This document shows, one piece after another, positions 1 to 64,000 of a stretch of DNA of 64,000 nucleotides. The notes under the pieces were generated by a model. The model was not told the DNA's origin and did no database searches. It saw only the letters and a list, made by a program, of their open reading frames with translations. Origin of the DNA: Octopus bimaculoides (taxonomy: Eukaryota); contig NC_068994.1 in the NCBI RefSeq assembly GCF_001194135.2, positions 29,104,342 through 29,168,341 on the forward strand, given 5' to 3'. Positions within the stretch are counted from its first letter, which is position 1. Every line of letters starts with the position of its first letter. The position numbers and the translations under genes were made by a program.

Positions 1-1
1 G

Positions 2-249
2 TTCCGCGAATCGGTCGGCCAGGCGGCGCCCCGTTTGTCCGATGTACAGGGATTGGCAGAGAGAGCAGGAGAGGCAATATATGATGTTGGTAGACGTGCA
101 GGTGAAGGAGTCGGTGATGCGATAGGGTCGGTGATGGGTGCTGGTGAGGAGGGTGGTGTTGGAGAGGTAAGGGCAAGTGCAGCAGCGTGGGCGGGAGCAG
201 GGGAACGAGCCAGGTTGGGAGGTTGGGTTGGGGAAGAAGCTGTGGACTA
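2..249 (-). mobile_element. Penelope-like element, GIY-YIG endonuclease fragment (continues off the left edge of the window)
   Basis: Manual minus-strand translation, open frame not listed in the ORF track: IVHSFFPNPTSQPGSFPCSRPRCCTCPYLSNTTLLTSTHHRPYRITDSFTCTSTNIIYCLSCSLCQSLYIGQTGRRLADRFAE. It shows the Cys-rich PLE linker and the (N)IIY...YIGQT motif. Truncated at the (TA)n tract at about 250. Confidence 0.92.
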
Positions 250-279
250 TATATATATATATAGAGAGAGAGAGAGATG

Positions 280-415
280 ATAAGCTTCTTTCAGTTTGTG
301 TCAACCAAATCCACTCACAAAGCTTTGTATAACCTAGAACTATAGTAGAAGACACTTGCTCAAAGTGCTGTGCAGACCACATGCTTGGCAACAAGCTTTG
401 TAACCACAAAGCCAC
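280..415 (-). mobile_element. tRNA-derived SINE family A, 5' part
   Basis: Reverse complement matches the head of the full copy at 10758-11165 (tgtggttacaaagcttgttgccaagcatgtg...caagtgtcttctactatag...gtgagtggatttggttgac). Confidence 0.75.
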
Positions 416-929
416 AGCTGCACCTATAGCCATGTCTGCAGAACGTATTGTAGAAATGGTAAAATTCTGGACAAAATGTTGTATAGCATTTATCTCTGTT
501 TCTGTTGGCCACCATCATGAACACCAGAATCTGGAAGTGTATGGAAATAGACCAGACAGCAGAGAGAATACCGTCACACTGTAACTCTCATGATTCATAT
601 TTGTAACACAAGTCTCAGATAGATAGAGGCATGGTATAACTGGAAGAAAATAGATTGTAGGTCATACTTGGTTTTTGGCCAATTACTTTGCATGCCATAG
701 TTTGGGGTTCCATAATATAATCAACTTGGAAAGAGGTGTCTGTTATGTTGGCCTCAGACACACTACACACAGACAAAATCTTCAATTATTCTTCTACAAC
801 TCCTTTCTTCTATACATGATAACAATGAAAGTTCTGGTAGTCTTTAGTACTAAGGATTACCAGAACTTTCAGTCTGGTGGTGCTCTACTATGCTTGTGAC
901 CCTTCCATCATCAAAACAACAGCAAATAA

Positions 930-1141
930 TTCTAATTTTGGCACAAGGTTAGTTATTTTAGGGGGAAGGGTTTAGTTGATTATATTGATCCCAGTGCTTG
1001 ACTGGTACTTATTTTACCAACCCTGAAAGGGTAAAAGACAAAGCTGACCTTGATGGAATTTGAAGTTAGAATGTAAAGCTGGAAGAAATGCCACTAAATG
1101 TTTTGTCTGGCATGCTAACGATTCTGCCAGCTCACCACCTT
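930..1141 (-). mobile_element. tRNA-derived SINE family C
   Basis: ttttggcacaagg...gtacttatttt...gaaagg...gaatttgaa...gctaacgattctgccagctcaccacctt, the same family as the copies at 11500-12370 and 48108-48320. Confidence 0.75.
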
Positions 1142-1639
1142 AAACAACAGCAGATTATAATGATTTATTACATTGGCTCAAGGTGGGGGGAGAAAGAGGT
1201 AGTTAAATTGGTTTGTCCTCTGTTTATAGCTGGTACTTATTTTATTGATCCAAGAAAGTTCACTCTGGAGAAATCTAAACTGAAATTGTAGAGGGATAAA
1301 ACTAAAAACTGTAAAGTCTTTGGTTTCCTGTTTCACCATTTCTATCTCACCACACAATCTTATAGGAGCCTCGACATGGTCACTTACAAGCCAGAAATAA
1401 TAACCAAATCTATTTCAAATTATATCTTATTATCTTTTAAGAAAACACATTGGGGCATTCCAAGATATACTATGTATATGAAAAAAAAATAAACAAGATG
1501 TTGATGGCTGCTATGTCTTCTATCATAGGACAGCCTAATCCTGTCTCACCTGTGGTTGATCAACAAAAACATGCAATCTCTGCTGAATAGTTGAGACATT
1601 TAGTAACGGAGGAAGAAACTACCTCTCGCTCCTTCACTA

Positions 1640-1930
1640 AATGTTTAACTACAGGTCAGTCATGATCTAGCAAACTGTATTAAGAAAATCAAAGGTGTAG
1701 CAGTCATGGCCATTCTCTCTATTTTCTTAATACACAATGTTTCTAGGATCACATTATCCAGTGTCTTTTTTAAAGAAAATAGTGTGACTTTAGGGACATT
1801 TTGTTGCTCTTTCTAGCAAGCTGAGTGACTGCCTAAAGGTTCTTTTATTGTCATGGAGTTATATAGTTGTTGTTTAGCGACACATCGGCCCTCGTTGAGT
1901 AGACCTATATAACAATGCTGTTCCAGCTGT
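1640..1930 (+). repeat. Unclassified interspersed repeat family D
   Basis: The blocks aggtcagtcatga..., cattatccagtgt..., gctatttctagcaggtcgag..gtagaggc recur at about 3270-3465, 4490-4690, 5075-5450 and 63120-63220. Confidence 0.55.
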
Positions 1931-2736
1931 GATCATCCTGTCTTTTTGTGAGGTTCAGTGTACCCAGGACCACATTGTCTAATTTATCTTGAATTTTGTG
2001 ACAATTTGAGGGAGATGTGGCTTCTATTTCTAGCACTGCAAAGAGACTCATTGCATTGCTTCTTCAGTATCTCTGTTCATAGTTGTTTGTTGTTATGTAG
2101 ATCCAGTTCAGCAATGATTGCCCAATTGTATGGCACACAAGTAGTCAGCTGATCAGAGAGGTACAATCCACAGATGGATCTCTCTAGTGATACCATGTCT
2201 CTAGCTAATGACCATATTGCACACTATAGCATGCATTAATGAATTGTAAAGGCTGCAATGTGGCAGCCAGGATATATTTAACTCTATTCACAGTCCACTC
2301 TATTTCTCTACTCTATAGATACTTGTAGTGGGCACAGATGAAGTGAGTAAAGATCTTCTTAGTAGGCAGATAGACAGTTGGGAAGTGATTAGTGAAATAA
2401 GTAAATAAATACACTAAGGGAGGGACAAATGAGTAGATTTGATATGCAAAAAGCAAATAAAATGACTGTGGTTAAGTCTCAGTTAACAGTAATCAAGTGG
2501 ACATGATAAAAAACCACCCCAACCAGAACCATTTTATCTATTTTCTTATTACGACTCACATCTAAAAACTATGTTGGCCAACATTATTTTTTCCCACCTC
2601 CTAGAATTGTAGTCTCTGAGTTGCAGTTTTTAGTACAGAGATGGCAAATTTATATGAAAATCAGCAGTGACACACCAATATAACAACAAAAAAAAAATCT
2701 CCCAGTAAATATCATGCTTTAAAATGCTTATCTACA

Positions 2737-3115
2737 GGTGCAGGCAGAGGTGTGTGGTTAAGAAGCTTGCTTTGCAACCACATGGTTTTGAGTTTAGTCT
2801 CACAGTACAGCATCTTGGGCAAATGTCTTTTACTATAGCCTTGGGCAGACCAATGCTCTGAGAGTGAATTTGATAAACAGAAACTGCATAGAAGCCGGTC
2901 GTATATGTGTGTGTGTGTGTGTTTGTGCATCATTGTCTGTGCTCACCACTTGACAACCAGTGTTTGTTGACATCCCTGTGACTATGCAGTTCAACAAAAC
3001 AGGCAGATGGAATAAGCACCAGTCCTAAAAATAAGTACTGGGACCGACCTGTTCAACTTAAAAACTCTTGGAGCAGTGCCCCAGCATGGTCACAGCCCAA
3101 TGACTGAAATAAAGA
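2737..3115 (+). mobile_element. tRNA-derived SINE family A, near full length
   Basis: A-box-like gtgtgtggttaag, B-box-like gagtttagtctc, internal (TG)n, and a 3' end ccccagcatggtcacagcccaatgactgaaa, all collinear with 10758-11165. Confidence 0.8.
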
Positions 3116-5656
3116 ATTTACTTGAAACATACTGTTATTGGAGGGTCACTTACACGTCTACATATGTCAGATAATAGGAGAGTTAATAAGAAATTTAGAC
3201 CTGCTCAGCTAAGATTCGCAACCTTGCAGGTCAAGAGATTAAGAGAATCCCTTGTTTCAGTCATGTTTTTCATTTAACTCGAGGTCAGTTCTGATGGAGC
3301 CGACATGATAAAAATATTCCAGTTATGACCATCCATCTATTTTTAGGGTAAGTAGGACTACATTATCTAATGTGTCCTTATTTAAAACGACTGCAGTGTG
3401 TGATTTGAGGGAGATCTAGTTGCTATTTCTTACAAGTCGAGGGAACAAGTAGACGCTTTCTCGTGGCAGTGGTGTAGAGAAGGCAGTCAACTCTGTAATA
3501 GACATAATCTTTAAAAAATACAAAAAAATATACGAAAATTTTTCCTAATACACATTCTCTTCTACCGCTCTGTCTGTTTCTTGCTCTGCGACTCCCTCTT
3601 CATCCAATTAACACTATGCACGCATGTTGAAATTCTCTCTCCAGCCACCACTACAGTCGAAGTCGCCACCATCGTCATATCACTTTAGTGACATGGCACG
3701 GACACACAGACATCTAAATGCGCTCCAAACATCATCATCATCATTATCAACATCATTATCATCATCATCGTCATCTCAACCATCATCAGCACAAAATTCA
3801 CCCATTCAATAGTTATGTAATCAGTCTTCGAGAAAGCCATGAATATCATGACTAAACCGAAAATCAGGTTTTTACTATTATTTATGAAATAGTAGAAACG
3901 TTGGGTTAACGGATTAACAGCTTAAGTACTTTCGTTCTGAGTTCAAATTTCACTGGGGTTGATTTGTCCAGTATCGACACTGATAATAGGTAACGTACCG
4001 AGTTCGATTCAAGCGACTGTATATCTCATCCCTTTAAATCCGAACCAACGGGGTGGGATGGAGTGGGCTGGATGCCATCATTCAATGTGTTAGAAATAGA
4101 AACCAAATTTCCTTCAAACCATACGCGACCATTTCAAAAAAGGGAAGAACACATTGGAAATCGTAGTTCTTGATACATAGACACGCATACATACATACAT
4201 GTGTGTGTGTATTATATATATGCACGCATATATTATGTGTGTGTATACACGCACAAAACAAAGGCAGTGTGGCGAAGCCTGGATCGGTGATGACCCGGGT
4301 TTAATCAACAAGTACATGATGTTGTGTCAATTCGTGAAAAAAAATTATTCAAGAGTTATTTGTGTTATTTCTGTTGTCTTCTATTATAATTTCATTCGCA
4401 TCGAGAATGGGTGTGTACGAATATAAATCGAACCATGAAGGACGAAAGGTAAAACTGACCTTGGTGGGATTTAGGGCCGTAACTAAATACCTCTAAGGTC
4501 AGTCTTGTTGGAGAAAATCTATGAACAAATATGTTCCGTCTATGACTATCATGTCTTTTCAAACAGAGTATGTATATCTGGGACTACATTATCCAGGGTG
4601 TTCTTCCTGGATAATTTAACAGTAAGTAGGATGTAATTTAAAGGTGATTTTTGCTATCTCTAACTGGTCGAGACCACGTAGAGGCTCGTTAATTTATGGT
4701 TGGGTCTTAGAAGTGGCGATGGCAGAAATAGTAGAACGTCCGACTTAGAGCTTTATAAATATTTAACTGAGTTCGAATCCGTGCCAGTCGATGTGGGGGT
4801 TTCCATCCCGCCCGAGTCAATCGATTTAATCTTACAAAAAAAAAATGTAAATGAATAAAAAATAAAGGATATTTATTATCTCGAAGATTAGCCTCTGGTG
4901 AGATAGTTTCAATTTCCACAGAAAGTTATCTCGATTAATTTATTCGTTTATGTTCTTAAGGAAACAAACACATGAAGTTCACAGTATACAACTTCCCGCT
5001 AGCCACTAAATAACAGAAAAGAGAATTAATCAAGTCCCGCTCTATTATCTACACGCCCCTACAAATAAACCAAAAGGGGCTTTCTACGAGGTCACTCAAC
5101 TTGCTTAAAATAGCAGCCAAATCTCCTCCATAATCGCACCATACCTTGTTTAAAAAGGACACTCTGAATACTGTATAAAGTATACCTTGAAAAAAATGAG
5201 GTTGGTTACGGTGGGAACCGTTTTTGTATAGGCTTGCCTGACCAAGAGCTAAACAACACCACAGGTCAATGAGAGGACATCTACAGTTGTTCGACTTGCT
5301 TATCGCAACCAAATCTGCCTTAGATCACACCTAGAGCCGATACATTGCACAATGAAATCCTAAATATTCTTAAACAGATGGGATGGTCACAGATGGAATG
5401 CTTTGAACATAGGTCTACTCGATCAGGGTTGACCTGGGGGTCACACAACTGCTCCTAAGTAACGTCACTCGTTTTGGAAATGTATGAACATCACAACACC
5501 TCCATATTTCCTTCGCTAATAAAATTGTCTTGTTATCTCAATAATTAATTACTGCAGAAAGACCACCCCCACCCCATACTAACTATTAACCACTATATTT
5601 CTACATCTTTGCCTGCTTCACGAAATGAATGAATATCACATCACCTACAAACTTAC

Positions 5657-5972
5657 CCTACGAATCAAACCTTAACTTTGTTTTCTGAAAGCAATTTTGT
5701 TTTTCAATTAAAAAGTTACAATTTTTGTCATTTTTATTTTGCCGGCCATTTTTGAAGCAGAATTTAATTGATAAAAAAAAAAATCAATGCTTATCTTGGT
5801 ACGTTGTCAGAATAACCACGTATTTATATTAAACGCAAACAGTATCATTGCCTTTTCTATTCTTTCCTGTTTGTGATAAAAACAAATGTGGAAATAATCA
5901 TGTTTAATTCGCGACCCGGTATCATCAATTCTTGGCTGAGGCCATTTTATTTCATTCACATCAATAATGTAC
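5657..5972 (-). other. Candidate internal exon of a minus-strand transcript
   Basis: Minus strand shows an acceptor gttttactgttcatgcctttcccAG|G at 5973/5972 and a donor TAGG|GTAAGT at 5657/5656. Non-repeat sequence with no transcript support. Confidence 0.35.
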
Positions 5973-7130
5973 CTGGGAAAGGCATGAACAGTAAAACATC
6001 TCCGTCTTCCTCCTTTACATTTGAAATTGTGACAATGTGATTAATTTCCCCTTATTCTTGTATCCCAAATATGAGCGTGAGTGTATATGAACGTATGTAT
6101 ATAATTATAAAATTATGTAGAAATGTGTGTGGAAGGGACAAGAGGGGAATTGAGCTGTAAGGATTGTAGTAGTGTTTGCGGTTAATGTTATTAATCAACT
6201 TCTATATATAGCTTGGAAGAAATGTTGAATATTAATTCAAAAAAGAAGTACGAGGAGAAAAAAAAAGACAAGGTTTAAAAAACAAAAACAATAAATATTA
6301 ACAATAATTTGAAGAAAACAAACTGTTTCTTCGAAGTGTCACAGCTCACACTTCCCTTTCCATCTCACCCTTCCTTATTCTACAACGCAACTCACTCGTG
6401 CCTGCATTCACTAGATGCACGGTAATTGGGCACCTGTCACATCATGCACACCCTCCATTCCGCCACCCCGAGTATATGCTGCGTTTTAATGTGTGTGGCT
6501 GTATATTTATATACATACATGTGTGTGTGTGTGTGTGCGTGTGTATACAGTCTGGCAACGAAGGGACGAGGTAGGATGAATGAAGTTAAACAAAAGAAGG
6601 AGCGGATACTGACAGAGAATGGTAAATAGGTAAATAACTCGGTAAGCAGGTAGTTTCGCAGATAAACAGACAAGCGGATAGCTAGCAAGCTAGCTAGAAT
6701 ACGGGCGAAGGTAGGTAGAGTTGTATAGACAAATAGCTGGATAGATAGTAGCTATCTTGCTAAATAGGAGGCATAGGTAAAACGAGAGAGAGAGAGAGAG
6801 TAATGAAAGATAAAATGTCAAAGAAACAAAAGAGTGGAGAAAGAGGACGAAGCCATAGTCTGACATTGAAATTGCTAGCTAGGTAGATAAAGAGAGAAAG
6901 TGGTGGAAAGAGAATTACACGAAATGAAAGATTCGGAGAACAGGATGAAGACAATGAAACTGAGAAATGTATAAATGAAAAAATGAATGCTGATATACAT
7001 TAAAAATATAAAGGGAACTAGAGAAAATTAAAGAAATAAAGAGAGAGGCAAAGGGAGAGATACAAAGAACTTCTTTCAGACCTACATAACAGCTTTCCAA
7101 TGCTGACACAAACGAACACAAACATGTACA

Positions 7131-7165
<35 letters not shown>

Positions 7166-8111
7166 GTGCGTGTGTATACACGTGTGTGTATGTGTGGTAG
7201 ATACAGACATATGTAAAATTGATATATACATATATAAATTCCACAATGGAATGTACACAATCGTCTTATACAATAGCAATAATTTTATCTCCTACCCTTA
7301 ATAAAGGACCAGACCCCTCATTGTCCGCAATTACTACAAAATATGGGGATCAGTTCAACTTAGCTTACCATTACAATTGGTACCCCCACTTCTAGACCGG
7401 CTGCTATATAAACATATCTTAAAGACATTCTAATATATAAATGTATCTAAATAATCTTATAAATGTTTAAAAGACACATACATACATGCTATTTCTATAC
7501 TTAATGTATACACTTACTGGATATAGAAACAGAGCTGGTTTAGGAAAATGAAGTTTTTTAAAGAAAATTGCATTGAAAAAAAAAACAAAACAATCCCGAC
7601 CAGGACGACTTAATCTTTGCTAAGGAAAATGATGATAATCCTTAAAATCGAAAAAAGAATGTCATTGATGTGATCAGTGGTAATGATGATGACTATGATG
7701 GTGTTAAGAGAGGTTAAAGAAGGGGCAAATAAAGTGAGGGAGAGAGAGAAAGGAAGAAATGGCAATGAAAACGATGTTACCCTATCGTAAATGTAAGAGA
7801 AAAAGAGTGATAGAAGATGAATGAGTAAGAAACGGAGGGAAACAAGAAAGAAAAGAGAGAGAGAGAGAGAGAGAGAGATACGGGAAGAAGGACAAAAAAA
7901 GAGAAAAGGAAAGAGTATGAAATTATAAGTGGGAGAATGAGATTAAAAATGAAGATGAGAGAGAAATAAAGAAGGAGGATTAATCTAGAGCGGGGGGGGG
8001 GAGAAAGGAAAAGAATGCAGATGAATTTGAATGGAGCAGAAGAGACGAAGGTGGGGAGTGATGAATGACAGTGAGGCAGACTAAAGAAAAAACAGTGGAA
8101 AGAGAAATGTG

Positions 8112-8215
8112 CATACTCTCTCTCCTTCCTTTCCCGAGCGTCCAATAACACTATCCGTATCACGTCCTCACTTTGTTGTTTTTTTGTTATTGTTATTTTG
8201 TGTTTTTTTGAACTT
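8112..8215 (+). mobile_element. PLE terminal-repeat fragment, same family as 34564-34770
   Basis: catactctctctccttcctttcccgagcgtccaataacactatccgtatcacgtcctcac matches the reverse complement of 34564-34622. Confidence 0.65.
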
Positions 8216-8494
8216 ATATATATATATATATATATGCAGAGAGAGACAGAGAGAGAGTAAAGAGAAAAAGAGAGACAGAGGAAAGGCAAGAGTGAGGGTG
8301 GATAAAGAAAGGAGGGTGTGTAAAGATACAAATATATATGTAAAGAGAGAAAGAGAGAGGGGGCAGAGAGAGAGAGAGAGGTGAAAATCGAGTGAAAAAA
8401 GAGAGGACAGAACAGAGAGAGAGGAAGGGAGAGAGACAGAGAAAGTGAACAGAAAGAAAGATTAAGACAGAATGAGAGAGAGTGGGTTGCTTAC

Positions 8495-9300
8495 CTTGCC
8501 ATTTATTCATGAGCAAGTCCCAGGATCACAGCCAGGTTATTTTGTCATGTTCATGCCAAACCAAAGGATGCTTTTAAAAAGATGTGTTGCTGTGAAACTA
8601 GGGGGAGACAATGCTGTGTCCGGATATTTCATCCATTGGCTTCTAGAATTCATTAAAATTGCAAATTACGGCTTTTCATTTCATTTTCTCCGTCAAAAAT
8701 CCTTAAAACAGTAACGAAAGAATTGTTTTTGTTTTGCTTTCTCGTGGTGAGCGGGTTGATTATATATATATAAAAGAAGCAAACTAGTTAACTAAATAGA
8801 TTAGAAAACGAAACGAAATTAAAAGAATCAATGAATAAGTAAATGAATAAACGAACGAAAAATCCTGTTAGGCACATAAAGGGTGGCAGCAATGTTGTTT
8901 TATGGTGGTGGCAGCGGTAAAGGTAGCTAGCATCGACTGTAATGATAAAAGTGGTGGTGGCGGCGGTGGTGATGGTGGTGGTTGTTGTGGGTCGTCATTG
9001 TGGTAGTAGTGGGCTCGATGGCCATGGAAAACCGAGAGGCGGCGTCACCAATGCAGTAGGGTAGAATAAGGGTATCGGGTAGAGTGTAGTTGGAGTGTTG
9101 ACTGGAAAGATATTGGAAGAAACGGGTATTATCCAGAGAGGGAGAGAGAGAGAGATAGAGAGATAAAGTCATCGAGAGGGGAGAGGAGAAAAGGAAAGAA
9201 AGAAAAACAGAAGGCGAAGTGTCTCATCTGTCACTGGATCCAGTCTAACGTAGTTATTCATCGCATGTGGCCGAGAATGTTGTTATATACACAATCATAC
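8495..9300 (-). other. Candidate 5' exon (long, uORF-containing leader) of a minus-strand gene; 5' boundary uncertain
   Basis: Strong donor AAG|GTAAGC at 8495/8494, preceded by aataaATGG (ATG at 8502-8500). The region is CpG-retaining and non-repeat with (CAC)n-rich leader-like sequence. Pyrimidine-rich, intron-like sequence follows on the minus strand. Confidence 0.35.
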
Positions 9301-9378
9301 ATACATTTTCATATGTACACACTCATGCCTACTTGCCAGCCTTTGTATACAGCCAGTTACTAGCTAGCTAGGTCGCTG

Positions 9379-9417
<39 letters not shown>
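9379..9417. repeat. (TATC)n microsatellite, representative of many (TA)n, (CA)n, (GA)n, (TACA)n and (CAT)n tracts in the window
   Basis: Direct reading of the sequence. Confidence 0.95.
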
Positions 9418-9959
9418 ATGAAGAAAGAGAGAAAGCGAATGAAAAAAAGAAACGGTAGATCCCTAAAGGGAAAGGACAATAGATAAAAACAAAGAGAAGA
9501 ATGTATGATAACCCAGATTTTTTGCTTTTTGTAAATATTTCCTGTGAGTGAGTGAGTGAAAGAGAGAGAGAGAGATGTGTGTACCCGTAGCTTAGTATGA
9601 CCCATACAATCTAGTATTGCTATTCCATTTGAGGGTCAACATAACCTTTCAGCTTCCTACGGGCAACATTAATATATTGTTAACATTAATATATTAACCT
9701 TAATATACACCACACACTAACTAATAACTACAAGGAGTCTTTAAGCACGTTTATATTTTAGTTCAGTTAGATATTGGTCTGGAATTTTTCATCTTCTGCT
9801 TCTGTTCCCAGAGCCAAACATGTAACATCAGTTTTTCCCAGGCTGTTTAAATATAATCCGTATAACTCGGTAGTTGTATAGCCTTAAGCCGACCACTAAT
9901 TGGGTTATGTTGATGTGCTAGTTCATAGACTTACAAATCCTTAGATGAAGAGAACTTGA

Positions 9960-10300
9960 CTGAACTTTTTCATGATGTTAGTGTTGACGTTTGGCCAAAA
10001 CAAAAATTTGTAACATTTGTACAAAAATCAAGACCATTACATATCTTCTCTTCAGCCGCAATCGAGGCACCGTTCACCAAACCGCGCCAAGAATCGTTGT
10101 CCTTCATTAATTTTGTTAGATCCTCAGTTTCGTTGCGTGTCTCTGGGAATAGCATCAATGTAAGTTGAATGTATTTTTAGATGAATAGGTTATATTCCAT
10201 CTAATATGATTCTACTCAGAAGGCTGTAATATCATTTGACAGGAGCACGGTATAAAGAAATACATGGAACAAGGTGGTAACTTCAAATGCCTTTAATGTG
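9960..10300 (-). mobile_element. Probable 3' end of an RTE/RTE-X-type LINE (decayed)
   Basis: Minus ORF 9970-10158 contains EDLTKLMKDNDSWRGLVNGASIAAEE, which resembles the 'DL..LM.DR..WR..V' C-terminus of RTE-clade ORFs. Confidence 0.45.
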
Positions 10301-10757
10301 GCCACACGTATATATACAAGCTGGATGATAAATAGAAATGGTTTGATGCGTGGAAATCATGGTCTTCTCCTGTGCGTTGCTTCCTATCTGCTCGCTGGCG
10401 TATGGTGTGAGAGAGAGACTAGATCACGTCTTTACTGTCCGACGTCTTGGCGAGAAAGGAGGAAGAGATGAGTCTCTGGACCTTAATGTTGCGTAATACC
10501 CTTTATTGTTCAACTAATTAGGCAGCCGCCGTCAGGAAAGGTAACTGCGCCTACATATTCATGTCTTCTATTAGGATGCTGATGTCTTCAAAACAAAAGA
10601 GCTGATATTCATCACGACAGCAGTAGCCATCAAAGCTTACCTTGCTTTGAGGAACAATGATAGAAATGACTGGAATGTGTCCATAAATCTTCCTTTTAAT
10701 TTTATACTCTAAATTAAATATATTTTGAGCCACCATGAAAGAAACTTAATTTATGTA

Positions 10758-11165
10758 GGCGCAGGAGTGGCTGTGTGGTAAGTAGCTTGCTTACCAACCA
10801 CATGGTTCTGGGCTCATTCCCACTGCGTGACACTTTGGGAAAGTGTCTTCTACTATAGTCTCGGGCCGACCAAAGCCTTGTGAGTGGATTTGGTAGACGG
10901 AAAACTGAAAGAAGCCCGTCGTATATATGTATATATAGATGTGTGTGTGTATATGTTTGTGTGTCTGTGTTTGTCCCCCCAACATCGCTTGACAACCGAT
11001 GGTGGTGTTATTACGTCCCCGTAACTTAGCGGTTCGGCAAAAGAGACCGATAGAATAAATACTAGGCTTCCAAAGAATAAGTCCTGGGGTCGATTTGTTC
11101 GACTAAAGGCGGTGCTCCAGTATGGCCACAGTCAAATGACAGAAACAAGTAAAAGAGTAAAGAGT
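10758..11165 (+). mobile_element. tRNA-derived SINE family A, full length and well preserved
   Basis: ggcgcaggagtggctgtgtggtaagtagc (A box), gggctcattccc (B-box position), central (TA)/(TG) tract, 3' tail aaacaagtaaaagagtaaagag. CpGs are largely intact. Confidence 0.88.
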
Positions 11166-11499
11166 ATGTACCAGCAAAATGATCTCGAAGCTCTTTCCAG
11201 GTTTTGACTCAATAGCTGCAGCTCGTAAGTGCAGTTTCAGCTGAACATCTCTCAAGGTAAACAGGCTAACGTCACCACCATTGCCCCATATCTTAGATGT
11301 CTTCGTACAAACACCACTCTTTCCACAGTGTATCCCTTGATTGGCAGACTCATTAGTATGTAGGACAAAATGACTCAGTATTTAGTTATGACTCTTTTCG
11401 ATCTGAGTTTAAATCCTTCTGGTGTTAACTTTGTCTTTCGTCCTCCCAGGGTCGATAAAATAAAGTATCAGTCAAATACTTGGAACGATTTAATATCGG

Positions 11500-11691
11500 T
11501 TTCAAATTTTGGCACAAGGCTAGCAATTTTAGGGGAGAGTATTTAACCGGTGTTCAACCAGTACTTATTTTATCGACACTGAAAGGATGAAAGGCAAAGT
11601 CGACTTCGGCAGAATTTGAACTTAGCCCGTCAATGAAATGCCGCTAAGCATTTTGCCAGGCATGCTAACCATTCTGCCAGCTCGCCTCCTT
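11500..11691 (-). mobile_element. SINE family C copy (cluster member)
   Basis: Reverse complement begins aaggaggcgagctggcagaatggttagc and contains gtcgactttgcctttcatcctttc. Confidence 0.8.
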
Positions 11692-11710
11692 TAGGATTGA
11701 TTTTATATTA

Positions 11711-11909
11711 GTTTCAAATTTTGGCACAATTTTGGAGGAGGGTGCTACTTCGATCCCCAGTGTTCAACTGGTTCTTAATTTACCGACCTCTGAAAGGATG
11801 AAAGGTAAAGTCGACCGCGACGGAATTTGAACCCAGAACCTAAAGAAAGACGAAATGCTACTAAGCATTTTGCCCGGCGTGCTAACGATTCTACCAGCTT
11901 GCCACCTTT
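11711..11909 (-). mobile_element. SINE family C copy, tandem with 11500-11691
   Basis: Collinear with the previous copy, and both are followed on the + strand by a similar spacer ttaggatt(g/a)attt(t/a)atatta. Confidence 0.8.
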
Positions 11910-11938
11910 AGGATTAATTTAATATTAACATAAAGTCC

Positions 11939-12095
11939 AAGGCGGCGAACTGGCAAAATCGTTAGCACGCTGGGCAAACGCTTTACATTCTGAATTCAAA
12001 TTCCGTCGGGATCGACTTTGCCTTTCATCCTTTCGGAGTCGATAAAATCGACTTATCCCTATCCAAAATTGCTGGCTTTGTGCCAAAATTTGAAA
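11939..12095 (+). mobile_element. SINE family C copy with target-site duplication
   Basis: aaggcggcgaactggcaaaatcgttagc...gaattcaaattcc...gtgccaaaatttgaaa, flanked by aatattaacataaagtcc and aatattaatataaagtacc. Confidence 0.8.
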
Positions 12096-12227
12096 TTAAT
12101 ATTAATATAAAGTACCTAGTGGGTTAGAGTGGGTTAGAGTGGGTAAATTGATATGGTTGATGTTCTTGAAACTTGTCTTTGCTAGCAGTTTCATGCCATT
12201 ATGGATATCTTATCTTTTTGTATCTTT

Positions 12228-12370
12228 AAGGCAGCGAACTGGCAGAATTGTTAGATCGTCGGTGGAAATGCCTTGCTGTATTTGATCCGGCTCTCTACGC
12301 TGTAAGTGCAAATTCTGCTGACGTTAACGTCTTTGTCTTTCATCCTTTCGGGGTCGATCAATAATTATCA
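12228..12370 (+). mobile_element. SINE family C copy, 3' truncated
   Basis: aaggcagcgaactggcagaattgttag...ctttcatcctttcggggtcgat. Confidence 0.7.
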
Positions 12371-14661
12371 GTCCGGGATGGTGGATTGACAGAATTTACA
12401 GAGTTTAGGTTAAGATTCGTTGCAATATCTATTCTTACTTATTGTGTTATGAGATGTATTCTGATTGTTATTACTTGAATTCTATCTGTTTAATGGGGTT
12501 GTTACAACATGGACAGTAGTGCCGTTACTAATAACTAACAGAGGCTGTGGTTTTAATCTTATAAAAACTACTATAGTAACGTGCCTCTCATTGCCTTATG
12601 ACCCTTTAAAAAATGCTGTGAACTTATATGTTTCCCATTGCGGTAAGAACTATTTCAACACCATTTTAACACATGTCACATGAGTACCAAAAAAAAAACT
12701 CTTTTATGTTTTTTTTTTCCCACGTCAGTCAAACATCACAACTGCTGCACTCAAAATAACTACTGATTCTCTTTAATGATGATGGTAAATTAGCAATTCG
12801 AACTTTTGGAATACTTACAAAAATTCCAGTTTGTGTATGTTTGTGCGCGCGCGCGAGTGCATGTGGGCGTGTGTGTACATATATGTATGGGTGGGTGGAC
12901 GTGGGTGTGTGTCTACATACTTACATACATACATACGTAGTTTTAACACTGCTTGTTACAAGCAAAGCAAACCATGAACATAGAAAACTCGTCGTTAACC
13001 ATTGGAATAATTAACACGTTTTAGTGAATTAAAATAGCCATCTGTGTATCATACTTAATACATTTATCCTGTCGATTGGTCAGTTATTGCGGTATTTGTT
13101 CTGCAATAACATCTCTTGTAGATATGCTCTGTTAAAATCAATAAATATCAGAGGGAGATGAGAATCCCAGATGCACTTCGTTCCTTTTTGTACCTTTCCC
13201 ATGAGGCACACTCGCAGCCAGTCACATGTTCGAACGAAAATTCGTCGCCTCTGATATAGGAAAAAAAAATCATTGAAGTTGTACGTTGTTGTCTACAGAT
13301 TCCTGTTGAAGGATGTTGACAGAAATTCATTCTGTTGGGAGATCTTCAATCTGCAATGCAAATGCTGTCTCAGCTTCCACTGTATACTTATCTTTGTGTC
13401 AATCAAGAGAAAATAAGAGAAACCAAGGAAGTAGGAAGTATTGCTTGTGTGGAGATGTGTAGTATCTTTTATAAATAATAAAGTATTTTAGACTTAGATT
13501 TATGGCTTATAAATATATTTTTTATAGTAGTTGGACAGTATACTCAATACATTATGGTGTGATTTAACTTTCTTACAGTAGCATTTAATTGTTTTTGAGT
13601 AGATTTTATTGAAATAATCAATCGGATATACATTGTCCTTCCTATAAGATGTTTAGACGTATGAAAAATAACTTAATTCAAAATTTGGAAATCTAAAAAC
13701 TTAAATTTAAAATTTAAAAAGGTTTACGTGGGTGGATATTCGAATGCTAGTATTTAGCATGAATTTTGTTAAATATAAACTGCTTGAGAATTTAAACGTT
13801 TGAAAAATTTGAATAATTTTCTAATCGGTACATTATGTCATATTCTCATGTGTTTTCATGATTATGTGATTATTTGTAGGAAAATTTAAAAGAGGTTGAA
13901 AGAGTGGAATTAAAGCAATGGCAAAGGAAAAATTAATACATAAGTGGAAAATAAAACAAAATATCTTATCTGTTGGGGCGAACGATACGTGTAAAGGGTT
14001 TTAAAGTTTTGCATATTTTTTTGAATTCATGTAAAGATTCTTTCTAAGCGTTTATTTATGAGTGGTTTCATGGCGATTGAAATTTTATGAAGTTCAGCTG
14101 TGCACAGATTACATAGTTTCCTAATAACATTACAAGACTTTGTACACAAAATAATTTTACATTTCAGTTTGAATTAGATATTCTTGTTTTTCATTTGTCA
14201 TATAAATTATGAAAGGGTGGTAACTTTATTGCACTTTGTATTTCTAAAAGTATGTACTTTGAGACTGTATCGAGAATTGAAGAGGTTACTTCTGAGACTA
14301 ATGTAAACATTTACAAAATTTTTGTATGTAACTTCACTTTGATAAATAATATGATTTTCGATGCACCTTGACTCCAATAGACAGTTGCTAGTAATCTTGC
14401 TCTGGTAGTTCTGGTTATTTAATTTTATTTTTTTTCGTTGAATTTGCATAAGTTGGAAGAGGAATGTATGTGTACAGAGTCAAGAGTGGCTCGAGTATGG
14501 TAAACTTACTGTGTTTATATTAAAGAGATTATTACACATTTGTAGTGGACTGAAAAGTTTAATCAAAGCTTTAAACAAAAACCTAATTATTAGTGGTGGT
14601 ATACGAAATTAGACAAAAGTCTAAAACCTTATTGTCTCAAGTTTCCTGTATTTACTATAGT

Positions 14662-15897
14662 TACGAAGGTTCATAGGCTGTCAATGAAAGAATGATACTA
14701 GATCTGTGAAACCTTGCATGCACTAATTTCGACTCTTTTCTTTCCTGGTTAACTGACATCTGGGTGTTCAAAGAAGACTTCAAAAATAACTGTTTGTAAC
14801 TTCTCTTGAAAATGGACAAAATTTGGCATCATCGTGTAATCAAGTATCTGCAGAAAAAGAGTTTAATCCCCAAGGACATTCATGCTAACATGCTACATTA
14901 GGGGAATGATGCTTCAGCTTTACCAACAGTTCAAAAGTGGGCAGCTGAATTTAGGAGGGGAAGAGAGAGTCTTGAAGATGATCCAACGTCTGGAGGCCCT
15001 GCAACTTCCACCATCGAGGAAAACATTGATCGTGTTCACCACATGGTAATGGACGACATGCGATTGACTATAAATCAAATAGCTAATGCTATTAGCATAT
15101 CCCATTGAGAAAGTTGTGAATATTCTGCATAATGAACTTGACATGACGAAAGCTCCTGCTCGGTGGGTGCCACGTCTTCTGACACTTGATCAAAAGCGCA
15201 CCAGGCTGATCACCTCACGGGAAACTCTGGCATTGTTTGAGGCAGATCCGGTCGGTTTCCTTGAACGTTTTCTAACCCAAGATGAGTGTCGGCCTCATCA
15301 CTTCGAGCCCAAGACAAAGAGACAATCCATGTAGTGGAAACACCCCTCTTCACCTACTCCAAAGAAGGTCAAAGTTTATTTTTATTTGCAGGGAAGGTGA
15401 TGGCCTTAGTTTTGGGGGATGCAAAAGGCATTGTGCTTATTGACTACCTTTAAAAGTGCCACACCATCAATGAAGAGTATTATGCCAACTTGCTGAGGCA
15501 GTTACGAAAGGATATCAGGACCAAACGTCGAGGAAAACTGGCGAAAGGGGTCTTGTTTCATTAAAACAATACTTCAGAATTCAAATCCTTGGTTTCAATG
15601 GGTGCTGTGCAAGACTGTGGCTTTGAACTAGTTGATCAGCCTCCCTATTTCCCTGATTTGGTCCCATCTGACTATCATCTGTTCCCCAGCATGAAAAAAT
15701 ACTTGGTTGATATCGCAATGATGATGATGTCATATCTACTATTGATAACTTTATTGATCAACAGAATGAAAGCTTTTTCACCAATGGGATTCAAGCACTA
15801 CAATACCAATGGAAGAATTATGTGGACTGCAAGGAGACTATGTTGAAAACTAAACCTCATTTGGTCACATTCCATGAGAGTTCAGCCGACCCTCGAA
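14662..15897 (+). mobile_element. Mariner (irritans/Hsmar2-like) transposon, full length, inactivated
   Basis: ATG at 14812; fragments ...EDDPTSGGP, ARWVPRLLT, TQDE, YYANLL, PPYFPDLVPSDYHLFP; stop at 15851-15853; several stops and frameshifts. TIR remnants are tacgaaggttcataggctg (left) and ttcagccgaccctcgaa (right). Confidence 0.92.
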
Positions 15898-16379
15898 GGT
15901 GTCTATTGGTTACCTCGGTCTTACCAATTTTTCTACTGTAACCAGGTTTTAAAGACAGCTTCATTGAATATGCTGTGGTGTCATTAAATATTTGCTCATA
16001 AACCGATAGATATGACAATCGGAGAAGTGTTTTGTTTTTCTTAGTTTTTCACAATATTGTTAATGATATTTTTGAGGTGGTTTGATAGACGATGAAATGT
16101 AAGTGCAAGAGCGATTGGCTTGCGGTTAGTGTTGTATTGAGAATCAGTTAGATTTAGTGTCATATTTAGGAAATCTGAAACTATGACGTTATGATTTCTA
16201 CTTGCGGTTGCCATTTTTAGCACCAGCCACTTTACAGAGGAAATTTGGTTTACAGAAATTCGAGGAAGACTTTCATGCACGCACACATACGGACTCAGTG
16301 TCTGGTATTCCTTTCTTTCTTTCTTTCTTTCTTTCTTTCATTCTTTCTTTCAAAGCGAGTTTCAAAGCGTGATGCTACC

Positions 16380-16423
<44 letters not shown>

Positions 16424-16424
16424 G

Positions 16425-17316
16425 AGGCATACCTCACCCTACGTCGTTAATTGGTTCCAGGAGATACGACTTAAGTCGAATTAACTTGTCTCTAGGATAG
16501 GCTATGCAGAATTTATTTGTCTCTAGGCTAAACCGATAATAACCATTCCTAGTTTTGTACTTTATTTATGAATGCATTTCATTTTCAATAATACATGGTT
16601 AATAAAAACCTATTTTGCGCTTACAAACAAATAATTATTTCTTGTTGATAACAGTGTTCTTCATCTCTGGGGCTTCAGATTTGATATGTGCTAAATCTTG
16701 TCCTTATTATGTACATTCGTCAATGCAGTTGTCCGACTCATCCCCAAAGATTGTACAATTGCTACCATTTTTTCACCTTTTTCATGACATTTTATCATAC
16801 CCAGTTTATCTTCCAGCTTTATAACATGACACTTAGCACTTTCACTATGAATTTTCTTAGGCGCCATAGGGACAAAAAATAAAGTAACAAATGAATGAGA
16901 ATGAGAAAGCAGCCGATAAACAGTCATCAACAAATCTGAATTTAAATCAATCGTGGGAATCACGAGTGACAACGACGCCTAACGGTAGATATTGAAACTA
17001 CAGTGCAATATGAGCTCCGAAAGACCGTTAAATGAGACAACAGCTGATTTCATGATTTCGTTCACTAAGCTACACTACTTTATGGTGTGTATCTTAACAT
17101 TTACTGTACGTATTTTAATATGCTTTTCTTCTTATTCATTGTACAATAACATGATTTTATGTGCTTTTAACGGTTTTCTAGTGATTTTACGATTCCAATA
17201 TTTGTGGTGGACAGACGCAAAGTCGATAAAAATTACTTAACTTGATTTTTATTTTTCCATATATTATTTTTGAAAACCGATGTATAATCGAGAACGACTT
17301 AAGCCGAGGTATGCCT
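16425..17316 (-). mobile_element. Tigger/pogo non-autonomous derivative
   Basis: Imperfect 24-bp TIRs aggcatacctcaccctacgtcgtt / aacgacttaagccgaggtatgcct. Minus ORF contains MAPKKIHSESAKCHVIKLEDKLGMIKCHEKGEKMVAIVQSLGMSRTT, a CENP-B/Tigger N-terminal HTH. Confidence 0.82.
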
Positions 17317-17446
17317 TGCAAAGATAATCTGGAACTCGACTGAGGATAGAAAACTCTGAATGACCCGTCCTTGTTTTCTTTGTATCGTCTGTCTGGATGT
17401 TTTGCGTTCTTGTCCCATTTTTGTATTTTATATATATATATAAACA

Positions 17447-17590
17447 TACAGAGGTGGGCACCGTTAATCGAAAAGTTAACTTTGTTAATCATTAATCTAT
17501 CAACCAAATAGTTAACTTCGTTATTCGTTAATCCGTTAACTCTTTGAAAATGTAACCGAAGAAAGATAACTTTTATTGAAAAAAGCACAA
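17447..17590 (+). mobile_element. Possible hAT-like DNA transposon terminus
   Basis: Begins cagaggtgggcaccgttaatcg, followed by repeated gttaac/cgttaa subterminal motifs. No partner end found. Confidence 0.35.
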
Positions 17591-18789
17591 CTACAATTTA
17601 GTACCCCACCGATTTTGTTGCTTCATAACTTTCAGAAAAAATGTATACTTTTTAACGAAACTTTCACCGAATAATCGCTTATCTCCTGTAGATTGAGTGT
17701 AATGTAAAGGTTTTTTTTGAAAAAAATTTTCTGAGGTGTTGAAGAGAGGAGTTTCGGAAAATTCACAGGACCCGACATTTTCCTCTTCATAACTTCCTGG
17801 AAAATAGGCATTTTTAATGAAATTTTATACAAATACCTTTCAAATGGTGTAGATTAAGATTACAAAGAAATTTGTTGGCAACATTTTTGGAATTTTAATG
17901 ATTTCAGAGGAAAATGTGTGATTTAAGGGAGATCTGGTTATTGTTTTTAGCACATCCCCAAACCTCTCTCTTCGTTTCTTTCTCACTCATGCATCTGTTG
18001 ATATTTTTCAATATTTTTCTCCCCATAAATAAATTTTATGGAGTGATGATGTCAAAGTAACACACGTATAGTCCCAACCAAGCGAGGCCATGTTATGTGT
18101 GTGTGTAAGAGAAAAAACCCCTAAAAACATCTTTAGTGTTCATATTAATCTGTCAAATGTAATGTTTATTTGTTCATGTTATTTTGAGTTATTCAGGTTC
18201 AAGAGGGGTGTCCACAATATTTGCTTGTAATTTTGTACGTCTTTTACATACAGATTTGAAATTTTGTCAGTGGGTGTTTTATATACCACTGGTTTATAGT
18301 TATGTAATTTTAGCTGATCTTGCTGAGCAGATTTGACTTTTATGGCAGGTAAATTTAATCAATAGGTGTTAAATCAATAACATTATGGATAAACACTAAA
18401 ATTGAAATTCTTAATGCATCTTACCTGTTTGATTTGTTACTAAAATTATTCCAGATGGCAACCGACAAAAATTTTGCCACTTTTCAAGATGAGGTACATT
18501 AACTTGAATTAATTAAAATACAGGTATAATCGGTACAAGATTTTATTCTTTTGGTAAATATTTCGTACCTCGGTGTGGAATAATTTTTTCTACTGATTTT
18601 TTTTANNNNNNNNNNNNNNNNNNNNNNNNNNNNNNNNNNNNNNNNNNNNNNNNNNNNNNNNNNNNNNNNNNNNNCCGCCGCAAGCTACTTTTTCCGGAAA
18701 AGAATGGTAGGAGGGTGTGGTAGTGACCTCGAAGTTTCCCACCAAGAGAATGCTGTTTCGTGGGTCTTTTTTCCTTTTCCTTGTTATTT

Positions 18790-18940
18790 TGCAAGCTTGT
18801 TTCAGTCATTTGACTGCAACCATGCTGGAGCACCGTCTTGAAGGGTTTTAGTCGAATAAATCGAATCCATGACTTTTTTTTTAAAGCCTGGTACTTATTC
18901 TATCAGTTACTTTTTGCCGAACGGCTAAGCTACGGAGTCT
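18790..18940 (-). mobile_element. SINE family A, 3' part
   Basis: cttgtttcagtcatttgactgc..catgctggagcaccg...ggtacttattctatc...tttgccgaacggctaag is the reverse complement of the family A tail. Confidence 0.75.
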
Positions 18941-20289
18941 CTTATTTGATTTATTATTGGGTTTATAGACTTCCGATTCACACCTTTAACAACTTCCTTA
19001 AATTCGCCAAATGATGATGTACAATCTATGATAATTATTCAATGGATATGATGCCTAAAGGATAAATGCAAGTTATCAAATTTATTTTATTAGCTTATTT
19101 TTTAAATTTTTAGCATTATGTTTTCTCTTTATCAATTATCCACTTTTACAAGAGCTTTTTCCGCCTTTCCATCTTGATATTATTGTTACAGGTTTTTTCA
19201 TTCTATTAACTTTTCAGTTTTTTGTAATACACCTCACTCCCAATCGGAAATAATTGTTAATAACCCAATATTAAAGATTTAAGCTGACCATGGGAGTAAG
19301 TGGCCAATATCAAATTCCAATACCCTATCTGAATAGTATCTAACCTAGAAGACAACGTAAATGTTTTGAGTGTGACGTCTTCAGTTACATACACTAAGGC
19401 CACTAATGTTTTTCAAGCTATCGCATATCCTTTCCTGTCTTCATTCTTCCATACCATACAGCCCCTCCTCCATTCCATATCTTCCTTTCCTCTTTCTTTC
19501 TTTCTTTTTCAGTTCACTTCTTTCCCCCTTTTTCTTCATCTGTCTTCAACTCACCTTATACTTATTACCACTTTTCGCTCCCTTTTCCATGCTTATATCG
19601 TTCATTCATTGTTGTTCTGCTTTGTTTTTCATCAGAATACTCCGACTTTGATGAGGATAGCATTAGTTCTTTAAGGTCGTTCAATTTTTCTCAACCGATC
19701 AATGGACCGATTGAGTAAACCGACCAATGAACGAACCTATAATGATTATTGGAAACAGTTGTAAGTAGAATTTACTGCAATAAAGGAATATGTAATGACC
19801 ATTATCTATGCCTTGTCTTACACACACACACACACACATGATGGCTGCAACTCGATTTCGAGTCATGCGATCGCTTGACTGTTTCTTTAAACATGAGCAG
19901 CACGGATGTGACTGTTCAAAGAGCATTGTTGCAATGATGTAACAATGATAGGCGCTTTTGTTGTAGGTGTTACAATATTATTTTAATAAACATTCATACA
20001 ACGTTTCATTTCGTCTCCTGACGTATAAGTCATAGTCAACAACTTCCCTGTATGTGGGGCTTCTCTCATGACTTCAAAGGCCTACTTTACTTAGACAAAC
20101 ACAACCACTCTCGTAATATATTAAACTATGCTGTACACCAACATCCTCAGGCAAATTAACATGAAGACCTCTATTAAATCGTATCAAGAAGACCTCTATT
20201 AAATCGTATGCTCGATAAAATTTCGTTCGAATTTCCTTTTCCTATCATGTACTACTCTCTTCCACAATAAACGATCTAGAGCAAGATTT

Positions 20290-20880
20290 TCCCATCAATT
20301 TTCCAAGTTTCTGACCTTCTCCAGTATATCATTGATGCAGTCCTTATACATTATTTTTGGTTTGTGCGCTGGTCTTTTACTCTGGACTAACTCACCATGC
20401 AGACATTGCTTAGGAATCCGATTGTTTTCCATCCTGACAACATGATCATTCCATCGTAATTGGTGCTGAAGTATACTAGTCGAATGACTACGTTCGAGGA
20501 CATCAGCGCCACTCAGATATATTTGCCATCGGATACGTAATTTTGCGGACAATCTACTTTAGCAAAAGATAAAATGCTAGTTTTTCAATTTTAGAAGAAT
20601 ACATGGCTGGAGTGTAGATACTCACTGGGGTAACAAATCTGTTGTTTGATAATGACGCCCTCATTGACATTTTTTTACCAAAAATCCTATACTGTCTTTC
20701 CTCTTGCATCCTTCTGTTTTCCCACTCCAATTAAACGTGTAACCGCCAGACTGTGGCCCTCTTCAGAGAGACAAGTTTCAGGCAAGGCCATGACATCCAT
20801 GTTATATCTTAGTAGCTCCTTTGTTACAAGCACCAATTTTCTTTCAGGTCATATTCTAGAGGTTTTGTAATCTAAAAAGG
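20290..20880 (-). mobile_element. RTE-clade LINE remnant: APE-endonuclease N-terminus next to the ORF C-terminus
   Basis: Minus ORF 20295-20552 (HQLRWNDHVVRMENNRIPKQCLHGEL...KPKIMYKDCI) is the RTE C-terminus. The antisense of 20646-20870 gives fragments resembling the start of the RTE APE domain (LVTKELLRYNMDVMALPETCLSEEG). Confidence 0.75.
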
Positions 20881-21119
20881 TGCAATCATTCCAGATATCA
20901 ATATTCAAAGTCTTGAAGTTTCTCACAGTAGCAAGACAAGAACGGGCCCAGGCTACAATGCCCTGGGACAATTGCCAATCCAGACTATTTCACTATCTGT
21001 TCCAGAGCCCTTATTATCATTAGTCTATAACTTATAATTTTTCATTAAGTGTTTTGTGTTTTACGATTACAGTCAGCCATAGTATACCACACATTAAAAA
21101 TGTTAATAAAATAAAAAAG

Positions 21120-21440
21120 TAAATAAATAAACTGGCTCTCTGTCGGTTACAATGATGAGGATTCCAGTTGATCTGGTCAACAGAACAGCCTGTTCATTAA
21201 ATCAACGTGTAAGTGGCTGAGCATTCCACAAACACGCGTGCTCTTGACATTGTTTTCAGGGAGATTCAGCATGACTCAGAATGTGACAAGGCCGGCTCTT
21301 TGAATTACAGGTACAACTCATTGTTGTAGCTGAATGAACTGGGGAGCAACGTGAAATAATGTATCTTTCTCAAGGACACAATGCACTGCCGGGAACCGAA
21401 CTCACGACCAAACACCCCTGACCACTAAGCCGTGCGTCTT
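21120..21440 (-). mobile_element. tRNA-derived SINE family E
   Basis: Reverse complement: gcacggcttagtggtca...gtgagttcggttccc...tgtgtccttgagaaag...ttcacgttgctcc...cagctacaac. Related copies occur near 26000-26100 and 59350-59480. Confidence 0.65.
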
Positions 21441-22018
21441 CACTAGAGATGTTCATAAACTTGTTAAAAGTGAAACTATGCATGTGCTTGGAGCTTTTTT
21501 TCAAAGTGAAGAAAGGCTTTGCACAAGGCCAGTCTTGCTCTCTGAACAATGCATGCATTTGTCCAAAAAGAATTAGTCTACATAGCTGGATGCAAACGGA
21601 ATCGCGGGTGTTATAGCAATGTTTTCTTGTTTCTAGTGAGATGTCTAAACAAAGACTAGGAGGCCTCTTACTCCCAGCTGTAGGATGGCCATTGACTCTA
21701 CTGAGTTCATTCAGCCTTTGATAAGTTTTGTTTATTGTCCTGCAGAGTGTCCAACAGCAAAACAAAAAACAAAACAAAGAAACTCACCCTCCTTATAAAG
21801 CAGGCTTGGTAGGATTGTAGGGTTAGTCGCTAGTGGACCGTCCAAGCGACATGTTGAACTGGATTACTTGTTACCAGTAGCACTAAGATTTATCTGATAT
21901 ATATGATACATACATACATACATATATATACTTATATACATAATTGTTAAAGAGGACAAACGTTAAGGCAAGGCAAACATCTCACGTCATATACATTATT
22001 ATTGGAAAAAAATTCAAA

Positions 22019-22074
22019 GTCTTACAGCTGTTTCTGGGATATCCCAAAGTATGGGATATTCCGTCGTCGGAGAC
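22019..22074 (-). ncRNA. Hammerhead ribozyme-like motif (type I, variant core)
   Basis: gtct-CCGACGA-c-ggaatatccca[tactt]tgggatatcc-ca-GAAAC-agct-GTA-agac. Stem I is gtct/agac and stem III is the palindrome ACAGCTGT. Confidence 0.65.
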
Positions 22075-22271
22075 AAATAGGGAAAATGAGAAGGATATAG
22101 ATTAATAAAATGACAACATAGAGGACAGAAGTAAAGGAATAAGGAGATGAAGAAAGAGAAGAAAGTGAACTTTTATGCTTCTTTTGTCTTCTCTTTCTTC
22201 ATCTTATTCCTTTACTCCTGTCCTCTATGTAGTCATTTCATTAATTTACACCCTTTGCATTTTCCCTATTT

Positions 22272-22327
22272 TTCTCTGATGACGGAATATAACATACTCT
22301 GGGATATCTCAGAAACCACTGTAAGAC
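22272..22327 (+). ncRNA. Hammerhead ribozyme-like motif (decayed)
   Basis: ttct-CTGATGA-cggaatataacatactctgggatatctca-GAAAC-cact-GTA-agac. Confidence 0.55.
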
Positions 22328-22805
22328 TTTGAATTTTATTTTCCAATAATAATAATGTATATGACTTAAGACGTTTGCCTTACCTTAATGTTTGTTGTCC
22401 TCTTTAACAATTATATATCTGCTATATCAGAAATCTGCAATGGCTCCATAACTACCATCTCAGCTATAACCTTGGGGCCCTGGTAATCCGTTACAGCACT
22501 TACCTAGTGTACCTAATTGTTTAGATCACCTGTGAACTAAACTCCCACATTTTGTATACTTATATATATATATATATATATATTGTTGTACTTGGAGATG
22601 GTCATATTGCCAGTTTAGCCAATAAAAACACACGCACAGTATATTTGGTGTTAATTTGCTTCAGCTTTATATTACATTACATTACATTAATCCTATTTCG
22701 GCCAGAGTTCTTTCGTCACACTTCTGTGACCTCATCAGTGGTCCTTTGCTTTCTTCTTTCTTATGTGTGTCCCACCTCGCTAACTATCAGCCATTTTGTA
22801 TTTTG

Positions 22806-22836
<31 letters not shown>

Positions 22837-22926
22837 NNNNNNNNNNNNNNNNNNNNNNNNNNNNNNNNNNNNNNNNNNNNNNNNNNNNNNNNNNNNNNNN
22901 NNNNNNNNNNNNNNNNNNNNNNNNNN

Positions 22927-22990
<64 letters not shown>

Positions 22991-23616
22991 GTTTGTGTGT
23001 ATGTATGTATGTATGTATGTATGTATGTATGTGTGTATGTATGTATGTATGTATGTACATACACCCCACTGACAAACAAGCTACTATGGTCAACTGCACT
23101 AAACTTTTAGGTATAAAGAAACAATGCACTTAAAATAATGGAATAATGAATATGGGAAAATATGTAAGAGTATGTAAATATTATATCTTTTATATATCTT
23201 TTACTTGTTTTACTCATTACATTGCGGTCATTCTAGGGCCCTGCATTGAATGTTTTAATCAAACAAATTGACCCCAGTACTTATTCATTAAGTCTTGTAC
23301 TATTCTATCATCTCTTTTGCTGAACCGCTAAGTTATGGGGGGTTGAGAAACAAATACAAACAAGAAGGCACACTCACACATATCCTTTGCTAATACGAAG
23401 GAACAATAATAAAAGTATCCAATTAAACTTGTTTTTAAAAGAATATGCTTCTGCATTTGACTTCACATGGAAGATCTTCAAAGAATGTGGAGCATGTGCA
23501 AATAGTAAAAATCCTGTGGATTATGCTCAGGTGAAAAGATCCTTGTACTCAAGAACTTCAACAAATATGTAGACTATCTGAATGTTAAATCCAATAATTT
23601 CACAAAGTGTCACCAC

Positions 23617-23773
23617 CACTAGCATAGCTAGAGTGTGTGCCACCCAGGGCAGCCCTTCCTTTTTCCGCCCCGGACCTCACAAAAAACACATATTGCCTAC
23701 AGCAGAGTCAAAAGTTCCGCCTGGAGTGGACTGCCCCAACCGCCACCGCCACCCCCCACAAGCTATGCTAGTG
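23617..23773. mobile_element. hAT-like MITE, 157 bp
   Basis: Perfect 13-bp TIR cactagcatagct / agctatgctagtg, flanked by a perfect 8-bp direct repeat gtcaccac at 23609-23616 and 23774-23781. Confidence 0.8.
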
Positions 23774-26700
23774 GTCACCACTTTATCAAACATTTATAGG
23801 AATTCTGGCAGATTAAACTACCAGATGACTGAATGGACGAATATAATTATATACACTGAGAAACCATATAATCATACTCCCAATGTCTTTCCCCGGTTTA
23901 AGCTTACTATGAAATTTTATCTTTCTCTATAGTCTCTTCCATTATAGTCTCTATACCATCAACGGCTTCCATATAGTCTCTATACCATCAACGGCTGCTA
24001 ACTCATTAAATCATACAAGAATGCATTAATTGTAACTTCATTCGATGAACTTTTCCATAATCATTACTCTACAGTGGTTTATTTAAAATCTACCCAATGT
24101 ATTTAATAAGTACTTCATCTTTATCATTTTGTACCAACTTATTTTTAGCAATCAATATTATGTATTGGTTTATACCATATTGATTTACTGATATTTATTC
24201 AGTACCATCATGCAATATCAGTAATTCTGAATGTCATTGAAAATAATATTTCAAGCAAGTGGCTCATATTCTCATGAAACGGTCATGTTTTATTGTATGA
24301 TGATTATTCAATATTCCATCTTATAAAACATTGTATAATGATTTTTAGTCACTAAAAAACTGTCTCATTATGTGTGTGTGTGTGTGTGTTTGTGTGAGTG
24401 TGTAATACATTAAAAAATTTTATGTTAATACTCTTATATACAAAGGGAAAAGTTTTGTTGCTGTCTTTGTCCACCCTGTTACTTGTGTTTTTGGTGTACC
24501 CTATCAGTTGATGACTGTTTGACCCTGTTTCAATTTCAGTTGCATTATATAATTTGTACCTAGCCATGGACATAAAAAAAGGAGGGAGAACACTTGGAAC
24601 TTTTGAATTACACTGATATCTATGCCTCCCCTAGCATATGTTTCCCAAATCAAAATCCCAGAAAACTCAGTAACCTAAATCAAAAAGTATATTTAAGAAG
24701 ATTAATAAAGTTTGTCAATTAGTTATTATTAGTTGCGTTCATGCAATCTCTTGCAAGAAGCAAATCAATTCTATAAATGTTTCCCCAGTGCAGCATAGAA
24801 AGAGAGCTTGCAAGTTACAGTTATTATACTAACTATACAAATGCTTTTGAATATTGACGAGATTCTATAATCAGCACACACTATTGCTGTTTAAATATTC
24901 TTCTAAATTACCATCTCTGTAGTTCTGTTAACAGAAGTCTGAGGAATTTTTCAAAAATCAAACCCTAAAATAAGTTGACTTTCAGATTAAGTTATTCAAC
25001 CTTCAATATAATTTACTAAAAGGCTTAATCATTGGGTTGGAATATAAAAAAAACAAACTGAATCATCAAATTTCTGGTTGAGAAAATTCACAAATTGAAA
25101 ACAGTTGATACTGACAGCTTTTGAGGTTTTACACACCTTTAAGCATTGGTTGTTTGTTCACATGATATAAGGAAAGACATTACTCAAAAGAAACAATGAC
25201 TCACATCTGAGACTCTTAATGAATTCTTCTGTCCCAGAAAATTTTGTAATTATTTCTGAGTGAACTTTCTACAATGACACCTGAACTGCATTCATAAGCA
25301 CTTTGAGCACAACAGGCAGCATAGCTCACCATTACACAACTAATTATAGTGTCTGTTGATAAACATGTTAGACCCCCTCATAATTTCAGTCATTTATATA
25401 GAGATAAATATATTTGTGAATCATTCATAGCAGGAATTTTCTTCACTCATATATAAACCAAGTTTCTGGAAAACAAAACTCAAACTTTGATTTCAGTTAT
25501 AGATCAGGCTTGTACTTTTTGAAGTAGCTACGAAAGATTTTCAGACCTATGAAATACATTCCATTTTTGATGGGCACTACACTAACATACATACATACAT
25601 ACATACATTTCACGTCTACGTCCGTTTTCCATTCAGGCGGGGATGGGATGGGTCATATCTGCCCTCCTAGATAGGATGGGGGAACTACATTTCACTTGTA
25701 AGTTTCATTTTTGGCTTGGTTTCTATGGTTGGATGCTCTTCCTAACACCGACCACTTTACAGAGTATAGTGGGTTATATTTTATCGTAGCACCAGCATTA
25801 GAGAGGACAGTGTTGCGTGAGTGACGAATAGCAAAGTAAGAAGTGAATAAACGGTGGAAGTGAATGATGTATGCTGATTCCAAGAGGTCAGTGGGAGACA
25901 GGGAGAGTTTATTGGGTACATAAATGTCTGATGGAGTCTCTTAAACATATAGAAGATGGAGAAGAACCTAGGGTGATGAGGATGAGAGAGGAATCATAAG
26001 ATCATGGGGTTGATTCCTTGGATTGGTGACATGTTATGTTATTGAGCAAGACACATATCACATTGCTGCAGTCTACTCAGCTGAAAATTAGTTTCAGCTC
26101 AGTTCTGAGGAAACTCTCTCTCTCCCTCCAGCTGTCCCATCCTTGACGTTTGTCTGGGTCAAGGATGGAAGCACTGAAAGGGCGTCCATGTTTATTTGCA
26201 ACTACTTAGGTACCTAAAACATTTAACAGAAGTATGGTACATTCTACCAGGTCATACTTACTTGTGAGTGTTGGGCAAGTATGTATGTATGTATGTATGT
26301 ACTCTGGAGAAGGTCCAAATATTGGAAAATGGACAGGAAAACCTTGCTCTAAATAGTTTTTTGTGGAGGATAGCAGTGCAAGATAAGAAGAGGGAATTTG
26401 AGCAAAATCATATCGAGTAGATACAGCTCAAGCGAGATGATCGTAAGGGTCTTCATGTCAATTTGCCTGAATATATTGTAGTACAGGCCAAGTTAACATG
26501 TAACGAGTGTGGGCATGTATGTTTAAGTAAGGCAAGTATTAGAAGCCATTAGAAAATCCTCACCAACCACAGGAAAGTTGTTAACTATGAATCATATGAC
26601 ATCTCTACTTCAGGGAGTGTGAAAAAGAATGTATGTTAGAAGATGGACTGAAACAAGAGAGACACCCATCCATGTCACATCTTCACTGCTCATATTTAAG

Positions 26701-26982
26701 GGAACAATCAAATGACTGCATTACTTGAAATTGAGTTGCAGCCATTGCATATATGTATGTATGTATATATGTATGTGTGCGTGTGTATGCAGTCTTGTAT
26801 AGATACATACATACATATATATNNNNNNNNNNNNNNNNNNNNNNNNNNNNNNNNNNNNNNNNNNNNNNNNNNNNNNNNNNNNNNNNNNNNNNNNNNNNNN
26901 NNNNNNNNNNNNNNNNNNNNNNNNNNNNNNNNNNNNNNNNNNNNNNNNNNNNNNNNNNNNNNNNNNNNNNNNNNNNNNNNNN

Positions 26983-27022
<40 letters not shown>

Positions 27023-27033
27023 TTTCTAATGTA

Positions 27034-27066
<33 letters not shown>

Positions 27067-27072
<6 letters not shown>

Positions 27073-27963
27073 GTACATTCCAGAAATTTGGAGACTTTTT
27101 TAGGAGAGATAGTTAAGTTGTAGCTGTCCTAGGTTATTGTAATTTCGGTATATCATTACTATACATCTAATAAGCCAACCTGGTAACTTTTGTTATTTCA
27201 GCATGAAGGAGACAGCTGTAACACCATTTTGAACACATCTTACTAAACGCTGCTTGTCACAGCTGACTAGTTTGCAGAATGCAATCAGGACATTTGGAAG
27301 CTCACTATGCAATAAGGTTTTGTATTAAACTGGACAGAAACTTATGAAATGCCTGTGGATTTACTTTTTCGCTAGCACAAGAGGTTCAAGGTCAGTAGAG
27401 AGGTGAGCAGTAATGAGAGGTGTGAGAGGGAGATGGATGTCAGAACATCAGAGCTGGTTGAGAAAATATGCAAATTTCTGGATGCATACCGTCATGTGTC
27501 TATAAAAACAATAAGCTTACAGTTTGGAGTTGGTGTGACAACTATACACAGAATTATTCACGAAAGTCTGAGCATGCGCAAAATTTGTGCAAAGTTTTTT
27601 TCCCCAGGGTGCCCAGAGACAAGTACCTTTGTAACCAACTACTTGACAGAGATGGGAATCAAAACTATCCTTCCCCATCTCCCACAGTCAAGACCTTGCA
27701 CCCTGTGACTTTTACTTGTTCCCCAAGCCAAAGGACAATCTCAGGAACTGTTATTTTGAAGATGAAAGAATCTGTGACAAGAATCCAGGACACATTCACT
27801 TTGGTGGACTTTCATGGGGCCTTCATGAAATGGCTGAAGCACCGCAACAGGTGAATTGAAGTTAGTGGATCCTACTTTGAAGGAGACAGGAGTTTTGTAC
27901 TTCTTTGAAATTAATAAATGTCTCTTCTAAAAAAATCTCAACATTTCTGGAAAGCACCTTGTA
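27067..27963 (+). mobile_element. Internally deleted mariner
   Basis: Imperfect TIRs of about 45 bp (tatgaagtacattccagaaatttggagac / tctcaacatttctggaaagcaccttgta). The HTH part (RTSELVEKI...TIHRIIHESLSMRKICAKF) is joined directly to the C-terminal TNYLTEMGIKT...HPVTF (decayed HPPYSPDLAPCDF). The catalytic centre is missing. Confidence 0.8.
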
Positions 27964-29392
27964 TGTGTTAGTCAAAATGAATGCAATTTTAAAACTACTT
28001 TTACCTGGTAAATTGAATGCTATACATTTAGGTAGATGTCAAGTGTGCTTGGATTTCTTTCATTTTAATGTTTAATGTCTTTTTTTACTACAAAAATTGT
28101 TGATGTCTCGATAGTATCATCACAATGGTTCACAACTGTCACAGTAGCAATGCTTTCTTTTGAGAAGAATTTTCATTTTCACAACAATCCTTTCATTCAA
28201 AATCCCATAATGCATTTCATTAATCTGTCTCTCTTTCCTTCTCTCCCCTCTCTCTCCTTTGCCTTCTCTCACCTCTCTCTCCTTTGCCTTCTCTCACCTC
28301 TCTCTGTTTCTCTTTTTTTTTGTCATGCTTGAAGTTTAAAAGATTCTGTGGAAAAGCTGAAGAACTGAACTTGATGACCTTTGTTGAAAGATGTTAGGCT
28401 TTCTGTTGTCAAGGAATCATTAGAATATTTGGCTACAGAGAAAAAAAAAAAAAATCCCATTGGACATGCAAGCAAGCAATCGCTTCAAGTCCACTTGATA
28501 CAGAGCATTGATCACGGTTTGAAAACGAAATGTTTTAAGCCTTTTGCATAGAGTTCCATATGCAAAAGTTAAAAGCACAAACATTGCTATAAAAGAAAGG
28601 AAAAAAAAAAGCTAAAACAAACAAATAAAATTGAAGTGACTGAAGAATTTATCGAGATGAAGTCGACAATGTTGTTCTTAGTTTAGAAATGTCTGTAGAA
28701 TGTACACCACATGTAAGAAAGTGACCTTATATGAACATCTATTGTAGAGTTATAAATCTTATTTTAAAGCTTTGTTTTAATGATGTATGTCTGGTTCACT
28801 GAATATTTACGTTGCTGTTTCAGTAAAGAAGCTACCAAATCTAGACTTGCAACCATTTTATTACACTAGTGTGTATTTGCATACTTTTTTTTTATAGATA
28901 CACCACCTAATTACACATACTCTCTCGCACACATTCTCTCATTCTCTCCCCTTCTTTCTATTGTGCTCACACTCATGGTCCCCACCCCACCCCATGGTTA
29001 AGAAGCTCAATTGCACCACAGAGTTTTGGTTTCAGTCCCACAATGTAGCAACTTGGGTAAGTCTCTTCTACTATAGCCCTTGTCTAACCAGTGCTTTGTG
29101 AGTGAATATAAGAGACAGAAACTGTGAGGAAGTCCGTGAGATGTACTTATATATACAGGGTTGGCCAAAAGTCATGCGACAGTAAATCAAAATTCCATAA
29201 ATACTATCTGTAATTCTGTATTGAGTCGAATGGAAAAATGTGTTGCTCAAGAAGGACTTCAATTTGAACAACGTTCATGATGTTTTGTTTCATATTGAGA
29301 TGCTTTTATTGAATTCATTCAGTTGTAAAACATAAATAAATCTTAGAATTAAATGGTTTTGATTTACTGTCAGGTGACTTTTGGTTAAAATT

Positions 29393-29464
<72 letters not shown>

Positions 29465-29508
29465 GGATGAATAAATGCATTTAACTCCATTTATTTACTT
29501 ATATATAT

Positions 29509-29866
29509 AGCACAGGCATGGCTGCGTGGTAAGAAGCTTGCTTCTCAACCACATGATCCCAAGTTCAGTCCCACTGCGTGGCATTTTGGACAAGTGTCTC
29601 CTACTATAGCCTCGGGCCAACCAAAGCCTTGTGAGTGGATTTGGTAGATGGAAACTGAAAGAAGTCTGTCGTGTATGTGTTTGTCCCCACCCCATGGCTT
29701 GACAACCAATAATGGTGTGTTTACGTCCCTGTAATTTAGCAGTTCGGCAAAAGAGAATGATAGAATAACTACAAAGTATAGAATTAGTACAAAGAATAAA
29801 CTTGGATGTATTTGTTCGACTAAAACCCCTTAAGGTTGTGATCCAGCTTAGCTGTAGTCAAATGAC
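29509..29866 (+). mobile_element. SINE family A, near full length
   Basis: Collinear with 10758-11165. Confidence 0.85.
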
Positions 29867-29875
29867 ACTCACTTT

Positions 29876-29953
29876 GTCTCTGATGATGGAATACCCAGTG
29901 TACGCGGACATGCTATCCTATCACTTGGGATATCCCAGAAACAGCTGTAAGAC
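29876..29953 (+). ncRNA. Hammerhead ribozyme motif (type I) at the 5' end of a Penelope-like element
   Basis: gtct-CTGATGA-tggaatacccagtg[...]cacttgggatatccca-GAAAC-agct-GTA-agac. Canonical core, 4-bp stem I, palindromic stem III. Confidence 0.75.
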
Positions 29954-31920
29954 TTCAAATTCACCAGTGTTCACTTATCCTCTCTCCTATGCTACTGGTT
30001 GTCTCTTTGATGTACATCATTGTCCTGTTGATGTACATTAGAGAGATAGACTGTAACTTCCACTTCCTAATCCAAAGTTCAACACTAGTCAATCAGAATG
30101 GAAAGCTATGTATGGCCTAGAAAATAACATAGTTATAAAAGTAGCTGATAAGGAAGTGCTTTAGTTACTATGAATATAGAAGAATACAAAATTGATGCAT
30201 TAACTCTATTTCAAACCACCATCTACTATAAAACAGTAAACATCAACCAACAGACAAAAACAATGTCTAAACTTAACACTTTTAAAAGCCAACACGGAAA
30301 AGGCTTAACTAATTTATCTTACAAACTTTAGTGCCCAAACCAGTTTTTTCTACAGACTTCCCAAAATCCACAAAAATAAAACAATTAATTATGCATGCAA
30401 AGAATCACCCAGTCTGCATAAGCATATCCTTTCTGAAGGATCTCAAATTAAGACCGATTGTGGCACATTCAGCCTGTGAAACTCACAAACTTATTAACTT
30501 CCTTGACATACTCTTAAAACTTTTCTTAAAATTTATACCAAGTTTCATAAGGGGGGAATCTAGACCTATTAAGCCATCTGAAAAAGTTAGCAGGGATGCC
30601 ATAATTGCCTCATTTGATGTAGTTAATCTTTATACTGGCATCCCACATGAGTACAGACTAGAGGAATTTCTGGACCGATTGATCAGCAATTCATCCACAG
30701 AGGGGTTAAAGTTCATCCTTCAGAACAACTTCTTCATTTCCGAGAAAAACACCTAACAACAAATATCTGGGACTGCGATGGGTACAAAAGTTGCTTCAAC
30801 ATACGTCAATTTAGTCATGGCTTATCTAGGATTCCAGATATATAATCAAGCCAAAATAAAGTATGTTATCAATTTCCAAAATTATCTGGTGAAAAACTGG
30901 AAACAGTACTTAGATGATTGCCTTTTTCTCAAGACATATAACCGAGATGAACTCTATGATTTTAAATTCCAACTCAATAGCATCAATAACAATATTTAGT
31001 TCACATGGAATTTAGCTATAATCAACTACCCTTCTTAGAAATTTTGAAACCAACGTCCACTACAAACCAACGGACTCTAAACAGTACCTACTATTTACTT
31101 CATGCTACCCAAAACATACCAAATCCAATTCTTCATTTAACCTAGCTAGAAGACTCCGAACAATTGTCTCCAATCCAGAAATTCAGGATAGAAGACTCCT
31201 TGAATTAAAACAGGCATTACTTGATAGAAAGTACCTGTTTACTCTAAAAGAGAATGGAACCGAATGCGCTAAAACAATAAACACTGAAGAATTATGAAAA
31301 GCCCAAAACAGTTCAGATACACCTGAAGCCCCATCCTTAATTGTCCCCCCCCGCCCCGAAAAATTCAGTTTTATCCATCAGGACATACCGTTATTGAGTC
31401 AAGACCCAAGAATGAAAAAGGCACACGAGTTCTACAAAATAACCAAATGCAAAGGACAAACAAAATCCCTAAAAACTTACCAAAACGAAATTACCAACTA
31501 TGGACTCAACTTCAATAGTTAAAAAGTGTGGATGATCTAATTGTGGAACTTGGGACAAACTTATAAGGGACACATAAATCTAAATCAGGACAAGTTTTTA
31601 CTGTGAAAACCATTTTATTTCTTCTTCAAAAAATTTTATATACGCCCGCAAATGCAACAGTTGCAGGGAAGACTGCATTGGACAAACTAAACTCACTTTA
31701 AGAATGAGATTAAATAATCATCGTCAACAAATATGTAATCCCAGGACCGCACAAACTCCACTTTGTGAACATCTGGATACATGCAGGAAAACCAAATCTC
31801 CTAAATTTCTTGCTTTCTCACTTTATCAATTCGCAGACATTACCCCAAATTAAAGAAGAATAAGTAAGGAAAGTTTGTTCATTAAAAATCACAAACAACT
31901 GATGAACAGGTTATAAAAAC
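29876..31920 (+). mobile_element. Penelope-like retroelement (RT plus GIY-YIG), decayed
   Basis: IVIKVADK, LRPIVA, ASFDVVNLYTGIP, GTAMGTKVASTYVNL, YLDD, HYKPTDSKQYL and FIYARKCNSCREDCIGQTKLTLRMRLNNHRQQ occur in successive broken frames. An HHR sits at the 5' terminal repeat. Confidence 0.9.
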
Positions 31921-32902
31921 ATTAGAAATACGCGATTTGCCTTTTCCTATTAATTTATTATTGTAGAATATCTACTTGCGCATATTCTTTAGGAAACCAA
32001 AATTCATGTAGCAGCTATCATATATCTTATTTACTTCACACCTTGTTAACAAAGGAAGGATATGCATTAACATGTTCAATAGGAATGAAACTAGTACTAA
32101 TTCATAACATTATTCTTCGACATATTAATGAACAATAATTATCTATAGTGCTTTTATGTAAACATTTATTATATCACTAATTCATATCTCTTCTATCGTA
32201 TGACATATTCAACGGAGAAAAGTTTTTATGTGACCTTCTTACGCGACTGTCACATGAACATTGACCAATCAATTTGTACATTGACGGATAGCATTCTGAG
32301 CCACATTCTTTCAGTAAAGACAAACAGTTTTTAAAGCAATGGTCAGAATAGACACAATTTGTGACATGGCTTATATTCTATCACTTTTGAATATCTAATG
32401 TGAAACCGGTCAAGTGTATTCCTATGTTTCAAAATATAATTAAATTCTAATTATTTCGTTTATACTCTCTGTGCTTTTTCAAATTCATTTCTTCTATTTC
32501 TTCACTCGTTTGGATTAACAACATTTTTTTCTATCTTGCATAATGGTATCGCAGTCACCTGGGTTACAGTTGGTAAGTGGCTCGAGCCATGGAGGTGGCT
32601 TTCTGACATCATCCTGTAAAAGTATTTTTAACCCAATGAATTATGGGCTGTTATTTATTCATGAGAAAAATTCTCGCTTTTGACAAAAAGTGTTAAGAGC
32701 ACGCCTTATACCAAATGGGCCAAACTCTAAACTGGTCTCTCCCCACTCTCTCTCTGTATGTGTGTGTGTATGTGTTCTGTTAAGGTAAGATCAACAAGAA
32801 AAGTATTCCATCCAGTGAGCAATAGACATCATTTAATGTAAACAGTATAAAAATATGAGCTTCTAATAGTTTCTACTTACTATCCACAGAGCCAAATTTA
32901 CA

Positions 32903-33992
32903 AAGTTCGATATTATAGATTTTTATCCCTCAATATTGAGATCACTGCTTGATAAGGCGACTGAGTTCACAAAATCATATGTTAATATAAACCACATAAA
33001 CCTGGACTTGTATCATGAACATAAGAAAAACAATTTTATTCAGTAAGGGCTTGGCATGGGTTAAAAAAATCAATACTGATGAATTGGCTGATGTATCAAT
33101 GGGAACGTATGACAGTGCGGGCATCTGCAATCTTGCTCTATACCTGGACGATGAGTTAGGAATATCTCACTCTCGATAGATTTAGGAAAAACCTCATTGA
33201 TGCATTTTGTCAATTAGGCTTCAAAATCACTGTTACTACTAATTTGTCAAAAGTCGATTTTTTAGATGTTTCCCTAGATCTGAATTCCCACAGCGGCTTC
33301 AAATGTAGACACATTACAATTTCAAATAAAAAAAAAACGAATCATAAAAATCGACCTAAAAACAGACATGGGGAAATAATATGGTTTGCTCCCCACTTCC
33401 ACCTAAATATTAAAACTAATGTAGACAAGAAATTCCTGTCTCTTTTAGACAAGCATTTCCCAGTAAACCATAAATACAGGAAGACTTGTAACAGATGCTC
33501 AATTAAAATATCATACAGCTGCTGCTCCAATACGAAGCGTCACTATGAGCTCATTCCCAATTTTAACTGTCGAAACCCTGAAGCTTGTTCACTTTACCAG
33601 GTATGTATGATAGACTCCATCACATATGATGCAGAAGTTACAGCAAAGCTTCAAGATGACCTCACCAAAAAGAAAAATTACATTGATTTATGTGATGGTG
33701 GTTTCAAAAGATGTTATGCAGACCACCTATCATCTTTCTGACACATCGACAAAAGTAAAGACACTTAATTGGCTAGCTATGTATGGGGTTTGAAGATCAA
33801 CTGCACACCACATACAATGAAGTGGAGAATCACAGAGAAATCCATATCATAGTAAATGGATCTAAGAAATGCAGCTTATGCGTAGCTGAAAGATCACACA
33901 TTCTCTTTACATCTAAGAATTTTATCGTGATACTGAATTCCAGATCAGAAATTTCCACAAATGCAAGCATATGGACAAATTTCTTTTGTTGA
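32903..33992 (+). mobile_element. Penelope-like element of probable Naiad type, decayed and internally deleted
   Basis: KFDIIDFYPSI, RKTILF...WVKK...DVSMGTYDSAGIC, LYLDDELG, FKITV..N.SKVDFLDVSLDL, IIWFAPHF...KTNVDKKFLSLLDKHFP, YIDLCDGGFKRCYADHLSSF, KKCSLCVAERSHI. Confidence 0.72.
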
Positions 33993-34159
33993 AATGGAGA
34001 ACACCATCCTCTAATGTCTACCTTGCATGCAGGCATGGGTTGGACAGTTTGACAAGTGCTGGCCAGGCAGGAGCCTGCATCAGACTTCTGTGTCTGTTTT
34101 GACAGGGTTTTTATAGCTGGGTACCTTTCCTAATACCAACTACCCAGCAGAGTGAACTA

Positions 34160-34201
<42 letters not shown>

Positions 34202-34563
34202 NNNNNNNNNNNNNNNNNNNNNNNNNNNNNNNNNNNNNNNNNNNNNNNNNNNNNNNNNNNNNNNNNNNNNNNNNNNNNNNNNNNNNNNNNNNNNNNNNNN
34301 NNNNNNNNNNNNNNNNNNNNNNNNNNNNNNNNNNNNNNNNNNNNNNNNNNNNNNNNNNNNNNNNNNNNNNNNNNNNNNNNNNNNNNNNNNNNNNNNNNNN
34401 NNNNNNNNNNNNNNNNNNNNNNNNNNNNNNNNNNNNNNNNNNNNNNNNNNNNNNNNNNNNNNNNNNNNNNNNNNNNNNNNNNNNNNNNNNNNNNNNNNNN
34501 NNNNNNNNNNNNNNNNNNNNNNNNNNNNNNNNNNNNNNNNNNNNNNNNNNNNNNNNNNNNNNN

Positions 34564-34770
34564 GTGAGGACATGATATGGATAGTATTATTGGACGCTCA
34601 GGAAAGGAAAGAGAGAGTGTATGACGTTTCGGGCGTAGCCCTTCGTCGGAAAGATGGAAAGTTCGGAGAATGGAAGAACGGAGAAAGAGGAAAATGGTAC
34701 CGATGCCCACGAGGTTACATTATGAAAAGACCGGAAGAGGAGGTGGTGGGGGAAAAGTTCTTTCTAAGAT
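34564..34770 (-). mobile_element. PLE 3' end / terminal repeat with an HHR-like motif
   Basis: Minus strand ttt-CCGACGA-A-GGGC[tac]GCCC-GAAAC-GTC at 34622-34655. Stem I is weak. Confidence 0.65.
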
Positions 34771-35004
34771 AGGAGAGTGAAAAAGGGAGATGAATATCTG
34801 TGCGTGTGCGAAAGTCTGCGAGTGTGTGTGTGAGGGAAAAAAAATCCAAGCAGCATCCTCTTGAAGCACATCTGCTTATTCCAGTCTTATAATTCAGTAT
34901 GTAGTTGTCATTGTCGTATTTGATGTGAGGTACATATTAGAGTTGGAAATTCTAGAAATATTGTATAACAAAACAGGAATCTGGAAAATGTTTTGGTATC
35001 ATTT

Positions 35005-35219
35005 ATTCACCATTACACATGTTTCAATTGCTAATAGGAATCACAAAATTGTACATGTTAGTTAAACATGTAAGAAATTTCTTATTCTTGAGACACAATC
35101 AAATAACATAATTTGATTATCTGTCTCAAGAATTTCTAATAGGAAATTACCTACATGTTTATTCAACATGTACAATTCTGTGATTCCTATTAGCAAATGA
35201 AACATGTATAATGGTGATT
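35005..35219. repeat. Long AT-rich palindrome (about 100-bp arms, 6-nt loop at 35105-35110)
   Basis: caccattacacatgtttcaattgctaataggaatcac...aatcaaat[aacata]atttgatt...gtgattcctattagcaaatgaaacatgtataatggtg. Confidence 0.85.
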
Positions 35220-35261
35220 AATATATACACACACATATATATATATGTGTGTATATATGTA

Positions 35262-35485
35262 TATGAGGGGGTGCTGAAAAGTTCCTGGCTTTGGGTACAA
35301 AAAAAATACAGCAAGATCAGTTAATTATGATTTCATCCAACATATTGCCCTCCCAGATGCATACACTTATTACAGTGATCCTTCAGTTTTTCTAAGCCCT
35401 GTAAAGGAACTCAGAAGGTTGAGCTTCCAACCAGGCCTTTTACGATATCCTTAAAGCCAGGAACTTTCAGTCCCTCCCACCTCAT
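35262..35485 (-). mobile_element. Mariner-derived MITE
   Basis: TIRs tatgagggggtgctgaaaagttcctggcttt / aaagccaggaactttcagtccctccc. The interior resembles the antisense of a mariner C-terminus. Confidence 0.7.
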
Positions 35486-35989
35486 GTGTATACACGCACA
35501 CACACATGTATAAACTTTCTATGCACACTTGCACACACATATTTTTATATCTCCATGACTACCAAAGGTAGATAAATGGAGGTTTTGGAACATTGCTTAA
35601 CAATTGGATTGTGTACATATACTGTTCTAATGCACTTAGGAAGGTGCAAAACTCACAATATTATATTTACTTTTTACCTTCTATAACTCAAAAGATTTAT
35701 ACATAAGTATATTGTTCTCATCTTCTACAAGCACCTATACAAAAAGATAGGGCTATTGGTTTCATGTTAACAATGAACGTAGTTTGTCAATTCATGAACA
35801 GGTCAAAATATTTCTGGTTGCAGAATTGCTAGCAAAATATGTTCCTTGTCAGCATGAAACTATTGGCTCCTAGCTTTCTGACTTATATTACATTATGAAA
35901 TTTATTAATTTATTCCCTAACTTCTGCTCTTATGTACTTCTTCTTTCTATTTGTTCAACATACATACATACATATGTGTTTATATTCTC

Positions 35990-36287
35990 TTTTTTACTTA
36001 CTTGTTTCAGTCATTTGACTGCGGCCATGCTGGAGCACTACCTTTAGTCGAGCAAATCGACCCCAGGACTTATTCTTTGTAAGCCTAGTACTTATTATAT
36101 TGGTCTCTTTTTCCGAACCACTAAGTTATGGGGATGTAAACATAGCACCATCGGTTGTCAAGCGATGTTGGGGGGGGGGACAAACACAGACACACACANN
36201 NNNNNNNNNNNNNNNNNNNNNNNNNNNNNNNNNNNNNNNNNNNNNNNNNNNNNNNNNNNNNNNNNNNNNNNNNNNNNNNNNNNNNNN

Positions 36288-36332
<45 letters not shown>

Positions 36333-36504
36333 TATACATATATATGACAGGGTTCTTTCAGTTTCCGTCTACTAAATCCACTCACAAGGCCTTGGTCGGC
36401 CCGAGGCTATAGCAGAAGACACTTGCCCAAGGTGCCACGCAGTGGGACTGAACCTGGAACTATGTGGTTGGTAAGCAAGCTATTTACCACACAGCCACGC
36501 CTGA
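35990..36504 (-). mobile_element. SINE family A, full length (spans a gap)
   Basis: Reverse complement is collinear with 10758-11165. Confidence 0.85.
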
Positions 36505-38612
36505 TTATATATATATATAATAATTTCATATACACAATTTAGAAAAGAGTTATTAATAGTTTCATGCTGTTGAGATACAATAATTTGACAGATTTATGTA
36601 ACATGCTGAATTATTATATCTTTACAGTATGAAACTATATGTAGCTATTTTTAAAATTGTGAATATTAAATGATATTTATCTCTCACTGGATAGAGTACA
36701 TTTTTTGTTGATCTTACCCAAAATGTAACAGTAGTACTGATTATATAGTGTATTCTTATACACTGTTTAGTGTATTTTCATACATACATACATGAATATA
36801 TATATATATATATAAATATATATATAATGATACTCACACACACATGCAAGCATATGTTCTTTTACACACACACACGAATATATGTACATATTTAACTTTA
36901 ATATAACATCATCATCATCATCATTATCATCATCATAAGCAAAGATGTTTCTCTTTATTATTACATCCCCTTCTTTCTGCCTTATCATGCTGGTATGATT
37001 TGGACATGTATGACCAAATGACATGTGCCAAAACCTAACATCATTTGTCTCCATGAAGCTCCACGTTGTGAAGCACGTTGAAATCATTTTCAAAATTTTC
37101 TCCGCTTTAGTATAGAATATTCCTATGAGCACATACATACATATAATCAAATATATATACATCCTTAACCTAGTTATGAAAGCATTTATAGCACATCCTC
37201 AGCATAGCTAGAACACAATTTGAAGACTGGCTTTTCTCTTCATCACCAAAAAATATTTCAGCCTCCAACAATTGCTGACACTTTACAAAGCTCAAGTGAG
37301 ACCTGCAATGGAGTATTACTCCCATGTCTGAAACAGTGCTGCTGCTACACTAACAGACACCTTAGACTACACACATAAACATCTTAGAAGTGGGCCACAG
37401 GACTGATTGGCATAAAATTACTCAGACATATTCCAGTTACTCTGCCTTTTCTATTACTACTGGTTTTGTTCCTGCTCCACTCAGGCACTCTAGACCCATT
37501 CATCTCTCCACTTTTCTCCCACTCTTGTTGTGTCGAATTCTCCAGGACCCATGCTAATCACTATACTTAGTCCTTCTTCCCTACAACATAGCCCTTCTAG
37601 AATCTCTCCTCCCTACTCATGTTTTTCCTGTAGGTGTTGTTGTGCAGTAGTTTGCATGGAACATTACCTGCATAAATTTCACCAGTTTCAGAGGGCTTGT
37701 CCCTCTCTTCCAGATCCATCAAGTACAAAAAATGCATACACACACACACACACACACATAAATCATAAATGCACACAAACATATATACACACACATAAAC
37801 ATATATACATACACATAAACACATGCACATATTCATGAAAATGTACCATGGATGTTAACTTGAAAGTTCCTTCCCTGATACATTCCATTCTCTTGATACA
37901 AAATAGTGCCAGTGGTAGGATATGATGGTTCTGTGGTTGGCAATCCCAAAACATGCTGTGTCTTCTCATTTTGTCTTTTCTACAATTACAATAACCTCTA
38001 CTCTTTGAAGCTGGTTGGTCTTACACCACATCTCCTCTCAGGCACTACTGAGGTTCTCATCTCTTCTCCTTTTGTCACCTATATTGAGTGAGTAAGTGTG
38101 TGTGTGCATGTGTCCTCATTCCTGGTCCCACACTAATCCCTGCCATTTAATCCTTCTTCCCTAGAATTCCCTCCCTGCAGTTATCAACTTGCACTTGTTC
38201 AAGAGGAATATCAATTACATTATTCTTGGCAGTCTTGGAGGCCTTGTCGAAGACCAAGAGCACAGACCCTTCTTTCATAACAAACGATTAGACATATAAA
38301 GTTACCCTCTCTATTTGGTCATTGAGTTCTCCACATACATGTATGCATACACACACATAATCACTAACCAGCTGGTATTATTTCATTTCTAGAATATTCT
38401 ATTAATCTGTAACAGAAAGGTAACAATCACACGTACTGTAATGAACAGCCATAATGATGTTGATGACAAGAATGACAATGATGGTGTTGTTGATGATATT
38501 GATGGCAATGATGATGATGATGAAGCAATAAAACTTCAAACCAATGTCTTTGCAGAATAAACTGCTACACTTTATTTCAGAAATGCTATTTGAACATGTT
38601 GCAATTGTTGTG

Positions 38613-40922
38613 TTAATCAGCTGTAGTTTTTTGTACTTGCTTGCCACCACTACTAGTACCACCACCGCCACCGCCACCGCCACCGCTACCACNNNNNNNN
38701 NNNNNNNNNNNNNNNNNNNNNNNNNNNNNNNNNNNNNNNNNNNNNNNNNNNNNNNNNNNNNNNNNNNNNNNNNNNNNNNNNNNNNNNNNNNNNNNNNNNN
38801 NNNNNNNNNNNNNNNNNNCACCACCACCACCACCACCACCACCACCACTGCTATCTCCACCAAATTGTGAAGCCGAAGAACCAGGTGAATTGGTCCAATC
38901 TCCACCAGAACCTGTTAAGTGTGGGATTGAAAATGGTCTTGACCAGAAATAATTGCTATCCCAAGTTTGTGGCATCTGGGACAAGTAGGAAGAGTTCACC
39001 CATGGAGATCCAATAGCAGGTGGTTGGAGACAAAGGGCTGAAGTAGAGGAAAGTGGCTGATTTGATGGGAAGTTCTCTTGGCGCTCCTTGTGGGAATTTT
39101 TAGCTTTTGACTGTTTTGATTGTCCATTGGATATCATTGTCTGTTGGAGGGAATTTCTGCGCATGTCAGTTGCTGATGATAGATTAAGACAGTTCTGTGA
39201 TACATTAGAACTATTAGAGTCTGAGAATGGCATTTCATAATTGTGGTGAGTGCGTAAATGATTTTTCAGATTAGCCTTTTGTGCAAAAGACTTTTCACAA
39301 AATTGACAATGAAATGACTTTTGACCTGAATGTGTTCGTCTGTGGTTATCTAAGTTAGCTCTCTGTGAGAATGACTTTGAACACAACTCACATGAGAAAG
39401 GCTTTTCTCCAGTGTGTGTTCGACGGTGGCTGTCTAAATTTGCTCTTTGGGGGAAGGATTTATCACATAAATCACACTTGAATGGACGTTCTCCTGTATG
39501 TGTACGCCTGTGACTGTCCAAGTTTGCTCTCTGACAGAAAGATTTTGGGCAGAATTCACAACTGTATGGTCTTTCACCAGAATGAGTCCTCATGTGAATT
39601 TTTAGATTTCCTTGCTGAGCAAAGCTTTTCCTGCAAACTATACAGACATATGGTTTTAAACCTGTGTGTGTACGTTCATGATTTTTGAGGTCTGTTTGTT
39701 GAGAAAATCCTCGAGTGCAGAACTGACAAACAAATGGTTTTTCTCCCGTATGAGTTCTTATATGATTTTTAAGATTGATATTTAGTGTGAAGCTTTTACT
39801 GCACTCTGGACATTGAAACAGTTTCTCTCCAGTATGAATTCGGCGATGACTGTCGAGATTTGCTTTCTGGCAAAAAGACTTACTGCACAAATCGCAGCTG
39901 TATGGTTTTTCACCAGAGTGAGTTCGGAAATGCACTTTCAGATTTCCTTGCTGAGCAAATGACTTGCAGCACACAGTACAAATGTAAGGTTTTTGACCTG
40001 TGTGAGTTCGTTCATGATTCTTCAAGTCTGTTTGTTGTGCAAATGCTTTAGGGCAGTAGGTACAAACATATGGCCGTTCACCACTGTGTATACGATAATG
40101 TGTTTTCAAATTGATTTGCTGTGAAAAAGCTTTGCTGCATATATTGCACTCATACAGTTTCTCCCCAGTATGGATGCGTTCATGATTCTTCAGGTTTGTC
40201 TGTTGCGTAAATGACTTGGAACACGTAGTGCAAGCATAAGGCTTCACACCTGTATGGGTGCGAATGTGACTATCCAGATTTGCTCTCTGTGAAAAGCATT
40301 TGTCACAGAATTCACAATGGAAAGGCCGCTCACCAGTGTGGGTGCGTCGGTGATTGTCAAAATTTGCCCGTTGGGCAAAGGTTTTATTACAGAATTCACA
40401 GCTATATGGTTTCTCACCACTGTGTGTCATCTGATGAGTTTTTAGGTGAGCCCGCTGTGAAAATGCCTTACTGCAGTGGCCACAATAAAAATGCTTTTCA
40501 TCAGCTGGTGCCCGTTCATGATTGTCAAGATTAGTTCTGCGTGCAAAGCCCTTACGGCAGATTTCGCACTTGTAAGGTTTCTGTGAGGTTGCGTTTATAG
40601 AGATTCCTGCAGATGGAATATTATTACCGGTGCTAGGCATGCCATTATTGTTACTGTTGTTGTTGTTGTTGTTATTGTTGTTGTTGTTGTTGTTGTTGCA
40701 GCTGTTGCTGTTATTGTTGTTGTTGATTTGTCCAGGCTGGTTAAGTTTGGCAGGTTTTTGGCTGTATAACCCACTTGCAGCAACATGTGGGTCTCTTGAG
40801 AGGAATACTTTATTGCATAGATCATAACTGAACTGGTTTCCTAAGGCATACATAGACTGGAGAGAATACATGAGCTTGGAATATTCAGAACTTGAACAGT
40901 TCTCCAGTGTGTACTTCATCAT
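38613..40922 (-). CDS. Tandem C2H2 zinc-finger protein (16 fingers, the first lacking its second His), with N-terminal poly-Asn and C-terminal Ser/Gly-rich region
   Basis: 769-aa ORF with CxxC-x3-F-x5-L-x2-H-x3-H units and TGEKP/SGERP linkers from 40574 to 39246. The frame stays open upstream to 40985. A 126-N gap (38693-38818) inside the poly-Gly tract makes the C-terminal length and frame uncertain. Confidence 0.93.
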   Translation of the reverse strand: MMKYTLENCSSSEYSKLMYSLQSMYALGNQFSYDLCNKVFLSRDPHVAASGLYSQKPAKLNQPGQINNNNNSNSCNNNNNNNNNNNNNNSNNNGMPSTGNNIPSAGISINATSQKPYKCEICRKGFARRTNLDNHERAPADEKHFYCGHCSKAFSQRAHLKTHQMTHSGEKPYSCEFCNKTFAQRANFDNHRRTHTGERPFHCEFCDKCFSQRANLDSHIRTHTGVKPYACTTCSKSFTQQTNLKNHERIHTGEKLYECNICSKAFSQQINLKTHYRIHSGERPYVCTYCPKAFAQQTDLKNHERTHTGQKPYICTVCCKSFAQQGNLKVHFRTHSGEKPYSCDLCSKSFCQKANLDSHRRIHTGEKLFQCPECSKSFTLNINLKNHIRTHTGEKPFVCQFCTRGFSQQTDLKNHERTHTGLKPYVCIVCRKSFAQQGNLKIHMRTHSGERPYSCEFCPKSFCQRANLDSHRRTHTGERPFKCDLCDKSFPQRANLDSHRRTHTGEKPFSCELCSKSFSQRANLDNHRRTHSGQKSFHCQFCEKSFAQKANLKNHLRTHHNYEMPFSDSNSSNVSQNCLNLSSATDMRRNSLQQTMISNGQSKQSKAKNSHKERQENFPSNQPLSSTSALCLQPPAIGSPWVNSSYLSQMPQTWDSNYFWSRPFSIPHLTGSGGDWTNSPGSSASQFGGDSSGGGGGGGGGXXXXXXXXXXXXXXXXXXXXXXXXXXXXXXXXXXXXXXXXXXXGSGGGGGGGGGTSSGGKQVQKTTAD

Positions 40923-40990
40923 GATGTTGTTGTTGTTACTATTGTTGTTTAGCTCTAGGTCAGCCCTAAATAAGTTGACCTCTGATCAAA
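40923..40990 (-). repeat. Remnant of repeat family D with (CAA)n tail abutting the ZNF ATG
   Basis: Minus tttgatcagaggtcaacttatttagggctgacctagagctaaacaac aligns by eye to tttgaacataggtctactcgatcagggttgacctgggggtcacacaac at about 5402-5449. Confidence 0.55.
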
Positions 40991-42119
40991 AGTTTTCAAG
41001 ATGTGTCCACGCTGTTTTGTTTTCAGCAATAATGTATCAAGGGCTACATTATTCAATATGCTCTTTGTTTTTGTTTTTTAAGGTGTGATTTGTAAGTGAT
41101 ATGGCTGCTATTTTGACTCCATAGACGCTCCCTCATTCTTCAATTATGTGTAAGAATAATCAAAACATTCCTTACGAAGTCACATCTCTGGGTCATAAGG
41201 TCCCTTCATTGCTCTGTAGCAGTTTGTTAAGCATTTTATTCAAGAGATAATGAAGAAAGACATCTTTAAAAATCAGTTGTTAATGACTGAAAAATTATTG
41301 ATGGTAGACCATCAATAATAGTGTAGGGTTAAAAACCAAAGAAGATTCACCATTGATGAAGGTAAAAGCATGGGAGGAGTTCTGAAGCTGAGTAACATTA
41401 ATGAATAATAAACAAAGAAGACAAACAGGAAAACTTCATGAAAGATAGTTAGAGTCTGTTCCAGGCTAAAGTGGTTGGAGGTTAAATAAAAATTTCTCTC
41501 TATGTAGTCATACAGCTGTGTTTGTGTCTGAAACAAAAGAAACAACAGGTTATTAAGTGGAATTACTGAAACATTAATTCTACAAGGAGACATTGATATC
41601 AGTAAGTTACTTTGCACATTAGGTAAGGCATGTATATGGTTTTGAAGAATCCACTAGAAATAGCAGCCAAAACTCTCTCAAATCACACCCAACTGTCTTA
41701 AATAAGAGTAAGATCACATTAAATAACATAATACTGGATACCTTTAAAAATCAGGATAGTCTTTGGGTTAAACATCAACAGCAACAACATTGGGTGTATA
41801 TAACCTATGATAATTACAGTGTTGGATATGAATTTTATAGACACCAATAACTTATTTGTTTACATATTTATTATATATCATGATTTATGAACAATAATGT
41901 TATTTGTTAGAGATTTCTAACAGATCAATCAATGATTGATTGTATTTATGATGGCAAGAATGACATGGGAGTTCTTGTGAAACATAATGTAGAACAATCT
42001 CTGCAGGATATCTGAGAGCAAAAGCAAAAGTACCAGTTTATTGGTTTTCTTGCTGATGTGTATATCATTTGATGATGTACATAAAGAGCGATATATACGT
42101 ATGCAAGACATATGCATGA

Positions 42120-42150
<31 letters not shown>

Positions 42151-42329
42151 TGTATGTATGCATGTATGTACACACACACACATCATCTAATATACACAAT
42201 TTACAAAAGAGCTACTAATAGTTTCATGCTGTAGAGATACAATAATTTGGACAGATTTACATGACATGCCACATATCTGCAATCTTTCAGGTTCAGTGCA
42301 TATCATTAGATGTATTTAAAAATCAGGAC

Positions 42330-43240
42330 TCAAAGAGATCTCAAAGTAAACTTAGCAAAGGCTAAGGTTTTAGTAAATCAGAAACAAGACAGGATCTTGT
42401 TACCATCATGGAAATGGCCATGTTTGATAGGTAGAAAAGGAATACCTAGAAATTCCATACAGTGTGCTCTGTGGAAACTATGATTGTGCAAAAAGATTTC
42501 ATATGTGGCAATTGCACAGGAGCAGTAAACAGCAAGAGTACGTAAAATGGATTCTTTCAAATGTCTTGAGAAGTAGTAGATGTCTGGGAAGTAGTTAAAA
42601 ATGAACAACAAAACGTTTGGGGAGCTTTAATCCTCGTCGGTAACAAAGGTCTTCTTTCACAGAGTAATTTTGTGTATTGTATGAGGCTTGTGTACTAAGT
42701 GCAATGCTGTATGGTAGAGGCCTAGAATGAAAGGTATCTACAGAGATCACAAACAAATGAAATATGTTCTGCTGGATATGTAAATTTAGTATGCATGAAT
42801 GATGAAGCACAAATGAAGTGAGAGGAAAACTATTATATTTACTCACATATGAATCTCCTACTTAATTAGGGTTAAATTTTGGTATAAAATTTTTTCCTCC
42901 ATAGTTTTAGCCTTGCCCTGTGTATAAGTTGCACACCAGATTTTCCAGTTAAAATCAAGTATAAAATAGTGTAACTTATACACAAGTAACTATAGTAGGT
43001 ATAAGAGGAATGAGTTACAGTGTGCAAGAGAGAAGACTGATGCTATAGTTATGTGACATATATGGGGTATGTCTATAGTATAATAGAAGTGCTGAATACT
43101 CAAAGTGGGAGGAACTTGTGAAAGAGGAAGATGTGAGAAAAAGTAGTGAAGTCTGATTTCAACAAGCAGAACATTGTGAAGGAGATGACAAAAGACTGTG
43201 ATGATTGATGAGATGTGATTGGTGACACATAATGCTGGAG
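42330..43240 (+). mobile_element. RTE-type LINE 3' half, heavily decayed
   Basis: Broken frames: LKVNLAKAKVLV, a Cys-rich WPC...RKG..RNSIQC segment, LLVTKGLLSQ-like and LYEACV..AMLYG, then VQERRL...RGR-like...VVKSDF...EMTKD. Confidence 0.65.
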
Positions 43241-44152
43241 AAAACCTACCCATTTGTACAAATATATTGGAATAAATGTTAAAATAGTAATAGTAATGGA
43301 TGTGAGGATGTATTATTTAACACTGGGTCTCTCACTTAAATTTCCATCTGCTGTTTCCTCCCCTTCAATACCTTCTCAAGTTGCACTTAATCCTCTCTCC
43401 TGATGAGGGACAGCAATGGATCTGATTCCCTTCTCTCCCATCATTATATCTGTGTAACAGGGGACTGTACTAGATCTAACTTTATTCAATACACCCTATC
43501 ACTACCATCCTGCCAGCCAACACACCCTAACCAGTGTTCCTTTTCCACCATCAGTCACTTTTTCTTATTATTGCCCATTCTCTGTTGATATACATTATTC
43601 TCTCTCTCTCTCTCTCTCTTATCAGGAAACATGCAACTGCCATCACTATTTCTCTTCCATTACTCCCTCCCCTACAACCCTCTCATGTGAATCACACTGC
43701 CTTTCTCTTATCATATTCTTTCACCATCTGTGTCGGTTTTTCTGTCATCACTCTTTCTTTGATTCACTCTCTTGGTCACACTGCTTCTTAATGAACAGAC
43801 AGAAGAGAACGTAAAGTTGGAAGAACTCCTTAGTCTTGTTTGGTACAAGACAACTTCACTAGTGCTGGTGCTGTGATAAAATGCAGTTGTACATTCTGTA
43901 AAGTGAGTGATAAATGAGCAAAGATAACAAATTCTTGATCTCTTGAAGACATGACAACCTCTCTAGCGCTTGTGCTTAGGTAAAATGAACTGAGTACATT
44001 CTGAAAAGTAGTGGGTTCTAGGGAAGGAATTTAACCATAGAATTCTTCCTAAAATGGAATGTATAAGTGAGACATGATCACCTGACCTATATTGGACTGT
44101 TACAACCCATCATACCCAAGTCAGAATGAAAAGAAGATATAAAATATGATGT

Positions 44153-44189
<37 letters not shown>

Positions 44190-45839
44190 AATGACAGTAG
44201 CATTGGCAGTGATGATGATGGTTGTGGTGGTGGTGATGATGATGATGATGATGATGGTGGTGATGTTGATAGTGATGATGGTGACAGAAATATGTTCATG
44301 GCAGTTGAAACACAAAAATGAAGAAATGACAAATGCGCAATTATTGGCAGAGAGGGAGAGATTGAGAGAGAAGAGAGATTGAGAGAGAGAGAAAGAGCAG
44401 AGTTAATCCTTTAGCATTTAAACCAGCCATATCTGGTCCAAATATTCTACCTCTTTTATGTTCAAAGTAGCCAGATCCAGCTTCTCACACCTACCCTACA
44501 ATGTCATTATAAAAATATACAATTACATCATCAAAATCTCGAAGCTACAAGATAAAGCACATTTAATTCAGAACAATGTGAATACATAGACATTACATTT
44601 GACAGAGTAATCTGAATGCTGAAGAGTTAAATGTCTCAATTGTTATGTGGAAGACAGGTGACTGAACCAGTCTGAACAGATGATACAAATAAATGATAAT
44701 CAGTAAAAATTGCCACACACTGACAGCAAAAATTTCCCAAACTGAACAAACTATAGCTACATATTTTTCTATGATTAACCCATTTTAGAACAACCAACCT
44801 GAGACCAGCACCTCTAATTCTTTGATACAAAACCTGTGTGGTTAGGAAGCTTGCTTCTCAAATCCAGGGTTTCAAGTTCAGTCCCACTGTGTGACACCTT
44901 GGGTGAGTGTCTTCTGCTTTAGCCTCAGGCTGACCAAAGCCTTGTGACTGAATTTGGTAGGCAGAAGTTTCCATTGTGTGTATAGATGTGTGTGAAAGTG
45001 CATGTACCTCCTAAAGCTTTTGTAAGTTAGTTAAATTAAAAGAAAACAACCACTGACTTTGATGGTTCAATGTTGTTTTCAATGATGAAGATCCTGATGT
45101 TTAATCAACAGGCCTATCTGCTCATTAAAGTCACTCATCATTATCATCATCATCATCATCATTTAAGATCTGTTGTCCATGCTGGCATGGGTTGCTGGCA
45201 AGCTGGAGAGCTACACCAGGCTCCAGTCTGATTTGGCTTGATTTCTATGGCTGGATGCCCTTCCTAACACCAACCACTTTACAAAGTATGCAGGGTATTC
45301 TTAAATAAAAATACCCTTAAAATAATTCTCAGGTACCATCAGCATAACAATGAATGACAAAGCTGTACTTTTGGAATTACAGGTACAACTCGTCTTCTTT
45401 AAAGAGCAAGAGACAGGAATGAGAAATGTTGGACTTTCCATCCCTCACTGCAATCAAATATATTGATGTTTTACCACTGTTTAACATAATTCCCCGTTGC
45501 AAAGTGTGTGGGATGATGAAGGAGTGTGGAGAATGAATGAATAAGAGGACTGAATGAATAAGAGGAATGAAAGAGTGTGGGGAATGAAGTAATGTGGTCA
45601 GTTAGTCAGAGAGACAAATCTAATCCTAGATTACACTATGTCTGAAAAGTGAAAGGATGGTCACTGCTAAAATGCATTTGATCACAAGTTTGCTTAATCA
45701 GGACGAAACAATAACAACATGAAACTATATAATAACTTTATAAAAAACCTTGTTATTATAAAGTAAGGTTTAAATATCTGAGATGAGATTATTTTTTGGA
45801 CTAACTTCCTCATTAAGGATCCACAAAAATTCAAAAGCA

Positions 45840-46110
45840 TTTGAAGCTCTGGAGGTCACCTCCTTCAAGGCAGACCTGTCTTGATCTATATCCTCTTGTG
45901 TGTTTGGGGTTGATTGTGCTATCTATTCAAAGCTGCTTTCAGAGCATCTCTGAAGCTCTAATATGGTGCACCAACACTACACCCACCATCTGCAGGTGCA
46001 GAAAAGAAGACTGCCCCTGGCAATCTACATCTAGAATTCTGACATCCAGCCCAGGGCAGTTGGATTTGGTTTAGTTAAACAAACAAACTGAGGACCTTGT
46101 CATTCTTAAG
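45840..46110 (-). mobile_element. RTE LINE C-terminal fragment
   Basis: Minus translation GCSVGAPY*SFRDALKAALNR resembles the RTE motif 'RSVGAPRKRFKDSLK'. Confidence 0.55.
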
Positions 46111-46334
46111 ACTGCACAAATAGATGATCAAGCATGCAATCATGCATATATACATACACACACAAATATATATATATATATACATGTGATGAGTATAGAG
46201 GGATAAATTATCCAGGTGGGTAACATAAGAGCTCTCAGCTATAGTCCAGGTTACAGCTAACTACATCAAGAAGTAAGAAGCACCAAGTCTCCGTATTATT
46301 TGTAATTGTTTTGGATTATATACATTTATATATA

Positions 46335-46760
46335 TCTTTTATCTTTCACTTGTTTCAATCATTTGACTATAGCTATGATGGAGCACTGCCTTTGAACAAT
46401 TTTTAGTTGAGTAAATTGACCCTGGTATTTAATTTTTTTAAGCCTGTTACTTATTGTATCATTCTCTTTTGCCAAACCACTAAGTGACGGGGATGTAAAC
46501 ACACCAACAATGGTTGTCAAACAATACTGAGGGACAAACACAGGCACAAAGATACACATATATACATACATACACACGATATATACACACACACATACAT
46601 ATGATGAACTTCTTTCAGTTTCTGTCTACCTAATCCACCCACAAGGCTTTGGCCTAAGGCTATAATAAAAAGACACTTGCCCAAGGTACCATGCAGTGGG
46701 ACTGAACCTGGAATCATGTAGTTTGGAAGCAAATTTCTTGTCACAGTTATGCCTGTGCCT
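46335..46760 (-). mobile_element. SINE family A, CpG-decayed
   Basis: Collinear with family A. A second decayed copy lies at about 47235-47610. Confidence 0.8.
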
Positions 46761-46763
46761 ATA

Positions 46764-46800
<37 letters not shown>

Positions 46801-47679
46801 CATGTGTGCACACACATATATACTTACATACTACATACATTGTTTCTTCACCTTTGAAATAAGTGAACATACATGCAAACATACATATATATCTATACAT
46901 ACACACACTAACATACATACACACATAATACAATTAATCTGTGAAAAAAGATTAAGTGGAAGAATTTGTTACATTTTGAAACAGACTTATTTTTGAGATC
47001 CTTAATTTTCAACATGTCCCCTCTCATTGCACATAGAGACAATGATGTGATTACGAAGTCCTAGAAACATGTTTTGTAGCTGATTTTAACTTATAACTTG
47101 AATCATATTAGATGTCCTAGCTTGAAAGAAATCATTAGAATGAAGTTTTCTTGAATAACCAGTCAGCATTACATGACTCTCATAAAATTAAGCTGAAGTA
47201 ATTATGTTTAAAATAAAATCAACAAATGCTATCTTTTTACTTTTACTTGTTTTAATCATTCGATAGTGACCATGCTGGTGCATCACCTTGAAGAGCTTAG
47301 TTAAGCAAATCAACCTCAGTACTTATTTCTAAAGCTGGGTACTTATTTTATTGGTCATTTTTGTTGATCTGCTAGATAACAGGGACATAAACAAACTAAC
47401 ATCAGTCAAGTAGTGAGAATGAGTGACACACACACACACAGGCATGATGAGCTTACACACAAGTTTCTAACTTCCAAAAATCACTCACAAAGCATTGGTT
47501 GGCTCATGTCTACTGTAGAAGACACTGGCCCAAGGTGCTGCATAGTGGGACTGAAGCCAAGATCACATGGTTGCTAAGTTAGCTTTTTAACCACAGAGCC
47601 ATGCTTGTAATAATTTTTTCAATGACAATGGTAAAATAGATGCATCAAGCTTTTAAATGTAGTTTACAAAATTACTTAC

Positions 47680-47807
47680 ATTCAGTTAGAGCATTACTGA
47701 CTAGTAATTGGTACTGAAGAAGAGGTGTAACAGAAACAGCAAAGACGTCCAATGTAAGTTGCCTTTGACCTATTAGTGAAGGGACTGAATAATGATATAG
47801 AATCCAT
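47680..47807 (-). other. Candidate upstream (probably 5' UTR) exon of the ZNF gene, 128 nt
   Basis: Acceptor tttcctttgtattttcacAG|ATG and donor GAAT|GTAAGTA. Unique, non-repeat sequence. Confidence 0.45.
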
Positions 47808-48107
47808 CTGTGAAAATACAAAGGAAATGAAAATAGGATAACTCAGTTGAGTACCAGTTTGTTTGGTATCTCACCATTAAGTTCTCAATTTTCTACTATT
47901 CTTTCTGTATCTTTATCTGTTCTGTTATTGATCCACCAATCTGTGAGTGAGAAGTAATCTTATTAGGGTTAGGAAATTCCTGGCTCTGTTTATGGTGATT
48001 TCTCAAGATTACTTTTCTATTTCTAGCTTTACTCTGCTGTGTTATACATATCTGCTCATCCATCTGTACAAAACATATTTCCTCTCTCTCTAAAGAAGTA
48101 GTATATT

Positions 48108-48320
48108 GGTTTGAAATTTTGGCACAAAGCCAGCAATTTTGGGGGAGAGATAAGTTGATTCCATTGACCCCAATGTTCAACTGATAATTATTTTATTGAC
48201 TCCAAAAGGATGAAAGGCAAAGTTAACTTAGGTGGAATTTGAACTCAGAATGTAAAGATGGACGAAATGCTGCTAAGCATTTTGCCCAGCATGCTAATAA
48301 TTCTTCCAGCCCATCACCTT
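48108..48320 (-). mobile_element. SINE family C, CpG-decayed
   Basis: Collinear with the 11711-11909 copy. Confidence 0.8.
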
Positions 48321-48588
48321 GAAGAAATTATATATTGAGCAACCATAACACCTCTAGATAATATTGAAAGGATTTAATAGAAAGCACCATCAAATGGAGC
48401 TTCCTTTAATATCTTCATTCATTTATGTCAAGGTACAAGGAAGTTTCCACTACTCTGTTGCAGTTCATCTGGAAACTCAAAAACCAGGGCTGACATGATC
48501 TCCAATGAAATGAAATATTATTCATAATGCCAAACTATATTTTTATAGGAACTGGAACTGCTTCATCGAAGTATTGTCCAAATGTTAC

Positions 48589-48683
48589 CATCAGGGATGG
48601 TTCCCCTTGAAAAACTGTCAAAGTTCGAAGATGTCTGAACACTGCATCCCATAGAAACCAGTTCCATTGGGAGCTTCAGCTTC
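48589..48683 (-). other. Candidate upstream exon of the ZNF gene, 95 nt
   Basis: Acceptor catcctttccatttccttccattAG|G and donor GATG|GTAACA. One frame is open (KLKLPMELVSMGCSVQTSSNFDSFSRGTIPD). Confidence 0.38.
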
Positions 48684-51184
48684 CTAATGGAAGGAAATGG
48701 AAAGGATGTTTTTAGAAAATAGAGGAATTATTCATAAAAATTGTATTAGAAAAACAAAAATAGTAAGATATTCATCACAAACGCCTCTATTGCATAACAT
48801 TTTTAGCATCTCTAAGGCTCCCCATTATATGTTCATCTCCATTGATGGAGAGAAAAAAGCAATTTTGGACATTTTGAGATTTTATTAAAATTAATGGTAA
48901 ATTTGATCATGACAAAAAAGAACATCTCAGTTATAATATTAAAGAAAAAAGAACCTAGGAAGAAAATAAGATTTATATGCAGTTTGGATACATGAAGCAA
49001 TAGACATAAAAATTAAAGGCATGGTTGTGTGGCTTGCAACCTTATGGTTCTGGGTTCAATTCTACTGCACAGCACTTTGGGCAAGTGTCTCCTACTATAT
49101 AGCCACAGGCTGACAAATGTCATGAGTGAACTTGGTAGATGCAAACTGTGTAAAACCCCTTTGTGTATATATACCCAATGTAATCAATTACTGTGTAGTG
49201 TAATACAATATACCTATGCAACAGAAAATCCAAGAAATCCAAACAAAAAATTTTTCTGTATGGAGTACGTAGAGCATGAAGTCAAAGTGTGAAAAGTAGA
49301 AACAGATTTATTTTTTTTTATATGACTTCCATAAGATTACAGCTGTTTTGTAACCTTCAACATGTAGAATTATTAATTGTGGTGTGCAAAATTATATGTA
49401 CATGCTTATATCAATATGTATGCTCAGCATTATACAATACAATCGTATATTCACAAATTGATGCAAATAAAGAAAGCTAACTCATCAGGTCATCAGAAAC
49501 ATCATGGGTACATCTATGATTCAACTCTAAACATACACACAAAATTTACCCTTATATGTACAATGTTTGGAAGGCCAGAATTGGACAACATTGAAATAAT
49601 TTGATCAGTAAAGAGAAACAAAGAGAGAAATAGATCTGCTAATGGTATTATTCTTTATAGAAGAATTTTAGGATCTTTTTTAAAACGGGGGCCACATTTT
49701 TCATTAATGTTTTACGTAGTGTTGTTTTTGGTACCGAAAGACTTTCAAACTTCGTATACTTATCTATTTTGTGTTATAGAACAGAAAAATATTTTTGTAT
49801 TCGAATTTATTTCATGTAAAAAATTGTCTTATTTCGATAATTTCAACCAATCACTGACGTCCATTCAGTCGATATACATTAAGTGCCGACTACATAAACA
49901 AACGATTCTTCGTTTCATTTGCTTTTTTCATTTTAAATTTGCTTTAACCCTAACCNNNNNNNNNNNNNNNNNNNNNNNNNNNNNNNNNNNNNNNNNNNNN
50001 NNNNNNNNNNNNNNNNNNNNNNNNNNNNNNNNNNNNNNNNNNNNNNNNNNNNNNNNNNNNNNNNNNNNNNNNNNNNNNNNNNNNNNNNNNNNNNNNNNNN
50101 NNNNNNNNNNNNNNNNNNNNNNNNNNNNNNNNNNNNNNNNNNNNNNNNNNNNNNNNNNNNNNNNNNNNNNNNNNNNNNNNNNNNNNNNNNNNNNNNNNNN
50201 NNNNNNNNNNNNNNNNNNNNNNNNNNNNNNNNNNNNNNNNNNNNNNNNNNNNNNNNNNNNNNNNNNNNNNNNNNNNNNNNNNNNNNNNNNNNNNNNNNNN
50301 NNNNNNNNNNNNNNNNNNNNNNNNNNNNNNNNNNNNNNNNNNNNNNNNNNNNNNNNNNNNNNNNNNNNNNNNNNNNNNNNNNNNNNNNNNNNNNNNNNNN
50401 NNNNNNNNNNNNNNNNNNNNNNNNNNNNNNNNNNNNNNNNNNNNNNNNNNNNNNNNNNNNNNNNNNNNNNNNNNNNNNNNNNNNNNNNNNNNNNNNNNNN
50501 NNNNNNNNNNNNNNNNNNNNNNNNNNNNNNNNNNNNNNNNNNNNNNNNNNNNNNNNNNNNNNNNNNNNNNNNNNNNNNNNNNNNNNNNNNNNNNNNNNNN
50601 NNNNNNNNNNNNNNNNNNNNNNNNNNNNNNNNNNNNNNNNNNNNNNNNNNNNNNNNNNNNNNNNNNNNNNNNNNNNNNNNNNNNNNNNNNNNNNNNNNNN
50701 NNNNNNNNNTATATATATATATATATATACATACATACATATATATATATACATATATATATGTGTGTGTGTGTCTTTGTATTTGCCCCCTCTTTTTACT
50801 ATTTGACAACTGGTGTTGGTTTGTTTACATCTCCAAACTTAGCAGTTCAGCAAGTATTCAATAGAATAAGTATCAGACTCAAAAAGACAAAATGAAAACA
50901 AAAAAGAAGGAACTGAGGTTGATTTGTTCAATGAGACCTCCTCAAGGTGGTGCTGCAGGTGGAATATTCCCTAAAAAATTTAGAAATATTCCCTAAAAAA
51001 TTTTCTTATAGCATAACTATGCCACGGAAAGTATGTTTTGCATCTATATTGACTACATTTCATTTCGCTTGAACTTTGTGTGTGTACATTTTGCTGTTTT
51101 CAATATTATCAGTTCTCTGAGTGTGTCTGTGTCTGTGAGTGTGTGTGTTTCTGCAGTTGTTATGTCTATAGTAAACTATAGTAA

Positions 51185-51495
51185 AGAACATTTAATGCTG
51201 TTTTTATGAACCCACATCTAATGAAGTAGCCATCCTTATGGTAGGTGATCCACATGAAAATCATGATATTCTCATTCATGCTCAAGATAACAACCATAAA
51301 CATGTTTCACAGACACATCCCTCTTATAGTGCTCTCCAATATCCTTTTATTCTGTGGAATGGACAAGATGGGTATCATTTCAATATTCCACAAATTGAAC
51401 CTGCACCAGTGGAGCCAATTACAAACAAAAAGTTGTCATCAAATAACTTCTATTCTAACCAACTGATGTTAAAACCAGAACAAATCAATTACACA
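51185..51495 (+). pseudogene. Helitron Rep-helicase fragment
   Basis: RTFNA[11-bp insertion]PTSNEVAILMVGDPHENHDILIH...VSQTHPSYSALQYPFILWNGQDGYHFNIPQIEP...KKLSSNNFYS matches the RepHel motif FNAPT..EVA / YDALQYPL..W.G.DGYH. Confidence 0.85.
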
Positions 51496-52376
51496 CGTCA
51501 ACTAAATTTTATTTTCATTTACATATTCATTACATTATCTCAACCAGCTATAGTTATTTGAAATACACTGCTCTACAACAACCAGGTTTCATTAGAAAGT
51601 GAAAATAGTTTCACACTTTCAATTTGAACCAAAATTACAAAGTGTGCATTATGAGAATGACAATGAGTGAATAATGAAAGTAATGCTTCTCTGAATTAGT
51701 CACAACTGTAGTATAATAAAGAAAGCTGCTTATCATCTATCTACCAAAGAAACTATGTTTTTGGCACAACAACTCTCTTTTTACAACTAAAATAATCTTG
51801 GAAATGAGGTCAGGTCGCACAATTTTGAGGTCATTTTGGGGCAATATTTTGATTTGCTTCTAATGTTTTACTTTCATCCAATGATTTACACATGCATAGA
51901 ATTCTACTCAGACAAACATTAATGAAAATGTACACATAAATATTGTATCAAAATAAGCTGCAACCAAAAACATTCCATAAAGACATCCATTTCTTTATAT
52001 GTTATGAGGAAATACAGTCACTCACTCTCGTTCTCTTATGTACATGCACAAAAAAGATGTATGCATATGTATTTATGGACATGTATAAGAAAGATAATGT
52101 GTGTGAGAGAGAGAATGAGTGCCACTTACATACATGCAAAAAAAATTCATACATCAAGCACCTTCATTCACTCACTCTCTCTCTTTCTCTCTCTCACACA
52201 CACGTCCATATATCTTTCACTTTCTGCTCTCACTTCAAAGCAAATGCTGCCTTTTCACTTTCTCTTCTCTTTAAATTTCTGCTCCCTTCAAAGCATAAAG
52301 AAATTAACAATTGTTTACGGAAATTATTTACATTATTTACATTTGATGGATATTTGTCCTCATCTTGTTTGTTGTT

Positions 52377-52422
52377 AACATAATGTTTCGGCTGATATAC
52401 CCTCCAGCCTTCATCAGATGTC
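52377..52422 (-). ncRNA. Minimal type I hammerhead motif, left arm
   Basis: gacat-CTGATGA-a-ggctg[gagggtatat]cagcc-GAAAC-at-T-atgtt. Stem I is gacat/atgtt. Confidence 0.65.
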
Positions 52423-52698
52423 TTGGGGAAATTTCGAACCTGGGTTCTCATTCCTGAAGTATTTTTCGATGTATTATTATTATTCAGGTCACTATCTGGA
52501 ATCGAACTCGGAATCTTGGGGTTAGTAGCCTGTGCTCTTAACCACTACTCCGTATGCCCGTGGGCGTAGTGGTTAAGAGTGCGGGCTACTAACCCCAAGA
52601 TTCCGAGTTCAATTCCAGACAATGACTTGAATAATAATAATAATAATAACATTGAAAAATACCTTAGGAATGAGAACCCAGGTTTGAAATTTCCCCAA

Positions 52699-52744
52699 GA
52701 CACCTGATGAAAGCTGGAAGGTATATCAGCTGAAACATTGTGTT
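52699..52744 (+). ncRNA. Minimal type I hammerhead motif, right arm
   Basis: gacac-CTGATGA-a-agctg[gaaggtatat]cagct-GAAAC-at-T-gtgtt. Stem I is gacac/gtgtt. Confidence 0.65.
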
Positions 52745-54200
52745 AACAACAAATAAGATGAGGACAAATATTTGTCAAATGTAAATAATGTACATAATTC
52801 CTCATCTCTTAAATATAGAACTGTGTTTACGAAAATTAATGAACAATCATATGATTCCATATGATCAAGTTGACAACTTTGCTTCTTCAAATGAAAGAAT
52901 GCCATAAAATAACACACACACACACTCTAGGTAAAACTTCTGTATGAATTATGTTATTTCTTGCTGTGTGTATGCGCAAATTTACAGCTCAAATCCAATT
53001 GAAATAACCTTTTACTATTTTGTAATTTGTTTGTGATGAGCGTATTTAAAAACCTGATCTTCGATATAATCTTAAAAGAAAATTTTCCCAGAAATCCTGT
53101 CCTTTACCTCTTCTTTCTAGCATGTCCGAGGTGACATATGTGCTCCCCACTTATTTCTTTCCTAAATTTCTTCCAATTCCTATGTCTGTGATAATATATG
53201 AGATTAGGATTTCTTTCACAAAACACATTCTCAATATTTTAATCTTCTCTCTCTCCACACCAAATTCATTTTTTACTTTTTTCAAATTTTTTCTTGGTAA
53301 TCCATAGAGAAAAAACAGAGGGTACGAATCCTTAAGAATTTTACCCATCACCTCACCACTTTCAAAAAGCTACACACTCCCAATGTTTCACTTTTAGCCT
53401 TTTGGAAAGTGTGGAAGTTTCTTCAGAAATAATGTTGTATACCTGTTGTTTCTAGCTTTTCGGGTTTTCTGGTGGTGGTCTGGTATTTTTTAGGCCTGCT
53501 ATTTCAGTAGAATTCTATGCATGTGTGAAACATCAGATGAAAGTGAGAGATCGGGAGATTTTAGCTTTTTGAAAGTGGGTAGGTGATGGGTGGGCAAGGT
53601 GGGGGGAGGGGCATTGAGTGTTTCTTTAAGAAAAATTAAGCTATAAAACAATATATATATTTCCAAGATTCATAATCTCTGTATTTTTCTATGTGGATAA
53701 AAAAAGAAAATTTGAAAAAAGTTACAAACTAAGAAATTGCAGTGGNNNNNNNNNNNNNNNNNNNNNNNNNNNNNNNNNNNNNNNNNNNNNNNNNNNNNNN
53801 NNNNNNNNNNNNNNNNNNNNNNNNNNNNNNNNNNNNNNNNNNNNNNNNNNNNNNNNNNNNNNNNNNNNNNNNNNNNNNNNNNNNNNNNNNNNNNNNNNNN
53901 NNNNNNNNNNNNNNNNNNNNNNNNNNNAAAATGTGATTTCTGGACAAAATCGTATTAACCCCCTTTTATATGATGAAACAATACATAGTTTGTGATCCTT
54001 CTTAAGAACAGAAAGCACTTACATGTAAACCCGTGTAAGGTGTACCCTCCCCACTTCACTTTTAAACAAGCAATAACTTCCATAATGCCATTAACTACAT
54101 ATCAGTTGTGCTGATTCTGCCCATAAGAAAAGAACAAATAATACAATGTGGTTGTAGGTCATAACACCTGGGTAACGCCAGGATGCATTGCTAGTGTCTA

Positions 54201-55736
54201 TCTATATATTTATGTATGAAAGACAATTTGTATATGTGTGTGTGTGCATATGTTCCTTATGCATTCAAAAACTGAGTTGCTGATTTTGACATATGGGGTA
54301 TCAAAAGATTCAGTAATCTTTCGGTTACCAAATATACTTTATTTTCATTTACATATTTTCTACATTATCCCCAAAACCAGCTTTAGTTATTTGAAAGGCA
54401 CTGCTCTACAATGAGAGTGAAAATAGTTTCACACTTTCAATTTGAACCAAAATGACAATGTGTTGCATTATGAGAGTGACGATGTGTGAATAATGTGAAG
54501 TAGTGTTTCTCCGAAATAGTCACATCTGTTCTATAAATTTGCTATAAAAGCAGGTAGTAATTTTATCTTGTACTTATTCTTAGTGCAAGTTTTGAAGAGT
54601 GCAGTTCGATTTTAACAGTTATGCTTTCAAAGCTTTAATGTAAGTGACAAAGGAGCATATTCGGCATATTTTACTTTATGAGTTCCATAAAGGCAACAAC
54701 ACAACAGAAAGTGTGAGGAATATTAATGCAGTATATGGAGATCGGACAGTAAGCGTAAGCCAGTCTCAACTGTGGTTCCAGAAATTCCAAGCAGGAAACT
54801 ACAGTCTAGAAGATGAGCCTCGTTCTGCTGAGCTCGATGAGGACATCCTGCAAACCCTGGTGGAACAAAATCCCATCATAACTGTTGAGAAACTAGCAGA
54901 GAAGCTTGGATTTGGTCATTCAAGCAGTCATTCAAGTCAGCACTAGAAAGAAAATGACCATCTTTGGTTNNNNNNNNNNNNNNNNNNNNNNNNNNNNNNN
55001 NNNNNNNNNNNNNNNNNNNNNNNNNNNNNNNNNNNNNNNNNNNNNNNNNNNNNNNNNNNNNNNNNTATGTACATGTATATGAAATGGACATGTGTGTTTG
55101 CATGTGCCCCACTTTCTGCCCCATCTGATTATCATTTATTCCGCAATCTTCAAAATCATTTGGACGGAAAAAATATGAATTCTGTAGACAACGTCAGAAC
55201 AGTAGAAGAGGAGTATTTTCCGTCATGGACATGTGAATTTTGGAAGAGGGGCCTTGCAAGTCTACCAGACAGAAGGGGAGTATATTTTAGAGTGAGCGCC
55301 AGAGACAAATAGAGGGCAAGAGAAAGAGAGGGGGGAAGGAAAGGGAAGGAGTTTCATAATGAGTCTCAGGGTGACGGGGTGGGTGGACGGAATGCGAATG
55401 AGGCTTAAAAATAACAATAATTGTTGTGTCCGCCGCCGTCTTCTCCTCCACCACCACCACCATCAACATCAACACCAACTCCATCTTCATTAGTGGTTAG
55501 TAGTCGTAGTAACAATATTTTCATGGAAATTGTTATCCACCTCCTCCACTTCTCGATCATCATCATCAAATACCCTGCACCACCACCACCTCCACCACCT
55601 CCACCACCACCACCACCAACAACAGCAACAACTACAACACCGGTATTTATTCTGTATGAGCAGTAGTAATTATTAAACCTCCATTGCCATCATGATCATA
55701 ATCATAATCATCATCGTCGTCATCATCATCACCATC

Positions 55737-55768
<32 letters not shown>

Positions 55769-56232
55769 CATCATCATTAGCATCATTAGCATCGCCCCCA
55801 CCAAAAACCCACCACTACCACCACCACCACCACCATCATAATCATCATTCTTACCACAAGCATCATCAAGCTCATTATATAATAAAATTAANNNNNNNNN
55901 NNNNNNNNNNNNNNNNNNNNNNNNNNNNNNNNNNNNNNNNNNNNNNNNNNNNNNNNNNNNNNNNNNNNNNNNNNNNNNNNNNNNNNNNNNNNNNNNNNNN
56001 NNNNNNNNNNNNNNNNNNNNNNNNNNNNNNNNNNNNNNNNNNNNNNNNNNNNNNNNNNNNNNNNNNNNNNNNNNNNNNNNNNNNNNNNNNNNNNNNNNNN
56101 NNNNACCACCACCAACAACAGCAACAACTACAACACCGGTATTTATTCTGTATGAGCAGTAGTAATTATTAAACCTCCATTGCCATCATGATCATAATCA
56201 TAATCATCATCGTCGTCATCATCATCACCATC

Positions 56233-56264
<32 letters not shown>

Positions 56265-58498
56265 CATCATCATTAGCATCATTAGCATCGCCCCCACCAA
56301 AAACCCACCACTACCACCACCACCACCACCATCATAATCATCATTCTTACCACAAGCATCATCAAGCTCATTATATAATAAAATTAATGACATTCCAAAG
56401 GCTGGTGCAGTTTGAATGGGAAATGATGCTCCACCCACCATATTCACCGGACATTGCCCCATCTGATTATCATTTATTCCGCAATCTTCAAAATCATTTG
56501 GACGGAAAAAATATGAATTCTGTAGACAACGTCAGAACAGTAGAAGAGGAGTATTTTCCGTCATGGACATGTGAATTTTGGAAGAGGGGCCTTGCAAGTC
56601 TACCAGACAGATGGAAGAGTATTGTAGAAAATGAAGGGGAGTATATTTTAGATTAAAAAAGAATTTTATCTTAATTTTGAAAAATAAAAATATAAAAAAA
56701 CTACATTAATTATGGGATGCCCCAATGTAAAGGCAACGAAATAAACTATTTTTGGCACAAATATCTTTTACTACTAAAATAATCTTGGAAACAAAGTCGG
56801 GTCCACCATTTTTTAGGTTATTTTCAGGCAATATATCAATTTGCTTCCAATGTTTCACTTTTGTCCAATGTTTTACACATGCATAGAATTCTAAACAGAC
56901 ATTTATGAAAATGTACGCATAAATATTGTATTAAAATAAGCCACAGCCAAAAAAATTTCATTAAAAGACATCCATTTATCTATGTTATGAGGTAGTACAG
57001 TCACTCACTCTCTCACATGCACACACACATACATACAAAAAAGATGTATGCAAATGTATTTATGTATGTGTATAGGAAAGATGTGTGCGTGAGAGAGAGA
57101 TAGAGATAGAGAGAGAGGGAGAGCAAGTGAGTGCTACTTATACATACATGCAAAAAGATACATACAACACACACCTTCACTCACTCATTCTCTCTCTCAC
57201 ACACATGCAAACACACATGTCCATTTCATATACATGTACATACATCTTTCACTTTCTCCTCTCTTTAACTTTCTGCTCTCACTTCAAAGCGAATGATGGC
57301 TTTTCACTTTCTCCTCTCTTTCAATTTCTGCTCTCTTCAAAGCATAAAGAAATAAAATATTTTTGTGGAAAATAACAATCATATGATCCCATATAATCAA
57401 CCATATGATTGAGATGACAACTTTGCTTCTTTAAACGAAAATTCCCTTAAAATAACTTCCTTTGGCACACACACACACACACACTCTAGGTAAAACTTCT
57501 GTNNNNNNNNNNNNNNNNNNNNNNNNNNNNNNNNNNNNNNNNNNNNNNNNNNNNNNNNNNNNNNNNNNNNNNNNNNNNNNNNNNNNNNNNNNNNNNNNNN
57601 NNNNNNNNNNNNNNNNNNNNNNNNNNNNNNNNNNNNNNNNNNNNNNNNNNNNNNNNNNNNNNNNNNNNNNNNNNNNNNNNNNNNNNNNNNNNNNNNNNNN
57701 NNNNNNNNNNNNNNNNNNNNNNNNNNNNNNNNNNNNNNNNNNNNNNNNNNNNNNNNNNNNNNNNNNNNNNNNNNNNNNNNNNNNNNNNNNNNNNNNNNNN
57801 NNNNNNNNNNNNNNNNNNNNNNNNNNNNNNNNNNNNNNNNNNNNNNNNNNNNNNNNNNNNNNNNNNNNNNNNNNNNNNNNNNNNNNNNNNNNNNNNNNNN
57901 NNNNNNNNNNNNNNNNNNNNNNNNNNNNNNNNNNNNNNNNNNNNNNNNNNNNNNNNNNNNNNNNNNNNNNNNNNNNNNNNNNNNNNNNNNNNNNNNNNNN
58001 NNNNNNNNNNNNNNNNNNNNNNNNNNNNNNNNNNNAGGTGATGGGTGGGTGAGGTGGGGGAAGAGGCATTGTTTCTTTAAGAAAAATTAAACTTTAAAAC
58101 AATATATGTATTTCCCAGATTCATAATCTCTGTATTTTTTCATGTGGATAAGAAAATTAAAAAAATTTAAAAAAGTTATAAATTAAGAAATTGCAGTGGG
58201 GATGGGGGAAACAAAAATTTTTAAAAGGGGATTTCTCTGCAAAATTGTATTAACCCCCTTTTATACGATGAAACAATACATAGTTTGTGATCCTTCTTAA
58301 GAACAGAAAGCACTTACATGCAAACCCATGTAAATTGTACCCTCCCCACTTTACTTTTAAACAAACAATAACTTCCATTACACCAGTAATCCAGTTCCCT
58401 ATATATCCGTTGTGCTGATTCTGCCCATAAAAAAGGAACAAATAATACAATGTTGCTGTAGGTCATAACGCCCAGGCAACGCCAGGAAGGATTGCTAG
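54201..58498 (+). mobile_element. Non-autonomous Helitron, copy B (both termini present)
   Basis: 5' A|TCTATATATT...(TG)n at 54201. 3' cccaggcaacgccagg followed by CTAG|T at 58495-58498. The interior is collinear with copy A. Confidence 0.8.
54535..56726 (+). mobile_element. Mariner (cecropia/Hsmar1-like) nested in Helitron B; the middle is lost in gaps or mis-assembly
   Basis: ATG-TAA at 54638, then KEHIRHILLYEFHKG...WFQKFQAGNYSLEDEPRS. C-terminus HPPYSPDIAPSDYHLFRNLQNHL...GEYILD (56387-56656). 3' TIR-like attaattatgggatgccccaat; no 5' TIR seen. Confidence 0.85.
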
Positions 58499-58613
58499 TA
58501 TATGTCTATATATATATATATATATAGTTCACATTTACAGAAAACAAAAGACGAAGACAGGTGTAGGAACAACAAACAAGTGTATTAGTTTGATGCTTGG
58601 GAACAATGGACAA

Positions 58614-58653
58614 ACCTTTTATGTTTCGAGCCTATGCTCTTCGACAGAAAGGT
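58614..58653 (-). ncRNA. Hammerhead-like motif in a PLE terminal-repeat fragment (about 58520-58680)
   Basis: accttt-CTGTCGA-A-GAGC[atag]GCTC-GAAAC-at-A-aaaggt. Stem I is 6 bp; the core carries A6 to U and stem III is decayed. Confidence 0.55.
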
Positions 58654-58679
58654 AAAGACGAAAAAAAAGGAGGGAGAAT

Positions 58680-58850
58680 GGATGGTCCTGTAGGCGTCTT
58701 CAAAGAGGGCTGTTGCCTGGAGGACAATGAGATGCCATGCTTCATGGTCAGCAGCAAGAACAGACCACTGGTAGTGATCAATGTGGCAGCTGCTGAGGGA
58801 TTTTCTTAGGGAGTCCTTGTACCTCTTCGCTGGTACTTGTCTATCACAGT
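58680..58850 (-). mobile_element. RTE LINE C-terminal fragment
   Basis: Minus translation RQVPAKRYKDSLRKSLSSCHIDHYQWSVLAADHEAWHLIV. Confidence 0.7.
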
Positions 58851-59539
58851 AACCAGAACAAAATGTATGTGTGTGTGTGTATATTTATATATATACACAC
58901 ACACATATATATGTACATACATATACACACACACACACACAAGGGACTTCCATAAGTGTCTATCTAATAAATTCACCCACAAGGCATTGGCTGGCTCGAG
59001 GCTATTGTAGAAGACACATGCCCAAGGTGCTGCATAGTAGGACTGAACCTGAAACTATATGGTTACAAAGTGAGCTATGCTGGATGCTGGCGTAAACTGT
59101 CACTCATTTCCTTGGTTACCTGACACTTTGTTAACTTCACTGAATTTTCAAAAATAAGCAAATAAATAAATACATTGGTGCAGGTGTGACTCTGTGGCAA
59201 GAAGTTTGTTGACTGAACCTAAAACTATACGGTTGGGAAGCAAGCTTTTTACTACACAGCTACGTCTGTGCCTAGTATGCTTTTGCTAATTGTTTTTAGT
59301 ACCTATGTAATAACCAAAAGGAGAGAGGGTTGCACAAGCTCTTGGCAGGTATTCATTTCCAGTTGAGTAGACTGGAGCCATGAGAAATGAAGTGCCTTGC
59401 TCAAGGACAAAATAAACTGCTCAGTCCAGAAATCAAACTTACAACTTTATGATTGTGAACTCAACACCCTAACCACTAGGCCAGTCAACAATCCATCAAA
59501 GTTCAAGCGAAATGTTAATGGCATAGATTTCCCTTGTCT

Positions 59540-60450
59540 GGAAGGATGTATAAAAGCCATAGATTCTGTTTCTGATCTGATGACTTTTCCTTCTTTGTAG
59601 ACTCTTACATAACAATAGCCTCATTCTTGTAGCAGTCCTCTACTAACTCTTGTTAGTTGGTTTTCTTCATGTCTTGAGGCTCCTCTGTCCTTTCCTCCAA
59701 GGACACTGTTAAATCCAGAAGGACTAATTTCATTGTTGCCTTGGAAACCAAGATGATATATGATTTCAGGAAGGTCTTTGTGATGTGTGCTGGAAACTTT
59801 AGCCATTTCTCCAGATCACTTCCATCACCCAGTCCCATGTAATGGAAAGTGATCACATGAGATGTTCTCGGGTATTTTCATTGGCTGCTCTCCATCTTTG
59901 ATAAAAGCTATACTTCTGGCTGTAGTGCTACCATTTTTTGCTGTTGCTGGTCTCCTTGCTGATTGCATCAGGGATGTTCTTGGGGACCCGATAATGTCTC
60001 CAGCGATAGTATCCTTTACTAAGTACCTTGGAGCAGTTGTATAAGTTGTGCTCAATGCTCCTGGTCTTAGAAAACAGGGGTCATGCAAGGGTTTTCACTG
60101 AGCTCTCTGTAAGTAGTTTAGATGGACTTAGGAGGACATAATAGACTCTGGATCAAGAAATTGGTTTTCTGTGGGTTCCTGTTACAAATATCCTTCCATA
60201 GGTAACATTCCATTCCATTGCCTGCTCCACCATTTCTGCATTGCCACTGCTCTTATTGCTTGTGCTTTCCCTACTCATGCTTGTATCTCCTCCTGCACTG
60301 GCTTCCACCTCTCCTTCCTGCTAGCTGCATCATACTGGATTGCAGTTGAGTTTCTGAATTCAGTCCAGCCCTGTGTCACTTTCCTAAGGAGGGCTTTGTG
60401 TTTCAGGTGTCTCACTGCCTGCTGGACTACCTTAGCTGTTACCCACTAAC
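59540..60450 (-). mobile_element. Restriction-like-endonuclease LINE (HERO/R4-like) 3' portion, decayed
   Basis: Broken minus frames: AVRHLKHKALL...KERWKPVQEEI, KGYYRWRH, and DLEKWLKFPAHITKTFLKSYIILVSKATMKLVLLDLTVSLEERTEE (decayed LRPDIVL...LELTVPWEER). Confidence 0.65.
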
Positions 60451-62513
60451 TTCCTGTTCTCACAGCAATCCATGCACAAGATCAGTAGAACACCACCAGT
60501 TCCAGTGGTGTTACTCTATTGATCTTTGCCAATCACTACCCTTGTCTCTGATTGAATAATGGTAGGATGTTTGTTGAAGAAAATTTAGCTGCGTCATTGA
60601 GTGTGTTGAGTAACTAGAAGCTTCCACCTTCTGACAGCTTGTCACACATTGTGTTACATTCTTGATTAAGAGTTTCAACTCTACCAGTTTTGCAAAATAA
60701 CTTCACATCATTTTTATCTAATTAAGAAATGAGTTGAATGATATTACATATATATACAGCTGCCTGCACACATGAAGATGATGGACAAAGCATATAGATA
60801 GTGGTTATAGTACAAAACCAAACCAAACTAAAACCAATTTTAACCCTTTAATATTTAAATCACCAGATTTGGCCCAAATATTCAGCCTTATTTTATGTTC
60901 AAACTCGTCAGATTCAGTCTCTCATGCATACCCAACAATGTCATTCTGAAAATGAACAATCATATCGAAATCTCAAAGCTACGAAACAATGCATGATTAA
61001 TTCAAAACAATGTGAATAAATAAGCATCAAATAACACAGTAATCTGAATGTGAAACTGTTAAAGAAAATCCATTCTGTGTTAGCTATTGGACAAAACACA
61101 ATATTGTACAAATATTTGCACTTTATTTAATTCAGAAATTTGGTGTAAGTTCCCCCTCCTGGAACTGCTGTTGATTTGATTTGAGCTCATTGAAACAAAT
61201 GGTACTATATCTATGTCAAATTTCTCTGATTTCCACTTCGCATCTTTTAACTGAAACTAAGCACTGACCCATGAAAGGTTCGTTAAGTAGATAAGATCCC
61301 TAAATCTATATTGGCTAAATTTGGTCACTTGTGGAGAGGCATGTTGCTATTGAACACCAGGTCAGTCTTGACTCAGTAACCCTAGGATCAAAGGTCTTGC
61401 AGACTGACCACACTGTAGATTTGTATGTCAGGGACAATATACATTGTCCCTAATATAAAATGTAAACGTATGTTGATTGGGGTTTTTTTTTTGTAGTAAG
61501 AGGAGTGATGCGAAGATTTGGTGGTTATATTTTTTTTAGTAAGTTGGGTGTCCGTAAAAACACACGTCATTGGAAGAATACGTATTTAGGTTTATCTCGG
61601 AAAGTTACATGTATATAAACATTGTTATTTTCTAATTAAAAAGAAAAATAAGTATATGCTATTGTTAAATAATAAATTGTGTGTGTGGTAGAATCATTTG
61701 CGTGATGGAGTACGTCTGTAAACGGGTGTGAGTGTATGATGTGTATTTGATTGTGTGAATGTGGACGAATGACAAAAAATTCATAATTGAAAGTAGATAC
61801 ACAGAGAGAGAGAGAGAGGGAGAAGTGTGGATGTATGAATGTCAATGAGTGTAAAGTGTGTGCGAGCGTGATAGGAGAGGGTTCGTGTGGGAAGCTGTGA
61901 TTTGGAGTTTGCATTGGGAAAAAAAAACTATAAAAGTATAATGAACAAAAATAAAAATACGGTGATCGAACATGGGAAATAACGCCCACCATATGCTGGA
62001 GAAAAATACAGAAGGGGAAAAAAGTGAAAGAGCAAGGAAGAGGAAAGAGAAGAAAAAGAAAAAAAAAACGCAAATGAAAAAGAACGACAAGAGAGAAAAG
62101 GTTAATTAGAAAATGAAAGGATGGATATATTGAAGATAGAAAGAAAGAGGAGAATGAGACAAATATAGAAGAGGAGGTATGTATGAACATAAGGAAAAAG
62201 AGAAAATTGAGGGAAAGGGAGGGGGATATAAGAAAATCGATATTACCGGTCAAATAACAGCGCAATTTATTTAGATTGTTCCCCTCCCCCTTTTCTATTG
62301 GAATATCAGGACCAATAGCTTTCTTTCAGTCGCCAGGCACAAACAAATACTTATAATTTCTTATTGCTACTATTATAGCTATTGTCATCGTTATAATTGT
62401 TATGGTTTGTTATTATTTTGTCTATCCCTGCTATGTTTTGGAAAAGGCAAAATCATAATGTGATGTTTTGATATACGTTTCTTGAAAGGACTGCTAGGGT
62501 GATTTTTCTACTT

Positions 62514-62559
62514 GGCCAGTTATTTGATGTTAGTTTCAACTAACATCAAATAACTGGCC
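62514..62559. repeat. Perfect 22-bp inverted repeat with a 2-nt spacer
   Basis: ggccagttatttgatgttagtt-tc-aactaacatcaaataactggcc. Confidence 0.95.
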
Positions 62560-62661
62560 TGACAAACGATCGGGTGTATAGCAACAGAAGGCATTTATAT
62601 TTGGTTATTCTTTAACGGATAGTTGAATAGCCGTGTTCAAATGGAGTTGGGTCGGTCGGTC

Positions 62662-62701
<40 letters not shown>

Positions 62702-63699
62702 TGTATGTATGTGTATGTGTACATATAAACTTTTTTTATACTGCGTTCTTGTTTGTTTGTTTCTTTCTTTGCTGTTAGTTTGCTTGCATTCAAGATCATT
62801 TGACAAGATTCAAAAAGGCGGGGAGCCCTACTTAAACGAAACTCTGGTTACAGCATTACCACTCCAGAAGTAAATATACANNNNNNNNNNNNNNNNNNNN
62901 NNNNNNNNNNNNNNNNNNNNNNNNNNNNNNNNNNNNNNNNNNNNNNNNNNNNNNNNNNNNNNNNNNNNNNNNNNNNNNNNNNNNNNNNNNNNNNNNNNNN
63001 NNNNNNNNNNNNNNNNNNNNNNNNNNNNNNNNNNNNNNNNNNNNNNNNNNNNNNNNNNNNNNNNNNNNNNNNATCGTTCTTCTGTTTGGTATTTCATACC
63101 TAGAACTACATTAGCCATATGTCCCTCTTTTTCCCCCAGGAGAACAGGGTGTAATTCAAGGGAGGTTTCACTGTTATTCTAGCTAGTCGAGAAACCACAG
63201 AGATTCTCAAACAGTTCATAAAAAACGTGTCGATAGCAAATCTGTTATGAAGCCTTTCCACACACACACACACACACACATATTTTTACAATTTATTTCT
63301 TAACTGACCTTTTTTAAGAATCAGAAAGCACACACGCACGCACACACATACACAAGAAGCGTGTGTGTTTAACTTTTATATGACGTATTTATAGCTTAAG
63401 ACAAAAAGAAAAAGAACGTTGCCTCTTTGACAAAGAAGAAATTTGGTAATGAACCAGAATTGAAATGGTGAGAAATTCTTATTCACCTTCGGAACTAATG
63501 AAGTGGATAATTTTGCAAACGAATACTTTGGATATAATTTAAGCAGACATCTACAGAAAGGTCCAATAGAGTTGTAATCAAAACGGAACGTTTTGGGAAA
63601 AGGTTTCTTTTTTTTCTGCAAAACAATAAGATACGAGGATAAGCTAGAACGGCATCACACAGATACCATGGTGTTACGGAGGGTTTAGATCAGAAAATG

Positions 63700-63918
63700 A
63701 AAACATAATTAGTGATATACATAAAATATATATACATGATATGCATGTGTATAGATGTGTGTAGGTATATATATGTGTAAATAAAAAATAAAAAAAGAGG
63801 AACAAACGACAAAAGTCAACAGACGTACACAGTAAATATATTAGAGTGACGCTTGGTGAAAGAAGTTTTAGATGGAAAAATAGGAGTGGAAATGACGTTT
63901 CGAGCATGGCTCTTCGTA
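63700..63918 (-). mobile_element. PLE terminal-repeat fragment with a truncated HHR
   Basis: Minus ..ACGA-A-GAGC[cat]GCTC-GAAAC-GTC at 63891-63918 lacks the CUG of the core. Downstream sequence resembles 58560-58613. Confidence 0.5.
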
Positions 63919-64000
63919 TACGTACATCCATACATCCATACATACACACACACACACATATATATATGAATATGTGTATGTGTGTGCATCTGTGTGTGTA

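What the first reader, a model, noticed from the sequence alone, without database searches (positions are those of the whole stretch)
39246..40574. Zinc-finger array with near-uniform Q(-1)/N(+3) code predicts a long A-rich or (NAA)n target
Seen: helix positions -1 to +6 for F1-F16 are RRTNLDN, QRAHLKT, QRANFDN, QRANLDS, QQTNLKN, QQINLKT, QQTDLKN, QQGNLKV, QKANLDS, LNINLKN, QQTDLKN, QQGNLKI, QRANLDS, QRANLDS, QRANLDN and QKANLKN. Gln is at -1 in 14 of 16 fingers and Asn at +3 in 13 of 16. Established: Q(-1) and N(+3) specify adenine, and the engineered Barbas module for AAA is QRANLRA (QRAHLER is GGA). Inference: the protein may read poly(A) tracts or (TAA)n/(CAA)n microsatellites, which form the tails and interiors of retroelements in this very window. 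It could be a simple-repeat or transposon-tail sensor among the expanded cephalopod C2H2 genes.
Basis: partly seen in the sequence, partly recalled or inferred. Interest (0 to 1): 0.7.

Follow-up and report, generated by a model that had tools for sequence, protein, structure and literature searches.

The report
Conserved cephalopod adenine-code zinc-finger gene
This is a single-exon gene for a 16-finger DNA-binding protein whose base-reading residues almost all point to adenine; a cuttlefish counterpart keeps the same residues, so it probably reads a conserved A-rich DNA sequence, though nobody has measured what it binds.

Summary
One ORF on the minus strand (38613-40922) encodes 16 tandem C2H2 fingers at 39246-40574. 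In generic poly-zinc-finger proteins the joint frequency is 5.4%.

The uniformity is not a leftover of recent duplication. The fingers are only 48-77% identical to each other in DNA and use mixed codons.

A colinear 16-finger orthologue exists in Sepia esculenta transcripts. Synonymous sites are saturated, yet helix residues are 95% identical, against 56% at variable hairpin positions.

The gene belongs to a small, apparently undescribed coleoid family of at least six paralogues. Members share N- and C-terminal motifs, a single-exon CDS and Q/N-rich helices.

The recognition code gives a 48-nt target in which 35 of 39 specified bases are A, so an A-rich target is a reasonable prediction. It is unmeasured.

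The transposon-tail sensor idea gets no specific support. There is no KRAB domain, no tandem cluster and no arms-race signature. No full-length predicted site in the window exceeds chance.

This is a new member of a known kind, of moderate interest.

The parts
38613..40922 (-). Single uninterrupted ORF (769 codons as read). Start ATG at 40920-40922. The C-terminal end is uncertain because the reading frame runs through an assembly gap.
   Evidence: The start and the first 17 residues (MMKYTLENCSS...) are matched by the Sepia orthologue (MEYKLENCSS...).
40830..40871 (-). N-terminal family motif MYSLQSMYALGNQF (aa 18-31), shared with coleoid paralogues (MYPVQPMY..GNQF).
   Evidence: no Pfam match
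40644..40727 (-). Poly-Asn tract encoded by (AAC/AAT)n. With a short (AAC)n stretch just 5' of the ATG (40927-40949), it forms the densest (NAA)n cluster in the window.
40491..40568 (-). Finger 1 (RRTNLDN). It is atypical: the second His is replaced (HERAPADEKH). The same defect is present in the orthologue.
39246..40574 (-). Array of 16 tandem C2H2 fingers with TGEKP-type linkers. Gln(-1) 14/16, Asn(+3) 13/16, Asn(+6) 8/16.
38922..39029 (-). C-terminal family motif LQPPAIGSPWVNSSYLSQMPQTWDSNYFWSRPFSIP (aa 632-667), shared with coleoid paralogues (YLQDMPQSWENNYLWSR.F..PP).
   Evidence: no Pfam match
38693..38818 (.). Assembly gap (126 N) inside a Gly-rich (GGN)n tail. The frame and the stop codon beyond it cannot be trusted.

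Best explanation
The gene encodes a sequence-specific double-stranded-DNA-binding protein. It belongs to a small C2H2 zinc-finger family found so far only in coleoid cephalopods.

Shown:
- It has 16 Kruppel-type fingers with canonical linkers, encoded in one exon.
- Family-specific short motifs sit at both ends.
- A colinear orthologue is expressed in cuttlefish larvae.
- Purifying selection is strongest on the recognition helices.

Inferred from the established recognition code:
- Gln at -1, Asn at +3 and Asn at +6 each hydrogen-bond to adenine in the major groove.
- Successive fingers would therefore read AAA or NAA triplets on one strand.
- The exceptions are ACA at fingers 7 and 11 (Asp at +3), NGA at finger 2 (His at +3) and AAG at finger 1 (Arg at -1).
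- Read from finger 16 to finger 1, this gives 5'-AAAAAA NAANAANAA ACA AAN NAANAA ACA NAA AAA NAA AAA NGA AAG-3'.

Probably only a subset of fingers makes base contacts at any one site. Because the contact residues have been held constant since octopods and decapods split, the target is an evolutionarily stable A-rich sequence. That could be A-rich cis-elements or A-rich simple sequence. It is unlikely to be a lineage-specific transposon. The two terminal motifs presumably recruit partner proteins; this is pure inference.
For: - Anatomy: 16 fingers, with Pfam zf-C2H2 and zf-H2C2_2 far above threshold. The closest solved structures are DNA-bound arrays: ZFP568, the designed Aart, CTCF and PRDM9.
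- Not recent duplication: the fingers are 48-77% identical in DNA. Gln is encoded by CAG 8 / CAA 6, and Leu(+4) by six different codons.
- Orthologue: five Sepia esculenta RNA-seq contigs carry it, gapless across all 16 fingers at 72.8% nucleotide identity.
- Selection: the synonymous difference proportion is about 0.9, which is saturated. pN is 0.022 at contact positions, 0.043 in the helix, 0.139 outside the helix and 0.261 at variable hairpin positions. Helix identity is 106/112 against 72/128 (Fisher P = 1e-12).
- Family: paralogues with the same end motifs and 62-83% joint Q/N fingers occur in Octopus bimaculoides, O. vulgaris, O. sinensis, Sepia pharaonis and unnamed Logan transcriptomes. 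In paralogue A, 13 of 14 helices are unchanged or differ by one non-contact residue between octopus and a cuttlefish-like species.
- Code: Asn and Gln read adenine (PMC12264921). Modules QRANLRA = AAA, RKDNLKN = AAG, SPADLTR = ACA, QRAHLER = GGA.
Against: - No binding data exist for any family member.
- Code-based motifs for long natural arrays are often only partly right, and usually only some fingers engage.
- Positions +2 and many +6 are small or hydrophobic (A, T, I, G, S, V), so nine triplet positions are unspecified.
- Finger 1 lacks a zinc ligand and may not fold.
- Long A-tracts have an unusual groove geometry. The solved A:T-rich readers ZFP568 and SALL4 use small side chains on thymine methyls, not Gln/Asn.
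- Q/N-rich arrays of up to 50% joint also occur in unrelated vertebrate and limpet ZNFs, so the pattern is extreme rather than unique.
Confidence: 0.6

Rival explanations
1. The protein is a sensor of simple repeats or retroelement tails (poly(A), (TAA)n, (CAA)n). It marks or silences such sequences genome-wide, as one of the expanded cephalopod C2H2 genes.
For: - The predicted target is low-complexity and A-rich.
- Poly(A) tails and A-rich microsatellites are evolutionarily stable targets, so strong helix conservation does not exclude this.
- Paralogue L007 carries ten Q[KR]ANLxN fingers, which would read almost pure poly(dA).
- (NAA)6-type tracts are 13-fold over shuffled expectation in the window.
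- There is a precedent for a C2H2 protein binding homopolymeric dA.dT: ZNF384 (PMC8589989).
Against: - There is no KRAB or other known silencing domain.
- The gene is not in a tandem ZNF cluster.
- It has a colinear counterpart in cuttlefish, and its contact residues are conserved rather than fast-evolving.
- The window's tandem repeats are mainly (TA)n, (CA)n and (CAT)n.
- 24 of the 54 (NAA)6 hits lie in the gene's own poly-Asn tract and 5' end.
- The best full-length site match is at chance level.
- ACA, NGA and AAG fingers are conserved at fixed places. That fits a defined composite site better than a homogeneous repeat.
Confidence: 0.15
2. It is a DNA-binding factor, but the simple code misleads. 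Only a few fingers contact bases, and the real motif is a short mixed sequence that is not notably A-rich. The Q/N residues are kept for other reasons, such as helix packing, phosphate or water contacts, or scanning.
For: Natural long arrays commonly use finger subsets and non-canonical contacts (review PMC12264921). Nine of 48 positions are unspecified by the code. Finger 1 is degenerate.
Against: Asn(+3)-adenine and Gln(-1)-adenine are among the best-established contacts. Conservation is highest exactly at -1, +2, +3 and +6 (95%) across all 16 fingers, not just a subset.
Confidence: 0.18
3. The array binds RNA (for example poly(A) or A-rich RNA) or proteins rather than double-stranded DNA.
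For: Some multi-finger C2H2 proteins bind RNA. Pfam zf-C2H2_jaz and zf-met give overlapping sub-hits.
Against: - Those Pfam hits have no independent stretches and overlap the much stronger zf-C2H2 hits.
- Spacing is canonical C-x2-C-x12-H-x3-H, with TGEKP-type 7-residue linkers throughout. That is the DNA-binding architecture.
- The nearest structures are all DNA complexes.
Confidence: 0.06
4. The near-uniform helices are a neutral by-product of recent internal finger duplication or gene conversion and say nothing about function.
For: Fingers 7-9 and 11-13 form a duplicated triplet (77, 74 and 68% nucleotide identity).
Against: That duplication is old. Synonymous codons are scrambled. The same finger order is present in the cuttlefish orthologue and, for fingers 8-13, in paralogue A. 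The helices are more conserved than the rest of the finger.
Confidence: 0.02

Closest known systems
Coleoid paralogues annotated 'zinc finger protein ZFP2 / 2 homolog / 271-like': O. bimaculoides XP_014771536 and XP_014769006, their O. vulgaris and O. sinensis orthologues, and S. pharaonis CAE1165441, CAE1244983
   Same: They share the N-terminal MY..Q.MY..GNQF motif, the C-terminal YL..MPQ.W..NY.WSR.F..P motif and a single-exon CDS. They have 12-16 fingers that are 62-83% joint Q(-1)/N(+3). Fingers 8-13 correspond one to one with paralogue A.
   Different: They are only 44-48% identical overall, so these are paralogues and not the same gene. The window's true orthologue was found only as unannotated Sepia esculenta transcripts. 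One S. pharaonis paralogue has mostly QRAHLxx fingers (His at +3, i.e. NGA triplets), so the family is not uniformly A-reading. No member has a studied function, and none was found in the paper library by accession.
Engineered Barbas-type modules and the designed six-finger protein Aart (PDB 2I13)
   Same: The helices are near-identical to modules of known specificity: QRANLDx/QKANLKN versus QRANLRA (AAA), RRTNLDN versus RKDNLKN (AAG), QRAHLKT versus QRAHLER (GGA). Aart is the 4th-best PDB sequence match.
   Different: Those are selected in vitro in a Zif268/Sp1C three-finger context, with Arg, Ala or Val at +6. This is a natural 16-finger array with Asn, Ser or Thr at +6. Resemblance in residues is the basis for a prediction, not evidence of shared descent.
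ZNF384 / CIZ / Nmp4
   Same: It is a C2H2 protein reported to bind homopolymeric dA.dT elements (PMC8589989). It is therefore a precedent for zinc fingers reading A-tracts.
   Different: There is no sequence relationship beyond the finger fold. It was not among the hits. From my own recollection, not tested here, its fingers are not Q(-1)/N(+3)-type.
KRAB zinc-finger proteins (vertebrate transposon repressors)
   Same: Long tandem C2H2 arrays. This is the model behind the transposon-sensor idea. Octopus ZNFs as a class have been predicted in bulk to match TE consensus sequences (PMC10547256).
   Different: There is no KRAB domain (PF01352 absent). There is no tandem cluster in the window. Contact residues are conserved instead of rapidly changing. 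The label 'KRAB' on two S. pharaonis records is an automatic name.
ZFP568 and SALL4 (solved readers of A:T-rich DNA)
   Same: ZFP568 is the best PDB sequence match (5v3m, E = 1e-76). It reads a stretch of five A:T pairs.
   Different: They read the thymine methyl groups of the opposite strand with small or hydrophobic side chains, not adenines with Gln/Asn (PMC12264921).
Cephalopod C2H2 expansions (Albertin 2015; Holzinger et al. 2025, PMC12513265)
   Same: This is a coleoid gene family with several paralogues that predate the octopus-squid/cuttlefish split. It corresponds to the 'coleoid expansion' tier described there.
   Different: That work does not describe binding specificities or this subfamily. 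It names identification of binding sites as an open next step.

Membership tests
Kruppel-type C2H2 zinc-finger array (Pfam PF00096 / PF13465) | C-x2-4-C-x12-H-x3-5-H spacing with conserved Phe and Leu | tested here: met
   15 of 16 fingers are canonical. Finger 1 lacks the second His.
Kruppel-type C2H2 zinc-finger array (Pfam PF00096 / PF13465) | Profile HMM score above the curated threshold | tested here: met
   zf-C2H2 scores 265.6 bits (cut-off 25.2) with 16 stretches. zf-H2C2_2 scores 400.8 bits.
Kruppel-type C2H2 zinc-finger array (Pfam PF00096 / PF13465) | TGEKP-type 7-residue linkers between fingers | tested here: met
   Linkers are TGEKP, TGERP, SGEKP, TGEKL and similar after fingers 2-15.
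Coleoid 'MY..Q.MY / W-x-x-N-Y-x-W-S-R' zinc-finger family (unnamed, defined here) | N-terminal MY..Q.MY..GNQ motif | tested here: met
   aa 18-31 read MYSLQSMYALGNQF, aligned with P0024, P0059 and P0122.
Coleoid 'MY..Q.MY / W-x-x-N-Y-x-W-S-R' zinc-finger family (unnamed, defined here) | C-terminal YL..MPQ.W..NY.WSR.F..P motif | tested here: met
   aa 632-667. An exhaustive profile search found 8 true hits. Every hit that carries an organism name is from Octopus or Sepia. BLASTP against the Sepia tail gives E = 3e-12.
Coleoid 'MY..Q.MY / W-x-x-N-Y-x-W-S-R' zinc-finger family (unnamed, defined here) | Coding sequence in one exon | tested here: met
   The window ORF is continuous. The same holds for P0024 in O. 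bimaculoides and for two S. pharaonis genes.
Coleoid 'MY..Q.MY / W-x-x-N-Y-x-W-S-R' zinc-finger family (unnamed, defined here) | Majority of fingers with Gln(-1) and Asn(+3) | tested here: met
   Window 11/16. Named paralogues 9-10 of 13-14. L007 10/12. Exceptions are P0219 (6/15) and the S. pharaonis QRAHL paralogue.
KRAB-ZFP-type transposon repressors | KRAB (PF01352) or comparable repressor domain | tested here: not met
   No Pfam family other than zinc-finger families was found on the whole protein. The end motifs have no Pfam match.
KRAB-ZFP-type transposon repressors | Rapid turnover of DNA-contact residues between lineages | tested here: not met
   Contact positions are 61/64 identical to Sepia with saturated synonymous sites.
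KRAB-ZFP-type transposon repressors | Location in tandem ZNF gene clusters | tested here: not met
   There is no other C2H2 finger in the 64-kb window. In S. pharaonis, two other family members lie 29 kb apart.
A-tract / A-rich DNA readers (functional class) | Measured preference for A-rich duplex DNA | not testable with these tools
   Only a code-based prediction is available: 35 of 39 specified bases are A.
dsRNA-binding C2H2 fingers (JAZ / zf-met type) | Long inter-finger linkers and the JAZ-type helix | tested here: not met
   Linkers are canonical. The zf-C2H2_jaz and zf-met Pfam hits have 0 independent stretches.

The most novel reading that the evidence does not exclude
The whole family would be a coleoid-specific set of simple-sequence readers. 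Each paralogue would be tuned by its fixed helix pattern to a different A-rich or purine-rich low-complexity sequence: almost pure poly(dA) for the Q[KR]ANLxN paralogue, AAA/NAA/ACA for this gene, and NGA repeats for the QRAHL paralogue. The conserved terminal motifs would recruit a common cofactor. Microsatellites and A-tracts would thereby serve as regulatory or chromatin landmarks in cephalopod genomes.
Probability: 0.2. Interest if true: 0.6.

Novelty: new member of a known kind. Interest (0 to 1): 0.4.

Why it matters
Cephalopods have one of the largest C2H2 repertoires outside vertebrates, and no target is known for any of these proteins. A recent study of these expansions names identification of binding sites as an open next step (PMC12513265).

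This gene and its paralogues are good first candidates for three reasons:
- They are conserved between octopus and cuttlefish.
- They are single-exon and easy to clone.
- Their predicted specificity is unusually simple and explicit, so one DAP-seq or SELEX experiment can confirm or falsify it.

If the prediction holds, it would show a conserved protein family reading A-rich simple sequence by direct Gln/Asn-adenine contacts. That differs from the two solved A:T-rich readers, ZFP568 and SALL4. If it fails, it is a useful warning about applying the code to long natural arrays.

Tried and rejected
- Full-length homologue search and a six-sequence family-profile search. Both were swamped by generic vertebrate, insect and fish ZNF arrays. 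They yielded only P0024, P0059, P0122 and P0219 as true relatives.
- Word-index search with the C-terminal motif alignment. It returned nothing, not even the sequences in the alignment. The exhaustive representative search with the same alignment worked.
- No protein nearly identical to the window's was found in the database. It shares 160-200-bp interspersed repeats with O. bimaculoides at 72-83% identity. It is as far from Sepia as O. bimaculoides paralogue A is (73.1% versus 73.6% protein identity). It is therefore probably an octopod.
- Scan of the window for the code-derived 48-nt site. The best hit was 29/39, against a simulated maximum of 28, so no site was found.
- The idea that uniform helices reflect recent duplication was rejected.
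- Pfam search on the N- and C-terminal motifs and on ORF 33244-33741 found nothing.
- Literature searches by protein accession and by the remaining SRA run numbers found nothing.
- Not attempted: structure prediction, because it would not inform base specificity; and a real ZF-specificity predictor, because none is available offline. My triplet assignments are a hand application of the published code.
Full report
**What is there**

The + strand of 39246-40574 is closed by many stops. On the minus strand there is one long ORF, 38613..40922, of 769 codons as read. It is the only ORF of real size in the window that is not made of N runs or microsatellites. The window is 36.4% G+C and carries 12 assembly gaps. 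One gap, 38693-38818, lies inside the Gly-rich 3' end of this ORF, so the last part of the protein and its stop codon are not reliable.

A regular-expression scan finds 16 tandem C2H2 fingers between 39246 and 40568. The counts are also as stated: Gln(-1) 14/16, Asn(+3) 13/16, both together 11/16, and in addition Asn(+6) 8/16. Pfam sees only zinc-finger families. Finger 1 is atypical: the second zinc-binding His is missing at the normal spacing (HERAPADEKH).

**Is it more than chance?**

I took 2058 fingers from generic poly-ZNF proteins retrieved by similarity to this one, which biases the background upward. In that set Gln(-1) is 27%, Asn(+3) is 17.6% and both together 5.4%. The highest unrelated proteins reach 46-50% joint. 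Eleven of 16 is far outside this range (binomial 4e-11). Fingers share ancestry, so that number is only indicative.

The more telling test is whether the sameness is recent copying. It is not. Finger units are 48-77% identical to one another in DNA. Gln(-1) is encoded by CAG 8 times and CAA 6 times, and Leu(+4) by six different codons. The closest pairs are F7/F11, F8/F12 and F9/F13, which mark an old three-finger duplication.

**Relatives**

A full-length search was dominated by generic arrays. It nevertheless surfaced an O. bimaculoides protein (P0024, XP_014771536) and a transcript-derived protein (P0059). Both share non-finger motifs with the window protein:
- N-terminal: MY..Q.MY..GNQF.
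- C-terminal: YL..MPQ.W..NY.WSR.F..P.

An exhaustive profile search of 1.84 billion representatives with the C-terminal motif gave only eight true hits. Every hit that carries an organism name is from Octopus or Sepia.

One hit, P0127, led to five transcript contigs, L002-L006. Two of the runs are Sepia esculenta larval RNA-seq (PMC11917092, PMC10442824). These contigs encode the orthologue of the window gene. It has the same 17-residue N-terminal extension, the same 16 fingers in the same order, and the same defective finger 1.

The alignment over the array is gapless at 72.8% nucleotide identity. Synonymous sites are saturated, with a difference proportion of about 0.9. Non-synonymous differences are 0.022 at contact positions (-1, +2, +3, +6), 0.043 in the helix, 0.139 outside the helix and 0.261 at the variable beta-hairpin positions. 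Amino-acid identity is 95% in the helix against 56% at those hairpin positions (Fisher P = 1e-12).

**The family**

At least six paralogue groups exist.
- Paralogue A: P0024 in three Octopus species, and P0059, P0121 and P0132 in cuttlefish-like samples. In this group 13 of 14 helices are unchanged or differ by one non-contact residue between octopus and cuttlefish-like sequences.
- Paralogue B: P0122 and P0129 in Octopus, P0123 in Sepia.
- Paralogue C: the window gene and L002.
- L007: ten fingers of the type Q[KR]ANLxN.
- Two genes 29 kb apart in S. pharaonis. One of them is annotated with its finger region wrongly spliced out, and it carries mostly QRAHLxx helices.

The coding sequence is a single exon wherever genomic DNA was available. 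Full-length identity between window and Sepia (73.1%) equals that of O. bimaculoides paralogue A to its cuttlefish-like counterpart (73.6%). The window also shares short interspersed repeats with an O. bimaculoides locus. The window is therefore probably octopod. The gene duplications predate the octopod-decapod split. No other finger gene lies in the 64 kb.

**How it most likely works**

The architecture is that of DNA-binding arrays: canonical spacing and TGEKP-type linkers, with ZFP568, Aart, CTCF and PRDM9 DNA complexes as the nearest solved structures.

The recognition code is well established for these residues. Adenine is read by Asn or Gln at the contact positions (PMC12264921). Modules with nearly the same helices have known triplets: QRANLRA = AAA, RKDNLKN = AAG, SPADLTR = ACA, QRAHLER = GGA, QSGNLTE = CAA.

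Applying the code by hand gives, from finger 16 to finger 1: AAA AAA NAA NAA NAA ACA AAN NAA NAA ACA NAA AAA NAA AAA NGA AAG. Thirty-nine bases are specified and 35 of them are A. This step is inference, because nothing has been measured.

The positions that break the A pattern are finger 1 (Arg at -1), finger 2 (His at +3) and fingers 7 and 11 (Asp at +3). They are conserved in Sepia too. That fits a defined composite site somewhat better than a homogeneous repeat.

**What the evidence says about the transposon-tail idea**

Conservation alone does not exclude it, because poly(A) tails and A-rich microsatellites are stable targets. Nothing specific supports it, however.
- There is no silencing domain.
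- There is no cluster and no fast evolution of contact residues.
- The window's tandem repeats are mostly (TA)n, (CA)n and (CAT)n.
- The best full-length match to the predicted site (29/39) is no better than simulations (maximum 28).
- (NAA)6-type tracts are enriched 13-fold over shuffles, as expected for low-complexity eukaryotic DNA. However, 24 of the 54 hits lie in the gene's own (AAC/AAT)n poly-Asn tract and the 30 bases before its ATG.

**Comparison and verdict**

This is a Kruppel-type C2H2 protein by every tested criterion. It is not a KRAB-ZFP. It is a member of a small coleoid family that I could not find described.

Functionally the nearest things are engineered A-reading modules, with which it shares residues but not descent. 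ZNF384 is a natural C2H2 protein reported to bind homopolymeric dA.dT. The solved A:T-rich readers use a different chemistry.

I rate it a new member of a known kind. Interest is moderate (0.4), mainly because the prediction is sharp and easy to test.

Noticed in passing
L002:2080-2300 (also L003-L006) and L007:1400-1620: In all five Sepia esculenta transcript contigs the conserved C-terminal tail is in the +1 frame relative to the finger ORF. The two frames overlap by 58 nt around an A8 run (GTTAAAAAAAACAG), and one A fewer would fuse them. The tail is clearly homologous to the window's in-frame tail (BLASTP E = 3e-12). A second paralogue, L007, also has its tail in the +1 frame, starting right after CCT TGA G. 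The cause could be a recent frameshift, slippage at the A run, +1 frameshifting at the stop, or a shared assembly artefact. This is unresolved.
   Followed up: partly
L010:5980-8109 and L010:36738-38801 (Sepia pharaonis CAHIKZ030000917.1): The annotated protein CAE1244983 (P0126, 301 aa) joins the N-terminal motif to the tail and skips the fingers. The genomic DNA has one continuous 710-codon ORF with the finger array in frame. Its helices are mostly QRAHLxx (His at +3, predicted NGA triplets). A second family gene lies 29 kb downstream on the same strand.
   Followed up: partly
window 40644-40727 and 40927-40949, minus strand: The gene's own poly-Asn tract and the 30 bases before its ATG are (AAC/AAT)n. 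This is the best cluster of predicted NAA triplets in the window, which raises the untested possibility of self-binding. The Sepia orthologue has no long Asn run.
   Followed up: no
window 40491-40568, minus strand: Finger 1 has lost its fourth zinc ligand (H-ERA-P instead of H-x3-H). This state is conserved in cuttlefish. A related S. pharaonis paralogue still has an intact first finger with helix RRANLLN.
   Followed up: partly
window 11000-11161, 18797-18933, 34002-34201, 35931-36134, 45142-45278, 46316-46509: These are short interspersed repeats (about 140-200 bp) that match repeats near the O. bimaculoides paralogue locus at 72-83% identity. They suggest that the window comes from an octopod genome.
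   Followed up: no
window 33244-33741, plus strand: This is a 165-codon ORF rich in Cys and Lys. It has no Pfam match and may be a remnant of a mobile element.
   Followed up: partly
window, 12 N runs (e.g. 34202-34563, 49956-50709, 57503-58035): Assembly gaps total 2866 N and are mostly flanked by (TA)n, (CA)n or (TATG)n microsatellites. Several long 'ORFs' in the mechanical list are only gaps plus microsatellites.
   Followed up: no
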